In this document: positions 1 through 64,000 of the stretch, in pieces
Numbering within the stretch: position 1 is the stretch's first letter
How the letters are laid out: each line of letters starts with the position of its first letter
Assembly: GCA_035284745.1 (NCBI GenBank)
Contig: JAYKIL010000031.1
Location: 37,201-101,200, forward strand
Reading direction: 5' to 3'
Source: Candidatus Sericytochromatia bacterium
GTDB taxonomy: Bacteria > Cyanobacteriota > Sericytochromatia > S15B-MN24 > JAQBPE01
Length of the DNA: 64,000 nt
Translations under genes and position numbers: made by a program
The notes under the pieces: generated by a model
Databases searched by the model: none
Seen by the model: the letters and a program-made list of their open reading frames with translations, nothing else
What the model was told of the DNA's origin: nothing

Positions 1-199
1 AATGGCACCTGCTGGAAAGCTAGAGCGTCAACTGAAACACGCGGAACGCCTGGGTGCACGGTTTGCTGTGCTGTTGGGAGAGGACGAACTGGCGGCAGAG
101 CAGGTTGTCCTCAAGGACCTGGCAGCACGAACGCAGCAGCGTTGCTCGATACAGGCGAATGATTTGTTGGCTGTAATGCAGACGGCGCGGGGGGAGTAA
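1..199 (+). CDS. hisS: Histidyl-tRNA synthetase, C-terminal anticodon-binding domain (5' partial)
   Basis: KLERQLKHAERLGARFAVLLGEDE...VVLKDL matches the HisRS C-terminal motif; truncated by the window edge; TAATG overlap with the next gene. Confidence 0.85.
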   Translation, partial: MAPAGKLERQLKHAERLGARFAVLLGEDELAAEQVVLKDLAARTQQRCSIQANDLLAVMQTARGE

Positions 200-864
200 T
201 GCAAAAAAAATTTGTGGTGGTCGCCGGAAACATAGGAAGTGGAAAGACCACTCTGACTCGCTATTTATCTCGTCATTTGGGGTTTATTCCAAATTACGAA
301 TCGGTCGATGGCAATCCCTACCTCGTAGATTTTTATCAGGATATGCAGCGGTGGAGTTTTCCACTCCAGATTTATTTCCTGGGTAAGCGTTTTGAGAGCC
401 ATCGGCAGATTGTTGAAGGAAGCGACAGCGTGATCCAGGACCGCTCTGTATACGAAGATTGTGCGATTTTTGCGGAGAACCTTCGGCGCAATGGGCAGAT
501 GACCGAACGTGATTTTGCAAATTACCGCCAGATTTACGAAATCATGGGAAAGTTCTTTCGGCCACCCGACCTCGTCATTTATCTGAAGGCGAGTCTTCCG
601 ACGCTTCAGAAACGTATCGCCCGACGCGGGCGCGACTATGAGGCTGAGATTCCGATGGATTATCTGACTCAACTCAATGGCCTCTATGACGAGTGGATCG
701 ATCAGTGGCGGCTATCGCCGGTTCTGACACTGCCGGCGGACGAATTAGACTTTGTGCACAATAGTGTTGACTGCTGTAACATCTATGACTTGGTGGAGAC
801 GGCGTTGGACTTACCGCCCACGCTTCCCGGGCTGTTTCCTCGGCCAGAGATAGCGAGCATCTAG
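199..864 (+). CDS. Deoxynucleoside kinase (dCK/dGK family)
   Basis: P-loop AGNIGSGKTT, DRSVYED motif, RIARRGRDYE lid. Confidence 0.92.
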   Translation: MQKKFVVVAGNIGSGKTTLTRYLSRHLGFIPNYESVDGNPYLVDFYQDMQRWSFPLQIYFLGKRFESHRQIVEGSDSVIQDRSVYEDCAIFAENLRRNGQMTERDFANYRQIYEIMGKFFRPPDLVIYLKASLPTLQKRIARRGRDYEAEIPMDYLTQLNGLYDEWIDQWRLSPVLTLPADELDFVHNSVDCCNIYDLVETALDLPPTLPGLFPRPEIASI

Positions 865-923
865 TGCTTTCAACGCTTGGTGAAACGATTGACTCGTCAA
901 GCTGCCAGCAGAAGGTTGCCTGA

Positions 924-1640
924 ATGGATCTTGCTCTGACTTTGAACGGTGTCACCTTGGACGCGGTTCTCAAGATCATTGTCATTGACCTGGTCTTGTC
1001 GGGTGACAATGCCGTGGTTATTGCGATGGCGGTGAGGCGCTTGCCTCCACGAATTGCCCGCAGAGCGGCCATTATCGGAGCGGCAGGGGCTGTGATACTC
1101 CGCATCCTCTTTGCTGCGCTGGCTGCGTTCTTGTTGGTTGTTCCCTACTTGCAGGCAGTGGGGGGGCTGATGCTTTTCTGGATTGCCTACAAACTCTTAA
1201 TTGAGGATGGGGACGACCAGGAGATTGAAGAGGTTCAAGGCTTTTGGCAAGCCGTTCGCGTGATTGTGTGGGCTGACCTGGTCATGAGTTTGGACAACAT
1301 CCTTGCCGTCGGTGGGGCGGCGCACGGAAACCTCGTATTGCTCGTTTTTGGATTGGCGCTCAGCATCCCGATCGTGCTGTTTGGGAGTCAAATTTTGACA
1401 GGATTGTTGCACCGTTGGCCCGCTCTGGCCTACGCAGGTGCGGGTGTCTTGGCGTGGACAGCGGGAGAAATGCTTTTGCATGACGCCAAGGTTTCCCCGT
1501 GGGTCGCTGGGGTGCCGGGTTTGGAGAGGGTGGCCCTTGTTTCCACCACCTGCTTGGTTCTGTTGGCCGGTTATCTGATGAAAAGAAAGCTCAAACGAAC
1601 CGACGGCGACGCGCTACCCTCGGGTGACTCCGCGTCGTAG
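924..1640 (+). CDS. TerC/YjbE family membrane protein
   Basis: DLVLSGDNAVVIA and ADLVMSLDNILAV signature motifs, multiple TM helices. Confidence 0.92.
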   Translation: MDLALTLNGVTLDAVLKIIVIDLVLSGDNAVVIAMAVRRLPPRIARRAAIIGAAGAVILRILFAALAAFLLVVPYLQAVGGLMLFWIAYKLLIEDGDDQEIEEVQGFWQAVRVIVWADLVMSLDNILAVGGAAHGNLVLLVFGLALSIPIVLFGSQILTGLLHRWPALAYAGAGVLAWTAGEMLLHDAKVSPWVAGVPGLERVALVSTTCLVLLAGYLMKRKLKRTDGDALPSGDSAS

Positions 1641-1649
1641 CGGAAAGAT

Positions 1650-3236
1650 CTACCACCAAGACAGACGAAATTTATCGAAAGCTCGGACCGCGGCGACGAT
1701 GCATTTGTCTTGGAAGTTTGCTTTGCTGGCTGGCTTGGCTCTTTCATCCCAGTCCTTCTGAAACATCAACTCAAGTTTTTCAACCACACGCGGGCTCTTC
1801 AGGTCGAGGTTGGTTTCGCGAAAGGTGGTGAAGGCTTGCTGGGTGAAATTGGTTGATCCCACCATGGCGCGTTCGCCATCAAAAAGGGCGAGTTTCATGT
1901 GTAGCTCTTGGTCCGCGAGTTGAGGGACGTACCACTTGGTCGGAACGCCGGCTTGGTGTAGCAGACTCACTGTCAATAAGTTGGGTGTTCCGTACAGGCG
2001 CAGATTTTTAAAGGCGTCCAGATATTTGTGGTAGTTCGCATTGCGATCAGCAAGAACTCTGACCGCGACGCCGCGTTGATACGCTTGTATGAGCGCTTGC
2101 GCCACATCCACATCGCCAAACTCAAAAATTGCGATGTCGACACTTTTCTTACTCTCCTCAATGGCCTCGATGAGCAGTGTTTTGGTGTCTTGTTGGTCAA
2201 TATCTGTTTTTGTGACCCTTGCTGTCGCGTTGGGCGGGGCGGCAAGAGCAGCACCCTCGCCCAATTTCAGCAAGTGATAGTTTTGGGGAACCGGGGTTTG
2301 GGATGGCGAAAACACGGGGGGTTTCGAGCCACGCAGCTGCCAGGTGGCTGAGTGGATGGCAGCGAGTTCGTGGGCCACGTCCCCTTGTACTTTCACGTAA
2401 ACATCGTGGTTCATCACCCCGAGATCGATGAGATTCATCGTTCCGACCATCGCGGTGCGGCGATCAACGATGAGAAACTTGTTATGGTCGATTTGAAAAC
2501 GATTGGCGAGGGGGTGCCCCCTGCGTCGGGGCATGTATGCCAAAGGGTAGCTCCGCACCTGAACGCCATGGGCGAGCAAGTAGCGAATCACTGGAACAAT
2601 CTGTGCGTGGGCTGCTCCTGCCAGGCCGTATCCGGGGTCGTGGATGATACGAACATCCAGTCCCTGATGCGACTTTGCGACGAGGAGCTCAGCCAATTTG
2701 AGGCCTTCGCTGCCGCCCAGCAAAAAAAGGTCCATCCAGATTGAGTCTCGCGCCTCTTGGAGTGCTTGGAAGACGGCGGGCATAATCTCGCCTGCATCAA
2801 TATAGACCTCTGCTGTCGCGGGTGTGAACGCCAACGAATGCCTCACTTGGTATTCCTGCTGAGGGGTGACCATGCTGGGCGGCGGCAGCGATTCACCTTT
2901 AGCCCGTTCGTTCGCGACGGCCACCATCGCGGACCAGATTTCGCGAAAAGCCGACCGTTTTTCGCCGGACTCCAGCAAACCGTTTCCGTTGGTGTCGATT
3001 TGCCGCAAGAATTCCGTGGACAATCCGGACGCTTCAGCGGGTAATGGGTGATCCCCCAGGATGCCCGCGAGTTCCTTGCTGGCAAAGGCTTGGGCGTGGA
3101 CCTCTGCTTGTTTCCGGGCTGCTGCGTCGTTTCGGGCGCCCAATGGAGCCGTTACGAAACGAGCGCATCCTGTAGTCGTGACGGCCAGCAATAGCGCCAT
3201 CGACATTCTATAAAAGCTCATCACAGGAACCCTCAC
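1650..3236 (-). CDS. Phospholipase D/cardiolipin synthase-like lipoprotein with an EF-hand-like loop
   Basis: Two HKD motifs (HNKFLIVD, HMKLALFD), lipobox-like TTTGC, loop DTNGNGLLESGE; start may be a downstream Met. Confidence 0.85.
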   Translation of the reverse strand: MRVPVMSFYRMSMALLLAVTTTGCARFVTAPLGARNDAAARKQAEVHAQAFASKELAGILGDHPLPAEASGLSTEFLRQIDTNGNGLLESGEKRSAFREIWSAMVAVANERAKGESLPPPSMVTPQQEYQVRHSLAFTPATAEVYIDAGEIMPAVFQALQEARDSIWMDLFLLGGSEGLKLAELLVAKSHQGLDVRIIHDPGYGLAGAAHAQIVPVIRYLLAHGVQVRSYPLAYMPRRRGHPLANRFQIDHNKFLIVDRRTAMVGTMNLIDLGVMNHDVYVKVQGDVAHELAAIHSATWQLRGSKPPVFSPSQTPVPQNYHLLKLGEGAALAAPPNATARVTKTDIDQQDTKTLLIEAIEESKKSVDIAIFEFGDVDVAQALIQAYQRGVAVRVLADRNANYHKYLDAFKNLRLYGTPNLLTVSLLHQAGVPTKWYVPQLADQELHMKLALFDGERAMVGSTNFTQQAFTTFRETNLDLKSPRVVEKLELMFQKDWDERAKPASKANFQDKCIVAAVRAFDKFRLSWW

Positions 3237-3684
3237 GACTTTCCGAACGATGTGTTCTTTTTATCACTGCTCCGCTGGCCCTCCCTTTCGAAATGGAAAA
3301 ATATTTAATGTTTTATTAGTTTTTCTTTTATGTTGGAGTGCGTGCCCCCCCGGGGGGGGCTCTTATATACCGATGGATGTGGCACCCGGATGGGAGAAGT
3401 CAAAACTTAACCTTGAAAATGAAATTTAAACGCGTGGGTCAGTTTTTTTCCGTCACGGCGGAGTTTGACCCCGCTCGGCCTTTGGACCCGCTGGTCGTTT
3501 TTTGTAACGCAATATTTCGAATGAAGGCTTTTGAACTGGCCTCGCGAGGCGGTTTTTTTTACTTAAAAATTGGGTGACAACAATAAATATGGCTTCTTGA
3601 ACGGTGCGGATTTTGGTGGAATCTTCACGGGTTGATCAAAGTGTTATGTATAGTGTTTTGGATCACGGAAACTTTCAAAAGGGA

Positions 3685-3713
3685 TTGCTTTCGCCTGTTC
3701 GCTCCCGTATAAT
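3685..3713 (+). promoter_or_regulatory. Sigma70-type promoter of nrdJ
   Basis: TTGCTT-N17-TATAAT, ~165 nt upstream of the nrdJ ATG. Confidence 0.7.
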
Positions 3714-3879
3714 TCCCCAACGACATTCGGGTTCGAGATCAAGGCGCCATCAGTGTTTGACTGTCATACGAGCAGCCTGAACTCACAACAGTTTTTACCG
3801 TAAGTCTTCGGGGAAGACCTCCGGTTGCCTCGTTTCCTTCACTCTTGAGCCCATTTTTTTTGAGGAGATTTCCCAGATT

Positions 3880-6291
3880 ATGTTGAGCAAGAACGCCGTC
3901 ACGGTTCTTGAGAAGCGCTACCTGTTGAAGGACGAGCAAGGGAAACTCGCGGAGTCCCCGGAGGGACTGTTCCGCCGGGTCGCCCGTGCCCTCGCAGAAC
4001 CGGATCGCTTGTATGGTGCCACCGAAGAGCAAGTTGCGAAAACGGCGCAAACGTTCTTTGAGTTGACTCACGGTTTGGACTTTTTACCAAACTCGCCGAC
4101 TTTAGCGAATGCCGGCACGCGTACGGGACAACTCTCCGCTTGCTTCGTTCTGCCCGTTCCCGATGACTTGGGTGGCATCTTTGAAAGCATCAAACACGCG
4201 GCCCTGATTCATCAGACGGGGGGAGGCACAGGTTTTTCATTCTCTCGTCTGCGCCCGAAGAACGACTTGGTCCAGAGCACCAAGGGGGTGTCCTCGGGCC
4301 CGGTATCTTTCATGGACGTGTTCAATGCCGCCACGGAGAGCATCAAACAGGGCGGGATGAGACGTGGCGCCAACATGGGCATTCTGCGGGTTGATCATCC
4401 AGATATTCTGGACTTTGTCGCGCACAAGGAAGACCTGACCAAGCTCACGAACTTTAATATTTCGGTTGCGGTGACCGATGCCTTCATGAACGCGGTGGCC
4501 GCTGGCACGGAGTACGACCTCTACAATCCCCGGACCGGAGAGGTGGTATCCCGGTTGGATGCGCGCAGTGTATTCAAACAGGTCGTTCAACGGGCTTGGA
4601 GCACGGGAGAACCAGGGGTGGTATTCATCGACCGGATGAATGAGTATTGTCCGGTTCCTTGGATTGGTAAGTACGAGGCCACCAACCCGTGTGGTGAGCA
4701 ACCACTGATTCCTTTTGAATCTTGCAACCTGGGTTCCGTGAACCTTGAGCAATTTGTGGCAGAATCTCCGACCGGTCCCGTTGTGGATTGGGCGCGTCTG
4801 CGTCAAGTTGTGCATGCCGCCACGCACCTTCTTGACAACGTCATCGACGCGAACCGATACCCGATTCCTGAAATTCGGGATGTGACCCACGCGACCCGAA
4901 AAATTGGACTGGGCGTGATGGGTTATGCCCGGATGCTGTTTAAGCTCGGCGTAGGCTATGGTTCCCCAGAAAGCCTCCAATTGGCAGAGCATCTGATGAG
5001 TTTCATTGACTTCGAATCAAAAGTGAAGAGTGTGGAGTTGGCGAAAACTCGTGGGGCGTTCCCTGCCCGGGCGGGTCACGAGGCCGAGTCAAATGCTATC
5101 TTCGAGCGCATGTTCGCAGAGCGTGCGGCGCGCCCGGGCCGCCACCCTGAGGCTCGGTACCAGGAACTTTGGACGGAGGTGGCGAAGCACGGATTGCGCA
5201 ACTCCACGACCACGACGGTGGCACCCACGGGCACGCTGTCAATCATTGCGGATACGTCGGGGGGCTGTGAGCCGGTTTTTGCCTTGGCATTTAAACGCTG
5301 GCAGGCAGATACGCACATGGTCGATGTGGATGGTGTCTTCCTCGAATACGCGAAGGCGAAGGGTTTCTACACGCCTGAGTTGATGGAGGCGATCGACGTC
5401 AACCACGGAAGCTTGATTGGTTTGGCGGGGCATCCATTGCCTGATGTGGCCCTCAACATTTTCAAAACGGCGCACGACATCACGCCCGAGGAGCACGTTC
5501 GCACACAGGCCGCGTTCCAGCATTACAATGATTCCGCCACTTCCAAGACCATCAACTTCCCGGAACAAGCCACGGTCGAGGATGTGGAAACGGCCTACCT
5601 TCTCGCTTATCAGACAGGATGCAAGGGTATTACCGTTTACCGAAACAATTCCAGGCAGTTCCAGCCTTTGTCTGTGTCTTCGGCTCCCGCAGCACCTGCT
5701 GTGGCTCCGGAAGCAGCGGGCGATACGTCGACCGAAGGGGTCGCTTTGGTTTTGGGCAAGGCCCGCCCACGTCCTGAGGACCTGTATGGTTTCACGCGGA
5801 CCACGCAGACCGGAGACGGTAAACTCTACACCACGGTGAATTACGACGAATATGGCATTCGTGAGGTCGTAACCAACATCGGCCGTTCGGGTGGCACCCT
5901 CTTCAGTCTTTCGGAGGCTATCGGGCGCTTGATTAGTCTGTCCTTGCAGCACAACGTGCCTGTAGACGAAATCTCTCGCAGTCTGATTGGAATTCGGGGC
6001 GCCAATCCCTATGGGTTTGGGGCGTCTCAGATTCTGAGCATCCCGGATGCCATTGGGAAGGTTCTGAAGGACAGCCCCCGGAAGTTAGGTCAGGTTCTTG
6101 CGGCGCAACCTTCGACGCTTCAAGTGGCAGCTTCCGTCGCGGCCGGTTCTCGTTCGTCTGTGGAGCGATACGGGCCGGATGCCGTGCATATTTTCGGTGA
6201 AAGCCCTGAGTGCCCGGAATGCGGCAGTGGGTTAGAGTTCGGCGAGGGTTGTGTGACATGCCGCGGATGCGGTTACTCTCGCTGTGGCTAG
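3880..6291 (+). CDS. nrdJ: Class II (adenosylcobalamin-dependent) ribonucleotide reductase with C-terminal TSCPD-like domain and Zn ribbon
   Basis: FLPNSPTL, QLSACFV, ATNPCGEQ, CNLGSVNL, APTGTLS, KGITVYR, C-terminal CPECG...CRGCGYSRCG; GAGGAG RBS. Confidence 0.95.
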   Translation: MLSKNAVTVLEKRYLLKDEQGKLAESPEGLFRRVARALAEPDRLYGATEEQVAKTAQTFFELTHGLDFLPNSPTLANAGTRTGQLSACFVLPVPDDLGGIFESIKHAALIHQTGGGTGFSFSRLRPKNDLVQSTKGVSSGPVSFMDVFNAATESIKQGGMRRGANMGILRVDHPDILDFVAHKEDLTKLTNFNISVAVTDAFMNAVAAGTEYDLYNPRTGEVVSRLDARSVFKQVVQRAWSTGEPGVVFIDRMNEYCPVPWIGKYEATNPCGEQPLIPFESCNLGSVNLEQFVAESPTGPVVDWARLRQVVHAATHLLDNVIDANRYPIPEIRDVTHATRKIGLGVMGYARMLFKLGVGYGSPESLQLAEHLMSFIDFESKVKSVELAKTRGAFPARAGHEAESNAIFERMFAERAARPGRHPEARYQELWTEVAKHGLRNSTTTTVAPTGTLSIIADTSGGCEPVFALAFKRWQADTHMVDVDGVFLEYAKAKGFYTPELMEAIDVNHGSLIGLAGHPLPDVALNIFKTAHDITPEEHVRTQAAFQHYNDSATSKTINFPEQATVEDVETAYLLAYQTGCKGITVYRNNSRQFQPLSVSSAPAAPAVAPEAAGDTSTEGVALVLGKARPRPEDLYGFTRTTQTGDGKLYTTVNYDEYGIREVVTNIGRSGGTLFSLSEAIGRLISLSLQHNVPVDEISRSLIGIRGANPYGFGASQILSIPDAIGKVLKDSPRKLGQVLAAQPSTLQVAASVAAGSRSSVERYGPDAVHIFGESPECPECGSGLEFGEGCVTCRGCGYSRCG

Positions 6292-6320
6292 AACTTAGGT
6301 ATATCCACGTTTTTGGTTTT

Positions 6321-6350
6321 TCCCCTCGGCCTTTTGACCGGGGGGATTTT
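6321..6350 (+). terminator. Rho-independent terminator after nrdJ
   Basis: 9-bp stem TCCCCTCGG/CCGGGGGGA followed by TTTT. Confidence 0.55.
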
Positions 6351-6542
6351 GTTGAAATGCCTGTGAAGCCCCTGATCACGCGGATGCGGATGTAAAAAAT
6401 TCTCTCATAAGCATGTCAAAAAACGCTTGCGTCCCCGCAGGCCCCATGCTAACTTGATCTTCGTTAGGGATATGGGCTGTATGCCCCGCAGAGTCCGACA
6501 TACGGCCTGCCTGAATGCCGCCCGTGAGTAAGGAGTACCGTT

Positions 6543-6848
6543 TTGAACAAAGAAGAACTCGTCAACGCGGTTGCAGCGAAGACCAAACTGTCGAAGAAGG
6601 ATACCGAATCGACCATCAACGCCACCATTGATGCGGTGACGGCCGCTCTGGCCAAGGGTGATAAAGTGACCCTGGTTGGCTTCGGAACCTTCCAGGTTCG
6701 CGAGCGTGCTGCGCGCGAAGGGCGTAATCCTCGCACAGGTGCGGTGCTCAAGATTTCTGCGAAGAAGGCTCCAGCCTTCACTGCTGGTAAGGGTCTGAAA
6801 GAAACCGTTGCGGGCGCGAAGAAAAAAGTCGCCGCGGGCAAGAAGTAA
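6543..6848 (+). CDS. hup: DNA-binding protein HU
   Basis: MNKEELV...GFGTF...GRNPRTG...PAFTAGKGLK; TTG start with AAGGAG RBS. Confidence 0.96.
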   Translation: MNKEELVNAVAAKTKLSKKDTESTINATIDAVTAALAKGDKVTLVGFGTFQVRERAAREGRNPRTGAVLKISAKKAPAFTAGKGLKETVAGAKKKVAAGKK

Positions 6849-6861
6849 ACATCTTTCGCTT

Positions 6862-6900
6862 AAGAAAACCCCTCGGACCAAGTCCGAGGGGTTTTCTTTT
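6862..6900. terminator. Bidirectional terminator between hup and the convergent glycoside hydrolase gene
   Basis: Perfect 17-bp inverted repeat AAGAAAACCCCTCGGAC-caa-GTCCGAGGGGTTTTCTT, with A- and T-rich outer arms. Confidence 0.9.
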
Positions 6901-6911
6901 AGGTGTTTGCT

Positions 6912-9014
6912 TTAACGCTCGATTTCGAGAATTGTGACACTCGATTTCGGAAACGTGTAATTATCCAGCGAGCCCACCGGCCGCGTTGTCACGCTCGCAT
7001 TGGGAGCGTTCCATCCTTGAGGATCGCTGAGTGTGTGGCTTGTGATGCGTGTCGGAGTGAATCCCACCGAGACGCGGGCAGGAATATCTGCATCGTCGAG
7101 GCGGTGAATGACCATCAGAAAGACCTTGTTGCCAGAGGTGGCCGCAGAGTATGCCAGTTTCGGCAACGTGACATTGGTGGCGGCCCCGGCGACTGTCGCG
7201 GTGGGAATCTGATTGCCCGAGCTTGAAACGATTTGATCACCCCAATGCTCAGCAAGCATTTTTTGGAACTTGAAAATAGGCGTCGTGTTGTTAGGGTCGT
7301 TATTAAAGAAGAATGCTGCATCGGCAAGCTCTTTGTGGTCGAAGCAGAACTCGACGCTGGTGAGCAGGTTCAAATTAAATGATAGGTTGAGGGTGTCTGC
7401 GGCGTACAGGGCTCCGAACAAACCCCGAGAGCGCAACGCGTCACTATACATGTGGGTGAAAAACTCGGTATTTGCGATACGTATATCTCGACCGCCGCCG
7501 TATTGACGAATTGCCGGGATGATTTCGTTAGAAAGTTTCTGGCGGTTCCATTCATTCTGAGCGATAACGGTATTGAGGTCTCCGTTGCGGTGCAGGGGCC
7601 ACGATGGATAACCGTGATAAATCAGGAAGTCCACTTGGTCGCCCATTATTTGTAAGATGTTTTTTACCGTTGTGGTCCCTCCCGACCATCCGTTGCCCAA
7701 CCAATTGGAATTGATCGAGGCCACTGCACCTATCTGAATCGGGACGTCTGAATTTGCGCGCATTTGCTGCGCAAATAGTTTGGCGCGTTGAGCGTAGACC
7801 GTTTCGTTCGGGGCGAATTCGTTGTGCCCTCTTACCATCGACCACGGGATCTCATTGCCAATCTCGAACATTCGAACATTCTGCTGGGCGATGGGGTAGC
7901 GTGAGCGGTTTGGGTCGCTCATCTTGTTCAGGTAACCCACGTAACGACCCGCTTCTTCGGGGTTGCTGGTTCCGTAATTGACGACGTGCATCTGGTCGGC
8001 ACCGAGTACGTTTGCTTCTTGAATCCCGTTGCGTACGTCGTCGTAGGGATAGCCTCCATTTTTCCCCCACACGCTCTCGAAATGAAATCCTGTCATGTAA
8101 CTGTAGTCGTACCGGCCGTCGGTGGGCCCGTGACCGATGCGGTACAGGTATTTGCGATCGCCCCATTGGGGGGTCAATTCGCGCATTTTTTGGAGCTTCG
8201 CTGCCCCGTTGGGGAAGTCGCTTGTGACGTGGTTTCGATTGGTTCCCAGAAGTCTGGAGTTGGCCCGATGCAGAATCTTGTCGGGTTCAATGGTGATTAT
8301 GGCGCTTCCTGGCATCCCAGAGGGCATGGCCGTGGGGAGAGGTGTTGGGGAGGCGCTGGGCAGCGGGCTGGGTGATGCGCTAGGAGCAGGCGTCGGTTCG
8401 GGAGTGACACTGGGAGAGGCCACTGGGGTTGTACTCGGAGTGGGGGTCGGTGTCGCTGTTTGACTGCTGACTCCCATCACTTGAAGGTCAAAAACTAAGA
8501 TATGTTGGCGATTATTGGAGAAGAGCAATCGGACATATTGTCCGTTTGTCCTGCTCGGCAAGCGCTTGGTTTCGACATTCCACGTTGTGTTCTTTTGATT
8601 CCACAAAACGGTTTTCCAATATCTCCCATCATTGGAGACTTGAACGCGGTAACTGCCAACAGGGTTGGCCTTGATGGCCAGTTGGTTTAATTGAGACGTG
8701 GCTGCCAATTTCGCGGTGATGCTCGGGTTATACGCGGGTCCGCTGCTCCAGCAGGTGCTCAAGCTGTTATCTATCGCCAGTGGAGCGGCGCTTGGATTGC
8801 TCGAAGCCGTAATGGATGTGACCGGGAGGTTTACGTTGAGCGCACTGTAGCGTCTTGATGCAAGCGCGAGGGAATTGGCGGGGGGGACTTGTGCGTCGGC
8901 ATCCGGCAGCCATTGCAACGGGCCCGACGAATTTGGATTTTGATTTTGTTGGCAGCCAATGACTCCAACCAAGCCGGTTGCCAATATCAACAGAGAAATT
9001 CTGACGGTTTTCAC
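6912..9014 (-). CDS. Lipoprotein: discoidin/CBM32-like domain, Pro/Thr/Ser linker, clan GH-A (GH51-like) glycoside hydrolase
   Basis: Lipobox VIGC; AIDNSLSTCWSS...GQYVRL; PT-rich linker; EIGNE acid/base and IANTEF nucleophile-like motifs; C-terminal FPKSSVTILEI. Confidence 0.7.
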   Translation of the reverse strand: MKTVRISLLILATGLVGVIGCQQNQNPNSSGPLQWLPDADAQVPPANSLALASRRYSALNVNLPVTSITASSNPSAAPLAIDNSLSTCWSSGPAYNPSITAKLAATSQLNQLAIKANPVGSYRVQVSNDGRYWKTVLWNQKNTTWNVETKRLPSRTNGQYVRLLFSNNRQHILVFDLQVMGVSSQTATPTPTPSTTPVASPSVTPEPTPAPSASPSPLPSASPTPLPTAMPSGMPGSAIITIEPDKILHRANSRLLGTNRNHVTSDFPNGAAKLQKMRELTPQWGDRKYLYRIGHGPTDGRYDYSYMTGFHFESVWGKNGGYPYDDVRNGIQEANVLGADQMHVVNYGTSNPEEAGRYVGYLNKMSDPNRSRYPIAQQNVRMFEIGNEIPWSMVRGHNEFAPNETVYAQRAKLFAQQMRANSDVPIQIGAVASINSNWLGNGWSGGTTTVKNILQIMGDQVDFLIYHGYPSWPLHRNGDLNTVIAQNEWNRQKLSNEIIPAIRQYGGGRDIRIANTEFFTHMYSDALRSRGLFGALYAADTLNLSFNLNLLTSVEFCFDHKELADAAFFFNNDPNNTTPIFKFQKMLAEHWGDQIVSSSGNQIPTATVAGAATNVTLPKLAYSAATSGNKVFLMVIHRLDDADIPARVSVGFTPTRITSHTLSDPQGWNAPNASVTTRPVGSLDNYTFPKSSVTILEIER

Positions 9015-9178
9015 GAAGAGGAACTCCTTTTATGAATGGTTAAAACCAGCACCCCGGCGCTGGCCTGAGAGAAACCGAGAACCTCCTACCCGGTTTTATG
9101 TAAACTTATTTGATGCTCATAAAAACTTAACATAATGGATATGGTAGATTGAAACTTCCCTGAAAGGTGCGTTGAGCT

Positions 9179-10510
9179 ATGCCTTTGCCTACACTGGCCG
9201 TCGTTGGTCGTCCCAATGTTGGGAAATCTACGTTTACAAATCGTCTGGTTGGGCGTCGCGAAGCCATTGTGCACGATGAACCCGGCGTAACGCGCGACCG
9301 TCAGTATTTAAAGTCCGACTGGAATGGCCGCGACTTCATTGTGATTGATACCGGTGGTATCGTGCCGGAAGAGCGCCAAGATGAAATTGTTCGTTCGATA
9401 CGTAAGCAGGCCGAGGCCGCTTGTGAGGAGGCCGACATCATTCTCTTTATGGTCGACGCGAAGCAAGGCTTGACGCCTTCAGACGAGGAAATCGCTCAGT
9501 TCTTGCGCTCGGCGAACAAGCCCATTTTTGTTGTCGCCAACAAGGTGGACAACGTTCAAATGGAGATGGAGACCGCAGAATTTTATGAGATGGGTTTGGG
9601 GACTCCCTATGGGGTGAGCTCAGTGCACGGTCTGGGCGTCGGGGATTTGCTCGACGACATTGTGGCGCGTTTTCCGCCGCCCGATGACCTGGCCCCCGGG
9701 GATGAATTGAGGGTCGCTATTGTCGGTCGCCCGAACGTCGGCAAGAGTTCGCTCACGAATTGTTTGCTCGGGCAGGACCGGATGATCGTCTCAGATCTTG
9801 CAGGAACGACCCGTGACGCGATTGATAGTCTTTTGGTCGTCGGGGAAAAGCGTTACATGCTGGTTGATACGGCCGGGATTCGCAAACGATCGAAAGTTGA
9901 CTTTGGTGTGGAGCAATTTTCCGTGGTGAGAGCGCTGAAAGCGATAGAGCGCTCGGATGTTGTGGTTCTGGTCATTGATGCCACCGTGGGTGTGACCGAG
10001 CAGGACCAGCGCATTGCTGGGATGTCTGATGATGCAGGAAAACCTTGTGTTTTGGTTGTCAATAAATGGGACTTGGTTCCGAAGGACACCTACACCATGG
10101 AGCAATTTAAAAAGGTGCTGCGCGACAAACTCCATCACATTGACTATGCGCCGATGATTTTTACTTCCGCGATGACGGGGCAACGCGTGGCGAAAATTTT
10201 GGAGACGGCAGAGGCGGTCTCGCAAGAGGCTCAACGTCGTATCACCACGGGACTCTTGAATCAAGTGATTACTGAAGCCATCGCCCTTAATTCTCCGCCC
10301 ACCAACAAAGGGCGGGGGATGAAAGTGTACTATGCGACCCAGGTGAGGGTTTCGCCCCCAGCCTTTGTTTTGTTTGTGAATGACCCCGGTCTGGTCTCTC
10401 AGTCGTATGGGCGCTATCTCGAGAATAAGTTGCGCGAGGCTTTCGGGTTTTCAGGGACACCCATTCGGGTGGTGTTTCGTGAACGCCGGGAAAAGGATCG
10501 CCATCGTTGA
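9179..10510 (+). CDS. der: Ribosome biogenesis GTPase Der
   Basis: Two GRPNVGKS G-domains plus KH-like C-terminus (FGFSGTPIRV). Confidence 0.98.
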   Translation: MPLPTLAVVGRPNVGKSTFTNRLVGRREAIVHDEPGVTRDRQYLKSDWNGRDFIVIDTGGIVPEERQDEIVRSIRKQAEAACEEADIILFMVDAKQGLTPSDEEIAQFLRSANKPIFVVANKVDNVQMEMETAEFYEMGLGTPYGVSSVHGLGVGDLLDDIVARFPPPDDLAPGDELRVAIVGRPNVGKSSLTNCLLGQDRMIVSDLAGTTRDAIDSLLVVGEKRYMLVDTAGIRKRSKVDFGVEQFSVVRALKAIERSDVVVLVIDATVGVTEQDQRIAGMSDDAGKPCVLVVNKWDLVPKDTYTMEQFKKVLRDKLHHIDYAPMIFTSAMTGQRVAKILETAEAVSQEAQRRITTGLLNQVITEAIALNSPPTNKGRGMKVYYATQVRVSPPAFVLFVNDPGLVSQSYGRYLENKLREAFGFSGTPIRVVFRERREKDRHR

Positions 10511-10557
10511 GCCTCTGGGCGCCAATTTCCCTGGGCATTTCCGAGAGGGTGAAGTAA

Positions 10558-11412
10558 ATGAGTCTTGTGCGCGGAGCCCATCGTCCCAAGCGAAGACTGG
10601 GACAGAACTTTCTGCAAGATGAGACGGTTCGGGCTTCGATTGTCGAAGCTGCTGAGATCCAGTCGACGGATCAGGTCCTGGAAATTGGCCCAGGACGTGG
10701 TTTCTTAACAGACGCCCTGTTGGCGGCACAACCGAAGCGTATCGTGGCGGTTGAGTTGGACCGCTTCCTTGGGCCCTACCTAGAGCCCATCCAGATTGTC
10801 CATTCTAATTTTGAGGTGGTTTGGGGAGACTTTTTGAAAACGCCTTGGGCCGCCTATTCGTTCTCGTCTGAGGCGCCCGTGAAGGTCGTCGCGAATATTC
10901 CTTACTACATCACGACCCCGATTTTATTGCAGTTGCTTCAAGCGGAACGCCTCGCGCGAGAGCCTTTGGAGACAGTTCTGCCGTTGGCAGAAAGAATTAT
11001 TCTGATGGTGCAGTGGGAAGTGGCTCAACGATTATTGGCCCAACCCGGCGGGAAAGATTACGGCTCCCTCTCCTTGATTGCCCAGTACGCTGCCGAGGTC
11101 TCATTGATCACCCGGGTTCCTGCGGGAGCGTTTCGCCCGAAACCCGCGGTCGACTCTGCGGTGGTGATGCTGAAACCGCGCCATCATTCACACGTTCAGG
11201 TGTCCGACCCTTATATCCTCTCTCGCGTGATTCGTTCGGCATTCCAGCAACGGCGAAAAACACTCCGTAACGGACTTTTGGCGGGCGGTTTTTTACGCGA
11301 TGATCTCGAGCGGTCGTCGTGCGAGACGGGCATCAGTTTGAGCCGGCGGGCAGAGACCCTCTCCCTGCAAGAATTTGTTGGCTTGGCTAACGCGCTTGCG
11401 ACCGGCGCTTGA
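10558..11412 (+). CDS. rsmA: 16S rRNA adenine dimethyltransferase
   Basis: LGQNFL, EIGPGRG, ANIPYYITTP, FQQRRKTLRN. Confidence 0.96.
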   Translation: MSLVRGAHRPKRRLGQNFLQDETVRASIVEAAEIQSTDQVLEIGPGRGFLTDALLAAQPKRIVAVELDRFLGPYLEPIQIVHSNFEVVWGDFLKTPWAAYSFSSEAPVKVVANIPYYITTPILLQLLQAERLAREPLETVLPLAERIILMVQWEVAQRLLAQPGGKDYGSLSLIAQYAAEVSLITRVPAGAFRPKPAVDSAVVMLKPRHHSHVQVSDPYILSRVIRSAFQQRRKTLRNGLLAGGFLRDDLERSSCETGISLSRRAETLSLQEFVGLANALATGA

Positions 11413-12389
11413 TGCGTGAATTGGTATCACGCCAGGTTGATGCGAGTTGGCCGGGCGGAACTCTCGAACGCTGGCTGCGAAGAGAACTGGGATTTTCAAC
11501 GTCGTTGCTGCGTAAATTGAAGGCCTGTCAAGGGCTTTACGTGAATGGCGCCTTGGCCCGGACGGTCGATGTGGTCAGGCCCGGAGATCTCGTGCGGGTC
11601 TTGCTTCCCGCGTTTGTGGCCCCTCACGTGACTCCGGAGCCTGTGACACTTTCAATTGTTTTTGAAGATCGTGACATCGTTCTGCTGGATAAGCCCGCAG
11701 GGATTGTCGTGCATCCCACGCACGGTGTTTATTCGGGGACATTGGCGAATGGATTGGCCTGGCATTGGCAACAGCGGGGAGAGATACACGGGGTTCATCC
11801 ACTTCATCGACTCGACCGGGACACCTCAGGCCTTGTCTTGTTCGCTAAGCATCCCTGGGCTCATCAACATCTGGATGCGCAATTGAAACGCAGGGATTTA
11901 AAAAGAACCTATCTGGCGATGGTCAGTGGGTGTCCGGAACAGCCATTCGGTACCATAGACGCCCCTATCGCCCTGCGGGGGGACCATCCGGTCGCGCGGG
12001 CTGTCGATCGAAACGGACAAACGGCGGTGACACATTGGGAACGTGTCAAGGGGTTTGGTATTCCCGTCCCTGAAGGCTCGGCGTGTCTGCGCCTGACATT
12101 GGATACTGGTCGAACCCATCAAATAAGGGTTCATTTGTCATATTCCGGTCATCCCATTTGGGGCGATCGCTTGTATGGCAGACCAGCTCCCACGGGACTT
12201 GCGCGACAGGCCCTCCACGCGGCCACTTTGGGTTTTTTTCATCCACGCACCGCTGAGTGGTTCGAATTTTCAGCGCCACTTCCTTCGGATATGACGCTGC
12301 TGGATGCGGTGCTTTCCGGTGTTGAAACCGTTTCCTCCTCGTCGGAACCCTCCGCCGTGTCCTGTGAAGGGGGCGAGAAGGAGGTCTGA
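11412..12389 (+). CDS. RluA-family pseudouridine synthase
   Basis: DKPAG, HRLDRDTSG, TGRTHQIRVH, QALHA; TGATG coupling to rsmA. Confidence 0.93.
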   Translation: MRELVSRQVDASWPGGTLERWLRRELGFSTSLLRKLKACQGLYVNGALARTVDVVRPGDLVRVLLPAFVAPHVTPEPVTLSIVFEDRDIVLLDKPAGIVVHPTHGVYSGTLANGLAWHWQQRGEIHGVHPLHRLDRDTSGLVLFAKHPWAHQHLDAQLKRRDLKRTYLAMVSGCPEQPFGTIDAPIALRGDHPVARAVDRNGQTAVTHWERVKGFGIPVPEGSACLRLTLDTGRTHQIRVHLSYSGHPIWGDRLYGRPAPTGLARQALHAATLGFFHPRTAEWFEFSAPLPSDMTLLDAVLSGVETVSSSSEPSAVSCEGGEKEV

Positions 12390-13102
12390 AAAGTGAAGTC
12401 TACGTTGGCGGCATTCCAGACGTTTTGGTGACCGGCCGCAACCCATCCGGTGCCAGGACGATATCCCCGATCGTCTCCCGCTGCGAGGCTGACACTGTAG
12501 TCTGGGTCGGGTTCGAATACCCACGCGTAGGTTTCCGAGGCCTCAAGCGTCATAGGATTCTCCCACGTGTGTTCGAACCACTCGAAGTTTTTTCCCTTGC
12601 CGGGGGCCAAATGGACACGCGCTTTGAGCAAAGGGGGAACGGCAGGAAATCCTCTGGGTGTGGTCGATTGAATGGAGAGGGTTCCCGTGGCGGCCGCGTT
12701 GGCTTGCCCCATCCTGAGACGCAGAGCCAATGCGGTGAGTTGTGCTGTGCGATAGGGCTGAAAGGTCTGAGCGACCCTGCCTGGCCCCACCACTGCGAAG
12801 TCTAAATTGCTCGCTAAAAAAGCGGGGCTCGAGGGCTGGGGGGGGCGGCTCGGAAGGGGGATCGCGTTTCCTTGTTTTTCTGGTCTGGGCAGTTCTGAAG
12901 TGCCTTTGAGGAGATTTTCGTTTTTTTCTAACAACGAAATTTCGGGCGGTATTCGAAGGGGCGGTGCGTTCACCCGGGAAGGGCCGTGTGTTTCCTGCCG
13001 CGGGGCCCCCAATTTATCCGCCAAGTGATGAGGGGGCTCGCACCCCGCCAAGAATACAACGGCGGCTAAGAGATAGCCGCGTTGATGATATGAACAGAAC
13101 AC
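12239..13102 (-). CDS. Hypothetical lipoprotein (beta-sandwich-like domain)
   Basis: Lipobox FLAGC, Pro-rich linker, AQTF...L..YAWVF pattern; 3' end overlaps the RluA gene. Confidence 0.6.
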   Translation of the reverse strand: MFCSYHQRGYLLAAVVFLAGCEPPHHLADKLGAPRQETHGPSRVNAPPLRIPPEISLLEKNENLLKGTSELPRPEKQGNAIPLPSRPPQPSSPAFLASNLDFAVVGPGRVAQTFQPYRTAQLTALALRLRMGQANAAATGTLSIQSTTPRGFPAVPPLLKARVHLAPGKGKNFEWFEHTWENPMTLEASETYAWVFEPDPDYSVSLAAGDDRGYRPGTGWVAAGHQNVWNAANVDFTFQTSFSPPSQDTAEGSDEEETVSTPESTASSSVISEGSGAENSNHSAVRG

Positions 13103-13120
13103 GTGTGTGCCTTTCTGAAA

Positions 13121-13570
13121 TTAGTGTGCCTCCAACAAGTGCAGCAAACCCTCCCTTGACGCCAGGTCAATGGTTACGCTCGAGATACGCTGGCCGGCAT
13201 TAATGATACACGCGCCCTGATCGTTGCGAAGTTGTGTTTTGGAGAGGCGTCCCACCATCCAGTCCTGCGGTGTGTCGGGGAAGCCCGAAACGGGATTCAT
13301 TTCCTTCGAAGGCTTGTCGTTCGCGATATCTTCTTGCAGGACCCAATGACCTTTCTCAAACAACAGGCCTGCGGGCGTCGCCACAGCCAGGGCTTCTCCG
13401 TGTCTTGTTTCAATCCAGAGTCCACACACCTTGTCTCCTGAGAGGGGGACCAAGACGTCACTGATCATTCCTATTTCACGCCCCTGAGGTGAATACAGCA
13501 TGCGCCCTAGAAGCTTTTCGCCGGCCTCTTTTGTGGGGTGCGTAGGTCTCGGAGGTATGTGTTGTTTCAC
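13121..13570 (-). CDS. Hypothetical protein, PRC-barrel-like
   Basis: LLGRMLYSPQGREIGMISDVLV resembles a PRC barrel; GGGGAG RBS before GTG. Confidence 0.55.
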   Translation of the reverse strand: MKQHIPPRPTHPTKEAGEKLLGRMLYSPQGREIGMISDVLVPLSGDKVCGLWIETRHGEALAVATPAGLLFEKGHWVLQEDIANDKPSKEMNPVSGFPDTPQDWMVGRLSKTQLRNDQGACIINAGQRISSVTIDLASREGLLHLLEAH

Positions 13571-13742
13571 CCGGTGTCTCCCCCTGACTTTGTGGCCTGG
13601 GAAGATTATTCAGTGCTTCGACGGGAGAAAAAAGGTAAATAACGTCGAAAATAACTGTTGTTTGGGCGGCACGATACAGCCCGGATCAGAAATCGCCGGT
13701 TCTTGAGCAGGGGGTGTGATAAAATGAGCCAGGAGGCCCTTT

Positions 13743-14645
13743 ATGGAAGTCGTACGCGACCCAAAACACGCGCGAAACGTGATCAGCGATCTTCAGCGCA
13801 GGGGCCGTACTGTCGGTATGGTGCCGACGATGGGTTTCCTTCACGCGGGGCACGGGGCGTTAATTGATGCCGCCGAGGAAGAATGTGATGAGGTTGTCGT
13901 CACGATTTTCGTCAACCCAACTCAGTTTGGACCGCAGGAAGATCTCACCCGCTATCCCAGAGATTTGGAGCGGGACCTTTCACTGATTGAGTCGCGCGGA
14001 GCACAATGGGTCTTTGTCCCCGATGTATCGCAGATGTATCCCTCGGGAACGGAAGAGACTTCAACGATTGTGGTTCCGTCTCGCCGGCTCACTGAACGCC
14101 TGTGTGGCGAATTCCGCCCCGGCCATTTTTCGGGAGTGGCGACGATTGTTACCAAGCTTTTTGCCCTTTGGCAGCCTCAGTTCGCTTATTTCGGCCTGAA
14201 AGATTTTCAGCAGACGGCCGTCATTAAGGCGATGGTGCGCGATTTGATGATGCCGGTTGAAATCAGAACTGTGGCAACGATTCGTGAGCCTGATGGCCTC
14301 GCTCTGAGTAGTCGCAACGTGTACCTCAGTCCGGCGGAACGTCACCAAGCCCGTGCCATTAGTGGCGCTATGCAGGCCGCGTGGGAGGTTGCTCAACGGG
14401 CCGATGCGGTGCCGGTTGATGTCATATCAACCGCGCGGCGATCGCTCGCGGCCTCTCCAGACCTCGTTTTGCAGTATCTGGAACTCGTTGATGAGGAAAC
14501 CTTGGAGCCCGCCCCCGACTTGTCGCGTTCCACTGTTCTCGCGGTGGCCGTGTGGTTGGGGGCAACCCGGTTAATCGATAATGTTGCCTTGCGTGGTACT
14601 GCGCCCTTGGCTGCGGTGTTGCAAGCGCATGGGGAGTCGCCGTGA
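13743..14645 (+). CDS. panC: Pantoate--beta-alanine ligase
   Basis: VPTMGFLHAGH, FVNPTQF, RPGHF, GLKDFQQ, LALSSRN, RLIDN. Confidence 0.97.
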   Translation: MEVVRDPKHARNVISDLQRRGRTVGMVPTMGFLHAGHGALIDAAEEECDEVVVTIFVNPTQFGPQEDLTRYPRDLERDLSLIESRGAQWVFVPDVSQMYPSGTEETSTIVVPSRRLTERLCGEFRPGHFSGVATIVTKLFALWQPQFAYFGLKDFQQTAVIKAMVRDLMMPVEIRTVATIREPDGLALSSRNVYLSPAERHQARAISGAMQAAWEVAQRADAVPVDVISTARRSLAASPDLVLQYLELVDEETLEPAPDLSRSTVLAVAVWLGATRLIDNVALRGTAPLAAVLQAHGESP

Positions 14646-15409
14646 CAACCGAAATGAGGGAGAGGAACGCTCGTTTGGAACGCACCGAAGGAACAGCCCG
14701 GTTGTTGACCATTGCGATTGATGGCCCTGCCGGCGCCGGCAAGAGTACAGTGGCGCAACGCGTGGCGTCACGCTTGTCTTATGTTTATATCGACACGGGG
14801 GCGATGTATCGCGGAATAACCTGGAAGGTTCTGCAAATGGGGCTCAATTTGTGGGATGCCGATGCCATCGATGCCCTGGCGAGAGAAACCAACGTGGTTT
14901 TGCTTCCGCCTCAATCCATCTCTGAAAAGCAGTTGGTTCTGGTCGATGGCTGCGACGTGACACAGGACATTCGAACCCCAGAAGTGAGTGCTGCGGTTTC
15001 TCGGGTGGCTGCATTGTCACCGGTGCGTGCGGTTTTGACTACCCAACAGAAGGAGATGGGCGCCCGTGGCGGGGTGGTGATGGATGGCAGAGATATCGGC
15101 ACCGCTGTGTTTCCGTCGGCGGAACTTAAGATTTTTTTAACGGCTTCAACGCGTGAGCGGACTCGGCGACGTTGGCAGGAATTTTTGGCCCAGGGGGTCG
15201 AGGTGTCGATGGACGCGCTAGAACGAGAGATTCTGGCGAGAGATGAAGCGGACAGTCAGCGGGAAGCTTCGCCTCTGAGGCCCGCGGAGGATGCCATTAT
15301 CGTGCACTCCGATGACCGCTCAATCGATGACGTCGTCGACGCCATTATGGCATTGGTGAGTGCCCGATTGGGGTCACCCATCTCCGCCGGGCCTTTAGAT
15401 AAAAATTAA
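14642..15409 (+). CDS. cmk: Cytidylate kinase
   Basis: IAIDGPAGAGKST, IDTGAMYR, MDGRDIGT; GTGA overlap with panC. Confidence 0.96.
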   Translation: MTTEMRERNARLERTEGTARLLTIAIDGPAGAGKSTVAQRVASRLSYVYIDTGAMYRGITWKVLQMGLNLWDADAIDALARETNVVLLPPQSISEKQLVLVDGCDVTQDIRTPEVSAAVSRVAALSPVRAVLTTQQKEMGARGGVVMDGRDIGTAVFPSAELKIFLTASTRERTRRRWQEFLAQGVEVSMDALEREILARDEADSQREASPLRPAEDAIIVHSDDRSIDDVVDAIMALVSARLGSPISAGPLDKN

Positions 15410-16104
15410 GTACCTTCCACGACTGGAATCACCTGCGCGCGACGAATCACCGTTTCTTGCAGGCGGTACCCCGGCTGCCTCACTGCAACCGCAGTGCCCT
15501 CCTGAAGTGGGACGCCCGCTGTGTCGTGATGCATCGGGTTGTAACTCAGTGTTTGACCCGTTTTTCCGATAAAGTCCACGCCCCACGCGGCCAGGGCACT
15601 CTCGAAGGGTTTAAACAGAAATATCACGTCCTGGGCGGAAATTTGCTGTCCTGCTTGGAGCGCGTGTGCGACCAGGGGAATCTGCAAAAATGTCGGCTCT
15701 ACCCAGGCGAGGAACTGCCGCTTTTGGTCGTCGAGATGCTGCTGTAACACGAGTGCTGTTTCTGCGCGGAGGCGTTCATTTTCTATTTGCCACCTCGCCA
15801 GTTCGATTTGGTGATCCTCATGTGCCTGTTGGTAACGTTGCAGCAGAGCTTGGAAAGCTTGCTGGATTTCTTGCAACTCTGTGTGAAGTTCTTGAATAGT
15901 GGTTTCCGCGATTCGCTGCGCGGAGGGTCGCTGGCGCGCGTCCCCTGTGAGAATCCGCAGGCCAGTTTTTACGGGCAGTTCGCTGACTTCCCGCACAGTA
16001 TCAATCAAGCCCGTCAGAGCTTGTGCGTGATCGGAAACGATCGCACCAATCGGCCAGGTCCAGGGTTGCGCCATACTTGAGTTCCTACTTTCTGATTCCC
16101 TCAA
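15406..16104 (-). CDS. GrpE-like nucleotide exchange factor (non-canonical)
   Basis: Coiled coil followed by WGVDFIG..GQ..YNPMHH...VRQPGY...IRRAQV GrpE head; start may be ATG 16074. Confidence 0.75.
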   Translation of the reverse strand: MRESESRNSSMAQPWTWPIGAIVSDHAQALTGLIDTVREVSELPVKTGLRILTGDARQRPSAQRIAETTIQELHTELQEIQQAFQALLQRYQQAHEDHQIELARWQIENERLRAETALVLQQHLDDQKRQFLAWVEPTFLQIPLVAHALQAGQQISAQDVIFLFKPFESALAAWGVDFIGKTGQTLSYNPMHHDTAGVPLQEGTAVAVRQPGYRLQETVIRRAQVIPVVEGT

Positions 16105-16107
16105 ATT

Positions 16108-17688
16108 TTAACGCAATTGGAGGATCGTTCGACCCTCAAACAGATAGCTGTTTGAGAGAAGATCCTTCACCGACAGGCGCAGATGTTTGTTTTCATCCAC
16201 GTAGAAATCGACTTGTAACCGGTCCATACCGGGATGGCCGGGTGGATCCAACGTCGCAAGCGTTCTTGCCTCCCCTTTATCGTTGAGTGGAACAATTCTG
16301 GACGTCGTCCGCGCCAAGGGTTGTCGGATCAAAGTGCCTTCAGAAAAAAAGACTTCTCCCAGGGGTTCTGGGGTGGTTTCGATCTCTCCAATAATCAACT
16401 CAATGGCTTTTTGTTTGGGGCGCGACGCTCGCAGGGTCAAGCTCACGGGAGTGGGGGTGGGGTAGCGTGTTCCGGGAGCGAACAATTCTTCATAATCATG
16501 GGCTCGCCGGTGTGGATCCCAGTAGCGTATTCCATAGCCGTGATGCAGAAAATCGTCGAGTTGAATACGTTGGTCAATCAGCAAGGCCCCGTGTGCGACC
16601 GCTTCAAAAGGTTTTTCATTGCGGAGGCGATCGCGGGGGAACGCCATGCGGAAGAATTTGCTCACCGCTGGAATCAGGCTCGTTCCACCAATCAGCAGCA
16701 CGTGGGAGATGTCGTGACGCGTTAGTCCGTGACTGTCCCCTTGGCGAAGGACTTGATCGAGCGCACTTTGGAGCCGCACATAGAAGTGATGACTCTCGAG
16801 AATCTGCTCAAATTCATCACGCGTGTATGTTTTTCTCCAGACACTGGAATGTTCGGGATTGAAATAGACAAAGTCCGCTTCTTGCGAATCAGAGAGCTGG
16901 ATCTTCACCCTTTCTGCCAATAATTCGAGTCGCCCGCGATCACGAGCAAGTTCGTGTTCGGAAGCATCGTGGGCGCGCAGAAAATCATTGAGGAGCCATT
17001 GGTCAATATCGTCGCCCCCGAGCCAAGCAGCGGCTTTGCCGAGAACTTGTGCACACGGAGGAACGTGGCTTCCGCTCACGCCTTGTTTGCTATGGCGGGC
17101 CAGGCGAACCAACGAGATGTCCAGTGTTCCTCCTCCAAAGTCGACCACTAGAATCGGCTCGTCTGTTGTCGTGACGGCATAGCCGAGCGCCGCTGCCGTG
17201 GACTCATCGAGCAAACGCACGGGGCACCCCAGCGCCGCTTGGTTCAGATTTTTAAGCCATTGGGTGTAGGTTTCAAAGGCATTGACGGGCACCGTTAACA
17301 CCAGTTCTGAGACGGTTTCCCCCGTTGCTCGAAGGGTCTGGAGGGTCGCATGCAAAAATTGCTCTCCAATCCACCGGGCCGTGAGTTCAACGCCATCAAC
17401 CGTCGGCGAAAACCCTGGGGCGTCGGCCATCAGATTGCGTTTAAAATGCCTGTGGAGACGTTGTTGAGGGTGGCAGGCGTGACCCGTCTGGAGGGCGAGA
17501 TTTCCGGCCAGGCAGTCCCCTTTGGCCGCATCTTGGACCCACAGGGCGGTCGGAATGAGGGGTGGCTGGCCGTCAAGAGGGGGCGTGCTTAATTCCTGTA
17601 GGCGGATGGTTTCCGCTTCACCTGTCCTTGCATTCAATCTGGCGAGGACGGTGTTGCATGTTCCAAGATCAAGGGCCACGCGTGTCAT
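16108..17688 (-). CDS. Hsp70-family protein (non-canonical DnaK-like)
   Basis: DLGTCNT, LTVP, LLDESTAAALGY, DFGGGTLD, LIGGTSLIP, AVAHGA. Confidence 0.9.
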   Translation of the reverse strand: MTRVALDLGTCNTVLARLNARTGEAETIRLQELSTPPLDGQPPLIPTALWVQDAAKGDCLAGNLALQTGHACHPQQRLHRHFKRNLMADAPGFSPTVDGVELTARWIGEQFLHATLQTLRATGETVSELVLTVPVNAFETYTQWLKNLNQAALGCPVRLLDESTAAALGYAVTTTDEPILVVDFGGGTLDISLVRLARHSKQGVSGSHVPPCAQVLGKAAAWLGGDDIDQWLLNDFLRAHDASEHELARDRGRLELLAERVKIQLSDSQEADFVYFNPEHSSVWRKTYTRDEFEQILESHHFYVRLQSALDQVLRQGDSHGLTRHDISHVLLIGGTSLIPAVSKFFRMAFPRDRLRNEKPFEAVAHGALLIDQRIQLDDFLHHGYGIRYWDPHRRAHDYEELFAPGTRYPTPTPVSLTLRASRPKQKAIELIIGEIETTPEPLGEVFFSEGTLIRQPLARTTSRIVPLNDKGEARTLATLDPPGHPGMDRLQVDFYVDENKHLRLSVKDLLSNSYLFEGRTILQLR

Positions 17689-19220
17689 TGGGGCACCACC
17701 AAAAAAGCCTGATGCGCGCCTCCAGTGAGAATGAAATCATAACGGCCCGCTCGCTGAGGGGGCAGGACCAAACAGCGCAGGCTTGTTGGCTTCAGATTGA
17801 TGCTTGCGCGAATGGGCATTGGAATGGGGTCGAGCAACACTCCGTAGAGCCGTCGGCGCCCGCTTCCGCCCAGAAGGTCAAGATTTTTATACTGATGTTT
17901 TGGGTTATCCGAAAGTGCTGTGCCATCCAGAATTGTGGCGAGTGCCCACTCGCCAAAGATCGTCTTGAAGTCGGTGTCACGTTTTTTTAAGCGATTCTCG
18001 AGATTCTGGAGGTCTATTTCGGGCGAATCAACCAGCTCTTTCAAGAGATCGGTTCCCAATCTTTCAATCAGATAGTTGCCAAACAGGTAGGCGGCTCCGT
18101 AGGCCGATGCCTCTGGATTGAGGTCCCACTGCGTGAGAGAAAATGCGCCGGGATTGTCGAGAAATCCGGCGACGTGACTAAACAGCACCTGGCTCGACGA
18201 TTCAATCCCATAGCCGTTCATCGACATAGCGATCATGGAAAGCATTTCATCAAGCCACAAAGACTCAGGGCCCCGTTCTTCATCCGGTGGATTCAGGAGG
18301 AGTTTGCGGCTGGCATTAATCAGGTGCTGCAACTCGTGGGCGATGGTTCCCAAATAGTCAGCGGGTCGACCGGCCGCCACGACGAAAGGGGAGATGTATA
18401 GAATCAGACGCTCGTTGCTGAAAGCGAGTGGACTGTCTGGGTCGCCCGAGGCGGGAAACAGGTCGCGCAGAGAAAAATAGCCGATGGTGGTGTCCGAGCC
18501 ATAGTTGCCAACCGCTGGTGAGAGAAGCAATGAAATGATGGGCGTGGCAACACCATCCGGTGCGATGGGGGCACCAAACAGCCGCACATTGGTTGGAAAA
18601 ATCTGTTCGTCGAAGGCATTCGCTATTTCTTTGGCCGCGCTTTCAAAATTTGGCGCGTTAATTTTCTCATCCAAGAAAATGACGCAGCGCTCGCCCACGA
18701 CCGCGGCGCGGGCCTCGATTTTTGTTTCCACGATTCCATCATTGCCGACATCACGGATGACCCAGAATGACTCAGTGTCCCCACGCTTGATGGCGCGGCT
18801 ATTTTTGATTCGGTATACCGGGCGGCGCTGTTTAATGGTTTTCAACCAGCGGTGTTCGGTGGTACGCAAGCGAACCTCAAAACCCGCATCCGAAAGCGGG
18901 GGGGCTTCTGACTGCAGCAGTTCATACCCTGCCTTCACGCTTCCGCCTGCCACTGTGAATTGAACGCGCGTTGGGCGCTCGCTTGATGGATTGGCAAGTG
19001 CGAGCAGTCCTCCTTGTGGCGTGATGTCAACGGCCGTTCCTTCCTGACTGTCAGGCAACGTTAGAATTTGCGCGCTGGTTCGCCGAGCGCCGAATTCTCG
19101 CATTGAGATGACAAAGTTGAGCGGCGCATTGGGAAGCAAGCAGCCGGTGAGCAACGCGGCGACGGCCGTCTGGAGAACGAAGCGCGATGCGCTTGCACGG
19201 CGGTTGTCAGGCTTCAGCAT
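17685..19220 (-). CDS. Lipoprotein zinc metallopeptidase (M30-like gluzincin)
   Basis: Lipobox LLTGC; TIAHELQH...WLDEMLS; YGAAYLF. Confidence 0.75.
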   Translation of the reverse strand: MLKPDNRRASASRFVLQTAVAALLTGCLLPNAPLNFVISMREFGARRTSAQILTLPDSQEGTAVDITPQGGLLALANPSSERPTRVQFTVAGGSVKAGYELLQSEAPPLSDAGFEVRLRTTEHRWLKTIKQRRPVYRIKNSRAIKRGDTESFWVIRDVGNDGIVETKIEARAAVVGERCVIFLDEKINAPNFESAAKEIANAFDEQIFPTNVRLFGAPIAPDGVATPIISLLLSPAVGNYGSDTTIGYFSLRDLFPASGDPDSPLAFSNERLILYISPFVVAAGRPADYLGTIAHELQHLINASRKLLLNPPDEERGPESLWLDEMLSMIAMSMNGYGIESSSQVLFSHVAGFLDNPGAFSLTQWDLNPEASAYGAAYLFGNYLIERLGTDLLKELVDSPEIDLQNLENRLKKRDTDFKTIFGEWALATILDGTALSDNPKHQYKNLDLLGGSGRRRLYGVLLDPIPMPIRASINLKPTSLRCLVLPPQRAGRYDFILTGGAHQAFLVVPQ

Positions 19221-19241
19221 GGTCTGGGTGAGGCATCGGTA

Positions 19242-19868
19242 TTAAGGGAGCGGAAGACCGAGATGGTCTTTGACCTCAAATTCGATGGCCATATGAATCC
19301 GGTCTCGCTGTTCTTTGGTTTTTGCTACGCGCAATTTCGGCAGATAGGCATTGATTATCTGCTTTCGGGTCGCGACCAGTTGGGTCAGGCTGTCAAGAAT
19401 ATAAGACCAAGAAAGGCCAGGGGCGGCGTCTTCCAAAATGACATCAGCAGGGGGATAGAAAATAAGCCCTTGGGCGCGCGATTCCACAATCCGTCCCAAC
19501 GGCGGAGCCACCCAGTGGCCTTTTTCACTGCGGCAAAAAAACAAAACCCACTGCTCTCGCCCGACGGGCGCGGGGGGTAAAAAACGTCCGCCGTGCCATC
19601 CGGATTTAACGTGTACTTCAATCCTCGGGGGAAGTCGGGGCCCCGAATAAACTTGGCCAACGAGCATTTTTACTTTCATGGTGCCTGTTTGTGGGTCTGG
19701 ATAGCTGTCGTATTGAGATTGCCCCAATACGACCATTTCACTCTCTCGCACCTGTTCGTTAAGCCACGACATCATCGACAGAACCCGCGGAGCAGCCAAG
19801 CTTGGGGCCGCGGGGTGAAGGAACAGAAACGACAAGGAGAGGGTCATCACAAGAAGACGCCACAACAT
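19242..19868 (-). CDS. Hypothetical exported protein
   Basis: Signal peptide; fills the gap in a co-directional run. Confidence 0.65.
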   Translation of the reverse strand: MLWRLLVMTLSLSFLFLHPAAPSLAAPRVLSMMSWLNEQVRESEMVVLGQSQYDSYPDPQTGTMKVKMLVGQVYSGPRLPPRIEVHVKSGWHGGRFLPPAPVGREQWVLFFCRSEKGHWVAPPLGRIVESRAQGLIFYPPADVILEDAAPGLSWSYILDSLTQLVATRKQIINAYLPKLRVAKTKEQRDRIHMAIEFEVKDHLGLPLP

Positions 19869-19997
19869 AAGTAGACCTTACCCATCCTACAAACCCAACA
19901 AACACCACTGTCTGGAGCGACAGCGCATTTCAGAAAATTAGGTCCCCGGAGTCCGCGTTGCGGAAACCGGGGACCCGTAGACGTGAGGGCCTCCGTG

Positions 19998-20666
19998 CTA
20001 GTGCGCGGACGCCGAGGGCGACGGTGTGGTCACTGCAGCCGTTGGTGCCGCCGAAGGTGTCACACTCTCGGTCGCTGCGGACGGAGAGGGCGACACCGAT
20101 GCCGATGCCGTGGCCGAGGGCGACGGTGTGGGCTCTGGAAGCAACGGAGGCGTTAAGGCCAAGTTCTTCCATTCATCGACCTTGTACTTTGGAATCGTGT
20201 ACACCGCACTGTCTTTGGTCACGAAGGTGTAGACCGAGTCACCGGTCGGGGTGAGAGCACCAAAGGTCAATTGATAAGCGGACTTATCGTCACCCCACAC
20301 CAAAGAACCGCTGGGCGTATCCAGTCCGTACTGGGCTTTGTCGCTTTCCTTGAACTCGAGTCGCCGGTTGGCGGTCAAATCGAGCAATTTGTCGTACGGG
20401 CTTTTGAAATTTACCTGATCGACTTCGCGGCCCGGTTTTCCTTCAATTTCCCAGTTGTCGCCTTTACGGGTGTACGTTTCTTTTTTACTGTCTGCTGAAG
20501 CGACGAGGCGTGTGAGCTTTGCCGCTTGGGCTTCAGACAGGCTCCAGACCACGATATCTTTAGAATCAGGGCGAATCTCACGCTTTGATTCCACAAAATA
20601 CATGTAGGTACCTAAGCCGATGGCCACAGCGAGCAAGCCGATGGTGAATTTTTGATTGTCTTTCAT
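19998..20666 (-). CDS. DUF4340-like protein (GldG-type ABC accessory)
   Basis: N-terminal TM, AQYGLDTP, FGALTPTGDSVY; position after GldG-like gene; start placed at MKDNQK. Confidence 0.8.
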   Translation of the reverse strand: MKDNQKFTIGLLAVAIGLGTYMYFVESKREIRPDSKDIVVWSLSEAQAAKLTRLVASADSKKETYTRKGDNWEIEGKPGREVDQVNFKSPYDKLLDLTANRRLEFKESDKAQYGLDTPSGSLVWGDDKSAYQLTFGALTPTGDSVYTFVTKDSAVYTIPKYKVDEWKNLALTPPLLPEPTPSPSATASASVSPSPSAATESVTPSAAPTAAVTTPSPSASAH

Positions 20667-20673
20667 CGTTTTC

Positions 20674-22236
20674 TTACCTCCTGCGCCACCAAGTGAAGAG
20701 CGCCAGCAGCAGCAGTGTGAAGGGGAATCCCAACACTGCGCCATAGAAAATGGCCGTGTATTGAGCCGGCGTGAGATTCAGTTGCTTGTTGCTGGCTTCC
20801 TTGGGGGGAATCGATACAAGACTGTCTTCACCGGTCATCCAATTGACTGCGCTCAAAAACAGGTCTCCATTGTTCAGGTTGCCAAATGCGGCATTCGAGA
20901 AGAAGGAACCGTTGCCCGCGACCATCAATTTCCCTTTGGCACCCATTTCAGACACCATCATTAACGCGATGGGGCCCTTGGTGTCTTTGCCCTGATCATA
21001 CTGAACCGGGCGGGCTTTGAGGTCCGTTTCACCCCACGCCGAGTCACTGGTTTCCACCAAGGGGGAGATGTTGGTCACACCCTCAGGCTGCTTGTCCATT
21101 TTTTGAAGTGAGCGACTTCCAGGGAAATAGGCGGCCTGCAGATTTTGGGTTGTGACGTGATAAGGAAAACGAGTAACCACTGGAACATCAAGGCTGCCAT
21201 ATAAATTCGACTTCGGATCGAGTATCAGGTCGTCTTTGATGGCGATACCAAAACGTTTTGTGAGCTTGTCCACGTTTGTTTCTGCTTGTGGATTGGCTGC
21301 TACAAACACTTTGCCGCCGTCTTTGATGTAGGCCTCCAGGGCGTCCATTTCTTTGTCGGACAAGGGCTTGGTGGGTGCAGGCACGATGACCAAGGCCGCA
21401 TCAGAAGGAACCTTTCCAGAGACAAACAGCGACAGCTGGTCGAGCTTGTAGCTTTGCTTCTCGAGGTAGTCCTTGAGTTGGCTGATACCGTCCTTGTCGA
21501 ACTTGTCATAAGCAAGCTCTCCGTGTCCCACCGTGAAGTAAATGGTTTTTTGGCTGTCACGGGTGATCTTGATGAGCGCCGAAGTCAGGTCTTGTTCCTG
21601 GTTTCCCGTGATGGTGGTCGATTGCGCTCCGCGTTTCAAAATTGACGACCCTGACGTCGTAATTTTGTTCTGCCGCGTCAGCGTTGGGTTTTGGTCAACG
21701 TCGACCACCTCTAGCTTCACTTTGTCGCTGACATAGGCATATTGCTTCCACAGTGTCTCGAGGTTCTGAGCATACGTGTCAGAGCGTCGGATAAAGAGCA
21801 TCACAGACACGGGTTCTTTTAAATCTTTCGCGACTTTGATGCTTTGTTCCGACAAGGAATATTGTTTGTTTTCAGTTAAATCAACTCGCGCGTGATGGCG
21901 GGTCCCGAAATAATTGACCGCAGACAAAATTCCGATGACAGCGGCAATTTGGAGTGTGATGTTGAAAAATGAGCCGGTGTTTTTGTGTTTCAGCACGCTG
22001 GAAACTTCCCGTTCCTTCAACATCACCAAAGTCAAAACGTAGAGGCCCATCATTGCAAAACCGCCAAGGCGCATGTACTCTGAGGCACCCTGAGGAAGCT
22101 TCGCGGCGAGACCCGCCACGTTAGTGACCAAAAGCGAGCCTGCCAGCAAAGCAATTGCCAGCAGCCCTGCCACCAAGTTGGCCTTGTCAACGGCCGCTAG
22201 ACGCGAATCTTGAGGATTCAATTCTGGATCGGACAC
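20674..22236 (-). CDS. GldG-family ABC transporter auxiliary component
   Basis: RVDLTENKQYSLSEQS, YFTVGHGE, NGDLFLSAVNW, C-terminal TM ending WWRRR. Confidence 0.88.
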   Translation of the reverse strand: MSDPELNPQDSRLAAVDKANLVAGLLAIALLAGSLLVTNVAGLAAKLPQGASEYMRLGGFAMMGLYVLTLVMLKEREVSSVLKHKNTGSFFNITLQIAAVIGILSAVNYFGTRHHARVDLTENKQYSLSEQSIKVAKDLKEPVSVMLFIRRSDTYAQNLETLWKQYAYVSDKVKLEVVDVDQNPTLTRQNKITTSGSSILKRGAQSTTITGNQEQDLTSALIKITRDSQKTIYFTVGHGELAYDKFDKDGISQLKDYLEKQSYKLDQLSLFVSGKVPSDAALVIVPAPTKPLSDKEMDALEAYIKDGGKVFVAANPQAETNVDKLTKRFGIAIKDDLILDPKSNLYGSLDVPVVTRFPYHVTTQNLQAAYFPGSRSLQKMDKQPEGVTNISPLVETSDSAWGETDLKARPVQYDQGKDTKGPIALMMVSEMGAKGKLMVAGNGSFFSNAAFGNLNNGDLFLSAVNWMTGEDSLVSIPPKEASNKQLNLTPAQYTAIFYGAVLGFPFTLLLLALFTWWRRR

Positions 22237-22239
22237 GAA

Positions 22240-22950
22240 TTACCTCCAGTGATATGTTTCAACAGACCGCACTGCCATAAACAAGCAGGCCGTGATGAAG
22301 CTCAAGTAAAATACGAGGTCGCTGCTATCTAGGACGCCACGGCCCATGTTTTCTTGGTGGTTGATGACAGACAAATAAGTCATCACATCCGCCGCCGCTC
22401 CGCCGAATATCTGCCCCGCCGATGGAAGCAACCAAATCACAAGCGAAAGCGCAAAGGTGATCATGGCGGCGATGATCATGTTGGCCGTCAGCGAACTCGC
22501 CAGCACCCCAATGGCCATGAAACTGGCCCCGAGGAGATAAACCCCGAGATAACCGGACAGGATGACCCACCACTCAAGTTTTGAGCTCAGCGCCACCAAC
22601 AAGGGGAAAGCCATCGTGAGGGCGACCAAAAAACCCAGATAAATGAGGGCCGCGAGGTACTTACCGATGACCAAGTCACGGTCGTGAATGGGCGAAGTCA
22701 TCAGCAATTCGATGGTGCCTGTTTTCCGCTCGTCCGCGATTAATCGCATCGTGAGCGCCGGGATCACCAGCAACAGCATGACCGACATATTCGAGAAAAG
22801 GGGCTGAAAGTTGGCCTGTTTTGTGTGGAACAAAATAAGCGAGAACAAATAACCAACAACCAGTATGAACATGGCTGCAACCACAAAGGCCAGTGGCGAG
22901 CCAAAGTAGCTGCGCATTTCACGCCCCGCAATGGCAAAAATCTTAGACAT
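22240..22950 (-). CDS. GldF-like ABC-2 permease
   Basis: REMRSYFGSP, TMRLIADERKTGTIELLMTSP; multiple TM helices. Confidence 0.9.
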   Translation of the reverse strand: MSKIFAIAGREMRSYFGSPLAFVVAAMFILVVGYLFSLILFHTKQANFQPLFSNMSVMLLLVIPALTMRLIADERKTGTIELLMTSPIHDRDLVIGKYLAALIYLGFLVALTMAFPLLVALSSKLEWWVILSGYLGVYLLGASFMAIGVLASSLTANMIIAAMITFALSLVIWLLPSAGQIFGGAAADVMTYLSVINHQENMGRGVLDSSDLVFYLSFITACLFMAVRSVETYHWR

Positions 22951-23920
22951 GGGTGGCCTCCTTGCCGGCGGCATCCGCTATCGGCTCTCGAGTCGTGAGT
23001 TTCAAGAAAATTTCTTCCAGAGACAGGTTGATACTCTTCAGTTCAATCAACCCCCACCCAGAGTTCACGACCATGCGTGCGAGGTCTTCCCGCAAGTCCA
23101 GACCCGCAGGCAAATTGACCTCTGCTTGAATCACTCCAGGAAGATTCTCCACCACGCTGATGCTGGTGTCTCTCAACGGCTTGAATTCCAAAAGCCGAGA
23201 TTGAAGACCTTCTTGCGGCCCACGTACCACCAAGGAGATTCTCATTCCTCCCTGCAATTGAGCTTCCAATTGCTCAGCAGAGCCTTCTGCCACCAACCTG
23301 CCGCCGTTAATGATCAACACGCGGCTGCAGGTGGTCTGAACCTCGGGCAAGATATGGGTACTCAGAATGATGGTATGGTCCACCGCCAGCTCTTTAATGA
23401 GCGCGCGGATTTGTATGATCTGTTGCGGGTCGAGGCCGCTGGTTGGCTCGTCCAGGATAAGCACGGGTGGATTGTGTATCAGCGCTTGTGCAATTCCAAC
23501 GCGCTGCTTATAGCCTTTCGAAAGTTGCCCAATGAGTTGGTGTGTGCGGTCGGTCAGGAAACATTTTTCCAACACTACCGCCAGGCGTTCCTTCAACGCC
23601 GCCTGGGACAAACCCTTCAGTTGTCCTACGAAATTGAGGTAATCGCGCACTGTCATCTCTGGATACAGCGGCGGAGTTTCCGGGAGATATCCCAGTAGAC
23701 TCTTTGCTTCGAGAGGATTTTCCGCCATGTCGAAATCGCCGATGGTGACGCTTCCGTTGGTGGGGCTCAAGAAACCGGTGAGCATCCGCATGGTCGTTGA
23801 CTTTCCCGCCCCATTGGGGCCCAGAAAACCAACGATTTCTCCTTTTGCAATTCGGAAGTTGACGTTGTCAACCGCGACGCGGGCGCCGTATTGCTTGGTT
23901 AAATTCTCAACGACAATCAT
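22943..23920 (-). CDS. GldA-like ABC transporter ATP-binding protein
   Basis: GPNGAGKST, LSKGYKQR, ILDEPT, STH; start placed at MIVVENL. Confidence 0.93.
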   Translation of the reverse strand: MIVVENLTKQYGARVAVDNVNFRIAKGEIVGFLGPNGAGKSTTMRMLTGFLSPTNGSVTIGDFDMAENPLEAKSLLGYLPETPPLYPEMTVRDYLNFVGQLKGLSQAALKERLAVVLEKCFLTDRTHQLIGQLSKGYKQRVGIAQALIHNPPVLILDEPTSGLDPQQIIQIRALIKELAVDHTIILSTHILPEVQTTCSRVLIINGGRLVAEGSAEQLEAQLQGGMRISLVVRGPQEGLQSRLLEFKPLRDTSISVVENLPGVIQAEVNLPAGLDLREDLARMVVNSGWGLIELKSINLSLEEIFLKLTTREPIADAAGKEATHV

Positions 23921-24091
23921 GGATGTATTCCCTTCATCACGGGCATAACGCTCCTTTCTGGCCAGAATCGGACTAAGTTTGAAAGGGTTACCTGCTGGAA
24001 TTGAGGGCTCGTGCAGCATGTAGCGCAACGATTTCACTCGATGGCTGCGCGACACGAGACGCACGCTCCAGTCGCTGCATATTTTACCGCG

Positions 24092-24604
24092 TTATTCGAA
24101 ATCCTTAATAGTTTTTGGATGGCGTTTCTTTAACGCGAGCAATCGTTGATGTCTCGCTACGCGCTGAGATTCAAACGCGCGTTCGAGTTCAATCGCGCGT
24201 CCCAAAACACGCTCGAATGCGGCCAACTGGTGGACTCTTTTCAAGTGCGTGGCGAACGCGTTGATGTCGTGTTCGTGGCGCATGGCCCCGCACCCGGCCT
24301 GCAGCAATCGTAATAGGCACGGGTGGCGCTTTAACTCCGGCCTTTGTAAGGCGTCCAGAAATTTGAATTTTCGAACTTCGAAGGGTTTTGGGTCGCGTGC
24401 CAACGCTTCGGTTTCGGCGCTCATCGTCTGCAGGAGTTCAAGGGGAACGCGGCGGCCCAGTAACTCGCGTCCCATCGCCATCGCGAGCGTGCTCAACAGT
24501 TCGGGCCTGATGGTGTGGGTGCCGGATTGGAAGAATCCGTTTCTCAGGTATTCCCGAGGATCTCGATAGTCAGGATTGGGGGCGCTTGTCACCGGTCGTT
24601 GCAT
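24092..24604 (-). CDS. Hypothetical helical protein, possibly Csm2/Cas11-like
   Basis: 170 aa; ATG 5 nt after the upstream stop; YLRNGFF..G..IRPELL and DINAFATHLKRV recall Csm2 (from memory, unverified). Confidence 0.55.
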   Translation of the reverse strand: MQRPVTSAPNPDYRDPREYLRNGFFQSGTHTIRPELLSTLAMAMGRELLGRRVPLELLQTMSAETEALARDPKPFEVRKFKFLDALQRPELKRHPCLLRLLQAGCGAMRHEHDINAFATHLKRVHQLAAFERVLGRAIELERAFESQRVARHQRLLALKKRHPKTIKDFE

Positions 24605-24609
24605 GGCAC

Positions 24610-25647
24610 TCAGAGAGGCTGAGGTTGGTAGATGTGACTCAGGCGGGCATATTTGTCGAAAAAGGGTGACATCCGATCTTGATGGATTTCGCGCTCCGTG
24701 ACCCAAACCGACTTGCCTGTCCAGGGGTCGTGAATATGGAATTCGCGACCGCCGTAACCTTGGCGCACTGCCATCGCCAAGACAAAATGGCCGCTGTCCG
24801 AAGCGGCTCCGGGTGGGTCCCAGGAGACCCTCAGGGGGACATCATGGCCGTTGGCGAGGGCTGCCGCGACGTCATTCAGTGCCGCCGATTTGTTTTTTAC
24901 TTCTGAAATTTGGTAACGGGCACCCGTCACGGGGGTCAGTTGCTCATTGAGCATTTGGCTGATAGCGATACCCGTCCCCCCTGTCGCCCCCCGTTGAACG
25001 GCCCGCCCCCCATATTGTTCGAGCCAACGCTTCTGTTGTTCGGCCAATGCTTGATTGTTTCCCAACGGGTCGATGGCACTGAGGTCCCACGTTTTGTTCA
25101 ATTCCCAGGCATAACGGGGATCCGCTTCACCCGCTGCCACTTGTAATAGGGTGGGGCCGCACGAATCCTGCCATTGTTGAACCAGGTCACGCGCATCCCG
25201 CATGGTGCTCCGCCGAATGATCTGGTCCTCGGCCAACCCGCGCATTTCTTGCGCATATTGCACCAAGTGAGACCAGGGCTCATTCGCCGCGAACGCCTTA
25301 AGAATAAAAATTTGCTCAACGCGCAAGCGACTGTTATTCAAGAGCGTTTTCAGACTTTCCAGTTGGCCTGCCTGCAAAAACGACAACTGGCGTTCCAGTT
25401 TCAGCAGGTGAGGGCGCGCTACCAAGTCAGTTCGCAGCCCCTCTTGCAGCACGTTTAACATTTCTTGCCGAAGCAATTCTACGCTTTGGCTGACTGTTTT
25501 CAAGGAAACGGCAGGACCGTGCTGTGAGGGCGATTGCCCGCCTGACGGCCCATATAGAAATTCCGGGCGCCAGCGTGTGGGTGTGGGCTGCTGCGAAGCG
25601 GTGCTGATGTTCATAGCCGGCGAAACACTCCAAGGCGCAAGGGGCAC
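24610..25647 (-). CDS. Papain-fold (C39-like) cysteine peptidase domain protein
   Basis: QQWQDSCGPT (Q/C), SGHFVL (H), IHDPWTG (D) triad pattern. Confidence 0.65.
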   Translation of the reverse strand: MPLAPWSVSPAMNISTASQQPTPTRWRPEFLYGPSGGQSPSQHGPAVSLKTVSQSVELLRQEMLNVLQEGLRTDLVARPHLLKLERQLSFLQAGQLESLKTLLNNSRLRVEQIFILKAFAANEPWSHLVQYAQEMRGLAEDQIIRRSTMRDARDLVQQWQDSCGPTLLQVAAGEADPRYAWELNKTWDLSAIDPLGNNQALAEQQKRWLEQYGGRAVQRGATGGTGIAISQMLNEQLTPVTGARYQISEVKNKSAALNDVAAALANGHDVPLRVSWDPPGAASDSGHFVLAMAVRQGYGGREFHIHDPWTGKSVWVTEREIHQDRMSPFFDKYARLSHIYQPQPL

Positions 25648-25722
25648 AGGATGTCACCCCTTGCTTGTAGGCATTGAAAGCCGGTGGGTGACTTCGCTTA
25701 CCCAGAGCTTAATGCGATTTTA

Positions 25723-26757
25723 TTAAAAAAGCGTGTCTCGGATGCGACCGGCGATCACATTACGCACCTCGACGGGGATGTAAGCAGAGAGGTTGCCCTG
25801 CGTGTATCCGATGGCCGTCGCCGTTACCACGGTTGAGCCGGGAGCCAGCGCACGTAATTGTCCCGTTTCCGAGACGGTCACGATGCTTGAGTCCCCCGAT
25901 TCCCAACGGACCAGTGGGTCGAAACCTCCGGTCCACGTGGGAACATCTGCTTGCAACCAAAAAGAATCTCCCACGTTCATTACAACCCGCGAGGGCCGGA
26001 TACGAATACCGCTAATTTCTGCGGGCGGAGCGGGTTCTATGATGGCTAATGTCACTTGCTGTGCGAGTGCCGGATAGGCCAATGAATAGGCCGTTATCGT
26101 AACGGTTCCCGGGCGCAACGCGTTCACTACCCCCGCCTCATCGATGGTTGCAATCTCAGGATTTTCGCTTCGCCAAACCGCGGCAGCGGGTGTTTCAAAC
26201 CCCGGGGGGCCCTGCAAGGCCAGAAATCGCAGTTTGTCGCCAGGAGCGACGCGGGGGACACTCGGATAGATGGCGAGAGAGTAACCAGGCGGCGGTGGGG
26301 GGCCGGGTGGGATATCAGGCGAGGTTCCTGCCGCGGGTTGAGGGCCGGGCGTTCGAATCAGCGAATCAGAGGGCCCAATGGTCAATTGAAACGTGGCCTC
26401 TCGAGGTGGCGTGCGGGTGGTTGCCGCGATGACGACAGTCCCCGCTTTCAATGCGGTGACAACCCCCTGCGCGCTGATACTTGCGATACTGGGATCCGCG
26501 GAGCGCCACTCGGGCATCACTTCAATGGGGGCGTCTCGATCGTCTCGACCCAGGGCCGTCATTTGTAGTGTTTCCCCCACGGAGAGGCGGTCACCGTCAG
26601 CCTGAATTTCAATGCTAAAGAGTGCTGACCCTGAAGGGTTCTCCATTTGCGGGGCTACGGGCAATGAATTTCCTCGACAGCCAACCAGAGCGATGAACGC
26701 GAGCAGCAGGCTCCATCGCAGGAAAACTCTGTAACAAGGTTGAGTCTCGGTTTGCAC
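25723..26757 (-). CDS. Lipoprotein with three bacterial Ig-like (Big_2) domains
   Basis: Lipobox LVGC; three W.S.D/N..IA.I...G.V.AL..G repeats; start placed at GTG 26757. Confidence 0.82.
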   Translation of the reverse strand: MQTETQPCYRVFLRWSLLLAFIALVGCRGNSLPVAPQMENPSGSALFSIEIQADGDRLSVGETLQMTALGRDDRDAPIEVMPEWRSADPSIASISAQGVVTALKAGTVVIAATTRTPPREATFQLTIGPSDSLIRTPGPQPAAGTSPDIPPGPPPPPGYSLAIYPSVPRVAPGDKLRFLALQGPPGFETPAAAVWRSENPEIATIDEAGVVNALRPGTVTITAYSLAYPALAQQVTLAIIEPAPPAEISGIRIRPSRVVMNVGDSFWLQADVPTWTGGFDPLVRWESGDSSIVTVSETGQLRALAPGSTVVTATAIGYTQGNLSAYIPVEVRNVIAGRIRDTLF

Positions 26758-26779
26758 GGCCGCCTCGCCTTCCGCAAGT

Positions 26780-27661
26780 CTACCTATCGGGTTCGTCGGC
26801 CGATGACTTGCTTGGTTCGGGCAGCACGGAGGGCGCAGGGGGAATTCGACGCTCCAGTGTGTTGGGCGCCGCACCCGTGAGGCGTGAGAACCAGGCACGG
26901 ACTTTAGCACGTGCGCGCTGCCACCAGCCCTGAGGCGTTGATTCTTCCGGTTCCGCTGGGATGGGTCGGTGCAACCAGCGACAGCGTTCGTTGAGGGGTA
27001 AAGTATGCCAGTACTCGAAAAATTTTTGTATATATTCAATTTTTGAACGTTGCCCGTGTTCGTGTACGCCGAATTCGCGCATTTCTGAAACGGCAGCCTC
27101 CACGCTCCACGCATCACGCGCAATTCTTAAACACGCCGCCATCGCACCGGTTCTATCGACGCCGTGGTAGCAGTGAAAAAAGACAACGCCGTGATGAGGG
27201 TTGGTGACCGCATCGAGAAAAGCAAGGGTCAGTTCGTGGGTGGGGGGGCCGAGCGGAGGGAGCGGTAGATAGATATAGCGCAGGCCTAATTTCTGAAGAA
27301 CCGCGCGCTCGCGATCACTCTCGGGCCGAAGGTTGATAACCGTTTCAACGCCCTGGGCCAGAAGGGTCTCAAAGGCTTCATCGCTGGGTTGACTGCCTCG
27401 CCATACATTGTCCCCGACCGAGCCCAGGCGTTTCACCTCTCGACCATGTAGAAACGGTCGCGTGGCCAAATCGTAGGCCTGATAACCGAGTTTCCGCAAC
27501 CAAGGAAGATCCCGGCCGATTTTGATGAGATGGGTTGCTCCTTTGTGCACCCATTCCTGGCTGTGTTTTGTCATTCGCTCCCGCAGAGACGTGTCGGGCG
27601 ACGAATCCGGGTTCTTTTTCTCTTGTTCACCACCACCTTGGGTGCTGGGAAAATGGGACAT
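26780..27661 (-). CDS. Dual-specificity/tyrosine phosphatase family protein
   Basis: RGSQP, VINLR, HCYHGVDRTG active-site loop. Confidence 0.88.
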   Translation of the reverse strand: MSHFPSTQGGGEQEKKNPDSSPDTSLRERMTKHSQEWVHKGATHLIKIGRDLPWLRKLGYQAYDLATRPFLHGREVKRLGSVGDNVWRGSQPSDEAFETLLAQGVETVINLRPESDRERAVLQKLGLRYIYLPLPPLGPPTHELTLAFLDAVTNPHHGVVFFHCYHGVDRTGAMAACLRIARDAWSVEAAVSEMREFGVHEHGQRSKIEYIQKFFEYWHTLPLNERCRWLHRPIPAEPEESTPQGWWQRARAKVRAWFSRLTGAAPNTLERRIPPAPSVLPEPSKSSADEPDR

Positions 27662-27685
27662 AGGCCTTCTTAATGACGCTGAGTG

Positions 27686-28858
27686 TTAGCGTTTCGAATG
27701 AAACGCCGCCATACCCGCAAACGCCGTTTCATATTTATTTTGGGCATTCCACATCATATACCCCGTTGCGTGAGTGTCCCGTCCGGCTCTCAGTTGTTCG
27801 CTGATATATCGAGGCGTGAAGGACGTGACGCGATAAGGCATCGCTTGCATCCACGGTCGAATGACGACGCCTGTATCAGCCACCTTCTTGTTCATCAGGC
27901 TCAGCCCCTTATGCATAAACAGATAGGGTTGGTCCGCTGGGTTTGGAACGCCAGCGAAGCCTCGATTAAAGTGAGATGGATACAACATTGGGCATATCAC
28001 GTCGGTGTGTCGGGCCATGTCTTCCAATTTCTGGCCGGTGATCCTCTCATCAATGGGTTGGGCCCATGCCATGATGCCGTACACATCCACGGAGACAACC
28101 ACGCCCATCGGTTTTAAGGTCTCGTAGGCTTTTTTAAGAAATGCCGTGATGACCTCGTGTTTTTGAGTTTTTTCCGCATCGAATGCATACCGCGCATTTT
28201 GTGTATCGCCCATGGCCGGGAAGCGTATGTAATCGAACTGAATTTCATCCACGCCCGCGGCAATCATCTCCTTGGCGATATCAATGTTGTAATTTTGAAC
28301 AGCAGGCAAAGAGGGATCGACCCAACTTTGGCGGCCTAATTCTTTCCAAACGCCACCTCCTGCTCGCTTTGCCGCAAGGTCTGGGCGTTTTCTTGCCAAG
28401 ATGGGGTCGTGAAAACAAACCACGCGACCTGCGACATAAACTCCCTGTGCGTGCGCTTCCGCTACTTTAGCCTTCAGGTCCCGTATAGGGCCATCTTTTG
28501 ATGCGCCAAGGGTTTTGGCCAGCGGGACCTCTGTTTTCCAAGAGATAATGCCGCCCTCATCCTTCGCATCAAATACCAACAAATTCCCTCCGGACGCTTT
28601 CAGCCCTTTCATGAGGGTTTGGTACCGTGGAAGGACCATGCTGGTTGCCGTGATATAAATCCCCCGTGCCTCGGAGTTTTTACTGAGGCTCAGTCTGACC
28701 CCACCCGTATTCGGTGAACTCGAGGACGGGGTTTCAACCGGTTTTCCGGGAGTGGTCGCGGATGTCGCCGCCAGGGCGGCACCCGTGGCCTGGCAGAGTA
28801 TCACGAAAGACGCAAGGATGGGACGGATCACTTTAAAAATTCTCCTGGTCAGGTGCAA
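27686..28858 (-). CDS. Putative glycoside hydrolase (DUF4015-like)
   Basis: Signal peptide; RGIYIT, WVDP, DEIQFDYIRFP, PMLYPSHF, RPWMQ. Confidence 0.82.
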   Translation of the reverse strand: MHLTRRIFKVIRPILASFVILCQATGAALAATSATTPGKPVETPSSSSPNTGGVRLSLSKNSEARGIYITATSMVLPRYQTLMKGLKASGGNLLVFDAKDEGGIISWKTEVPLAKTLGASKDGPIRDLKAKVAEAHAQGVYVAGRVVCFHDPILARKRPDLAAKRAGGGVWKELGRQSWVDPSLPAVQNYNIDIAKEMIAAGVDEIQFDYIRFPAMGDTQNARYAFDAEKTQKHEVITAFLKKAYETLKPMGVVVSVDVYGIMAWAQPIDERITGQKLEDMARHTDVICPMLYPSHFNRGFAGVPNPADQPYLFMHKGLSLMNKKVADTGVVIRPWMQAMPYRVTSFTPRYISEQLRAGRDTHATGYMMWNAQNKYETAFAGMAAFHSKR

Positions 28859-28894
28859 ACAAAGTTCTATGGCCCGTTGTAAACGGGGGGGGAA

Positions 28895-29980
28895 TTAACG
28901 GCCTCTTCCGGCGAAACTTTCCATAAAGTTGACCAAAGCCTCTACGCCCTCTTCTGGCATCGCATTGTAGATTGAAGCGCGGCAGCCACCCACGGAGCGG
29001 TGCCCTGCAAGACCAATAAGGCCTGCTGCTTCTGCCTCTTTCAAGAAGGCTTTTTCCGTGTCAGTGTCTGGAAGGCGAAAAGTCACGTTCATTTTTGACC
29101 GAGCCGAAATTCGTGCGTGTCCTTGGTAAAGGTCCGGGTAGCGGTCTATCACCTGATATATGCGGTCGCTCTTGCGTCCATTTCGCACCTCAATCGCTTC
29201 CAAGCCTCCTTGCTCCATCATCCACGCCAGGACATTTCGGAGCATATAGACCGCCAGTGTCGGGGGCGTGTTGTACATCGACCCTGCTTCAATATGGGTT
29301 CGGTAATTCAACATTGTCGGAGTGGTTTCGGGCGCGCGAGCCGCTAAGTTTTCATCCACTACGACCACCGTAACCCCTGATGGACCCAGATTTTTCTGCG
29401 CTCCCGCATAAATCAGCCCAAAGTCTTTCACATTGAGCCGCCGGCTGAGGATGTCACTCGACATGTCGGCCACCAGTGGAACCCCCGTATTCGAGGGGAA
29501 TGTCTGCCATTGCGTGCCCTGAACGGTTTCGTTCGAGGTGAGATGTAGATAGTCACAATCTTTTGCGGCCGTTGGTTCAAATTCCGGCATGTGATCGAAT
29601 TGAGTTTCCGCACTGGAGGCCACCAGTGTGGGTTGCCCCAATTTTTTCGCTTCTTTATAGGCTTTGTTCGCCCACTCGCCGCTGTTGACGTAGCCACCAC
29701 GCAAGCCAAAGTTCAGCGGAATCATCGCAAATTGGAGGGTTGCACCCCCTTGCAGAAACAACACACGGTGCGTGTCCGGAACCGCGAGAAGTTCTCTGAA
29801 AAGCGCCTCTGCTTCAGATTGCAGTGCCATGTAGGGTTTGGCACGGTGAGATATTTCCATCACGGACATTCCCGTCTGGGAAAAGTTGAGCAATTCATCT
29901 TTTGCTCGTTCTAGGGCGGGTCGCGGGAGGGTCGCGGGGCCTGCATAAAAGTTCCAGACAGGAGCGTGGGTCAGCAACAT
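28895..29980 (-). CDS. serC: Phosphoserine aminotransferase
   Basis: NFYAGPATLP, EISHR, GAQKNLGP (PLP Lys), YNTPP, GHRSVGGCRASIYN. Confidence 0.97.
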   Translation of the reverse strand: MLLTHAPVWNFYAGPATLPRPALERAKDELLNFSQTGMSVMEISHRAKPYMALQSEAEALFRELLAVPDTHRVLFLQGGATLQFAMIPLNFGLRGGYVNSGEWANKAYKEAKKLGQPTLVASSAETQFDHMPEFEPTAAKDCDYLHLTSNETVQGTQWQTFPSNTGVPLVADMSSDILSRRLNVKDFGLIYAGAQKNLGPSGVTVVVVDENLAARAPETTPTMLNYRTHIEAGSMYNTPPTLAVYMLRNVLAWMMEQGGLEAIEVRNGRKSDRIYQVIDRYPDLYQGHARISARSKMNVTFRLPDTDTEKAFLKEAEAAGLIGLAGHRSVGGCRASIYNAMPEEGVEALVNFMESFAGRGR

Positions 29981-30045
29981 TTGTTCCTCATTTCTCTCAT
30001 TGCGAGAGACATTGTATCGCTTCTGCTCTGATGCGCCAGGTCTGG

Positions 30046-31689
30046 TTACGGAAGTCTGCTCCAGTCCAGTAGAAACAAGGGATTGAATGTCCGAGGTTCA
30101 CCCCAAGAGAACCGGGGCGCCGAGACGAAGGCCATCTCTTGCGGGCGCTCATCTGCGTCCGTTAAGACGAGCGTTAAACCGAGGACGCCCGCGAGGTGCA
30201 GGGAGTAGCGTCTTGCTTGCAGGCTCAAACGCGGGTCTGTGGTCGGCGGCGTGGATAAAAATTTGAGGGGGGGGCGTCCACCCACTGCCTCCCAGGGAAT
30301 GGCCGCCTCGAGTTGATAGCCTCTGAGTGCACCGTCGAAGGGGTCGGTGAGTGGTTTCGAGGCCACCAGTATGCCGCGCGTCCCGGATTCTGGAACCCAC
30401 GCCCAAGCCAGGCCATCCCCCTGTTTTGTCGGCGCCAGGCCAATTTGCCAATCGTCAGCGTTTCTGATGCCTTGCGCGAAGTCTGACTGCAGGTCACGAT
30501 CGAGCCACAAAGTGATGTGATCACCTTCAAAGAGGCGGTAGCCAGGCTCGGACGGTCGGAATTTATCGTCCATCACGTCAGCGCGAATGTACAGCGCTTG
30601 CGAATCCCACATGACACGGGCGGCACCACTGAAATCGTGGGTCCCTCGCCGCTGTCGGCGCCGATAACGTAGAAGCTCCAAGTCTTCCAACCAGACGGTT
30701 CCAATATGACTCAGTTCGGCGGACTCCCAATCGTCGAATGAAGCATCGATAATCGGGCTTTTAGGGGCACGGATGGCGTAAATCGGCGGCGCTGGACGAA
30801 CAGGGTGGCGTTTTCCATTCTGATCCAAGAAAGTATCGAGCGAGAATTGGCCGCTGGAATGACGGAATACAAGGCTGCCGGCAATTTCTGCCAGAAAGTG
30901 AATCCCTTTGTCTCGGGAGGTGAGTTGGCGGATATACCAGGTCGGTTTCAAGGCGACCTCGTGGTGTCTCCCTCCATCCGGCGATATCATCTCGTGCCGG
31001 GCCTCACGAGCGACCTCATAGGTGCGGTCGGGGCGAAAACGCGACATCGTCTCCTCCTCAAACACCTTTTCCCAGCCGGTAATGCCGGCTGAAAAGGCGC
31101 GCAGCACCCCCCGGCCCAAGCGCCCGCCCAAAGCGGATTCCGCACTTTGTTGTACCAAAAATCCTGCGCTATGACGTTCGAATGGCACAGCCTCAATGCG
31201 AGTGCGGGTTTCTAAGGTGTTTTCGAAGGCGTGCAGGTTTCCTTTTTCCCAGCCCCCCAGACCAGGCGCGAGGTATCTTAGTTCTCCCGAAAAGTGAGGG
31301 GACGGCGGTGCGACGACCGCAAAACCCAGCAGCACAGCACGGCCCCCTTTCTCATTTGTCGGCCCCACCCAGCTGTATCCCACCCCCCACAATTCTTCGC
31401 CCGTATGGCGGTCTCGCAATGCAGCGACGTGCTCAATTTGCCCCTTTTCTACTTTGACGGCGCCCAAACGCGTCTCAATCCAAAGGGGCTCTTCAGGGAA
31501 TTGGGGCGCAATGAGCCTGAGCAGTTTTTCCGGTTGCCAACGGGTGGCTGGTGGCGCCGGCAAAATTTCAACCTTTGGCTGTTGCAAGCGATTCCAGCCA
31601 ATCGCCGCAGCGAGGCCCAATGTCATCAGCAGAATGAAACGGAGCACCAAGCGACGCCATTTTTTGAGACGAGAAGAGTACGTTGCCAC
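30046..31689 (-). CDS. Membrane-anchored protein with C-terminal CBM9/DOMON-like sugar-binding domain
   Basis: N-terminal TM; IDASFDDW...WDSQALYI..DVMDD...GDHITLWLD...YQLEAAIPW. Confidence 0.68.
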   Translation of the reverse strand: MATYSSRLKKWRRLVLRFILLMTLGLAAAIGWNRLQQPKVEILPAPPATRWQPEKLLRLIAPQFPEEPLWIETRLGAVKVEKGQIEHVAALRDRHTGEELWGVGYSWVGPTNEKGGRAVLLGFAVVAPPSPHFSGELRYLAPGLGGWEKGNLHAFENTLETRTRIEAVPFERHSAGFLVQQSAESALGGRLGRGVLRAFSAGITGWEKVFEEETMSRFRPDRTYEVAREARHEMISPDGGRHHEVALKPTWYIRQLTSRDKGIHFLAEIAGSLVFRHSSGQFSLDTFLDQNGKRHPVRPAPPIYAIRAPKSPIIDASFDDWESAELSHIGTVWLEDLELLRYRRRQRRGTHDFSGAARVMWDSQALYIRADVMDDKFRPSEPGYRLFEGDHITLWLDRDLQSDFAQGIRNADDWQIGLAPTKQGDGLAWAWVPESGTRGILVASKPLTDPFDGALRGYQLEAAIPWEAVGGRPPLKFLSTPPTTDPRLSLQARRYSLHLAGVLGLTLVLTDADERPQEMAFVSAPRFSWGEPRTFNPLFLLDWSRLP

Positions 31690-31728
31690 GGCAGAGTGCT
31701 CAGGGCGCCAGCGGAGGACGCCCGGTGG

Positions 31729-32505
31729 TTACACGGGCATCATACCGCATCCGTCTGAGGAGAGGGCCCGGTCTGCCGCAATCCAGAGTGGCAGAATACG
31801 GCTCTGTGCGTTGATGCGCCAAAAAGGTTGTCGAGTCAGTTTGGCGTGACGAAACCAGACGGTTCTTGCGGCCGGAAGCTGCAAGTGTTGCTCCGACTGC
31901 ATCTTTTCGAAATGGTCTGCCTGAAGCCGGCAGCCATAGACCGTGGGGGATGGCCTTGAGCGGTGAACAAGGGCGAAAAAACCATACATACGGCAGGCGA
32001 GGGGACGAACGGAGTAGATACTGCAAGCCCCCCCGAGAAGAAACGGGCAGCGATAACCGTTTCTTCTCCACACATGGTCTGCAATCGGTTCAAAGTGCCA
32101 GATCGTGTGCAGGAAACGATAGGTGCCCAATCGATGCAGGTGTTCACGTTCAAAACGTGACGTGAAATTTTGCCATTGTTCGCGGGTCCAATTTTCGCGA
32201 ATGTACGCTCTTATTAAACGCCATTCCAGCAGGCTCACATCAAACACTGCGGTGGGAGAGTCGCAGCAACCGCTGCAGCCCATTCTGCAAACAGTGCCAG
32301 CATAGCTGTCTCGCACGCTTTGGGCGATGTTATCAACCACGGTGTAGAGGTCGGACTCATCTCCGCTCTCGCCGAGGTTGGTTGTCGCACCCACTGCCCG
32401 GCGAAAGAACTCCAGTGCGTCCGTCAGAGGAGACCCCGAAGGGGGAGCGCTCGTGTTAGCCGCCTGTTGGGCGGCAGCCAGTATACTTTCGAAATCGTTT
32501 GACAT
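31729..32505 (-). CDS. YkgJ-family cysteine-cluster protein
   Basis: CRMGCSGCC...CPFL...CSIYSVRPLACRMYG. Confidence 0.88.
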   Translation of the reverse strand: MSNDFESILAAAQQAANTSAPPSGSPLTDALEFFRRAVGATTNLGESGDESDLYTVVDNIAQSVRDSYAGTVCRMGCSGCCDSPTAVFDVSLLEWRLIRAYIRENWTREQWQNFTSRFEREHLHRLGTYRFLHTIWHFEPIADHVWRRNGYRCPFLLGGACSIYSVRPLACRMYGFFALVHRSRPSPTVYGCRLQADHFEKMQSEQHLQLPAARTVWFRHAKLTRQPFWRINAQSRILPLWIAADRALSSDGCGMMPV

Positions 32506-32694
32506 GTGCGACCAGGGGGCGTGCCTCAGCGGTGCGACTTGTGCCCGTCAATGGAAACATGGGATGATAAGAAATTATGCCAGATGAGGCGTGAACGCTG
32601 CTGGCAGGCGCGGTTTTCTCGCGTGAACTCCTCGGTGGTTTGCACGAGATGTTTTTTTGGATGATTCGCGCTTCTCGGAACGGTCGCTCGTACA

Positions 32695-33633
32695 ATGGAT
32701 GAAACTAGTAATCAGCGGTGGCAATGGTCATTGCGCCGCATCGACGCCCCCACCTCATGGCAACATACTCGCTCTCACCGCGATGTGATTGTTGCTGTCG
32801 TAGATACAGGGGTCGATGTTGAGCATCCGGAACTTGCGGGTCGGGTGCTCAAGGGCATCAATCTTCTCTCACCGAGGCGTCCTGCCCATGATGACAATGG
32901 TCACGGAACGGCGGTTGCTGGTCTGATTGCTGCCGCTGGCAACAATGGCCGGGGATTTTCGGGGGTCGCCCCTGAATGTCGAATTTTGCCGGTCAAGGTC
33001 AACGAGCCGGCCACGGGTGCGGTTTCTGCCGAACACATCGCGCAAGGCATTCGTTGGGCCGTCCGAGAAGGAGCCACCGTCATCAATGCAAGTGTTGGCG
33101 TGGTTCAGTGGGAACACGGTTTGACCAACGAGGCGCTTGAGGATTTGGCCGATGCGATCCGTTTCGCGCTGAAACATCACGTACCGGTTGTGTGTGCTGC
33201 TGGTCCTGCGTTGAGCCCACCTCCTTTTCCTGGCACGTGGAGTATGCTGTGGGATTTTAGAGGCTTGATCGCGGCCGGTGGGACGGACCGTCACGATCGC
33301 CGGGCTGCTTGTTCTCCGGTGGGGAACTTTATTTCGGTCACCGCTCCATCGGACGGTGTCTTAACGACCTTTCCGAGAAGTCAAGGTCGCTTGTACGGAA
33401 CCTTCGGCGGGACTTCGGCAGCGGCACCTCACGTTTCGGGCCTGGCCGCGCTTATCCTCTCGTTACGCCCGGAATTGCGTCCTTTCGAGGTGAAGGCCGT
33501 TATCCAGCAAAATGCGGATCGGCTTGGCGGCGCAGATTATCATCCGGAGTATGGTTATGGCCGCATCAACGTTGCGAAGACAATCAAGGCCGTCCTGGCG
33601 ATGCGGGGCGCAGAGCGCGCAGAGGGCGCCTAA
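32695..33633 (+). CDS. Subtilisin-like S8 serine peptidase
   Basis: Triad VDTG, HGTAVAG, GTSAAAPH; C-terminal YGYGRIN. Confidence 0.9.
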   Translation: MDETSNQRWQWSLRRIDAPTSWQHTRSHRDVIVAVVDTGVDVEHPELAGRVLKGINLLSPRRPAHDDNGHGTAVAGLIAAAGNNGRGFSGVAPECRILPVKVNEPATGAVSAEHIAQGIRWAVREGATVINASVGVVQWEHGLTNEALEDLADAIRFALKHHVPVVCAAGPALSPPPFPGTWSMLWDFRGLIAAGGTDRHDRRAACSPVGNFISVTAPSDGVLTTFPRSQGRLYGTFGGTSAAAPHVSGLAALILSLRPELRPFEVKAVIQQNADRLGGADYHPEYGYGRINVAKTIKAVLAMRGAERAEGA

Positions 33634-34445
33634 TCCCGCTTTGCGCCGGTGAGCAGGGCGCGGCACGCCGCCACGCCTGCATCCGTGGAGTTCGTGATGA
33701 AGTGCAGCGGTCCTCCCACCCAATCTCTCCCCGATGAACCGAGCAGTACGGGCAGAATGGTCTCCAGATGGGCCTGTCTTGCGCGCACGTTCAGATAGGA
33801 ATCGGCCCCTTGAGCTCCCGCCACAAAAACAAACCCTGCCCAGTTTAAGTAGTCTCTCTCTTGAAGGCCGAGGACCGTTTCCAGCAATTGAGAGACGCTC
33901 CCCCCGACAGGGGTTGGACCGTGGGCGCGCGCGACGATCGCCATCAGTCGCAGCGTAGAACTGGCCCCGGGTAACAAGGCGCCATCCAATGCTAAATCCG
34001 CGGCCGCTCGCAAATTTCCTCGGTCGGACGGAAGCTTGATCATCGCAGCAAGGCGTTTTCCCCGCTCGTTCTCTAGCAGCCAACCGTCCTGCTGTTCTTC
34101 AATGGCGAGATGCAGTTGCCATCCCAGAGCGAAGGCTTGGAGCAGGGTGGCTTTGCTGCGTGCCTCTCCCCAGAGTGCGTTAAATTCTTTTCTCTTATCC
34201 TGTCGGATGGGGTGGATATGAGGACTTCCAGACGCCTGGTCCCATCCCGGGAAGATAGCACCCCAGTAAAAGGTATCCCTGTGGGGCGCCAATCCCGGCT
34301 GGCTGGTGACCAATTGGGCGAAGGCCCGTTCGGCAGCGACCAAGTGTGTTAGTGGGCCGGCTGCGTCTGCCCGACCGGCGAGAAAAAAAACCGAAGCGGC
34401 ACCCCAAAGGGCGCCGCTCACAACGTGAATAAACCTCTTGCGCAA
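33630..34445 (-). CDS. Exported zinc-dependent phospholipase C-like protein (divergent)
   Basis: Signal peptide then GPLTH...GAIFPG...ALGWQLH pattern. Confidence 0.5.
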   Translation of the reverse strand: MRKRFIHVVSGALWGAASVFFLAGRADAAGPLTHLVAAERAFAQLVTSQPGLAPHRDTFYWGAIFPGWDQASGSPHIHPIRQDKRKEFNALWGEARSKATLLQAFALGWQLHLAIEEQQDGWLLENERGKRLAAMIKLPSDRGNLRAAADLALDGALLPGASSTLRLMAIVARAHGPTPVGGSVSQLLETVLGLQERDYLNWAGFVFVAGAQGADSYLNVRARQAHLETILPVLLGSSGRDWVGGPLHFITNSTDAGVAACRALLTGAKRD

Positions 34446-34448
34446 GGG

Positions 34449-34988
34449 CTATCGGATTCCTAGAAGCTCAACTTCGAAAATCAAGGTCGAATTGGGAGGA
34501 ATCTCACCGTTTCCGGCACCGCGTTCGCCGTACCCCAGGTCGGAGGGAATGACGAGTTTTCTTTTCTCACCCAGTTTCATGCCTGCCACGCCCTCGTCCC
34601 AGCCGCGAATCACCATTCCTTGGCCCAACTGAAACTCGAAGGGTTGGCCCCGGTCAACGGACGAGTCGAATTTTTTGCCTGACGTGAGCCACCCGGTGTA
34701 ATGGACAGAAACCGAGTCTCCGCTCTTGGCTTCCTTCGCACCCTCTTTGGCAGGTTGCAAAATGGTGTACCCGAGGCCAGACTTTGTCGTTACCTGCGCG
34801 TTCGCCGTAATGGCTTTACCGTCATCGGTTGCCGCAGGACTTTCGGGTGCTGCTGGACTGGGGGATTCTGTGGTCTTCGCCACCCCCTGCTCGGCAGGAG
34901 AGGACTCACTGCTTGGCTTCTTCTCTCCACCATCGCAGGCTGTCAAGCCCAAGGTCAGGGCTGTAATTAAGGCAATTTTACGAATCAT
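34449..34988 (-). CDS. FKBP-type peptidyl-prolyl isomerase lipoprotein
   Basis: Lipobox LTAC; [36 protein letters not shown]. Confidence 0.95.
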
Positions 34989-35043
34989 AGGGCAACTCCT
35001 TTGCTTGTTGCTACGACGGTTCAGTTTACCATGCACGGTCTGG

Positions 35044-36132
35044 TTAGACTGCCCACGGAAAAACGCGCTCGCAAACGGCCTCTTTCTGTCTCACCCGGTA
35101 TTCGCGGTGCGCCGCCTGGCCTTCTTGGTTCTCTTCAAAGGCAGCTTGGTCCATAATCTGAACTTCGAACGGAATAAAGGCCCGCTGAACTTCCTCACCG
35201 CGGCGTACCTTCACCAAGGCGCGCGCGGTGAATTGCATGGTCTGAAATGTGGAGGCACTGTGGGGGTTCCGGTCGTGCTCTCGCGAGGGTGGGGTATCGA
35301 TTTGATGCACGAGTCCCGTGAACTCTCGAAAGTTAATATCTCCCTGTCTGTAGGATTCATCCAGGTCATCGAATGTTTTTTGAAAGGCGTTCATGTCGAT
35401 CAACGTGTTCACAGAACGGCTGGGTTTAACGTTTGGATAGGCGAATACGTTGTTGACTCGCAAATATTTGAGCAGCAACAAAGCGTATGCTTTGTCCGGC
35501 GTCACGAAACGAACCCCCAGATGGTCGTAAATTTCTTGGGCCACGCTGTCTACCTTGTGCAAAAGCTTCAAAACGAGGCTTTCCCAAGGTTTTTCTGCCT
35601 TAAAATCGCATCGCAACAAGGGGATGATCATCTCCCCATCGGTTATCAGCATGCGGGATTGTCCAAGCTTGAGATGGGCAGAGAATCGCTCAAAGATTTG
35701 ACTCCGGGCTGCTTTGACCAATGCGGGGTCCTGCGCATACCGCGCGTGGGCCACCGCATGCCCCACCTTGAGGAACGAACAGGCCCAGTCCCGCAACGGG
35801 TGGTCAGGCGTTGACGCGAGCAAGAACAATTCAGGGAAGGTTTTCGGCAGGTCTTCGGGAAGGCCCGAGAGTGAACGCCACGGAAGGAGCACCGAGTTAA
35901 AAAAATGGGCCGTCTGCTGACTGATTTCTTCTAATTCAGACGCATCCAGGGGATCATCCGGGTCGAGACCGTAGGCCCTCAGATTGTCCAGCGCGGCCTC
36001 CCTCGTGCTCACCCGCAAACCCACCAGGTCGATGACTGAACGCCCTTCAACAATCGCTCCCAGCGTTTGCCACGGGAAACGATAGATGGGGTCGGAGATG
36101 GGGGACCCACCAATTTCGCTATGGGAAGTCAT
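35044..36132 (-). CDS. TIGR04552-like protein (RelA/SpoT-type nucleotidyltransferase fold)
   Basis: [11 protein letters not shown]....[27 protein letters not shown]...QFT.R, PFEVQI.D, H..YR.RQ. Confidence 0.78.
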
Positions 36133-36210
36133 CGGTGATTACTCAACGCCAAGGGCCGCGAACCTCAAAGCCATCTCGAATTTTCCGGGCGTCCTCTCTG
36201 TGCTCTGCAC

Positions 36211-36432
36211 TTAGATGGCTTTGAGCAATTCAACGACCTCGCCATCCTCCAAGAATCTTTGTGTCTCGTGCTTGTCAAAAATTACGCGGTCGCCCACGCG
36301 AACTTGAAAAACCCCGCCACTGCCCCGAACGAGTTGGGGGTGGACGCCAAAGGCTTTTTCTATTTCGGCAGCCACACGGGCTGCCCGAGGTTCGTAGTTT
36401 CAAACCCCGCAATATGTTATTTCGATTTGCAT
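36211..36432 (-). CDS. SelW/SelT/SelH (Rdx)-family selenoprotein, 73 aa, Sec at codon 11 (absent from the ORF track)
   Basis: Read by hand: MQIEITYCGV-U(TGA 36402-36400)-NYEPRAARVAAEIEKAFGVHPQLVRGSGGVFQVRVGDRVIFDKHETQRFLEDGEVVELLKAI-TAA; GGAG RBS; Rdx motifs YCxxU-Y, GxGGxFxV, F-K---RF. Confidence 0.9.
36365..36388 (-). promoter_or_regulatory. Bacterial SECIS element
   Basis: GGCAGCC-CGUGU-GGCUGCC hairpin (7 bp, extendable); loop starts after 21 nt downstream of the UGA, with G at loop position 2. Confidence 0.8.
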
Positions 36433-36493
36433 CAAACTCACACTCCCAAAAATTAAATTTTTTCTTTACAACGCCAAAATTCGGCTTGCCGTC

Positions 36494-36509
36494 TGTGAAT
36501 CTTCTCACA
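36494..36509. promoter_or_regulatory. CRP/FNR-family binding site
   Basis: Perfect TGTGA-N6-TCACA in the divergent intergenic region. Confidence 0.65.
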
Positions 36510-36659
36510 AATGTGACTTTGGGTAAATTCTTCGTCTCAGAAACTTGCCAAATTTGCGCAGGCTTGTTGTATGCTATGCGAGAACTTTTTTGCTGCAGTC
36601 GTTGCCGACGCATCGCTTCGCTTGCGGGACGTCACACATCAGAGGAAATACAGCGCACT

Positions 36660-37193
36660 ATGAATAAGCATGCGGGAGGTCGTCCGGCGAAGAGCGGTGC
36701 ACGGCGCGAACTGAAAACCTTCCGACTGGTTCCCGATGCCATCGATCGTTTGGACACCATTGCTGCCGAGCGAGGTGCGTCCACCAGCGATGTGTTGAAC
36801 GACTTGCTGTTAGGAGTGCGTCGGGCGGACCACGGCGACCATTCACGGGGCCCTCGTTTCAGCGTGTTGCCGGGGCAGCACGACGTGGAAAGCAGCAAAG
36901 TTGCCTCCCTTGAACGTTTCAAAGTCCTCACCGGTCGGGGGCGTCCGGGGCAAACGGAGGATTCTGCGCGTTTGGCGCACGAACTGGCTCGCCTGCGCGA
37001 TGCGTTGGGGGGTGTTTTGGGTGAGGTGGAGCATTTGATGGCCGAGCAAATTGCTGGAGATGCTCAGCCGATACGCGCTGGGAGCAAAGCGGCAGACCCT
37101 TACGCCCACGGATTTCGCGACGGGATGTTAGAGGCCTTAGAAACGGCATACGCCCTGCTGCAGGCTGAACTTTTGATAACGGAAGGATTCTAA
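36660..37193 (+). CDS. Ribbon-helix-helix (CopG-like) DNA-binding protein with coiled-coil C-terminus
   Basis: GGRPAK...KTFRL...IDRLDTIAAERGASTSDVLNDLL; GAGGA upstream; start placed at MNKH. Confidence 0.65.
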   Translation: MNKHAGGRPAKSGARRELKTFRLVPDAIDRLDTIAAERGASTSDVLNDLLLGVRRADHGDHSRGPRFSVLPGQHDVESSKVASLERFKVLTGRGRPGQTEDSARLAHELARLRDALGGVLGEVEHLMAEQIAGDAQPIRAGSKAADPYAHGFRDGMLEALETAYALLQAELLITEGF

Positions 37194-37213
37194 AACCTTC
37201 TTCCTGCTGGGCG

Positions 37214-38074
37214 TTATTGCAGCCGTTGCAGGTCCTCGCGCAACGCGCTTCTCAGCGTCTCCGCATTGACGTGGGTGGCGCCTGCCGCCCACATCGGCTT
37301 AAGCAGTTCCGTCACGCTTAATGTGTCGATAGCCATCGACTCGCACGGGGGAACTTTACGGGGCATTGCCCCATTTTTTTTCGCGCGCAAACGCGCAACC
37401 CGTTGTTCGGTTTCCCGGACGCTCATCTGTTTCGTCTGAATTTCGGCGATCACCTGTTGGCGAATGCCCGCATCCCCAATTTGCACGACTGCCTTGGCGT
37501 GCCCAGGATGAAACGCGTGATGGGGGTTTTTTTCTGAGAGGGCGAGCGCGTCTTGAACCTCAGCAGGATATCTCAGCATCCGAATTCGCTGTTCCACGTA
37601 GGTTTTGGACTTACCAATTTTTTCGCCGAGCTGGCGATGGGACCATTGGGTGTCCTCCAGAATCTGTTGTAAAACGCGGGCTTCCTCCAGGGGGCTAATG
37701 TCTTCCCTTTGAAGATTTTCTATTAACGCCACTTGCCGTGCGGTGACATCATCAACCTGCCGTATCACGACGGGTACACTGTCCAGCTCTGCCAGAAGGC
37801 TGGCACGGAAACGTCGTTCTCCGGCGATAATTTCATAGCGCCCCGGGGTTTTTGTGGGATGAGGCCGCACAATAAGCGGCTGAAGAACGCCATGCGCACG
37901 AATGCTGGCTGCAAGTTCTTGAAGTCCCTCTTGATCAATCAACGTTCGAGGTTGACCGGGGTGAGGTTCGAGGTGCGCGAGCCTCATTTGACGCGGGGCG
38001 GCGTCCAGTGAAAGATTTCGGCTCGCTTCATACAAAGCCGCAAAAGAACCTGCAGCAGGGGTCGCAGCATTCAT
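37214..38074 (-). CDS. ParB/RepB/Spo0J-family protein
   Basis: QPR, ELAASIRAHGVLQPLIVR, IAGERRFRA, ENLQRED, HTH (HRQLGEKIGKSKTYV). Confidence 0.92.
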   Translation of the reverse strand: MNAATPAAGSFAALYEASRNLSLDAAPRQMRLAHLEPHPGQPRTLIDQEGLQELAASIRAHGVLQPLIVRPHPTKTPGRYEIIAGERRFRASLLAELDSVPVVIRQVDDVTARQVALIENLQREDISPLEEARVLQQILEDTQWSHRQLGEKIGKSKTYVEQRIRMLRYPAEVQDALALSEKNPHHAFHPGHAKAVVQIGDAGIRQQVIAEIQTKQMSVRETEQRVARLRAKKNGAMPRKVPPCESMAIDTLSVTELLKPMWAAGATHVNAETLRSALREDLQRLQ

Positions 38075-38928
38075 GAGTCAATCTCCGTCAACGCTTGTTC
38101 GACGAGGGCAGGGGAAACCGAGGAAATTCCCGCGAAGGTGGCGAGAGTAAAGGCGGACAGGCAAATCTTGTTTATTTCTCGGGGAATGCCCCCGCTGGCT
38201 TCATAGATGCGCGCGATCGCCTCGGGTTCGAACATGTCAGGGGGGTACCCTGCCACTTGAAGTCGAAACCTTATCATTCCGTCCGTGTCCGCATGGTCGA
38301 GTGGTTCGAGTGTCGAGCGCGTTACAATTCGTGAACAGAGAGCACGCTTGGGTTTGAGTTTATTTCGCAACTCGTTCTGTCCAAACAAAACGATTTGAAC
38401 CAATTTGTGATCGTCTGTCTCGAAGTTCAAAAGCTGACGCAATAACTCAAACTGAGGTCCCTTCAGGAGTTGTGCCTCATCAATCAGCAGTACAACCAAG
38501 CGATTGGCTTGATAGCTCGCGGTAAAGAATTCATTGAGGCGAGCCAACGTGGCTTGTTTGCTGCGTGCAGGGGCGACCCCGAATTCTGCACAAATGGCAA
38601 GAAGCAGTTGGTGCTCGGAGGGGAACGACGGGTTGGGCAGGTAGGCGACCAGGAATTTCTCTGGGTAGTCGATGAAGTGGTGCAAAAGATGCCTTCCAAC
38701 CGTCGTCTTCCCCATTCCGATATCGCCGAAAATGACGGTGAGACCTTGCCGGTGCTCGACCAGATAAAGGCTTTTTGCGATGGCGGAGCGGTGTTGAGTG
38801 CCAACATACAAATAGCGAGGATTGGGGGTCAGGCTGAAGGGCAACTCACTGTATCCCGGTAATGCGTGACCAGCTTCAGAGGGTGCGAAAATAGCGGGAC
38901 CAAGGTGGGGGCTCAAAGCTTTGACCAC
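38071..38928 (-). CDS. ExeA/GspA-family AAA ATPase
   Basis: PFSLTPNPRYLY, GDIGMGKTT, LIDEAQ, LFGQNEL, SGGIPREIN; ATGA coupling to parB. Confidence 0.9.
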   Translation of the reverse strand: MVKALSPHLGPAIFAPSEAGHALPGYSELPFSLTPNPRYLYVGTQHRSAIAKSLYLVEHRQGLTVIFGDIGMGKTTVGRHLLHHFIDYPEKFLVAYLPNPSFPSEHQLLLAICAEFGVAPARSKQATLARLNEFFTASYQANRLVVLLIDEAQLLKGPQFELLRQLLNFETDDHKLVQIVLFGQNELRNKLKPKRALCSRIVTRSTLEPLDHADTDGMIRFRLQVAGYPPDMFEPEAIARIYEASGGIPREINKICLSAFTLATFAGISSVSPALVEQALTEIDS

Positions 38929-39044
38929 GGGGAAGTTCCTCAGCAGTACGTGACGGGGAAGGCGACCGAATAAGGGTTAACTCTTGCACTGAGGTTACCC
39001 TTTCAGGGGCAACACTTCAGGGGCTTCCGTCACACGTCCAGGGT

Positions 39045-40238
39045 TTAGATGCTCGCGGGCACAAAAGCGAGGCCCCCGGGATGCCCTTCTAGTTTGAAGC
39101 TCCGTTCCACGACACCGCTGGGTACATCGATTTCCGCGATGGTTGCGTTACCCGTGCAGGCGACAAAAAGTTTTTGGTGGGTGTCGTCTGGAACTAACAA
39201 CGTTGGATTGCTTCCTACGGCCACGCGTCGTTCGAGTTTTCCTGTTTCAGCATCAAAAAATTGAACGACCCCAGGGTTGGTGTTCATACTGGCAACGGCC
39301 AGTTTTTGAGGGCCTATCCAAGCAAGGGCGCTTGGCCCGGGGGCGGTGGGTATCGTCCTGAGGACTTTCAGGGGTGACAGGCCAATCACCGCGATCCGAT
39401 CGGCGCCACGGCACGCCAAAAACAGGGACCGTCCATCCTGTGAAAAGATCCCGGCCCCTGCACCAGCCCAAGACAGTTCGAGTCGTCCCTTGATGGTGTT
39501 GAGGGCCGCATCTCCCACGACAACGCTACTGCTTCCCAAAGAACCTGCGTGTTCCGGGTCGAGGGCGACCCGCAGTCCCAGCTCTCCGACACCGGCCGCT
39601 CCCGGCAAGGCCCCTGTATAGGTTCGAGAGATGACGTAGAGATCGCCGTTTTGGGGATGTTCAAGCAGGCGCGTCGGCGCTGAATCCTCCCCTAAAACCC
39701 CGAGTTGTTGACGGGTCTCGAGGGTGCCCGCATCCAGTTGCGAGATCCTGTGCCCTCTGAGTTCCGTGACCCAGAGTTGTTTTTGCCCACGCGTGAAGGC
39801 CATACTTCCAGGCAGGGAGCCTTTTACGCTGCCTGGATGACATGTTTTGCAACTGGCTGCGCGAGCCATCGTCTGAGGGCCAAGGGCCCGATGAGGGAGT
39901 ATGTCAGGCGCAGCACCGATGATGCGTTGGCGGACCGGGGTCCCTTGTTGGGTCGTTGAGAAAGCGCTAATGCTTTGAGAGCCGCTTTCTAACACGTAAA
40001 CTGACCCATTCTGGTCCACGAGAATCTGGTGGGGCAGGTGGCCCACAGACATGCTTTTTTGAATCTGCCCGGTCGTTAGGTCAATGGTGCTGACGCGATC
40101 AAAAGTAGGCTCGCTGACGTATAAATGGCCTCGGGTGTTTACCCGTTTGCCCGGACCCCAAAAAAACCAAGCAGCGGTGGCCCCGGCCAAAAGGAGCAAG
40201 ATTCCCACTTGAAGCAGATTGGGACTTCGCCCCTTCAT
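39045..40238 (-). CDS. YncE/YVTN-type beta-propeller with a CxxCH motif
   Basis: N-terminal TM; repeated VG..P../LYV blades; SCKTCH. Confidence 0.72.
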   Translation of the reverse strand: MKGRSPNLLQVGILLLLAGATAAWFFWGPGKRVNTRGHLYVSEPTFDRVSTIDLTTGQIQKSMSVGHLPHQILVDQNGSVYVLESGSQSISAFSTTQQGTPVRQRIIGAAPDILPHRALGPQTMARAASCKTCHPGSVKGSLPGSMAFTRGQKQLWVTELRGHRISQLDAGTLETRQQLGVLGEDSAPTRLLEHPQNGDLYVISRTYTGALPGAAGVGELGLRVALDPEHAGSLGSSSVVVGDAALNTIKGRLELSWAGAGAGIFSQDGRSLFLACRGADRIAVIGLSPLKVLRTIPTAPGPSALAWIGPQKLAVASMNTNPGVVQFFDAETGKLERRVAVGSNPTLLVPDDTHQKLFVACTGNATIAEIDVPSGVVERSFKLEGHPGGLAFVPASI

Positions 40239-40242
40239 CGGC

Positions 40243-41223
40243 TTATACGGTTGGTTTCAAGTAGAGCCGTTGTCTGACGGCCTCATACATTAACACGGCT
40301 CCAGCGGCCGAGGCATTCAGACTCTCCAGTTCTCCCGCCAGGGGAAGCTTGACGCGATGATCGCAATGGCTCGCCAGAAGTCGGGAAAGCCCTTTTCCCT
40401 CAGCACCGATGACCAGGACGAGCGGTTGTGTTAGGTCCACCTGGTATGGCAATGACTCGCCCGTGGCATCGGCGCCGACCAGCCAGAATCCGCTTTTTTT
40501 AAGCAATTCAGCCGCTTGGCTCAGATTGCCGGTCCGCGCAACGGGGAGTCGGTCCACCGCGCCCGCGGATACTTTGGCGACCACGGGCGTGATGCCCACT
40601 GCGCGTCGATTGGGGATAATGACGCCCTGAAATCCGGCGCCTTCCGCTGTCCGTATCAGAGCACCGAGATTCTGAGGGTCTTCGACACCGTCCAACATAA
40701 GCAGAGCAGGATAGGTCTGACCTTTAGCCGTTGTGATCAGGTCCTCAAGTTCAACATAATCGGCTTGAGCGATAGAAACCACAACGCCCTGGTGATTCGC
40801 GCCTGATGTCAGGGCATCCAGCTTGGGGCGTTCAACCATTTGAACCGCAGCACCTTTGAGTTTTGCCAATTGGCGAATGTTGGCGACAAGGGCCTGATTT
40901 TGCAGGTCGCGCAGGACCCATACCTTATTGACAGCTCGCGTCCCCTCAAGGGCTGCCAAAACAGGATGGCGACCGTAAACGATATCGCCCATGGGGACCT
41001 CGTCGGAGGGGCTGCGGTGGGACGCGGGCGGTGGCGCAAAGGCGGCGCGTCCCTCGGGCCGTGGTGGGCGAGTTTTTGATGCTCCGTCAGGGCGATGGCT
41101 TTTTTTGGGGTTGCCCGAAGCGTTCCGCGCCACTTTCCCCCGGGGCTCACGAGCGGGAGCGTCTTTTGGGTTTCTTCTGGGGTTTGGCGATTTGAGGCTG
41201 CGAGACGAACGGTCAGCGGGCAT
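40243..41223 (-). CDS. rlmB: 23S rRNA Gm2251 2'-O-methyltransferase
   Basis: YGRHPV, NHQGV, DPQNLGALIRTA, GAEGKG, SLNAS; basic disordered N-terminal extension. Confidence 0.94.
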   Translation of the reverse strand: MPADRSSRSLKSPNPRRNPKDAPAREPRGKVARNASGNPKKSHRPDGASKTRPPRPEGRAAFAPPPASHRSPSDEVPMGDIVYGRHPVLAALEGTRAVNKVWVLRDLQNQALVANIRQLAKLKGAAVQMVERPKLDALTSGANHQGVVVSIAQADYVELEDLITTAKGQTYPALLMLDGVEDPQNLGALIRTAEGAGFQGVIIPNRRAVGITPVVAKVSAGAVDRLPVARTGNLSQAAELLKKSGFWLVGADATGESLPYQVDLTQPLVLVIGAEGKGLSRLLASHCDHRVKLPLAGELESLNASAAGAVLMYEAVRQRLYLKPTV

Positions 41224-41611
41224 GGGTGGAATTCTCCATCAGAGTGTCAGCGATTGATAGGAGGGTGGCAAGTCGGGTGGGGTCGTTTTTGAGATACACG
41301 TACCCCAAAACCGCTTCAAAGGCGGTACTTAATCGGTACTCTTGAGCGGACGCTCGACTGGAGGTCCCGATCCCTTTGTGGTTACGAGCGCGGCGAAATA
41401 CTGATTTTTCTTCCGTCTCTAAAAAAGGTTCAATTTGCAGGGCGACCAGCGCTTGGCTCGGGGCACTGACCCGCGCGATGGTCGCTTTGTGAAGTGCATC
41501 CACCTGGCCTGCTACGGCCCGCAGGGATTGTTCTCGAACGTGCAGTTCAAAAACGGCGTCGCCCACGTATGCCAGGGCGCGAACCGATAGTTGGGACCAG
41601 TTGTTTGTCAC
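41213..41611 (-). CDS. mrnC: Mini-ribonuclease III
   Basis: LAYVGDAVFELHVR, RRARN, YRLSTAFEAVLGY. Confidence 0.93.
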   Translation of the reverse strand: MTNNWSQLSVRALAYVGDAVFELHVREQSLRAVAGQVDALHKATIARVSAPSQALVALQIEPFLETEEKSVFRRARNHKGIGTSSRASAQEYRLSTAFEAVLGYVYLKNDPTRLATLLSIADTLMENSTHAR

Positions 41612-43053
41612 GTTTGGTTCACATCATTGATCGGCTCCCACGCGGTGGTGCCGTCCTTCTGATCGATGAGGCGTATTTGAATGCCTGTCAGCCGATCTCG
41701 GATGGTGTCGGCCAAACTCCAATTTTTTTGCGCCTTCGCCGCTGCCCTCGCTTCAATCAAAATTTCAAGCAACGCTGTTGAGTGATCACCCAAAGGGGAT
41801 ACTTCCACGGCAGGGGGCGACAAATCAAGGCCGAGAACAGTTTGGGCCAATTCACGAATGCGCGTCACCGCCGGCCGTAGCGAGTATGCTAAGGGCTGGG
41901 GTTCCTGTGTCAAGCGGCGCAAGTTGTTCGTCATAGAGTGCAGGTGGGCCAGGGCTGAGGCCGTGTTGAAGTCCTGACATAAGGCCTCTTCGAAGCCCTG
42001 TGTCACGCTTTTTTCCAATACTTCGGCCTCAGGCGCATCCTTTTCCCGTTCAGCGTGGGAAGCAGCCTCGATTCGAGCCAGGTTTTCACGCCACTTGGCA
42101 AGCCCGCTGGCGGCTCCCCGAATGGCTTCCTCCGTGAAGTCTAGATCGCTGCGATAGAGAGTCTGCAGCATAAAATAACGAAGCGGCTGGGCCCCAAAAG
42201 TCGCAATGACCTCTCGTGCAGTGCGGATGTTGCCCAGGGACTTGCTCATTTTTTCTGAGCCCATATTTAGAAACCCGGTATGCATCCATACTCGGGCAAA
42301 GGGTTTCCCAGTCAAACCCTCTGACTGTGCGATTTCATTTTCGTGGTGTGGAAACTTTAAATCTTTTCCCCCCGCGTGAATATCGATGGTATCACCCAGA
42401 ATGCGGCGGACCATCGCAGAACATTCGATGTGCCACCCAGGGCGTCCGGGTCCCCAAGGACTTTCCCAAAAGGGTTCGTCCTGCTTCGCTGCTTTCCAAA
42501 GTGCGAAGTCTGCGGGGTCGTGCTTTCTGAGGTCTACTTCCACGCGGGCGCCTGCCTCGTTGTCCTCTCCGCCGCGACCCGACAATTTTCCATACTCAGA
42601 GAAACCTGCGACCCGAAAATAGACATCCCCCCCGACCGCGTACGCCAGATTTTTGTCAATCAGCCCCTTGATGTGTTCTATCATTTGAGGCACGGTGTCC
42701 GTTGCCCGGGGATATTCCGTGGCCCGCTGAACGCCCAGCGCATCCATATCAGTAAAGTATTCTTGCGTGTATTTCTCTGCCAGTTCACGGGGCGTTACAC
42801 CTTCTGTGTGTGCGCGGGCAATGATTTTGTCGTCGATATCCGTAAAATTCTGGACGAACTGGACCTCGAAACCGAGTTGCTGAAGGAAGCGTCGGAAGAC
42901 GTCCCAAATTAAAAATGTTCTTGCATTGCCAATGTGAAGAAGGCCGTATACGGTTGGTCCGCACACGTACATTGAGACCCGTCCTGATTCCCGGGGCTCA
43001 AATTCTTCAATACGCTTAGACAGGCTGTTGAACAGTCGCAGGGCCGGCGGCAA
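41608..43053 (-). CDS. cysS: Cysteinyl-tRNA synthetase
   Basis: YVCGPTVY, HIGN, GRPGWHIEC, FPHHENE, KMSKS. Confidence 0.98.
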   Translation of the reverse strand: MPPALRLFNSLSKRIEEFEPRESGRVSMYVCGPTVYGLLHIGNARTFLIWDVFRRFLQQLGFEVQFVQNFTDIDDKIIARAHTEGVTPRELAEKYTQEYFTDMDALGVQRATEYPRATDTVPQMIEHIKGLIDKNLAYAVGGDVYFRVAGFSEYGKLSGRGGEDNEAGARVEVDLRKHDPADFALWKAAKQDEPFWESPWGPGRPGWHIECSAMVRRILGDTIDIHAGGKDLKFPHHENEIAQSEGLTGKPFARVWMHTGFLNMGSEKMSKSLGNIRTAREVIATFGAQPLRYFMLQTLYRSDLDFTEEAIRGAASGLAKWRENLARIEAASHAEREKDAPEAEVLEKSVTQGFEEALCQDFNTASALAHLHSMTNNLRRLTQEPQPLAYSLRPAVTRIRELAQTVLGLDLSPPAVEVSPLGDHSTALLEILIEARAAAKAQKNWSLADTIRDRLTGIQIRLIDQKDGTTAWEPINDVNQT

Positions 43054-43055
43054 GC

Positions 43056-43739
43056 TTAACTCCCCCGCTTCAGTTCGCGGTTTTCTTGGCGGAGGCGGTC
43101 CACCTCTGCTTCGATTTGTGACAGGCGATCCTGCATGGCGGCGAGGATTCCCATGGTCGGATCGGGAAGGTTAATCTGCATGGCCGGGTCAGGCGTTTTG
43201 GGGTGCTCTGGTGAGGACACCACCCTGCCCGGAATCCCTACCACCGTCGCGCCTGCAGGCACAGCACGAGTGACCACAGAGCCAGACCCGATAAAGGCTC
43301 CGTCACCCACTTCAAATGCCCCCAGCACCTTTGCCCCTGAGCCAATGACGACGTTCCGACCAATGGTCGGGTGTCTTTTCACCTTTTGCAGGCTTGTGCC
43401 CCCCAAGGTGACCCCCTGATAGATCATACAGCCTTCGCCGACCTCGGCGGTTTCTCCGATGACAACACCCATGCCATGGTCGATGAATACGCCGCGCGAG
43501 ATAGCCGCACCGGGGTGAATCTCGATCCCAGTGCACCAGCGGTTGAGGTGAGAAATAAAACGCGGCACCCACGGAATTCCCGCTTGATGCAAGTCGTGCG
43601 CGACGCGATGCACTGCCAGTGCGTGCAAGCCCGGGTAGCAGGTCCATACCTCGGTCCACGAACGGGCTGCTGGGTCTCTTCGCCAAATGGCTTCGGCATC
43701 GGCCTTCAGGTCCAACAGCCAATCCAGGGGTGAGCGCAA
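43056..43739 (-). CDS. cysE: Serine O-acetyltransferase
   Basis: RDPAA, YPGLHA, GIEIHPGA, IDHGMG, KRHP hexapeptide region. Confidence 0.96.
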   Translation of the reverse strand: MRSPLDWLLDLKADAEAIWRRDPAARSWTEVWTCYPGLHALAVHRVAHDLHQAGIPWVPRFISHLNRWCTGIEIHPGAAISRGVFIDHGMGVVIGETAEVGEGCMIYQGVTLGGTSLQKVKRHPTIGRNVVIGSGAKVLGAFEVGDGAFIGSGSVVTRAVPAGATVVGIPGRVVSSPEHPKTPDPAMQINLPDPTMGILAAMQDRLSQIEAEVDRLRQENRELKRGS

Positions 43740-43741
43740 CG

Positions 43742-44875
43742 TTAAGAACCTCCGAAAGCCTTCTTTATGCCATCAAGAATTCCTGAATGGCCACGTTTTT
43801 CAGCCTTTCCCGTCCGAAGTTCCTCCAGTCGTTCGAGCAACTCGATTTCCTCTGGAGTGAGGTGCGTCGGAACCTGAACGACCACTTCAACGTGCAGATC
43901 CCCTCGCCGTTGGGATGCCCCGAGATAGGGCACGCCTTGGCCTCTCAAGTCAAAGACTGTCCCCGTCTGGGTCCCCGCAGGGATGAGGAGCTTCTGAGGT
44001 TCTTCCATCGTCGGTACGTCAATTTCAGTGCCCAGAGCCGCTTGAGCGTAAGAAATAGGAATCGACAGGTAAAGTTCGGTATCGCGACGTTTGAACTGTT
44101 TGTCCGAGAGAACGTGGAGGACGATAAAGAGGTCCCCGGGAGGGCCGTTACGGCTTCCCGCATCTCCTTCCCCGGTCACCCGCAGGCGTGCACCTGTATC
44201 AACCCCCGGCGGAATTTTGACCTTGAGTTGCTTGTCCGAAGCTTTCTTGCCCTCTCCGCGACACGCCGTGCACGGATTGTCGATCGTTTGACCTTCACCT
44301 TTACAGCGAGGGCAGATGGCACTTTGGGCAAATTGACCAAACGGCGTCCGATGAATTTGTTGAACCTGTCCTTGCCCCTTGCACGTTGAGCAGCTAGAGG
44401 CCTGGGTTCCTTTTTTGGCACCCGAACCCGTACAGGTTGCGCACGTCTCGAGATGCTTGATGTCGACCGTTTTCTCCGCGCCGAAAATCGCGTCACGGAA
44501 AGTAATGTCGAGGTCTAAACGAAGGTCTGAGCCCCTTTCCGGGCCCCGGCGGCGTGAACGCCCCCCCATGCTCCCCCCGAAGAAGGCTTCGAAAATGTCG
44601 CCAAGACCCCCACCGCCAAAACCGTTGAAGTCGAAACCTCCCTCGAAGCCTTGACCTCCCGGACCTGCGTGACCAAATTGATCATACATCGCCCGTTTTT
44701 GCGGATCGCTCAGGGTTTCATAGGCCTCTGTGATGGACTTGAATTTGTCCTCGGCCCCTTTTTCTTTATTGACATCTGGGTGGTATTTACGCGCAAGTTT
44801 TCGGTACGACTTCTTAATGTCGTCTTCGCTGGCCCCTTTAGCGAGCCCCAATAATTCATAGTAATCGGTTTTCAT
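43742..44875 (-). CDS. dnaJ: Chaperone DnaJ
   Basis: J-domain HPD, G/F region, four CxxCxGxG repeats. Confidence 0.97.
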
Positions 44876-44922
44876 TTTGCACCGACCGGTGGACAGGCCG
44901 TCTCAAAAACGGCAAGGGTTTT

Positions 44923-44954
44923 AGAAAACGGGCCCGAGCGCCAAGCCCGGGCCC
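44923..44954 (-). terminator. Hairpin/partial terminator between dnaK and dnaJ
   Basis: GGGCCCGGGC-N5-GCTCGGGCCC followed by GTTTTCT on the minus strand. Confidence 0.6.
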
Positions 44955-44961
44955 TGCGCAT

Positions 44962-46857
44962 TTACTTGACTTCCTCGTAGTCGGCGTCAACCACGTTGTC
45001 GTCAGCGGCACCCCCGTCTGACGGTTCGGCCCCGCTGCCATCCGGCGATGGCGCAGCCCCGCTCTGTGCGTACAAAGAAGCCGTGACCGCGTAAATCGCT
45101 TTTTGCAGGTCATCCGTTTTTTCTTTCAACACCTCGAAGTCCTCCGTGTCGAGAACCTCTTTGAGCGCGCCCAACGCTTCGGTGACTTCGTCCTTCAGTT
45201 CCTGCGACGCTTTCTCGCCGGATTCTTTGAGGATCTTCTCAGCAGAGTAAATCGCCGCATCCGCAAGGTTACGCCCTTCGATCAGGTCACGACGCTTACG
45301 GTCCTCTTCTGCAAATTTCTCCGCTTCGAGGGTCATGCGATCGATCTCGTCTTTCGACAAGCCGCCGTTGTTGGTGATGGTGATCTTTTGCTCGTTATTG
45401 GTGGCCTTGTCTCGCGCGGACACGTTTACGATGCCGTTCGCATCGATATCAAACGTGACTTCGATTTGAGGCACACCCCGAGGCGCCGGCGGAATACCGG
45501 TCAGGTGGAATTTGCCCAGCGTCTTGTTGTCGGCGGACATTTCACGTTCACCTTGCAAGACGTGCACTTCTACCGCCGTCTGGCCGTCAGCCGCGGTGGA
45601 GAAGGTTTGTGTCTTGCTGGTGGGGATGGTGGTATTGCGCTCGATGAGCTTAGTGAACACGCCCCCCAATGTCTCGATGCCAAGCGACAAAGGCGTGACG
45701 TCAAGCAGCAAGAGATCCTTCTTTTCCCCGGCCAAAACGCCCGCTTGGATGGCAGCGCCCAACGCGACTGCTTCATCTGGATTGACGGACTTGTCAGGCT
45801 CTTTGCCTAGATACTTGCGAATGGCGTCTTGAACGGCGGGAATCCGGGTCGAGCCGCCCACCAAAAGAACCTTGTCGATTTGCTCTGGCTTGAGACCCGA
45901 GTCGTTCATCGCTGAACGAACGGGACCCATCGTCGCCTCTACCAAGTCAGCGGTCATCTCATCGAATTTAGCGCGTGTCAAGTTCAGGTTCAGGTGCTTG
46001 GGCCCCGAAGCATCTGCCGTGATGAACGGCAGGTTAATCTCCGTGCTGACCGTTGCAGACAACTCGATTTTGGCTTTTTCGGCAGCTTCTTTTAAGCGCT
46101 GTAAAGCCATCTTGTCTTTGGCAAGGTCAATGCCTTCTTGTTTTTTGAATTCGGCAATCAGCCATTCCATCACCTTGTTGTCGAAGTCGTCACCGCCCAG
46201 GTGGTTGTTGCCGCTGGTCGCCTTCACTTCGAAAACTCCGTCACCGAGTTCTAGAATTGAGACGTCAAACGTTCCGCCGCCCAAGTCATAGACGATGATG
46301 GTGTGGTCGTGGCCTTTGTCCGCCCCGTAAGCCAGCGCCGAGGCCGTCGGCTCGTTAATGATTCGGAGAACTTCCAAGCCAGCAATCGTTCCGGCATCTT
46401 TGGTGGCCTGACGTTGCGCGTCGTTGAAGTAAGCCGGGCAAGTGATGACAGCTTTGGTCACTTTCTCGCCCAAATAAGCCTCAGCATCTGCCTTCAGCTT
46501 CTGTAGAATGATGGCTGAAATTTGCTGAGGGGTGTGGGTTTCTTGGCCGATCTGAACCACCGGAACACCCCCAGCACCCTGTACTGTCTTGTAGGGCACC
46601 ACGGAACGTTCCGAGGACGTATCTTGCCAACTCCGTCCGATGAATCGCTTGATTGAGAAGATCGTGTTCTCGGGGTTGGTAATCGCCTGACGCTTGGCAA
46701 CCTGGCCGACGAGGCGTTCGCCAGTTTTGGTAAAACCCACGACAGAGGGCGTTGTGCGGTTGCCCTCGGCGTTCGGGATAACCACCGGCTTGCCGCCCTC
46801 GAGCACGCACACGCACGAGTTTGTCGTGCCAAGATCGATGCCGATCACTTTGCTCAT
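44962..46857 (-). CDS. dnaK: Chaperone DnaK
   Basis: [18 protein letters not shown]-terminal VVDADYEEV; start at MSKVIG with AGGAG RBS. Confidence 0.98.
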
Positions 46858-46879
46858 TGAAGTATCTCCTTGGGTCGTC

Positions 46880-47581
46880 TTACGACACTGATTCGGACGT
46901 CGCCGAGTCGTTTGGGGTAGTTGGATCATCCGGCGCCGATGCCGACACCGTTATGGCCGGCATAGCCGGGTTATTCGCAATTTTTACCAGGGCATGGCGA
47001 AGCACCTTACCGTGTAAGGTGTAGCCCCGCCGAAACTCTTCCAAAACCGTTTGGTCAGGCTTGTCGTCGGACTCTTCTTGCAGCACCGCTTCGTGCTGGT
47101 TTGGATCGAAAGGCTGCCCGCTCACATTCATGGGAACCACGCCCTCTTTTGATAAGAAATCCAGCACTTGTTTGTAGATCATTTGTACGCCTGTCAACAC
47201 TTGCTGTGGCTCAGTGGCACGCTCTCCGACCTGTAGGGCCCGCTCGAAGTTGTCGAGGACCTCTAAAAACTGTTCCAGTATTCTCTCCCCGGCAGACTTT
47301 ACAAGCGCTTCGCGATCTTGGGTTTGCCGCCGCCGGAAGTTCTCGAAATCGGCGGCCAGTCGCTTCAAGTGGGCTTGTGTATCTTGATGGGCTTCGTCTT
47401 TTGCCAGCAACTGGGCCCGTAAGTCATCCACGACCGCTTGGAGTCCCGTGGCATCTGAGGGTACTTCGCCCACAGGTGGCATCGTGTTCTCTCGGACGTC
47501 CGTGGGCGCCTCGGTGTCTACAGCGTTTGAGTCTGAATGTTCGGTAGGATGAGCAGTTGACTGCATATCTTCCACGTTCAC
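46880..47581 (-). CDS. grpE: Nucleotide exchange factor GrpE
   Basis: [30 protein letters not shown]; GTG start with GGAGG RBS. Confidence 0.95.
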
Positions 47582-47672
47582 TTCTGTCCTCCCAACGGGC
47601 TTCGGCCAATGCCTGATGTACTTCCTTTTAAGCAGATAAAGCACGCCATTTTAACACACGCTCAACGGTTCT

Positions 47673-48719
47673 TTACGCTCCGGGATAACCGAACAGGCGG
47701 GAGAGCGTGCGTGTGAGATGCTGCGCCATTGTCTCAACGGCGGCAATTGCGCGAGGATATCCCAGGCGAGTAGGGCCCATGACACCGACTTCGCCAAACA
47801 CCTGGTGGCCGATCGAGTAAGGGGCGGTGACCACACTGCACTCGTGCAGATCGGCCAGAGGAATCTCTCTCCCTATCAACACCCGGGCAATTTCTGTTTC
47901 AGTCGAGCCCGCTTGCGACATCACGTTGGCGAGGGCACTCTCCCGTTCCAACAAGCTCAGCAAAGACCGTATCTTGTTCAGTTCGCCAAATTCCGGTTGT
48001 TCGGCCAGGAAACTCGCGTTGGCCACGAAGACACGGTCTTGCGTGGGGGCCGGCGCCATAATTTTGGCCAGTAACGCCTCCAGTACCGAAGCGTACTCAC
48101 TCAGTTCTTCGCACATGGCGCCAACCAACTGCGCGGTGAGGCCGTTGAGTGGCTGGTTACGAAGGTGAAAATTCAAAAAGTTGGTGAGTGTCGCCATTTC
48201 ACCTTCACCCATGGGGGTTGGCAGAACAACCCGTCGATTCAGGGTGCCGCCCCGATCGGTCACGACAACGACAAGCGCCTCTTGGGCGCTCAGCGGAAGA
48301 ACCTGAACGAATTTTAGCCGGGCAGATTGTTGTTGGGGCGCTCGTACAATGGCGGTGCATTGGGCCAGAACCGCCGTTATTTTCGCAGTGTGCTGAAGAA
48401 TTTCGTACAAGTCGTTTTCATCAAAAGTGAAGCGCTCAAGAATTCCCAAATCTTCTTTTGGAAAGTCCCCAACCCTCTCCATCAAGACATCGACGAAAAT
48501 TCGGTACCCTGCATCGGAAGGAATTCGCCCGGCAGAGGTGTGGGGCTGTCTGAGGAGACCTTCATCCTCTAGGTCGGCCATTTCGTTCCGCAGCGTGGCC
48601 GGGGAAAGCCCAAAGTCAAACTTTTTGGCGAGAACCCGCGAGCCCACGGGTTCCGCCGTCAGGATGTAGTCTTCGATTAAAGCCTTCAAAATGGCTTGCT
48701 GTCGAGATGATAGCAACAT
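47673..48719 (-). CDS. hrcA: Heat-inducible transcription repressor HrcA
   Basis: EPVGS, SPATLRNEMADLE, PHTSAGRIP, GPTRL.Y. Confidence 0.96.
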   Translation of the reverse strand: MLLSSRQQAILKALIEDYILTAEPVGSRVLAKKFDFGLSPATLRNEMADLEDEGLLRQPHTSAGRIPSDAGYRIFVDVLMERVGDFPKEDLGILERFTFDENDLYEILQHTAKITAVLAQCTAIVRAPQQQSARLKFVQVLPLSAQEALVVVVTDRGGTLNRRVVLPTPMGEGEMATLTNFLNFHLRNQPLNGLTAQLVGAMCEELSEYASVLEALLAKIMAPAPTQDRVFVANASFLAEQPEFGELNKIRSLLSLLERESALANVMSQAGSTETEIARVLIGREIPLADLHECSVVTAPYSIGHQVFGEVGVMGPTRLGYPRAIAAVETMAQHLTRTLSRLFGYPGA

Positions 48720-48730
48720 CACAAAACTGT

Positions 48731-48757
48731 TTAGCACTCAGAGTGGGCGAGTGCTAA
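48731..48757. promoter_or_regulatory. CIRCE element (HrcA operator)
   Basis: Perfect TTAGCACTC-N9-GAGTGCTAA, 11 nt upstream of the hrcA ATG. Confidence 0.97.
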
Positions 48758-48758
48758 T

Positions 48759-48787
48759 AGCCTAAGGGTTTAGTCTCGTTGTGTCAA
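48759..48787 (-). promoter_or_regulatory. Sigma70 promoter of the hrcA operon
   Basis: TTGACA-N17-TAGGCT directly upstream of CIRCE. Confidence 0.8.
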
Positions 48788-48806
48788 GTGACATGCTTCC
48801 CGGTGA

Positions 48807-51320
48807 TTAGGTCGCAGCAGGCACGTCCTCTGGCACCGTCAACCGACGAATCAATGCCGTGTAATCTTCTATAATCTGGTCCGCTTGCATCGCAGAGTTC
48901 GCGTCGGCGAAAAGGTGGACCACAGGGTCTACGGGATCGGGCAGCACCAAAGCCCAACCGCCTTGGCAGAAGACTTTCACGCCGTCAATGAGTTCCGTTT
49001 GTCCGTGTTTACTTTGCTCAACGAGCACCCGCATGACCGTGCCTTTCTGTTCCCAAGGGCAGGGGACAACCTCGTGCACGTGGTGAAAATCGGGCAGATC
49101 GTCGACCAGGTCCGCGACCGAGCGTCCCGACGCGGCCAAAGCCTCCGCAATTCGGCCTGCCGCCATCATGGCATCATATCCAGGGTGGATAGCAGGGAAG
49201 ATAAACTTACCGTCAAGGTTCCCCGCCATGATGACGCCTTCGTGGCGAGATGCCTCCATCATGGCGCGAGAGTTTACTTTGGTCCGGATCACGGTCGTAC
49301 CAGATTCAGCCGCCACCGATTCAATAATGGAGGGGGCGCTGACCGGAACAACGACCTTCCCGTGAGGGTGCAAGGTTCCAACAAGCCGAACCATCAGGAC
49401 CAAAAGGCGCCCCGAGCTAATGATGCGGCCTCGGGGGTCTACCAAATGAAGTCGTTCGGCATTGTCATCAATTTGGAAACCGAAGGTCGCCTTAAGAGCG
49501 AGCACAATATGGCTCAGCTGTTGCCGCAATTCTTCTCTTTGGCGCGGGCTCGGAGGTTGACTCGCGGCGTGCGCGTTTAAAACCACGGTCTCCGCTCCCA
49601 TACGGCCCAGCAAGCCAGGAAGCATCACGTTGCTGAATGAGTTTGCGTAGTCGATGACTATTTTGGGCCGCATCCGCTTCAGGCCCTCTGGGCTGATGGC
49701 GCGACAGTAACCACTGGCATAGTGTTCCGTGACCCTCGCCGGAAACGAGATGTTTCCAATGTCGGCCAAACTGACCCGCCGAAAGTCTTCTTTGAAGAAA
49801 TTCGACTCAATTTTTTTCTCCTCAGCTTTCGATATGGTCATGCCTTTACTGTCCAAGAAGTCAATGACCACTTCGTTTTCGGAGTCGGCCGACATCCGAA
49901 TATGAATTCCTCCCCGCGCGTTGGTCTCTGGCAGGAAAAAACGGGTTATCGGGAGGCTTGTAGATTCTAAGTTGTGAACGTTCACACCAACCGACAGCAG
50001 GCCAGAAATCATTCCTCGGTTGATCATCCTGCTTGCGGGGGTCGAGTCGCGACTGACCGTGACTGAACTGCCCAACGGCAATGTCGCTCCGTAACTGGCG
50101 CCCAGTTTGACCGCGAATTCCGGGGTAATTTCAATGTTGGCCAGGCCTTCAACCCCTGTGGCTCCAAACAAAGTCCGTTGAGCCTGAGAGCCCCAAATCA
50201 GAGAACTTGTGAGGGTCGCACCCGCGTCGATGGTTTTATTTGGCCAGATTTTGACTTCCGGTTTGATTTGCGCCTCTTCACCCACCACACAATCGTTGGC
50301 AACGATGGCGCCCTCCAGTATCACCGCTCCTCGTTTGATGCTAGACCCCTTACCGATCACACAGCCTCTGAGCTGGACCTCTTCTCCGATGTAGACGTTG
50401 TTCCAGATAATGGGACGTTTAAGCGATGACCCCTCGCCGACGATGACGTTATCGCCAAGGACGGTTCCAGGGGTTAGCGTTGCTCCGGCACCAATCTGGC
50501 AATTGTGGCCGATCACTACGGGCCCGCTGATCTGCGCACTGGGGGCAATCACGGTTCCTTCTCCCACCCAAATATTTCCCTCTATGCGCGTGTAACCGTG
50601 GTCAATCGCCACCTTTCCATCCAAGATGTCATAGTGCGCTTGGCGATAGCTTTGGAGGTTCCCAACGTCTTCCCAGTATCCGTCAGCCACATAGCCGTAC
50701 ATCGGGTCTTGGCGTTGAAGCAGCAGGGGAAACAAGTCTTTCGAGAAGTCCACTTCCTGGTCAGGTGGAAGAAGGGCCAGGACTTGGGGTTCGAGGATGT
50801 AGGTGCCCGTGTTAATGGTGTCGGAAAAGACCTCCGACATCGATGGCTTCTCTAAAAAACGCTGAATTCGCCCCTCTTCATCAGTGATAACTACGCCGAA
50901 TTCAAGCGGGTTGTTGACGCGTTTCAAGACAATGGTGGCGAGGCTTTGCTTGGCCTTGTGAAACGCCACCGCTTGGGCCAGGTCGATGTCTGTCAGAGAA
51001 TCTCCTGAGATGACCAGGAAGGTATCGTCCAGAAGGTCTTCGATCGCTTTGACGCAACCGGCCGTACCGAGTGGCATTTTTTCTTCGACGGCATAGCTGA
51101 TTTTTACACCGAAATCGTGTCCGTCACCAAAGTAGTTCTGAATGACGTGGGGCAAGTAATAAAGAGTGATCACAATGTCCGTCACGCCGTGACGCTTCAA
51201 TAAATTAATGATGTGCTCTGCCATCGGCTTCGTCAGCATGGGCACCATTGGCTTTGGAATGTCGCAGGTCAATGGTCGCAGACGCGTGCCAGAACCACCT
51301 GCCATCAATACTGCTTTCAT
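48807..51320 (-). CDS. Mannose-1-phosphate guanylyltransferase/phosphomannomutase-like fusion
   Basis: AGGSGTRLRPLT, EKP, hexapeptide repeats, then LFG..GV.G alpha-phosphohexomutase domains; GAGGAGG RBS. Confidence 0.9.
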   Translation of the reverse strand: MKAVLMAGGSGTRLRPLTCDIPKPMVPMLTKPMAEHIINLLKRHGVTDIVITLYYLPHVIQNYFGDGHDFGVKISYAVEEKMPLGTAGCVKAIEDLLDDTFLVISGDSLTDIDLAQAVAFHKAKQSLATIVLKRVNNPLEFGVVITDEEGRIQRFLEKPSMSEVFSDTINTGTYILEPQVLALLPPDQEVDFSKDLFPLLLQRQDPMYGYVADGYWEDVGNLQSYRQAHYDILDGKVAIDHGYTRIEGNIWVGEGTVIAPSAQISGPVVIGHNCQIGAGATLTPGTVLGDNVIVGEGSSLKRPIIWNNVYIGEEVQLRGCVIGKGSSIKRGAVILEGAIVANDCVVGEEAQIKPEVKIWPNKTIDAGATLTSSLIWGSQAQRTLFGATGVEGLANIEITPEFAVKLGASYGATLPLGSSVTVSRDSTPASRMINRGMISGLLSVGVNVHNLESTSLPITRFFLPETNARGGIHIRMSADSENEVVIDFLDSKGMTISKAEEKKIESNFFKEDFRRVSLADIGNISFPARVTEHYASGYCRAISPEGLKRMRPKIVIDYANSFSNVMLPGLLGRMGAETVVLNAHAASQPPSPRQREELRQQLSHIVLALKATFGFQIDDNAERLHLVDPRGRIISSGRLLVLMVRLVGTLHPHGKVVVPVSAPSIIESVAAESGTTVIRTKVNSRAMMEASRHEGVIMAGNLDGKFIFPAIHPGYDAMMAAGRIAEALAASGRSVADLVDDLPDFHHVHEVVPCPWEQKGTVMRVLVEQSKHGQTELIDGVKVFCQGGWALVLPDPVDPVVHLFADANSAMQADQIIEDYTALIRRLTVPEDVPAAT

Positions 51321-51461
51321 CGTGTGATCCCTCCTCCTCAAACCGGCAAGCCACCGGTTAGGCACCCTGCAAGAAGCCTTTTCCGGCCACGATTCTACCT
51401 CATCTCACCGGACTTCAAGGTTCAACAAATGGCCTTATCCGACAGTGTGAGGTCTGGCGTT

Positions 51462-52718
51462 TCAGATGCGAGCTTTTTCTTTCTTTACCGCACCGGACGA
51501 TTCCGGTGCCGGCGCCTCCGACGGCGGTGAAGAACCGTTGGATTCCGTTAAAACCCTGGTATAAACGGCGGCCGTGGTGCGGGCGATGGCAGGCCAATTG
51601 AAGACCTCTTCAACGCGCTTTCTGCCGTTGGCCGCCAACCAGTTCGCATAGTCGACATTTTTTAAGACTTCCAAAATGCCCCAACTGAGGGAATCCGCAT
51701 CGCCTGAGAAAGTCGTGATGCCACTCTTGGTGTGCTCCACGATGCTTCCGAGCCCTCCGGTGTCGGCCACGACCACGGGAACCTTCGCTGCCATCCCTTC
51801 CAGAGCCACGATGCCGAAGGGTTCGTACAGGCTTGGAAAAACAGCCACGTCGATGACTTGGTAAAGTTTGAGCAGATCTTGGTCTGAAACGAAGCCCGTG
51901 AAATTTACGTACGGCGCCACGCCCAATTCGTGAGCCCGCCGTTTCAGGTCGGCCAGGAATCCTCCCTTCCCGACGACGACGAACCGCGCGTCGCCAAAAC
52001 CAGCCAGCACTTTCGGCACTGCTTCTAGCAACACCTGAGCTCCTTTTTCTGGAGTCATCCGGCCGACAAAGAATACTAATTTCTGGTGATCGGCTGCGAA
52101 ATGTCTGCGAAACTGGACCCGTTCCGTTGCGCTGAGCGTGGGATTGAATTTTTCATACTTCACGCCGTTCGGGATGATGTTAATTTTGTCTTCCGGCACT
52201 CCAAAGGCTTGCTTGGTCTCGGCCAGCATGTACTGGCTGCACACGATGACACGCCACGCTTCGAAGCAAAGGCGCCATTCCATTTGGTTGACAAACTGCG
52301 AGAATTCAGATGCCAAGTGTCCTCGGTTACGGCCCGCTTCGGTCGCATGGATGGTGGCAATGAGCGGGATTCCAAGGCCTTTTTTCAGCGTGATGCCTGC
52401 GTGGGCAGTCAACCAATCGTGGGCGTGAACGACATCAAATGGGCGATTCCGATGGGCTTCCAAGGCGTAGGCGACCATTCCATGTTGCAACTGCAGCACC
52501 CACGACAGGAAGTCGGGCGGGTCAAAAGGGAAGTTTTTCACCCTGTGAAGATGCACCCCGTTCACCGTTTCCCGTTCAGCGGTTCCGGGATGGTCTGCTG
52601 TGACGACGTGTATCTCGTGGCCTTGGGCGGCCAACGCTTCGGAAATCTCCTCCACGTGTCGGGCAATTCCACCTACGATGCGCGGTGGATATTCCCAAGA
52701 GAGCATTAGTATGCGCAT
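51462..52718 (-). CDS. GT4-family glycosyltransferase
   Basis: WEYPPRIVGGIARHV, HAHDW, PSLYEPFGIVALE. Confidence 0.92.
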   Translation of the reverse strand: MRILMLSWEYPPRIVGGIARHVEEISEALAAQGHEIHVVTADHPGTAERETVNGVHLHRVKNFPFDPPDFLSWVLQLQHGMVAYALEAHRNRPFDVVHAHDWLTAHAGITLKKGLGIPLIATIHATEAGRNRGHLASEFSQFVNQMEWRLCFEAWRVIVCSQYMLAETKQAFGVPEDKINIIPNGVKYEKFNPTLSATERVQFRRHFAADHQKLVFFVGRMTPEKGAQVLLEAVPKVLAGFGDARFVVVGKGGFLADLKRRAHELGVAPYVNFTGFVSDQDLLKLYQVIDVAVFPSLYEPFGIVALEGMAAKVPVVVADTGGLGSIVEHTKSGITTFSGDADSLSWGILEVLKNVDYANWLAANGRKRVEEVFNWPAIARTTAAVYTRVLTESNGSSPPSEAPAPESSGAVKKEKARI

Positions 52719-52836
52719 GCCAGACCTTTCAAATGAGACTGGGGGCAGGCCGGGTCGCGACGTTGCGCCAGGCCGGCTTTATATACCCGCAACCGCCCGC
52801 CTTCCGCGCTAACTGCTCGGAGGAGGGAGCATTTTT

Positions 52837-53220
52837 TCAAAAGCCGGGGTCGAAGTTGCCGCCGGATTCACCCCGTGCGTTCCAATCTCCGCCACTCTCG
52901 GCCTTGGACCCTAACAACTGGAAGTCGCTCGCCGAGATAGTCGTCATGTCTTGTTTTTGGCCGTTCTGATCGGTCCAACTGCGGTGCTCCAGGCGTCCGA
53001 TAATTCCTACCAATTTCCCCTTTTTGACGTATTCTGCCGCTATTTCAGCGCGCTTGTCCCACACTTCAATGCGAAACCAATCCGTCGTATCAACCCCCTC
53101 GGTTCGCTTCACCGGGCGATTGACCGCAATGTTGAAATGCGCTCTGGCGCGACCACTCTCGAAATACTTTATCTCCGCATCGGCCCCCGCGCGGCCGACT
53201 AAAACCACGGAATTCAACAT
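52837..53220 (-). CDS. ssb: Single-stranded DNA-binding protein (short type)
   Basis: NSVVLVGR, IAVNR, TDWF..EVW, YVKKG; acidic DPGF tail. Confidence 0.92.
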   Translation of the reverse strand: MLNSVVLVGRAGADAEIKYFESGRARAHFNIAVNRPVKRTEGVDTTDWFRIEVWDKRAEIAAEYVKKGKLVGIIGRLEHRSWTDQNGQKQDMTTISASDFQLLGSKAESGGDWNARGESGGNFDPGF

Positions 53221-53393
53221 ACAATTCGCCCTCTCAGAGAAAAAGACACACGCCAATGCGTTGCAGGGAATAGAGCGTGCCCCTCTCAGGGGAGGGCCGC
53301 GTCCGACTGAATTTTAACATTTCTCGGAGCGGGGAAAGGCACGAGTGATCAATCTTGGGAGTGTCACACTTGCTGCCCTGGAGCAGTATAAAG

Positions 53394-53421
53394 TTGCAGG
53401 TCTCGAGGTCCGTGGTATACT
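53394..53421 (+). promoter_or_regulatory. Putative rne promoter (extended -10)
   Basis: TTGCAG-N16-TATACT with TG at the extended -10 position. Confidence 0.55.
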
Positions 53422-53815
53422 GCACTATAAGTCTTCGTGTGTTCCAACAGGACACACCGCTTGATTCCAAGAGCACGCAACGCAAACCGTGCCCACCTGC
53501 TGATACTCCCGCCCCCTGTTGAGAAGGAAAGACGCCAGTTCAATCTTCCGACGTGTTGCTTTCCGACAGAGACTCCTCGGGGATCGATTCAAACAGTGTC
53601 GTGCAATAAGAGACGTTTGCAATCTCCGTTTGAAGTCATTGAGGATTCTGATAGAAATTTCTGCCGCCCTGTCGCCGGAAAACGAGGAGATGTTACTTTT
53701 TGTTTTTGGCGCACGAGTTCCACAGCCCGCCTCACCGCGCATTTGATGATGCTCAGGCATTCAATGCTTAAACAGGACTGATGTGGCTCCTTTCTTGCAA
53801 AAAAACGAAGATCGA

Positions 53816-56407
53816 ATGAGGAAAACTCTCGTACGACCCCCAAAAAAAGAAATCGTGATCAGCGAGGCCAACGACCTTGCCGTTGTGTTCGAAAATGGTC
53901 GGGCTTCAGAATTTTTTCTGAGACACGGTGACCAACTTGTTGGCGACATTATTTGGGGGCAGGTTGATGCCGTGGTCCCCGGTATTGAGGCCGCCTTCGT
54001 AAATATTGGACAAGACCGGAACGGGTTCATTCACGTCGCGGATTTGCCGTCGATGCAAACCCCCCGCAAGACGGCACCCCCGAAAAAGCCGACGATCAAG
54101 GTTCGCGATAGAATTCTGGTGCAGATTGCGAAAGCGCCGACCGGAACTAAAGGAGCCCGGCTGACTGGTCGGATCACCATTCCGGGCCGCTTTTTGGTGT
54201 TGGTGCCTCACGACAACAGAGTTTCCATTTCTAGACGGATCACCGATGGCTACGAACGTGAGCGTTTGCGCGAATTGACGTTGCGTTTGAAGGATCCCGG
54301 CCACGGTTTAATTGTTCGGACGGAAGCCATTGGGCGCTCAGAAGAAGAACTACGGCAAGACATTGAGGAACTCATCGAGATTTGGGCAGACATCTTGCAT
54401 CAGGTTCAGATTGTGGAACCGCCGGCTCTTCTGCATCGCGACAGCGACCTGATTCATCGGGTGTTGCGGGATGCCTTAACGGGTGATGTAAACAGAATCG
54501 TTGTGGACACACACACTGGCTATCACAAGGCACGCGAGATCCTGCAAGGCTGGATGCCCGAAGTTGCCGATCAAGTCGAATTGCACGAGGGAGCGCAATC
54601 CATTATGGAAAGGTACAAAATTAGCGAGGAGCTTGATGCGGCCATTTCACCCAAAGTGTGGCTGCCGAGCGGAGGCTACTTGATACTGGAGCACACGGAG
54701 GCCTTGACGGTCATCGACGTGAATTCGGGTCGTCTGACGCAGAGCAAATCCCTGGCTGAAACAGTTCTGCGGACGAACATTGAGGCGGCTGAAGAGATTG
54801 CCCGCCAACTGAGGCTCCGAGACATTGGCGGCATCATTGTGATTGACTTTATTTCGATGGATGAACACCGCGATCGCCAGAAGGTTTTTCAAGCGTTTCT
54901 CGAGTCGTTGAAACAAGACAAGAGTCGCCCGCAGGTCACTAACTTCTCGGAACATGGCCTGATAGAAGTGAGCCGGCGCAGGCAGGGGCAAAATCTGTTG
55001 GAGCAATTGACCTTACCGTGCGATTTGTGTGGCGGGACAGGTCGTAAAAAAGCAAGCCATCTCCTGTCTGAGAACCCTGTCCATCAGGCTGTGCGGGTCG
55101 GCCGAATCGAAGAGGAAGCGGCAGAAATTTTAGAAGAACTTGAGGTGGCTGAAGAAGAATTGGGGCTCGAACTGTTGGACGGCTCGCCGGAGGGTGACGG
55201 TGAAGGCAGCGGTGACCCGGCGCGACGTCGTCGTCGGCGGCGGCGCAGAGGCCGTGGCCGTGGCGGTGCGGAGACTGAACTTGGACCTATTCTGACAGAA
55301 CCGGGCGATGCGATTGCGCTTGAAGAAGGCCTGTTTGCGGAAGAAGCCTTCGTTGCGGTTGAGCCTTCGCGTGCTCCACGCCCTCGCAACGATTTCGGCC
55401 GCAGGGAAACTCGCCAGGTTCGAGAGGTTGCCGTTTCGGATGATTTCGGTATGGTCGAAGAGGTCGACCTGTTCGGGGATCAAAGGCCAGGTTCCTCCCC
55501 GGCAGGCGCACGTTCACGTGAGCGCGGTGGGCGCGACCGCGGCGGACGGGACCGTTTTGGTGGCCGTGAGCGCTTTGGTGACAGAGGTCGTCCGGGACGC
55601 GATCGGTTTGCTGGCCGCGACGACCGGGGTGGTGGCGCAGGTGGTTTGGATGGGGCATTGATGGGGCCTCGCGTCGCTGCCGCTGAACCCACGGGGACGT
55701 TGCACGTGACGGCGCCGGGTCCGCGCGTCCGTCGCGTGGAACGCCGTTCGGACACGGCGGTGGCTGCGACTTCACCAGCAACTGAAACACCTACTGTGAA
55801 GCCTACGCTTCCTGTACCGGCTGCGGCGGCGGTTCGTTCCCCCGCTCCGACCGATGTTCAGGAGGCCCCGAAGGCAGTGGCTGAAGAGCGTCGGCGCCCA
55901 GCCAAACCGTTGCCTGTGCCTGAAGAGCTTTCGCAAACGGCGGTGCCTGGGGTTTTTGTGCTTAAAAAGAAAGCGGCCGGCCGGCCGAGTCTAGACAGTT
56001 TGTTGGGCGATGCGCCGGAGACCTCGCAGTCGGAGGTCAAACCCGCAAAGGCCCCGGCCAAGCGAACGGTGAAAAAGTCTACAACGGCGGCGGTCATGGA
56101 AAATTCGGCGGCATTGCCTTCCGATGAGACCTTGGCGGTGGCTAAGAAAAAGCCGGTTCGGAAGGCGGCGACCACCAGCAAAGAGACCACTGCGACCGAA
56201 GCGACCGAGAAGAAGGCTTCTACACCGAAAAAGACGACCGTGCGTAAAAGTGCACAGAACACTGAGGCCGCTGCAGCGCTCCCCGAAGAGCCCAAGAAGG
56301 CACCTGCGAAGAAGGTGGCGGCTGCCAAAGGAAAGTCTACCGAATCAGACGTGGCAGCGGTCAAGAAAACCGTGGTGCGCAAGGCCGCCGTTAAGACCTC
56401 GAAGTAA
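53816..56407 (+). CDS. rne: Ribonuclease E with long disordered C-terminal region
   Basis: S1 domain (AAFVNIG), TEALTVIDVNSG, RLRDIGGIIVIDFI, Zn-link CDLCGGTG; start uncertain (53783 or 53816). Confidence 0.93.
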   Translation: MRKTLVRPPKKEIVISEANDLAVVFENGRASEFFLRHGDQLVGDIIWGQVDAVVPGIEAAFVNIGQDRNGFIHVADLPSMQTPRKTAPPKKPTIKVRDRILVQIAKAPTGTKGARLTGRITIPGRFLVLVPHDNRVSISRRITDGYERERLRELTLRLKDPGHGLIVRTEAIGRSEEELRQDIEELIEIWADILHQVQIVEPPALLHRDSDLIHRVLRDALTGDVNRIVVDTHTGYHKAREILQGWMPEVADQVELHEGAQSIMERYKISEELDAAISPKVWLPSGGYLILEHTEALTVIDVNSGRLTQSKSLAETVLRTNIEAAEEIARQLRLRDIGGIIVIDFISMDEHRDRQKVFQAFLESLKQDKSRPQVTNFSEHGLIEVSRRRQGQNLLEQLTLPCDLCGGTGRKKASHLLSENPVHQAVRVGRIEEEAAEILEELEVAEEELGLELLDGSPEGDGEGSGDPARRRRRRRRRGRGRGGAETELGPILTEPGDAIALEEGLFAEEAFVAVEPSRAPRPRNDFGRRETRQVREVAVSDDFGMVEEVDLFGDQRPGSSPAGARSRERGGRDRGGRDRFGGRERFGDRGRPGRDRFAGRDDRGGGAGGLDGALMGPRVAAAEPTGTLHVTAPGPRVRRVERRSDTAVAATSPATETPTVKPTLPVPAAAAVRSPAPTDVQEAPKAVAEERRRPAKPLPVPEELSQTAVPGVFVLKKKAAGRPSLDSLLGDAPETSQSEVKPAKAPAKRTVKKSTTAAVMENSAALPSDETLAVAKKKPVRKAATTSKETTATEATEKKASTPKKTTVRKSAQNTEAAAALPEEPKKAPAKKVAAAKGKSTESDVAAVKKTVVRKAAVKTSK

Positions 56408-56514
56408 ACCCTGAGGGGCGTTGAGGTGTTACGTTCCAGGGCTGCCGAGGGGGAGCCTACGGAGTACCCGATGGACTCGTCAGGCCTGAGTGCCTGTCGA
56501 GCGGGGGTGCGGTA

Positions 56515-57489
56515 GTGAGCTCGGGGCACGAGGAACTGCCCGACTGCTCTGGCGACGAAGAGGCCTGGCTTGTCGAAGCGGGTGACGAAGGGTTGCGTCT
56601 GGATGCCTATCTGTGTGCTCATCTCGAGGATGTGTCTCGCACGCGGGCGCAACGTTGGATAGCAGATGGGCTCGCGCGCGTGGACGGCGCTAGCAGCAAG
56701 TCTTCGGCGCGCCTTAAAACAGGCCAGGTCGTGACTTTGTTGGTGAGTCCGGTGCTTCAGGAGGTGAAACTGTCACCGGAGGCCTTGCCGTTGGAGATCG
56801 TGTTCGAAGACTCCGACATGATTGTTTTGAACAAGGCGGTGGGGATGGTTGTTCACCCTTCGCCAGGACATGCCACCGGAACCATGGTGCACGCGTTGTT
56901 ACACCATTGTCGAGGACAGTTGTCTGGGATTGGTGGGGTGGCCCGCCCCGGTATTGTTCACCGCTTGGATAAAGACACGTCGGGACTCATTATGGCGGCC
57001 AAGACTGATTTGGCACACGCTTCGCTTTCGGATCAAATTGCGAAAAAAGAGGCTTCCCGTCTGTACTGGGCCGTTGTTGGCGGCCATCTACCCACGTCGG
57101 TGGGACGGGTGGATGCCCCGCTTGCGCGTCACGTCGTTCATCGGCAAAGGATGGCTGTGGTGGCGGGGGGCAGGCCGGCGGCCACGCGCTGGGAAGTGTT
57201 GGAGTCCTTTAGGGGCTACGAATGGGTTGCGTGTTTGCTGGAAACGGGCCGGACCCATCAGATTCGAGTCCATATGAACTACCTGGGACACCCGATTGTG
57301 GGTGATCCCGTCTACGGGGGGGACCGTTCTTTGCCCGTAAAGCTCTCAGGCCAAGCACTGCACGCGCGCGGGTTGCGGGTAAGGCATCCCCGGACCGCTG
57401 AGATATTGGAGTTTGAGGCATCACCTCCCGAACCTTTTTCCAAACTATTGAACTACTTGAGGTTACATCGCGCAGAAAAAGGTCGGTGA
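56515..57489 (+). CDS. rluD: RluD-like pseudouridine synthase
   Basis: S4 domain (RLDAYL), RPGIVHRLDKDTSG, TGRTHQIRVH, GDPVYG. Confidence 0.88.
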   Translation: MSSGHEELPDCSGDEEAWLVEAGDEGLRLDAYLCAHLEDVSRTRAQRWIADGLARVDGASSKSSARLKTGQVVTLLVSPVLQEVKLSPEALPLEIVFEDSDMIVLNKAVGMVVHPSPGHATGTMVHALLHHCRGQLSGIGGVARPGIVHRLDKDTSGLIMAAKTDLAHASLSDQIAKKEASRLYWAVVGGHLPTSVGRVDAPLARHVVHRQRMAVVAGGRPAATRWEVLESFRGYEWVACLLETGRTHQIRVHMNYLGHPIVGDPVYGGDRSLPVKLSGQALHARGLRVRHPRTAEILEFEASPPEPFSKLLNYLRLHRAEKGR

Positions 57490-57502
57490 GTTTTTTAGTT
57501 GG

Positions 57503-57727
57503 TCAATGGCAGCTACATCCGCCCCCACAGCCGCCTCCCCGTGAGGTAGGGTGCGGCGCTTGCGGTGCAGCGATGCCCTTGCCTGCCACGTTGGCCGCGA
57601 AAGTGCTCATCAACCGCTGCAGCGTGTGGCTCTGGCACGTAGGACACACGGCTTGCTCTTTGGCGCTGGCAAGAAACACCTCGAAGGCATTTTTGCACGA
57701 CTCGCACCGGTACTCGTAGATAGGCAC
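57503..57727 (-). CDS. FmdB-family zinc-ribbon protein
   Basis: MPIYEYRCESC...CPTC...GCGGGCSCH; GTG start with GGAGG RBS. Confidence 0.9.
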   Translation of the reverse strand: MPIYEYRCESCKNAFEVFLASAKEQAVCPTCQSHTLQRLMSTFAANVAGKGIAAPQAPHPTSRGGGCGGGCSCH

Positions 57728-57972
57728 TGCATACCTCCAAGCGTTGACTTCTTTGTCTGACGAGGGAACGATCCGATCATACCACGGGTCCCGACCCATC
57801 GTTCACGGCTCCCTTGATGCGATGCCCGTGGACACCGCGTCGCCCCCCCTGATACGATACGGCGGCGGGTGTGAGTGACATGGAAGAGTGTTAAGCGCGA
57901 CGGGGAGAGGTGGCTGTTGGCAAGAACAGCCTGATCCGTACCGTTCGAGGCGTCATTGTCGGAGTGTGTCCT

Positions 57973-59481
57973 GTGAGTTCGGAAACTACTATATTTGAAA
58001 AAGCCGTTCCAGGTCGCGTGGGGATGCGACTTCCATCTTCGGGCGTGCCTCTTACCCACTGGCGGGGAGGCCTGCCTCGCGGGATGCGTCGCGAAACCGT
58101 GTTGCCATTACCGGCGTTAACAGAACCGGAGGTGATTCGGCACTTTACCCGGCTTTCAAGAAAAAACTTTGCGATTGATGCAGGTTTCTATCCTTTGGGC
58201 TCGTGCACGATGAAGTACAACCCGAAACTGAACGAATTAATGTCCCGCCTTCCTGGTTTCGCTGGCTTGCACCCCTATCAGCCCACTGAAACGGCGCAAG
58301 GGGCACTCACGGTGATGGCCGAACTTGAGCAGGCTCTGCAGGCGTTGACAGGGATGGCCCGGGTGACGCTACAGCCAGCCGCTGGCGCCCACGGCGAACT
58401 GACTGGCATCTTGATGATTAAGGCCTATCACCAAGATCGAAGCGATGATGCCCGCACCGAAATTATCGTTCCAGACTCGGCACACGGAACCAATCCCGCA
58501 ACCGCTGCACTCGCAGGATATACCGTGATTACGGTTCCATCGGATGGGCGCGGTCAGGTGGATATGGAGGCACTTCGGGGCGTGGTCGGGCCTCGAACGG
58601 CCGGGATGATGTTGACAAACCCGAATACGCTGGGTTTGTTTGAAGAAAACATTGCAGAAATTACCGGTTTGATTCACCAAGCCGGCGGCTTAATGTACTA
58701 CGACGGAGCCAATTTTAATGCGATTATGGGGCTCGTGCGTCCCGGCGATATGGGTTTCGATGTCGTTCACTTAAACTTGCATAAGACGATGACGACACCT
58801 CACGGAGGCGGCGGCCCGGGTTCGGGTCCTGTGGGTGTGTCGAAGATTCTGGAACCTTATCTGCCGACCCCCTTGGTTCAGAACCGGGATGGTGTCTACT
58901 ATTTTGATTTTGATCGTCCCAAGTCCATCGGTCGGGTGAAGGCGTATTATGGAAACTTTGGGATGCACGTACGGGCGCTCAGTTACATTCTCACGATGGG
59001 AGGAGATGGGCTGCGGCAGGCCAGTGAAGATGCGGTTCTCAATGCGAACTATCTTCGGGTGAAGCTACAATCACATTTTCGCTTGCCCTTCGAGCAAGTC
59101 TGTATGCACGAATTTGTTTTATCGGGGGACCGGCAGAAAAAGGCGGGTGCCAACACCCTCGCCATTGGGAAGCGCCTCATTGACTATGGGTACCATCCGC
59201 CGACAATCTATTTTCCTTTGGTCGTCCCCGAGGCGTTAATGATTGAACCCACCGAGACCGAGAGTCGCGCGACGTTGGATGCGTTTGCTGCGGCCATGAC
59301 GGCCATCGCCAAGGAAGTAGAGTCGGATGCTTCTCTCGTGACGGGGGCTCCTTACTCTGCCCCGGTGGGACGCGTTGATGAGGCCCAGGCCGCGCGCAAA
59401 CCGAATTTCCGCTGGGCGCTCCCCCAGGAAGGCACCGTGGAGGCGGCGGCGGTGGCGGCCCGACCCGCTGGTTGCGCTTGA
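57973..59481 (+). CDS. gcvPB: Glycine dehydrogenase subunit 2
   Basis: [45 protein letters not shown]; GGAG before GTG 57973. Confidence 0.95.
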
Positions 59482-59499
59482 AGAATGGGGTTGAACTAA

Positions 59500-60198
59500 A
59501 TGATTGACGGCGCGGCTGATGAATTATTTGAGGTGGCTGTTCGGGCATCTCAAGCCGTCGGAACCAATTTGGTGTCGGTGGTTTTAACGGAACTGCCGCC
59601 GGGGCTTCGCGAGTCGTACCATACGCCCGGACAGTACCTTGTGCTGCAACTCAATGAGCAGAGGCTCTACCTGGCACTGGCTTCTGCGCCAGGAGACGAG
59701 GATTTTGAGTTGTTGGTGCGCACGGGTGGCGGGAATGCCGCGGATCAGTTAGCCCAGCTCACGGTCGGGGCCCGTCTAAAGGTGCGGTCGGTTGCTGGGA
59801 AGGGGTTCCCCCGCACCTCTCCCGGCTCTGCCGCTACGTGCATGGTGGTGGCTGGTTCTGGAATTGCGCCCATGCGTGCGGTCATTGGGCACGCGATAGC
59901 GACTGGTCAACCTCTTGACGGGTGGAGTCTCTATTGGGGAGCCAAAAATAATACCTGCCGTCCCTATCTAGAGGAAGTTCCTGCTTGGCAAAATTTGGGG
60001 TTGCAGGTGGTGATGGCTGACAGCGAACCACTCAATGGAGCTTCAGGTCAGTATGTGCAGGACGCTTTGCGAAATTTGTCTTTGGAGCCGTCACGCCAGC
60101 AGGTTTTCTTGTGTGGAATGAAGCCAATGATAGAGGCCGTCAAGGAGCAATTGACGGCTCGAGGACTGCCCCAGGCAGCGATTCACCTGAATTTTTAA
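59500..60198 (+). CDS. Ferredoxin-reductase-like FAD/NAD(P)-binding oxidoreductase
   Basis: PGQY, AGSGIAP, FLCG..PM, C-terminal aromatic residue (HLNF). Confidence 0.82.
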   Translation: MIDGAADELFEVAVRASQAVGTNLVSVVLTELPPGLRESYHTPGQYLVLQLNEQRLYLALASAPGDEDFELLVRTGGGNAADQLAQLTVGARLKVRSVAGKGFPRTSPGSAATCMVVAGSGIAPMRAVIGHAIATGQPLDGWSLYWGAKNNTCRPYLEEVPAWQNLGLQVVMADSEPLNGASGQYVQDALRNLSLEPSRQQVFLCGMKPMIEAVKEQLTARGLPQAAIHLNF

Positions 60199-60209
60199 AG
60201 GAGTTGGTG

Positions 60210-60761
60210 ATGCGTATTTATACCAAGACGGGAGATGCGGGTGAGACATCGCTGTACCGTGGTGGCCGGATCCCCAAAAATGCAAGTCGCCTCGAAGCCT
60301 ACGGCACCTTGGATGAGTTGAACGCCGTATTGGGGCAGGCATTGGCTTTCGCTCCTGAGGAAGAAGCCTTGGACGCGCACGTTTACGCGGTGGTGAAACG
60401 GGTTCAGCGAGATCTTTTCTGCCTGGGCGCGCAACTGGCGACCCTGGGTGAGCAACCGCCCGCGTGGCGCATTGAAGAAAACGATGTCAAACGCCTCGAA
60501 ATGGCCATTGATGCGATGGATGCTGAACTTCCCCCGATGCAGACCTTCATTCTTCCGGGGGGACATCCGTTCGGCGCGACGTTGCACGTGGCACGGACCG
60601 TCGCGCGGCGGGCGGAACGTTTAATTGTGGGGGTCTCTCGCTCGGAGGATATTGATCCGAGCATTGGCATTTACATTAATCGATTGTCCGATTACCTTTT
60701 CGTTGCCGCGCGTTATGCGAATATGCGGCTTGATAAACCGGAACCGCCATTGGTCATTTAA
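60210..60761 (+). CDS. PduO-type ATP:cob(I)alamin adenosyltransferase
   Basis: IYTKTGDAGET, YGTLDELN, FILPGG, RTVARRAER, NRLSDYLF; AAGGAG RBS. Confidence 0.94.
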   Translation: MRIYTKTGDAGETSLYRGGRIPKNASRLEAYGTLDELNAVLGQALAFAPEEEALDAHVYAVVKRVQRDLFCLGAQLATLGEQPPAWRIEENDVKRLEMAIDAMDAELPPMQTFILPGGHPFGATLHVARTVARRAERLIVGVSRSEDIDPSIGIYINRLSDYLFVAARYANMRLDKPEPPLVI

Positions 60762-61443
60762 GGGGCCCGTGAGGGCTCCAGAGGGTTCGAAGCGGAGCAT
60801 AGTCCCGAAGAAAGATAATTTTGCTAGAACGCAAAGTGGGCGGCTGCAGACATTGATTAAGAAGGCCGAGCGGTAAACCGAGGCCGAGGGAAAAAAAAGC
60901 CTGCGTCCAGGCGTCAATGGGGTGCGGGACCAAGACATACGGCGGCGTCTCCAGCCCCCGAAGCCCCAGGCTGATGAACCCACTGTAAACGATGCCCCAA
61001 CCCCAGTGTGCTTTGCCGGCAAACAAGGCGTAGGCGATGCCCGCAAAACCTCCGCCCAGTCCCCAGATCAAAATCTGTTGAGTCTCCCAGCCTGTGAGGC
61101 CCCCTGTCGTCAAAAAGGTGGGGGCGCCGCCTGCTCTCGCGTTCAGAATCATTCCTGCAAAAATTCCCGCTGTTGTTCCGGAGAGCATTCCCGCTCCGGT
61201 CAGTCGCAAGAGGTATCTTTCGTGCCATCCAGCGAGCAGAAGAATCAGACAAGACAGAGCTATCAAGGGAGCTAAATCGGGGGACATGGACATTGAGATG
61301 CTCTTGGCGCTGCGCAGCACGAATATTGCGGGGGGGATTGCGGAAAGGGCTGCCGCAAGCATTGCGAAACGGGTTTTGGGGCGCCGCCAAATCGCGCCGA
61401 GTCCAATGGGAAGGCCCGGTAGATGGGGGGGGCGTCTCGTCAT
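60754..61443 (-). CDS. Hypothetical multi-pass membrane protein
   Basis: Several Gly-rich hydrophobic segments; GGAGG RBS before ATG 61443. Confidence 0.65.
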   Translation of the reverse strand: MTRRPPHLPGLPIGLGAIWRRPKTRFAMLAAALSAIPPAIFVLRSAKSISMSMSPDLAPLIALSCLILLLAGWHERYLLRLTGAGMLSGTTAGIFAGMILNARAGGAPTFLTTGGLTGWETQQILIWGLGGGFAGIAYALFAGKAHWGWGIVYSGFISLGLRGLETPPYVLVPHPIDAWTQAFFSLGLGLPLGLLNQCLQPPTLRSSKIIFLRDYAPLRTLWSPHGPLK

Positions 61444-61512
61444 TGGTGTGCCTCCTGTAGCCTCTGTTATATGCAACATGAAGGCAGAAGAGAACACCTG
61501 GTCGCTGGAAAC

Positions 61513-61575
61513 AAAAAAACCTAACCAGTGGACTGCTGACGGCTTATTTGCACAAGTCAAGCATCCCGGTTAGGT
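61513..61575 (-). ncRNA. Candidate ~63-nt hairpin sRNA or attenuator
   Basis: Terminal 8-bp stem ACCUAACC/GGUUAGGU, inner pairing, U7 tail; 5' end coincides with the predicted TSS. Confidence 0.5.
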
Positions 61576-61581
61576 ATTTCG

Positions 61582-61610
61582 ACTATACCGAAGCGGGTCT
61601 CCTTAAGCAA
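61582..61610 (-). promoter_or_regulatory. Sigma70 promoter of the candidate hairpin RNA
   Basis: TTGCTT-N17-TATAGT (same -35 hexamer as the nrdJ promoter). Confidence 0.6.
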
Positions 61611-61716
61611 ATTAAGTTTCGGTGAATGCATAGAACCCTGTGATGGCTTCGAATTGCGGAGGGTGTGCTTCCCTTCATACTTGACGGGTATAAAGGGCGT
61701 GAGCGAGGAGTCTGAA

Positions 61717-62505
61717 ATGCCGGGGCGAGACGTCCTGAAATATGTCATGGGCTTCTTTGGAAAAGGGGCGATTCCTGCAAGCCCTGCCAAGCCACGGCGG
61801 CCTCAACGGATGCCGCCCCCTCCGGTACTTGCGTCTCGGCCGCCGGACCCCGAAACGTTGAACCCTGCCAATATTACTCACGTAGGCCGTACGTCGGACC
61901 AACGGGATCTGATTCGAACCCAGGGGTTGGGGTCATTTTTGGTGGATCGGGAAACTCCCACCATCTGTTATTTTTTACAAGGACAGGTGGCGGAGATACC
62001 GACCGTGGAATTAAGGCACCTGTTCGCTTGTTTGATGGAAAAACGAGACTTTGAGGCTTTTTCTCCTCACTATGTCGATCTCCTGAACGTGGCCTCGTTC
62101 GAATTGCAGGCACGATCGGGAAAAATTCAGCGGGCGACGCCGGGCCCAAAAGGTCGGCCTGCTCCCGCCAAACCATTGCCTCGCACACCTTTGAATCGAA
62201 ACGCTCAGCCCCATTGGCCGGACCCAGAGAACCCTGCAACGATCACGAGAGTGGGACGTTCGGCCGCTGATACTGAATTAATCATGACGCTGGGCCTCGG
62301 TACTTTTGTTGTCTATAGAGACCCTGCGAGGCTCCGTTATTTTGACCGGGGACGGGAGTGGGATGTCCCGCCGGGTGAGCTGCAAATATTAATTGAAGCC
62401 CTTCAGGCGAAGCAGGACACGAACTTGCATCAGGCGAGCTATCTCGATCTTCTTAATGTGGCGATGACGATGCAAGAATCCCTTCCTAAGAGACGTCGTC
62501 GATAG
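61717..62505 (+). CDS. Hypothetical protein with a tandem-duplicated ~83-aa domain
   Basis: PDPE..NPA.IT.VGR...LI.T.GLG.F.V.R...YF...EL..L...Y.DLLNVA occurs twice; GAGGAG RBS. Confidence 0.72.
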   Translation: MPGRDVLKYVMGFFGKGAIPASPAKPRRPQRMPPPPVLASRPPDPETLNPANITHVGRTSDQRDLIRTQGLGSFLVDRETPTICYFLQGQVAEIPTVELRHLFACLMEKRDFEAFSPHYVDLLNVASFELQARSGKIQRATPGPKGRPAPAKPLPRTPLNRNAQPHWPDPENPATITRVGRSAADTELIMTLGLGTFVVYRDPARLRYFDRGREWDVPPGELQILIEALQAKQDTNLHQASYLDLLNVAMTMQESLPKRRRR

Positions 62506-62529
62506 CTTGCGGGCCTTTCACTCGCCATT

Positions 62530-63171
62530 GTGACCCTTGCCGCTTCGAAGCATTGCGTGAAACCTTTATGGTGGATAGCACTGAACAGGAGGGCTGTCGT
62601 GCCGCGCGCGTTGTCGAGTGAAGCTACCCAAGAGGCCGCTGCATTTGCGCTTGTGAACGCCGTTCGTCAGGTTCGGGATCTTTATTTGGCACCCGTTTCT
62701 CAAGTGGTGTTGAACTATCAGGGTGAGGTTGACGCCCTTGGATGCGGCTGGTCCGCTTTTGAGGCAGGCGTTGCCCTCCTTGAGGTTGTTGCCACTGGGC
62801 GCTTGGGGACTCACGGTCGGGTGCTCGGTGTGCAAGCAAATTTTGAGAGAATGCAGCCGATCGTGAGCGTCGCGATAGAGCGCTCGCTGCCTGTGCTGCG
62901 TCTTGGCTTTGCCTCAAGAGATTTTTATGCTCTCGACCTGGAGGAGGAATACCGTTTGGCATTTCGGCCTGTGTTCAGCAGTGCCGATCCCTGGTACCAG
63001 CAGCGTGGTCAGTCCTTGGAGAACTTAGCGCGTGCCTGGAATATTCCGGTGAATCAGGGTGTTTATGAATTGGGCACGTGGCACGGCTTGGAAAATACGT
63101 GGGACCGCGAGGCGCCGAGACGGGTGCTCGCCTTGGCGTGGCTGTTACACGCGTTTCGGCCCGGGGTTTGA
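62530..63171 (+). CDS. Hypothetical protein
   Basis: 213-aa ORF filling the gap; no motif recognised; start uncertain. Confidence 0.5.
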   Translation: MTLAASKHCVKPLWWIALNRRAVVPRALSSEATQEAAAFALVNAVRQVRDLYLAPVSQVVLNYQGEVDALGCGWSAFEAGVALLEVVATGRLGTHGRVLGVQANFERMQPIVSVAIERSLPVLRLGFASRDFYALDLEEEYRLAFRPVFSSADPWYQQRGQSLENLARAWNIPVNQGVYELGTWHGLENTWDREAPRRVLALAWLLHAFRPGV

Positions 63172-64000
63172 TGGGGGGCTGAACGGCCACCGAAAAACCG
63201 TCAGCAGTCGCCACGCACCCAGCCATTGGGGCAGATGACCCCGCCAAGTGTCTTGCGCCAGACGGGCGAGCACCCTTTGCATAAGAGGGACGGCCTCCGG
63301 TGACAAGGCCCAGGCCGCCAGTTTTGTGCCCAGTTCTTGAAGGTTGATCCTGGGGTCGTCCCGCAACATTTCGGCCAGCTTGGACATTTGTTCCCAGTCC
63401 GGCGTTTCGCCACTCAAAACGGCGTCCGCCAGTCGCGAGCGTAAGTCTTCTGCATCAGCGGATAGCAGCCAGCTCATCCCCATTTGGGCCACCTCACCCA
63501 GACGAAAGCCTGGATCGCGCTGTGCCAGGCGAATTAATTCATTGAGCCGCGCCCAGTTGATACCATTATCATTGAGTAGTTCGCCCAAAAACCGCTCGCG
63601 CAAAGATTTTCCTCCCTCGGTGAGCAGTAATTTTGCAGCGTAGGGGATAGAAACATCGAATGCATGGAACTTTGGGTCTAGCTGTAAGCCAATTCCCTCG
63701 AGGGCGATCAGCGTGCGGATGATCATCGAGAAGGAAATGGGCACACGCAGTTGGTATCGGTAAAAAATATCCGCGAGTGGCTCGGTCATCTGACGAAAAG
63801 TGGGGCGCTGGGACAGAGGAGCATTCGTCGCCTCCAGAATCCATTGTATGGTGGGCTTCAAGGGAGCCGGGTCCTGTCCTTTTTCCAAAAAACCTAATGC
63901 TGCCATATCGTCCACGAGCGCGTTCACATCCTGGTCGACGAGATGCAGAAAGGTGTCTACCAAGCGCAGTTGCATGGCCCTGGGAATTTCCCCCATCATT
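63145..64000 (-). CDS. AarF/ABC1/UbiB-family atypical kinase, C-terminal part (5' partial)
   Basis: MMG following the DFG position, LRVP..F..IIRTLIALEGIG..LDP.F. Confidence 0.85.
   Translation of the reverse strand, partial: MMGEIPRAMQLRLVDTFLHLVDQDVNALVDDMAALGFLEKGQDPAPLKPTIQWILEATNAPLSQRPTFRQMTEPLADIFYRYQLRVPISFSMIIRTLIALEGIGLQLDPKFHAFDVSIPYAAKLLLTEGGKSLRERFLGELLNDNGINWARLNELIRLAQRDPGFRLGEVAQMGMSWLLSADAEDLRSRLADAVLSGETPDWEQMSKLAEMLRDDPRINLQELGTKLAAWALSPEAVPLMQRVLARLAQDTWRGHLPQWLGAWRLLTVFRWPFSPPSNPGPKRV

Follow-up and report, generated by a model that had tools for sequence, protein, structure and literature searches.

An Rdx-family selenoprotein gene with an in-frame UGA in a non-photosynthetic relative of the cyanobacteria

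On the minus strand of the window, the 64,000-nucleotide stretch of DNA analysed here, a short reading frame runs through an in-frame TGA, and the question that this locus raises is whether that codon is read as selenocysteine (Sec) or marks a damaged gene. The original prediction held that a SelW/Rdx-family gene had been missed here by the list of open reading frames, and this proved to be the case, as translation with table 11 yields only a 54-aa ORF with a GTG start (36211..36375). The full frame was found as it had been described (Table 1). Its read-through product begins MQIEITYCGV-U-NYEP, with the redox motif C8-G-V-U11 near the N-terminus, continues for 62 codons 3' of the TGA and includes the stretches GSGGVFQV and IFDK...RF. 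The ribosome-binding site that had been proposed ahead of the ATG is likewise present, and the start codon is supported by orthologues in which the Met falls at the same position.

Table 1. Positions of the Rdx gene, its elements and its neighbours in the window
Feature	Position	Strand	Remarks
Rdx (SelW/SelT/SelH-like) selenoprotein CDS	36211..36432	-	73 residues, ATG to TAA, one in-frame TGA
GGGAG ribosome-binding site	36443..36447	-	10 nt upstream of ATG; read directly from the sequence
Start codon ATG	36430..36432	-	
TGC, Cys8, resolving/partner cysteine of the CxxU motif	36409..36411	-	invariant in 19/19 sequences
UGA codon 11, predicted to be read as Sec, the U of the C-x-x-U redox motif	36400..36402	-	
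SECIS-type hairpin	36367..36385	-	5' arm 36385-36379, loop 36378-36374, 3' arm 36373-36367
Stop codon TAA	36211..36213	-	
Co-directional downstream gene, TIGR04552/TIGR04562 family protein	35044..36132	-	282.7 bits, cut-off 140
Divergent conserved gene	36561..37193	+	no NCBIfam match

The SelW/Rdx assignment, for which a comparison with an Rdx profile had been proposed, was borne out. The read-through product matched the Pfam Rdx profile PF10262 with 65.2 bits (cut-off 22.6) over profile positions 1-73 of 74, and two NCBIfam models, TIGR02174 (49.1 bits, cut-off 34.2) and NF041051, a model named for Campylobacter-type members, whose cut-off of 88 was barely exceeded (89.9 bits). A profile search also hit eight solved structures of the family, Selenoprotein W (2npb) among them, and in the two alignments examined, those with 3dex and 2fa8, the Sec column aligned with the second Cys of "YCTQC". 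An AF2 model of the protein (pLDDT 96.4) predicts a thioredoxin-like beta-alpha-beta-beta-beta-alpha fold, in which strand beta1 (residues 3-8) ends at C8 and U11 precedes helix alpha1 (residues 14-28). With this model as query, Foldseek matched 2fa8_A (TM 0.93, rmsd 1.1), and six bacterial SelW-related crystal structures (2fa8, 3dex, 2ojl, 2obk, 2oka and 2p0g) gave TM values of 0.87-0.93; thioredoxins were weaker matches, with TM about 0.5.

The protein thus shares with the bacterial "SelW-like"/Rdx family its length class of about 70-75 aa, the N-terminal CxxU and, by prediction, the fold of those six structures, but differs in its host, a member of the cyanobacterial phylum from a class without photosynthesis. 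Mammalian Selenoprotein W and MIEN1 (2ljk) share the Rdx fold and have their CxxU/CxxC motif at the corresponding place (profile E = 2.3e-5 and 1.4e-10, respectively; Foldseek probability 1.00), although their structural match is lower than that of the bacterial proteins (TM 0.68 and 0.75). In the accessible text of PMC1794560, SelW-like proteins are an established bacterial selenoprotein family whose Cys homologues are scarce in Sec-using organisms. The pattern given in that text is matched here, as relatives without selA have no gene rather than a Cys form.

The original prediction further held that this organism decodes Sec and named selA, selB, selD and selC as the genes to look for. All four were found in its own genome, which is 95.2% complete. 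The matches to selA (556.6 bits), selB (368.8 bits), selD (378.6 bits) and tRNA-Sec (69.4 bits) all lie over the curated cut-offs; selB adjoins selA on contig C8, and ARAGORN calls the tRNA as SeC with anticodon TCA. The selD gene is itself Sec-encoding, with an in-frame TGA at ...TAG-U-ASK..., and a rhodanese-like gene is another selenoprotein gene of this genome, whose hairpin begins at the same offset as that of the Rdx gene and has a GUG loop. When the genome was scanned for selenoproteins by motif only, the 2436 candidates obtained were noise. A strict codon-usage filter left seven candidates and lost both positive controls, and a looser one kept 51 of 13,868 TGA sites, with SelD passing and Rdx narrowly failing the final per-codon cut. 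A Pfam search of 10 of these 51 candidates gave one Rhodanese match and nine without a match; as only these 10 were compared with Pfam, the selenoproteome reported here is a minimum.

The Rdx gene was found in 18 of the 40 relatives searched. At all 19 loci, i.e., those of the source genome and of the 18 relatives with a match, a TGA stands at the CxxU column, at protein identities of 32-63%. The expectation that homologues would align Cys or Sec at codon 11 agrees with this Sec-type TGA, and with the Cys found at the same position in the solved homologues. A named Obscuribacterales metagenome-assembled genome (MAG; G041) likewise has a Cys there in two paralogues of the Cys form, L119 and L121. 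The gene and selA occur together in 17 of the 18 relatives; the exception, in which selA was not found (G023), is a genome that is 81% complete. Neither the gene nor selA is present in another 18 relatives. One genome that is 98% complete (G036) has the TGA gene and selA, with selB not found at E<=1e-35. In several orthologues the frame is closed by a second TGA where the homology ends.

The codon itself was compared between assemblies, using assembled contigs rather than raw reads, and contigs drop rare variants. No difference was seen at 36400-36402 in the contigs from three runs of one study, two of which are possibly the source, nor in those from a second study, which belong to a strain of about 95% identity. 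The TGC or TGT that the original prediction had named as adverse evidence at this codon is therefore shown by no assembly. These comparisons bear on the explanation that the locus is a nonsense pseudogene or an assembly error, in which case a one-time CxxC Rdx gene would either have been inactivated of late by mutation to TGA or have been missequenced at this codon. Such an origin might be suspected from the table-11 ORF call, which shortens the gene, and from the energy of the hairpin, which alone is not significant (see below). It is hardly credible, however, given that the TGA occupies the same column at every locus across an order and a class, that the peptide 5' of it is conserved (I5, Y7 and C8 are invariant in the 19-sequence alignment), that the genome has the full Sec machinery, and that four assemblies, including that of the diverged strain, keep the TGA.

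The in-frame TGAs present in at least three genes of the source genome (Rdx, SelD and rhodanese-like) might also be taken to reflect a genome-wide reassignment of TGA to Trp or Gly (NCBI tables 4 or 25), in which case the residue would not be Sec. RpoB (1099 aa), SelA and SelB are, however, open without any TGA, and a dedicated tRNA-Sec is present. All three in-frame TGAs fall where a Cys-type residue with a redox or catalytic role is expected, and each is then followed by a hairpin; moreover, TGC stands at the rhodanese position in a relative that lacks selA. The second TGA that ends the homology in several orthologues is equally at odds with a sense codon, and we regard the chance of a reassignment as minute.

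The hairpin that had been described for the Rdx gene, of 7 bp and with a CGUGU loop 21 nt after the UGA, is present and is the minimum-free-energy structure. Its stem, GGCAGCC/GGCUGCC, starts 14 nt past the UGA. Its folding energy was not better than chance (z = -1.33; 22 of 200 shuffles folded at least as well), and covariation among the orthologues was therefore relied on instead. The covariation score was 0.267, as against 0.092 +/- 0.020 for shuffles, none of 500 of which reached it; 88.1% of the alignment cells were paired, compared with at most 71.4% when the partner was slid, and RNAalifold recovered the same helix from the orthologue alignment. Ala codons, whose sequence is inherently self-complementary, make up most of the stem (A-A-x-x-A-A), and a similar 6-bp helix can be drawn by eye in the Cys-form paralogue L119, so that pair 21:33 alone counts as independent evidence that the RNA structure is under selection. 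This pair consists of two synonymous Ala third positions, and all four Watson-Crick types are seen among the 18 distinct sequences (GC 7, CG 6, AU 3, UA 2, unpaired 0). In strain X5, a synonymous change of the A of this pair to G gives a G.U pair. The loop nucleotide G26 of the hairpin alignment is invariant.

In eukaryotes, Sec insertion depends on a SECIS in the 3'-UTR together with SBP2. Bacterial SECIS elements lie inside the coding region, just 3' of the UGA, according to the accessible text of PMC9312934, and the element described here, within the CDS just past the UGA, is placed as in bacteria and unlike the eukaryotic one. It resembles bacterial elements in that a stem-loop follows the UGA directly and carries a G in its apical loop, CGUGU, and differs in an internal A.C mismatch (pair 22:32), which occurs in 11 of the 18 orthologous sequences. 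We take the hairpin to be a SECIS-type element and a candidate for SelB binding. Taken together, the gene anatomy, the family, the Sec machinery, the conservation of the TGA and the covariation of the hairpin identify the locus as a real selenoprotein gene.

Our preferred reading, to which we assign a probability of about 0.93, is that the product is a small Rdx-family thiol/selenol oxidoreductase with a thioredoxin fold, with UGA-11 decoded as Sec via the hairpin and SelB. SelA would convert Ser-tRNA(Sec) to Sec-tRNA(Sec) with selenophosphate from SelD, the hairpin past the UGA would recruit SelB with Sec-tRNA(Sec) during translation, and UGA-11 would then be decoded as selenocysteine, not as a stop. 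Selenium is thus probably incorporated at UGA-11, and the redox centre would be Cys8-Gly-Val-Sec11 at the beta1/alpha1 junction. A CxxC or CxxU motif at this junction of a thioredoxin-like fold is the classic redox geometry, and points to an oxidoreductase activity of the CxxU centre on a presumed substrate. We know of no established catalytic function for bacterial Rdx proteins.

The genes around the locus were compared at 21 loci, i.e., those of the 18 relatives and three of the named Obscuribacterales MAG, with flanks of 1.5 kb only. The gene of the TIGR04552/TIGR04562 family, separated from the Rdx gene by a gap of 78 nt, adjoins it at 3 of the 18 loci of the relatives (G007, G003 and G001). 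On the other side, a 310-aa table-11 ORF (36261..37193) over-extends the divergent gene across the Rdx gene; only its residues from about 101 to 310 are conserved, in the same three relatives. No promoter-like sites were found in 35900-37300, and the single terminator-like site in this interval lies inside the CDS and is not meaningful, as shuffles average 2.3.

These neighbouring genes give no pathway clue, which would leave room for a real selenoprotein that binds, delivers or stores selenium or a metal rather than acting as a thiol-disulfide oxidoreductase. Bacterial Rdx proteins have no known substrate, and the deposit of the structural homologue 2obk bears the title "putative Se binding protein"; that title, however, is a label and not a test. 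A carrier role fits poorly with a CxxC/CxxU motif that lies where beta1 meets alpha1 in the thioredoxin-like fold predicted here, and with thioredoxins being the weaker structural matches. We consider it improbable and retain the oxidoreductase as the preferred reading.

The original prediction had remarked that Sec decoding would be notable in a sister lineage of the cyanobacteria. The lineage part of this remark agrees with our survey of the phylum, in which Photo_RC was detected in 73 of the 201 sampled genomes and in none of the 47 genomes of the host's class; the source genome has no Photo_RC and no PsaA/PsaB. This class, which we take to be Sericytochromatia, GTDB dividing the phylum into three classes, is small (47 species). 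Among the matches listed, the closest named RpoB sequences were those of Obscuribacterales and cyanobacteria (69-71%); the named Obscuribacterales MAG falls outside the set of 47. In an RpoB tree (FastTree; three near-duplicate rows, L042, L144 and L146, were left out), the host's class was monophyletic (support 1.0), and Obscuribacterales and oxygenic cyanobacteria grouped together (0.993). The node joining the host's class with that group had a support of only 0.404, in a tree of a single gene with one named representative. On this topology, the host's class may be the deeper sister to Obscuribacterales plus oxygenic cyanobacteria.

In a survey of the phylum sample at E<=1e-15, selA was found in 23 of the 47 genomes of the host's class and in none of the 73 sampled photosynthetic genomes; of 201 genomes of the class that holds the named Obscuribacterales MAG, 44 had selA. 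Outside the host's class the count in the phylum sample was 0/154, but as this sample has too few of the large genomes of the second non-photosynthetic class, where the count is 44/201, the figure is not evidence of absence there. A selB survey at E<=1e-60 (21/201, all in the host's class) was too strict and was replaced by that of selA; split selB matches (G041 and G040) pass this cut-off only when summed. The presence of selA in both non-photosynthetic classes, as against 0/73 photosynthetic genomes, indicates that the absence of Sec belongs to the oxygenic class and not to the phylum. The second part of the remark therefore holds with a qualification, since the trait is widespread in both non-photosynthetic classes and not peculiar to this host.

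The accessible texts of PMC1794560 and PMC9312934 give Sec decoding as undetected in Cyanobacteria, and offer as explanations either unsequenced members or that the phylum lost the trait at its base. A Sec residue has already been remarked on in a "Candidatus melainabacteria" protein record (available text of PMC9529120), the one relevant item, judging from the portions of text available, among the literature found on selenocysteine and Melainabacteria. By their titles and the openings of their abstracts, papers on selenoproteins and Melainabacteria dealt with nutrition and the gut microbiota and held no genome analysis. Our search, which had the supplementary taxon lists of PMC1794560 and PMC5029168 outside its range, found no paper on selenocysteine in Sericytochromatia, Vampirovibrionia or non-photosynthetic cyanobacteria, and none on selenoproteins together with GTDB and Cyanobacteriota. 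The gene family and its mechanism are thus already known, and the taxonomic setting is barely documented.

It is conceivable, if doubtful, that Sec decoding was present in the ancestor of the phylum, persisted in parts of both non-photosynthetic classes and disappeared on the oxygenic stem. In a SelA tree of 39 rows, built with FastTree, rooted at its midpoint and with no more than three named outgroups, Pelotomaculum, Desulfosporosinus and Sphaerobacter fall inside the cyanobacteriotal sequences, and the host's order groups with these three (support 0.932). This tree speaks against a simple vertical inheritance of the Sec system from the phylum ancestor, but is not decisive.

Gene callers that use table 11 shorten genes of this kind, and the selenoproteomes of these lineages are accordingly under-annotated. 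If the ancestral scenario were true, the published absence of Sec from cyanobacteria would have followed from the shift to oxygenic photosynthesis and would not characterise the phylum as a whole. With the distribution found here, it becomes testable by phylogeny when Sec was gained or lost in relation to the origin of oxygenic photosynthesis.

The original prediction placed a SelW/Rdx-family selenoprotein gene, missed by the ORF track, on the minus strand of the window at 36432-36211, and direct reading matched that account exactly. With the in-frame TGA (codon 11) translated as selenocysteine (Sec), the product has 73 residues and the N-terminus MQIEITYCGV-U-NYEP. The sole ORF listed here under table 11 is one of 54 aa with a GTG start (36211..36375), and a plain ORF track would therefore miss the Rdx gene. 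The read-through product scored above the curated cut-offs of three models, i.e., Pfam Rdx (PF10262; 65.2 bits, cut-off 22.6), NCBIfam TIGR02174 (49.1 bits, cut-off 34.2) and NCBIfam NF041051, "SelT/SelW/SelH family (seleno)protein" (89.9 bits, cut-off 88), which confirms the proposed family membership. Excerpts of PMC1794560 count "SelW-like" among the established selenoprotein families of bacteria.

A profile of 19 orthologues matched eight solved Rdx-fold structures, Selenoprotein W (2npb) among them. An AlphaFold2 model from the same alignment (pLDDT 96.4) has a strand at residues 3-8 and a helix at residues 14-28, such that Cys8 closes β1 and Sec11 precedes α1. The SelW-related crystal structure 2fa8_A superposed on this model with a TM of 0.93 and an rmsd of 1.1 Å, and thioredoxins were distant matches (TM about 0.5).

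The Rdx protein was matched in 18 of the 40 relatives searched, all 18 with an in-frame TGA; including the source genome (G000), this codon was the fourth position of C-x-x-U in the same alignment column at 19/19 loci. The same column is the second Cys of YCTQC in 3dex and 2fa8, the two alignments printed, so homologues do carry Cys or Sec at codon 11, as had been anticipated. The peptide 5' of the TGA is conserved, with I5, Y7 and C8 invariant and 32-63% identity to the query. The Rdx gene and selA occurred together in 17 relatives and were both missing from 18, with four having selA only and one, G023 (81% complete), the Rdx gene only; as the relatives are kin, no statistical test was applied to these counts. 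In machinery-free relatives the Rdx gene was missing, with no Cys form in its stead, which fits the scarcity of Cys homologues of SelW-like proteins reported for Sec-using organisms in excerpts of PMC1794560. G036, from family f7 of the class of G000 (98% complete), has selA (529.8 bits) and a TGA-bearing Rdx gene, with no selB match at E<=1e-35; its selB could have diverged, be split or be missing from the assembly.

A TGC or TGT at 36402-36400 was sought in the contigs, as opposed to raw reads, of four sequencing runs, and TGA was found throughout. Contigs of X1 and X2, either of which is possibly the source, and of X4 from the same study were identical to the window over 35900-36900, and those of X5, from a different study, covered 36282-36432 with seven differences, none at 36400-36402. 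The window corresponds to G000:C31:37201-101200 in an assembly of 2.50 Mb and 39 contigs (completeness 95.2%, contamination 1.8%).

RNA folding reproduced the proposed hairpin 3' of the UGA, i.e., a 7-bp stem (GGCAGCC/GGCUGCC) with a CGUGU loop 21 nt from the UGA. Its folding energy was unremarkable (z = -1.33; 22/200 shuffles folded as well). The 60 nt 3' of the UGA aligned without gaps across the 19 loci, and in the helix formed by columns 18-24 with 30-36, 88.1% of cells were paired versus 19-71% when the 3' partner was slid. The covariation score was 0.267 versus 0.092 ± 0.020 for shuffles (reached by 0/500), and RNAalifold recovered the helix independently. The strength of this evidence lies in one pair, 21:33, which among 18 distinct sequences was GC in seven, CG in six, AU in three, UA in two and unpaired in none. 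Each partner is the third base of an Ala codon, and the changes are thus synonymous and compensatory; the remaining stem is largely due to the conserved A-A-x-x-A-A peptide, and 11/18 sequences have an A.C mismatch at pair 22:32. In a diverged strain from another study (contig depth 3), the A of pair 21:33 is replaced by G, giving G.U; this change is synonymous and the TGA is kept.

Profile searches of G000 supported the suggestion that this organism decodes Sec, since selA, selB, selD and tRNA-Sec were all present; ARAGORN called the tRNA gene SeC, with anticodon TCA. Use of TGA as a general sense codon was ruled out, given that the reading frames of RpoB, SelA and SelB contain no TGA. The selA and selB genes (L001 and L002; C8:289661-292893, minus strand) are co-directional, lie about 40 nt apart and probably form one operon; their adjacency is also visible in the coordinates of several relatives. 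A single in-frame TGA of its own (...LSQTAG-U-ASKVAP...) makes selD the second selenoprotein gene of G000; we take the TAG-U-ASK position to be the catalytic Cys/Sec position of SelD. An 8-bp hairpin lies 3' of its UGA, at a greater distance than in the Rdx gene.

A codon-usage scan of G000 yielded a third candidate, a rhodanese-domain protein of 162 aa with an in-frame TGA (LYCT-U-PNEY). The TGA lies within the Pfam match of this protein, which covers profile positions 1-101 of 102 (56.5 bits), and the Cys two residues before U was taken as the rhodanese catalytic Cys. The hairpin stem has the Rdx offset, starting at nucleotide 18 with the U of UGA as nucleotide 1, and its loop is GUG. The TGA column was kept in six of the eight relatives' loci fetched, all six from selA-positive genomes; G006, which is without selA, has TGC (Cys) at this column and no hairpin, and the G020 locus gave no motif with the search pattern used. 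Several relatives have multiple TGA-bearing rhodanese copies.

Features of the Rdx locus, other window genes and Sec-related genes of G000 (positions without a contig number are those of the window)
Feature	Position	Strand	Evidence or remark
GGGAG	36447-36443	-	direct reading
ATG start	36432-36430	-	direct reading
TGC (Cys8)	36411-36409	-	direct reading
In-frame TGA	36402-36400	-	direct reading; followed by 62 more codons
TAA stop	36213-36211	-	direct reading
TIGR04562/TIGR04552 gene, uncharacterised families	35044-36132	-	282.7 and 270.8 bits; no Pfam match
Divergent conserved gene	about 36561-37193	+	no Pfam or NCBIfam family match
Ribonucleotide reductase large chain	3880-6291	+	803 aa; C-terminal TSCPD domain
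Fusion protein	48807-51365	-	852 aa; nucleotidyl-transferase/hexapeptide module and complete phosphoglucomutase/phosphomannomutase module
selA	C8:291547-292893	-	556.6 bits
selB	C8:289661-291505	-	368.8 bits; adjoins selA
selD (L010)	G000:C12:160012-161061	-	378.6 bits
tRNA-Sec	C14:24212-24304		69.4 bits (gathering score 47)
Rhodanese-domain gene (L154)	G000:C5:11892-12380	+	in-frame TGA

The TIGR04562/TIGR04552 gene lies directly downstream of the Rdx gene and is co-directional with it. On the opposite strand, a table-11 ORF of 310 aa (36261-37193) overlaps the Rdx gene; in relatives, conservation is limited to its last roughly 210 residues, and the true gene is shorter and divergent to the Rdx gene. 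Among 21 loci searched for neighbours (three of them from G041, a Candidatus Obscuribacterales MAG) with flanks of just 1.5 kb each, only those of G001, G003 and G007 had both neighbours flanking the Rdx gene, i.e., 3/18 relatives' Rdx loci. The TIGR04562/TIGR04552 gene adjoins the Rdx gene in the three closest relatives where it was found. Farther neighbours encode an FKBP isomerase, a ParB-like protein and an AAA ATPase, none of which hints at a pathway. Elsewhere in the window, the 852-aa protein looks like a fusion for two-step sugar-nucleotide synthesis, and a ribonucleotide reductase large chain is also encoded.

Among the matches listed, RpoB of G000 was 69-71% identical to those of the Candidatus Obscuribacterales MAG and oxygenic cyanobacteria, and 61% identical to that of a Margulisiibacteriota MAG. 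In the RpoB tree, the class of G000 was monophyletic (support 1.0) and the Obscuribacterales MAG grouped with five oxygenic cyanobacteria (0.993); support was weak (0.404) at the node uniting the two groups, with Margulisiibacteriota outside. GTDB divides the phylum into three classes, and on this scheme we take the class of G000 (47 species genomes, G041 lying outside) to be Sericytochromatia. Neither Photo_RC nor PsaA/PsaB genes were found in G000. Photo_RC was present in 73/201 phylum genomes sampled, all outside this class, and was found in 0/47 of its genomes and in 0/74 of f9, a large non-photosynthetic family outside it.

Within the class of G000, selA exceeded the cut-off in 23/47 genomes, by family 6/7 in f1 besides G000, 4/10 in f3, 7/8 in f4, 1/1 in f5, 4/6 in f7, 0/13 in f6 and 0/1 in f2. 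Outside it, selA was found in 0/154 sampled phylum genomes (73 of them photosynthetic), a sample in which the other non-photosynthetic class has too few of its large genomes. In the class of G041, selA exceeded the cut-off in 44/201 genomes, of which 41 measure 4.1-9.6 Mb and three 2.8-2.9 Mb; 18 of the 20 selA-negative genomes listed measure 1.6-2.5 Mb, and the other two 2.8 and 3.1 Mb. G041 itself has selA (525.7 bits), selB (291.3 bits summed), tRNA-Sec (71.3 bits) and three Rdx paralogues (L119, L120, L121), one a Sec form (FCGS-U) whose hairpin offset equals that in G000, and two Cys forms (YCGGC, YCTSC). At the SECIS position of the Cys form closest to the G000 protein (57% identity), a weak helix can still be drawn, as a remnant or else as a consequence of the Ala codons.

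A midpoint-rooted FastTree phylogeny of SelA (39 rows, 466 columns) placed 12/13 sequences from the class of G041 in one clade (0.999). The order of G000 clustered (0.932) with Pelotomaculum, Desulfosporosinus and Sphaerobacter, which were the only named outgroups; family f7 stood apart, and SelA was monophyletic within each of f1, f3, f4 and f7. With three outgroups and one gene, this topology gives only a hint against a single vertical descent of SelA from the phylum ancestor.

In the portions of these sources consulted, a 2022 review restates the apparent absence of Sec from Cyanobacteria (PMC9312934), the sole mention in PMC5029168 is of an orphan SelD in Prochlorococcus, and PMC9529120 mentions, as an aside, a single Sec residue in the record of a "Candidatus melainabacteria" protein. 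Supplementary tables aside, we found no literature on selenocysteine or selenoproteins in Sericytochromatia, Vampirovibrionia, GTDB Cyanobacteriota or non-photosynthetic cyanobacteria. Taken together, the data support the interpretation of a SelW/Rdx selenoprotein in a Sec-decoding host, and the finding is real. The gene and its recoding mechanism are already textbook, and the added value is taxonomic: whereas Sec use was not found in the oxygenic genomes sampled, the phylum's non-photosynthetic classes commonly use Sec, in at least three selenoprotein genes.
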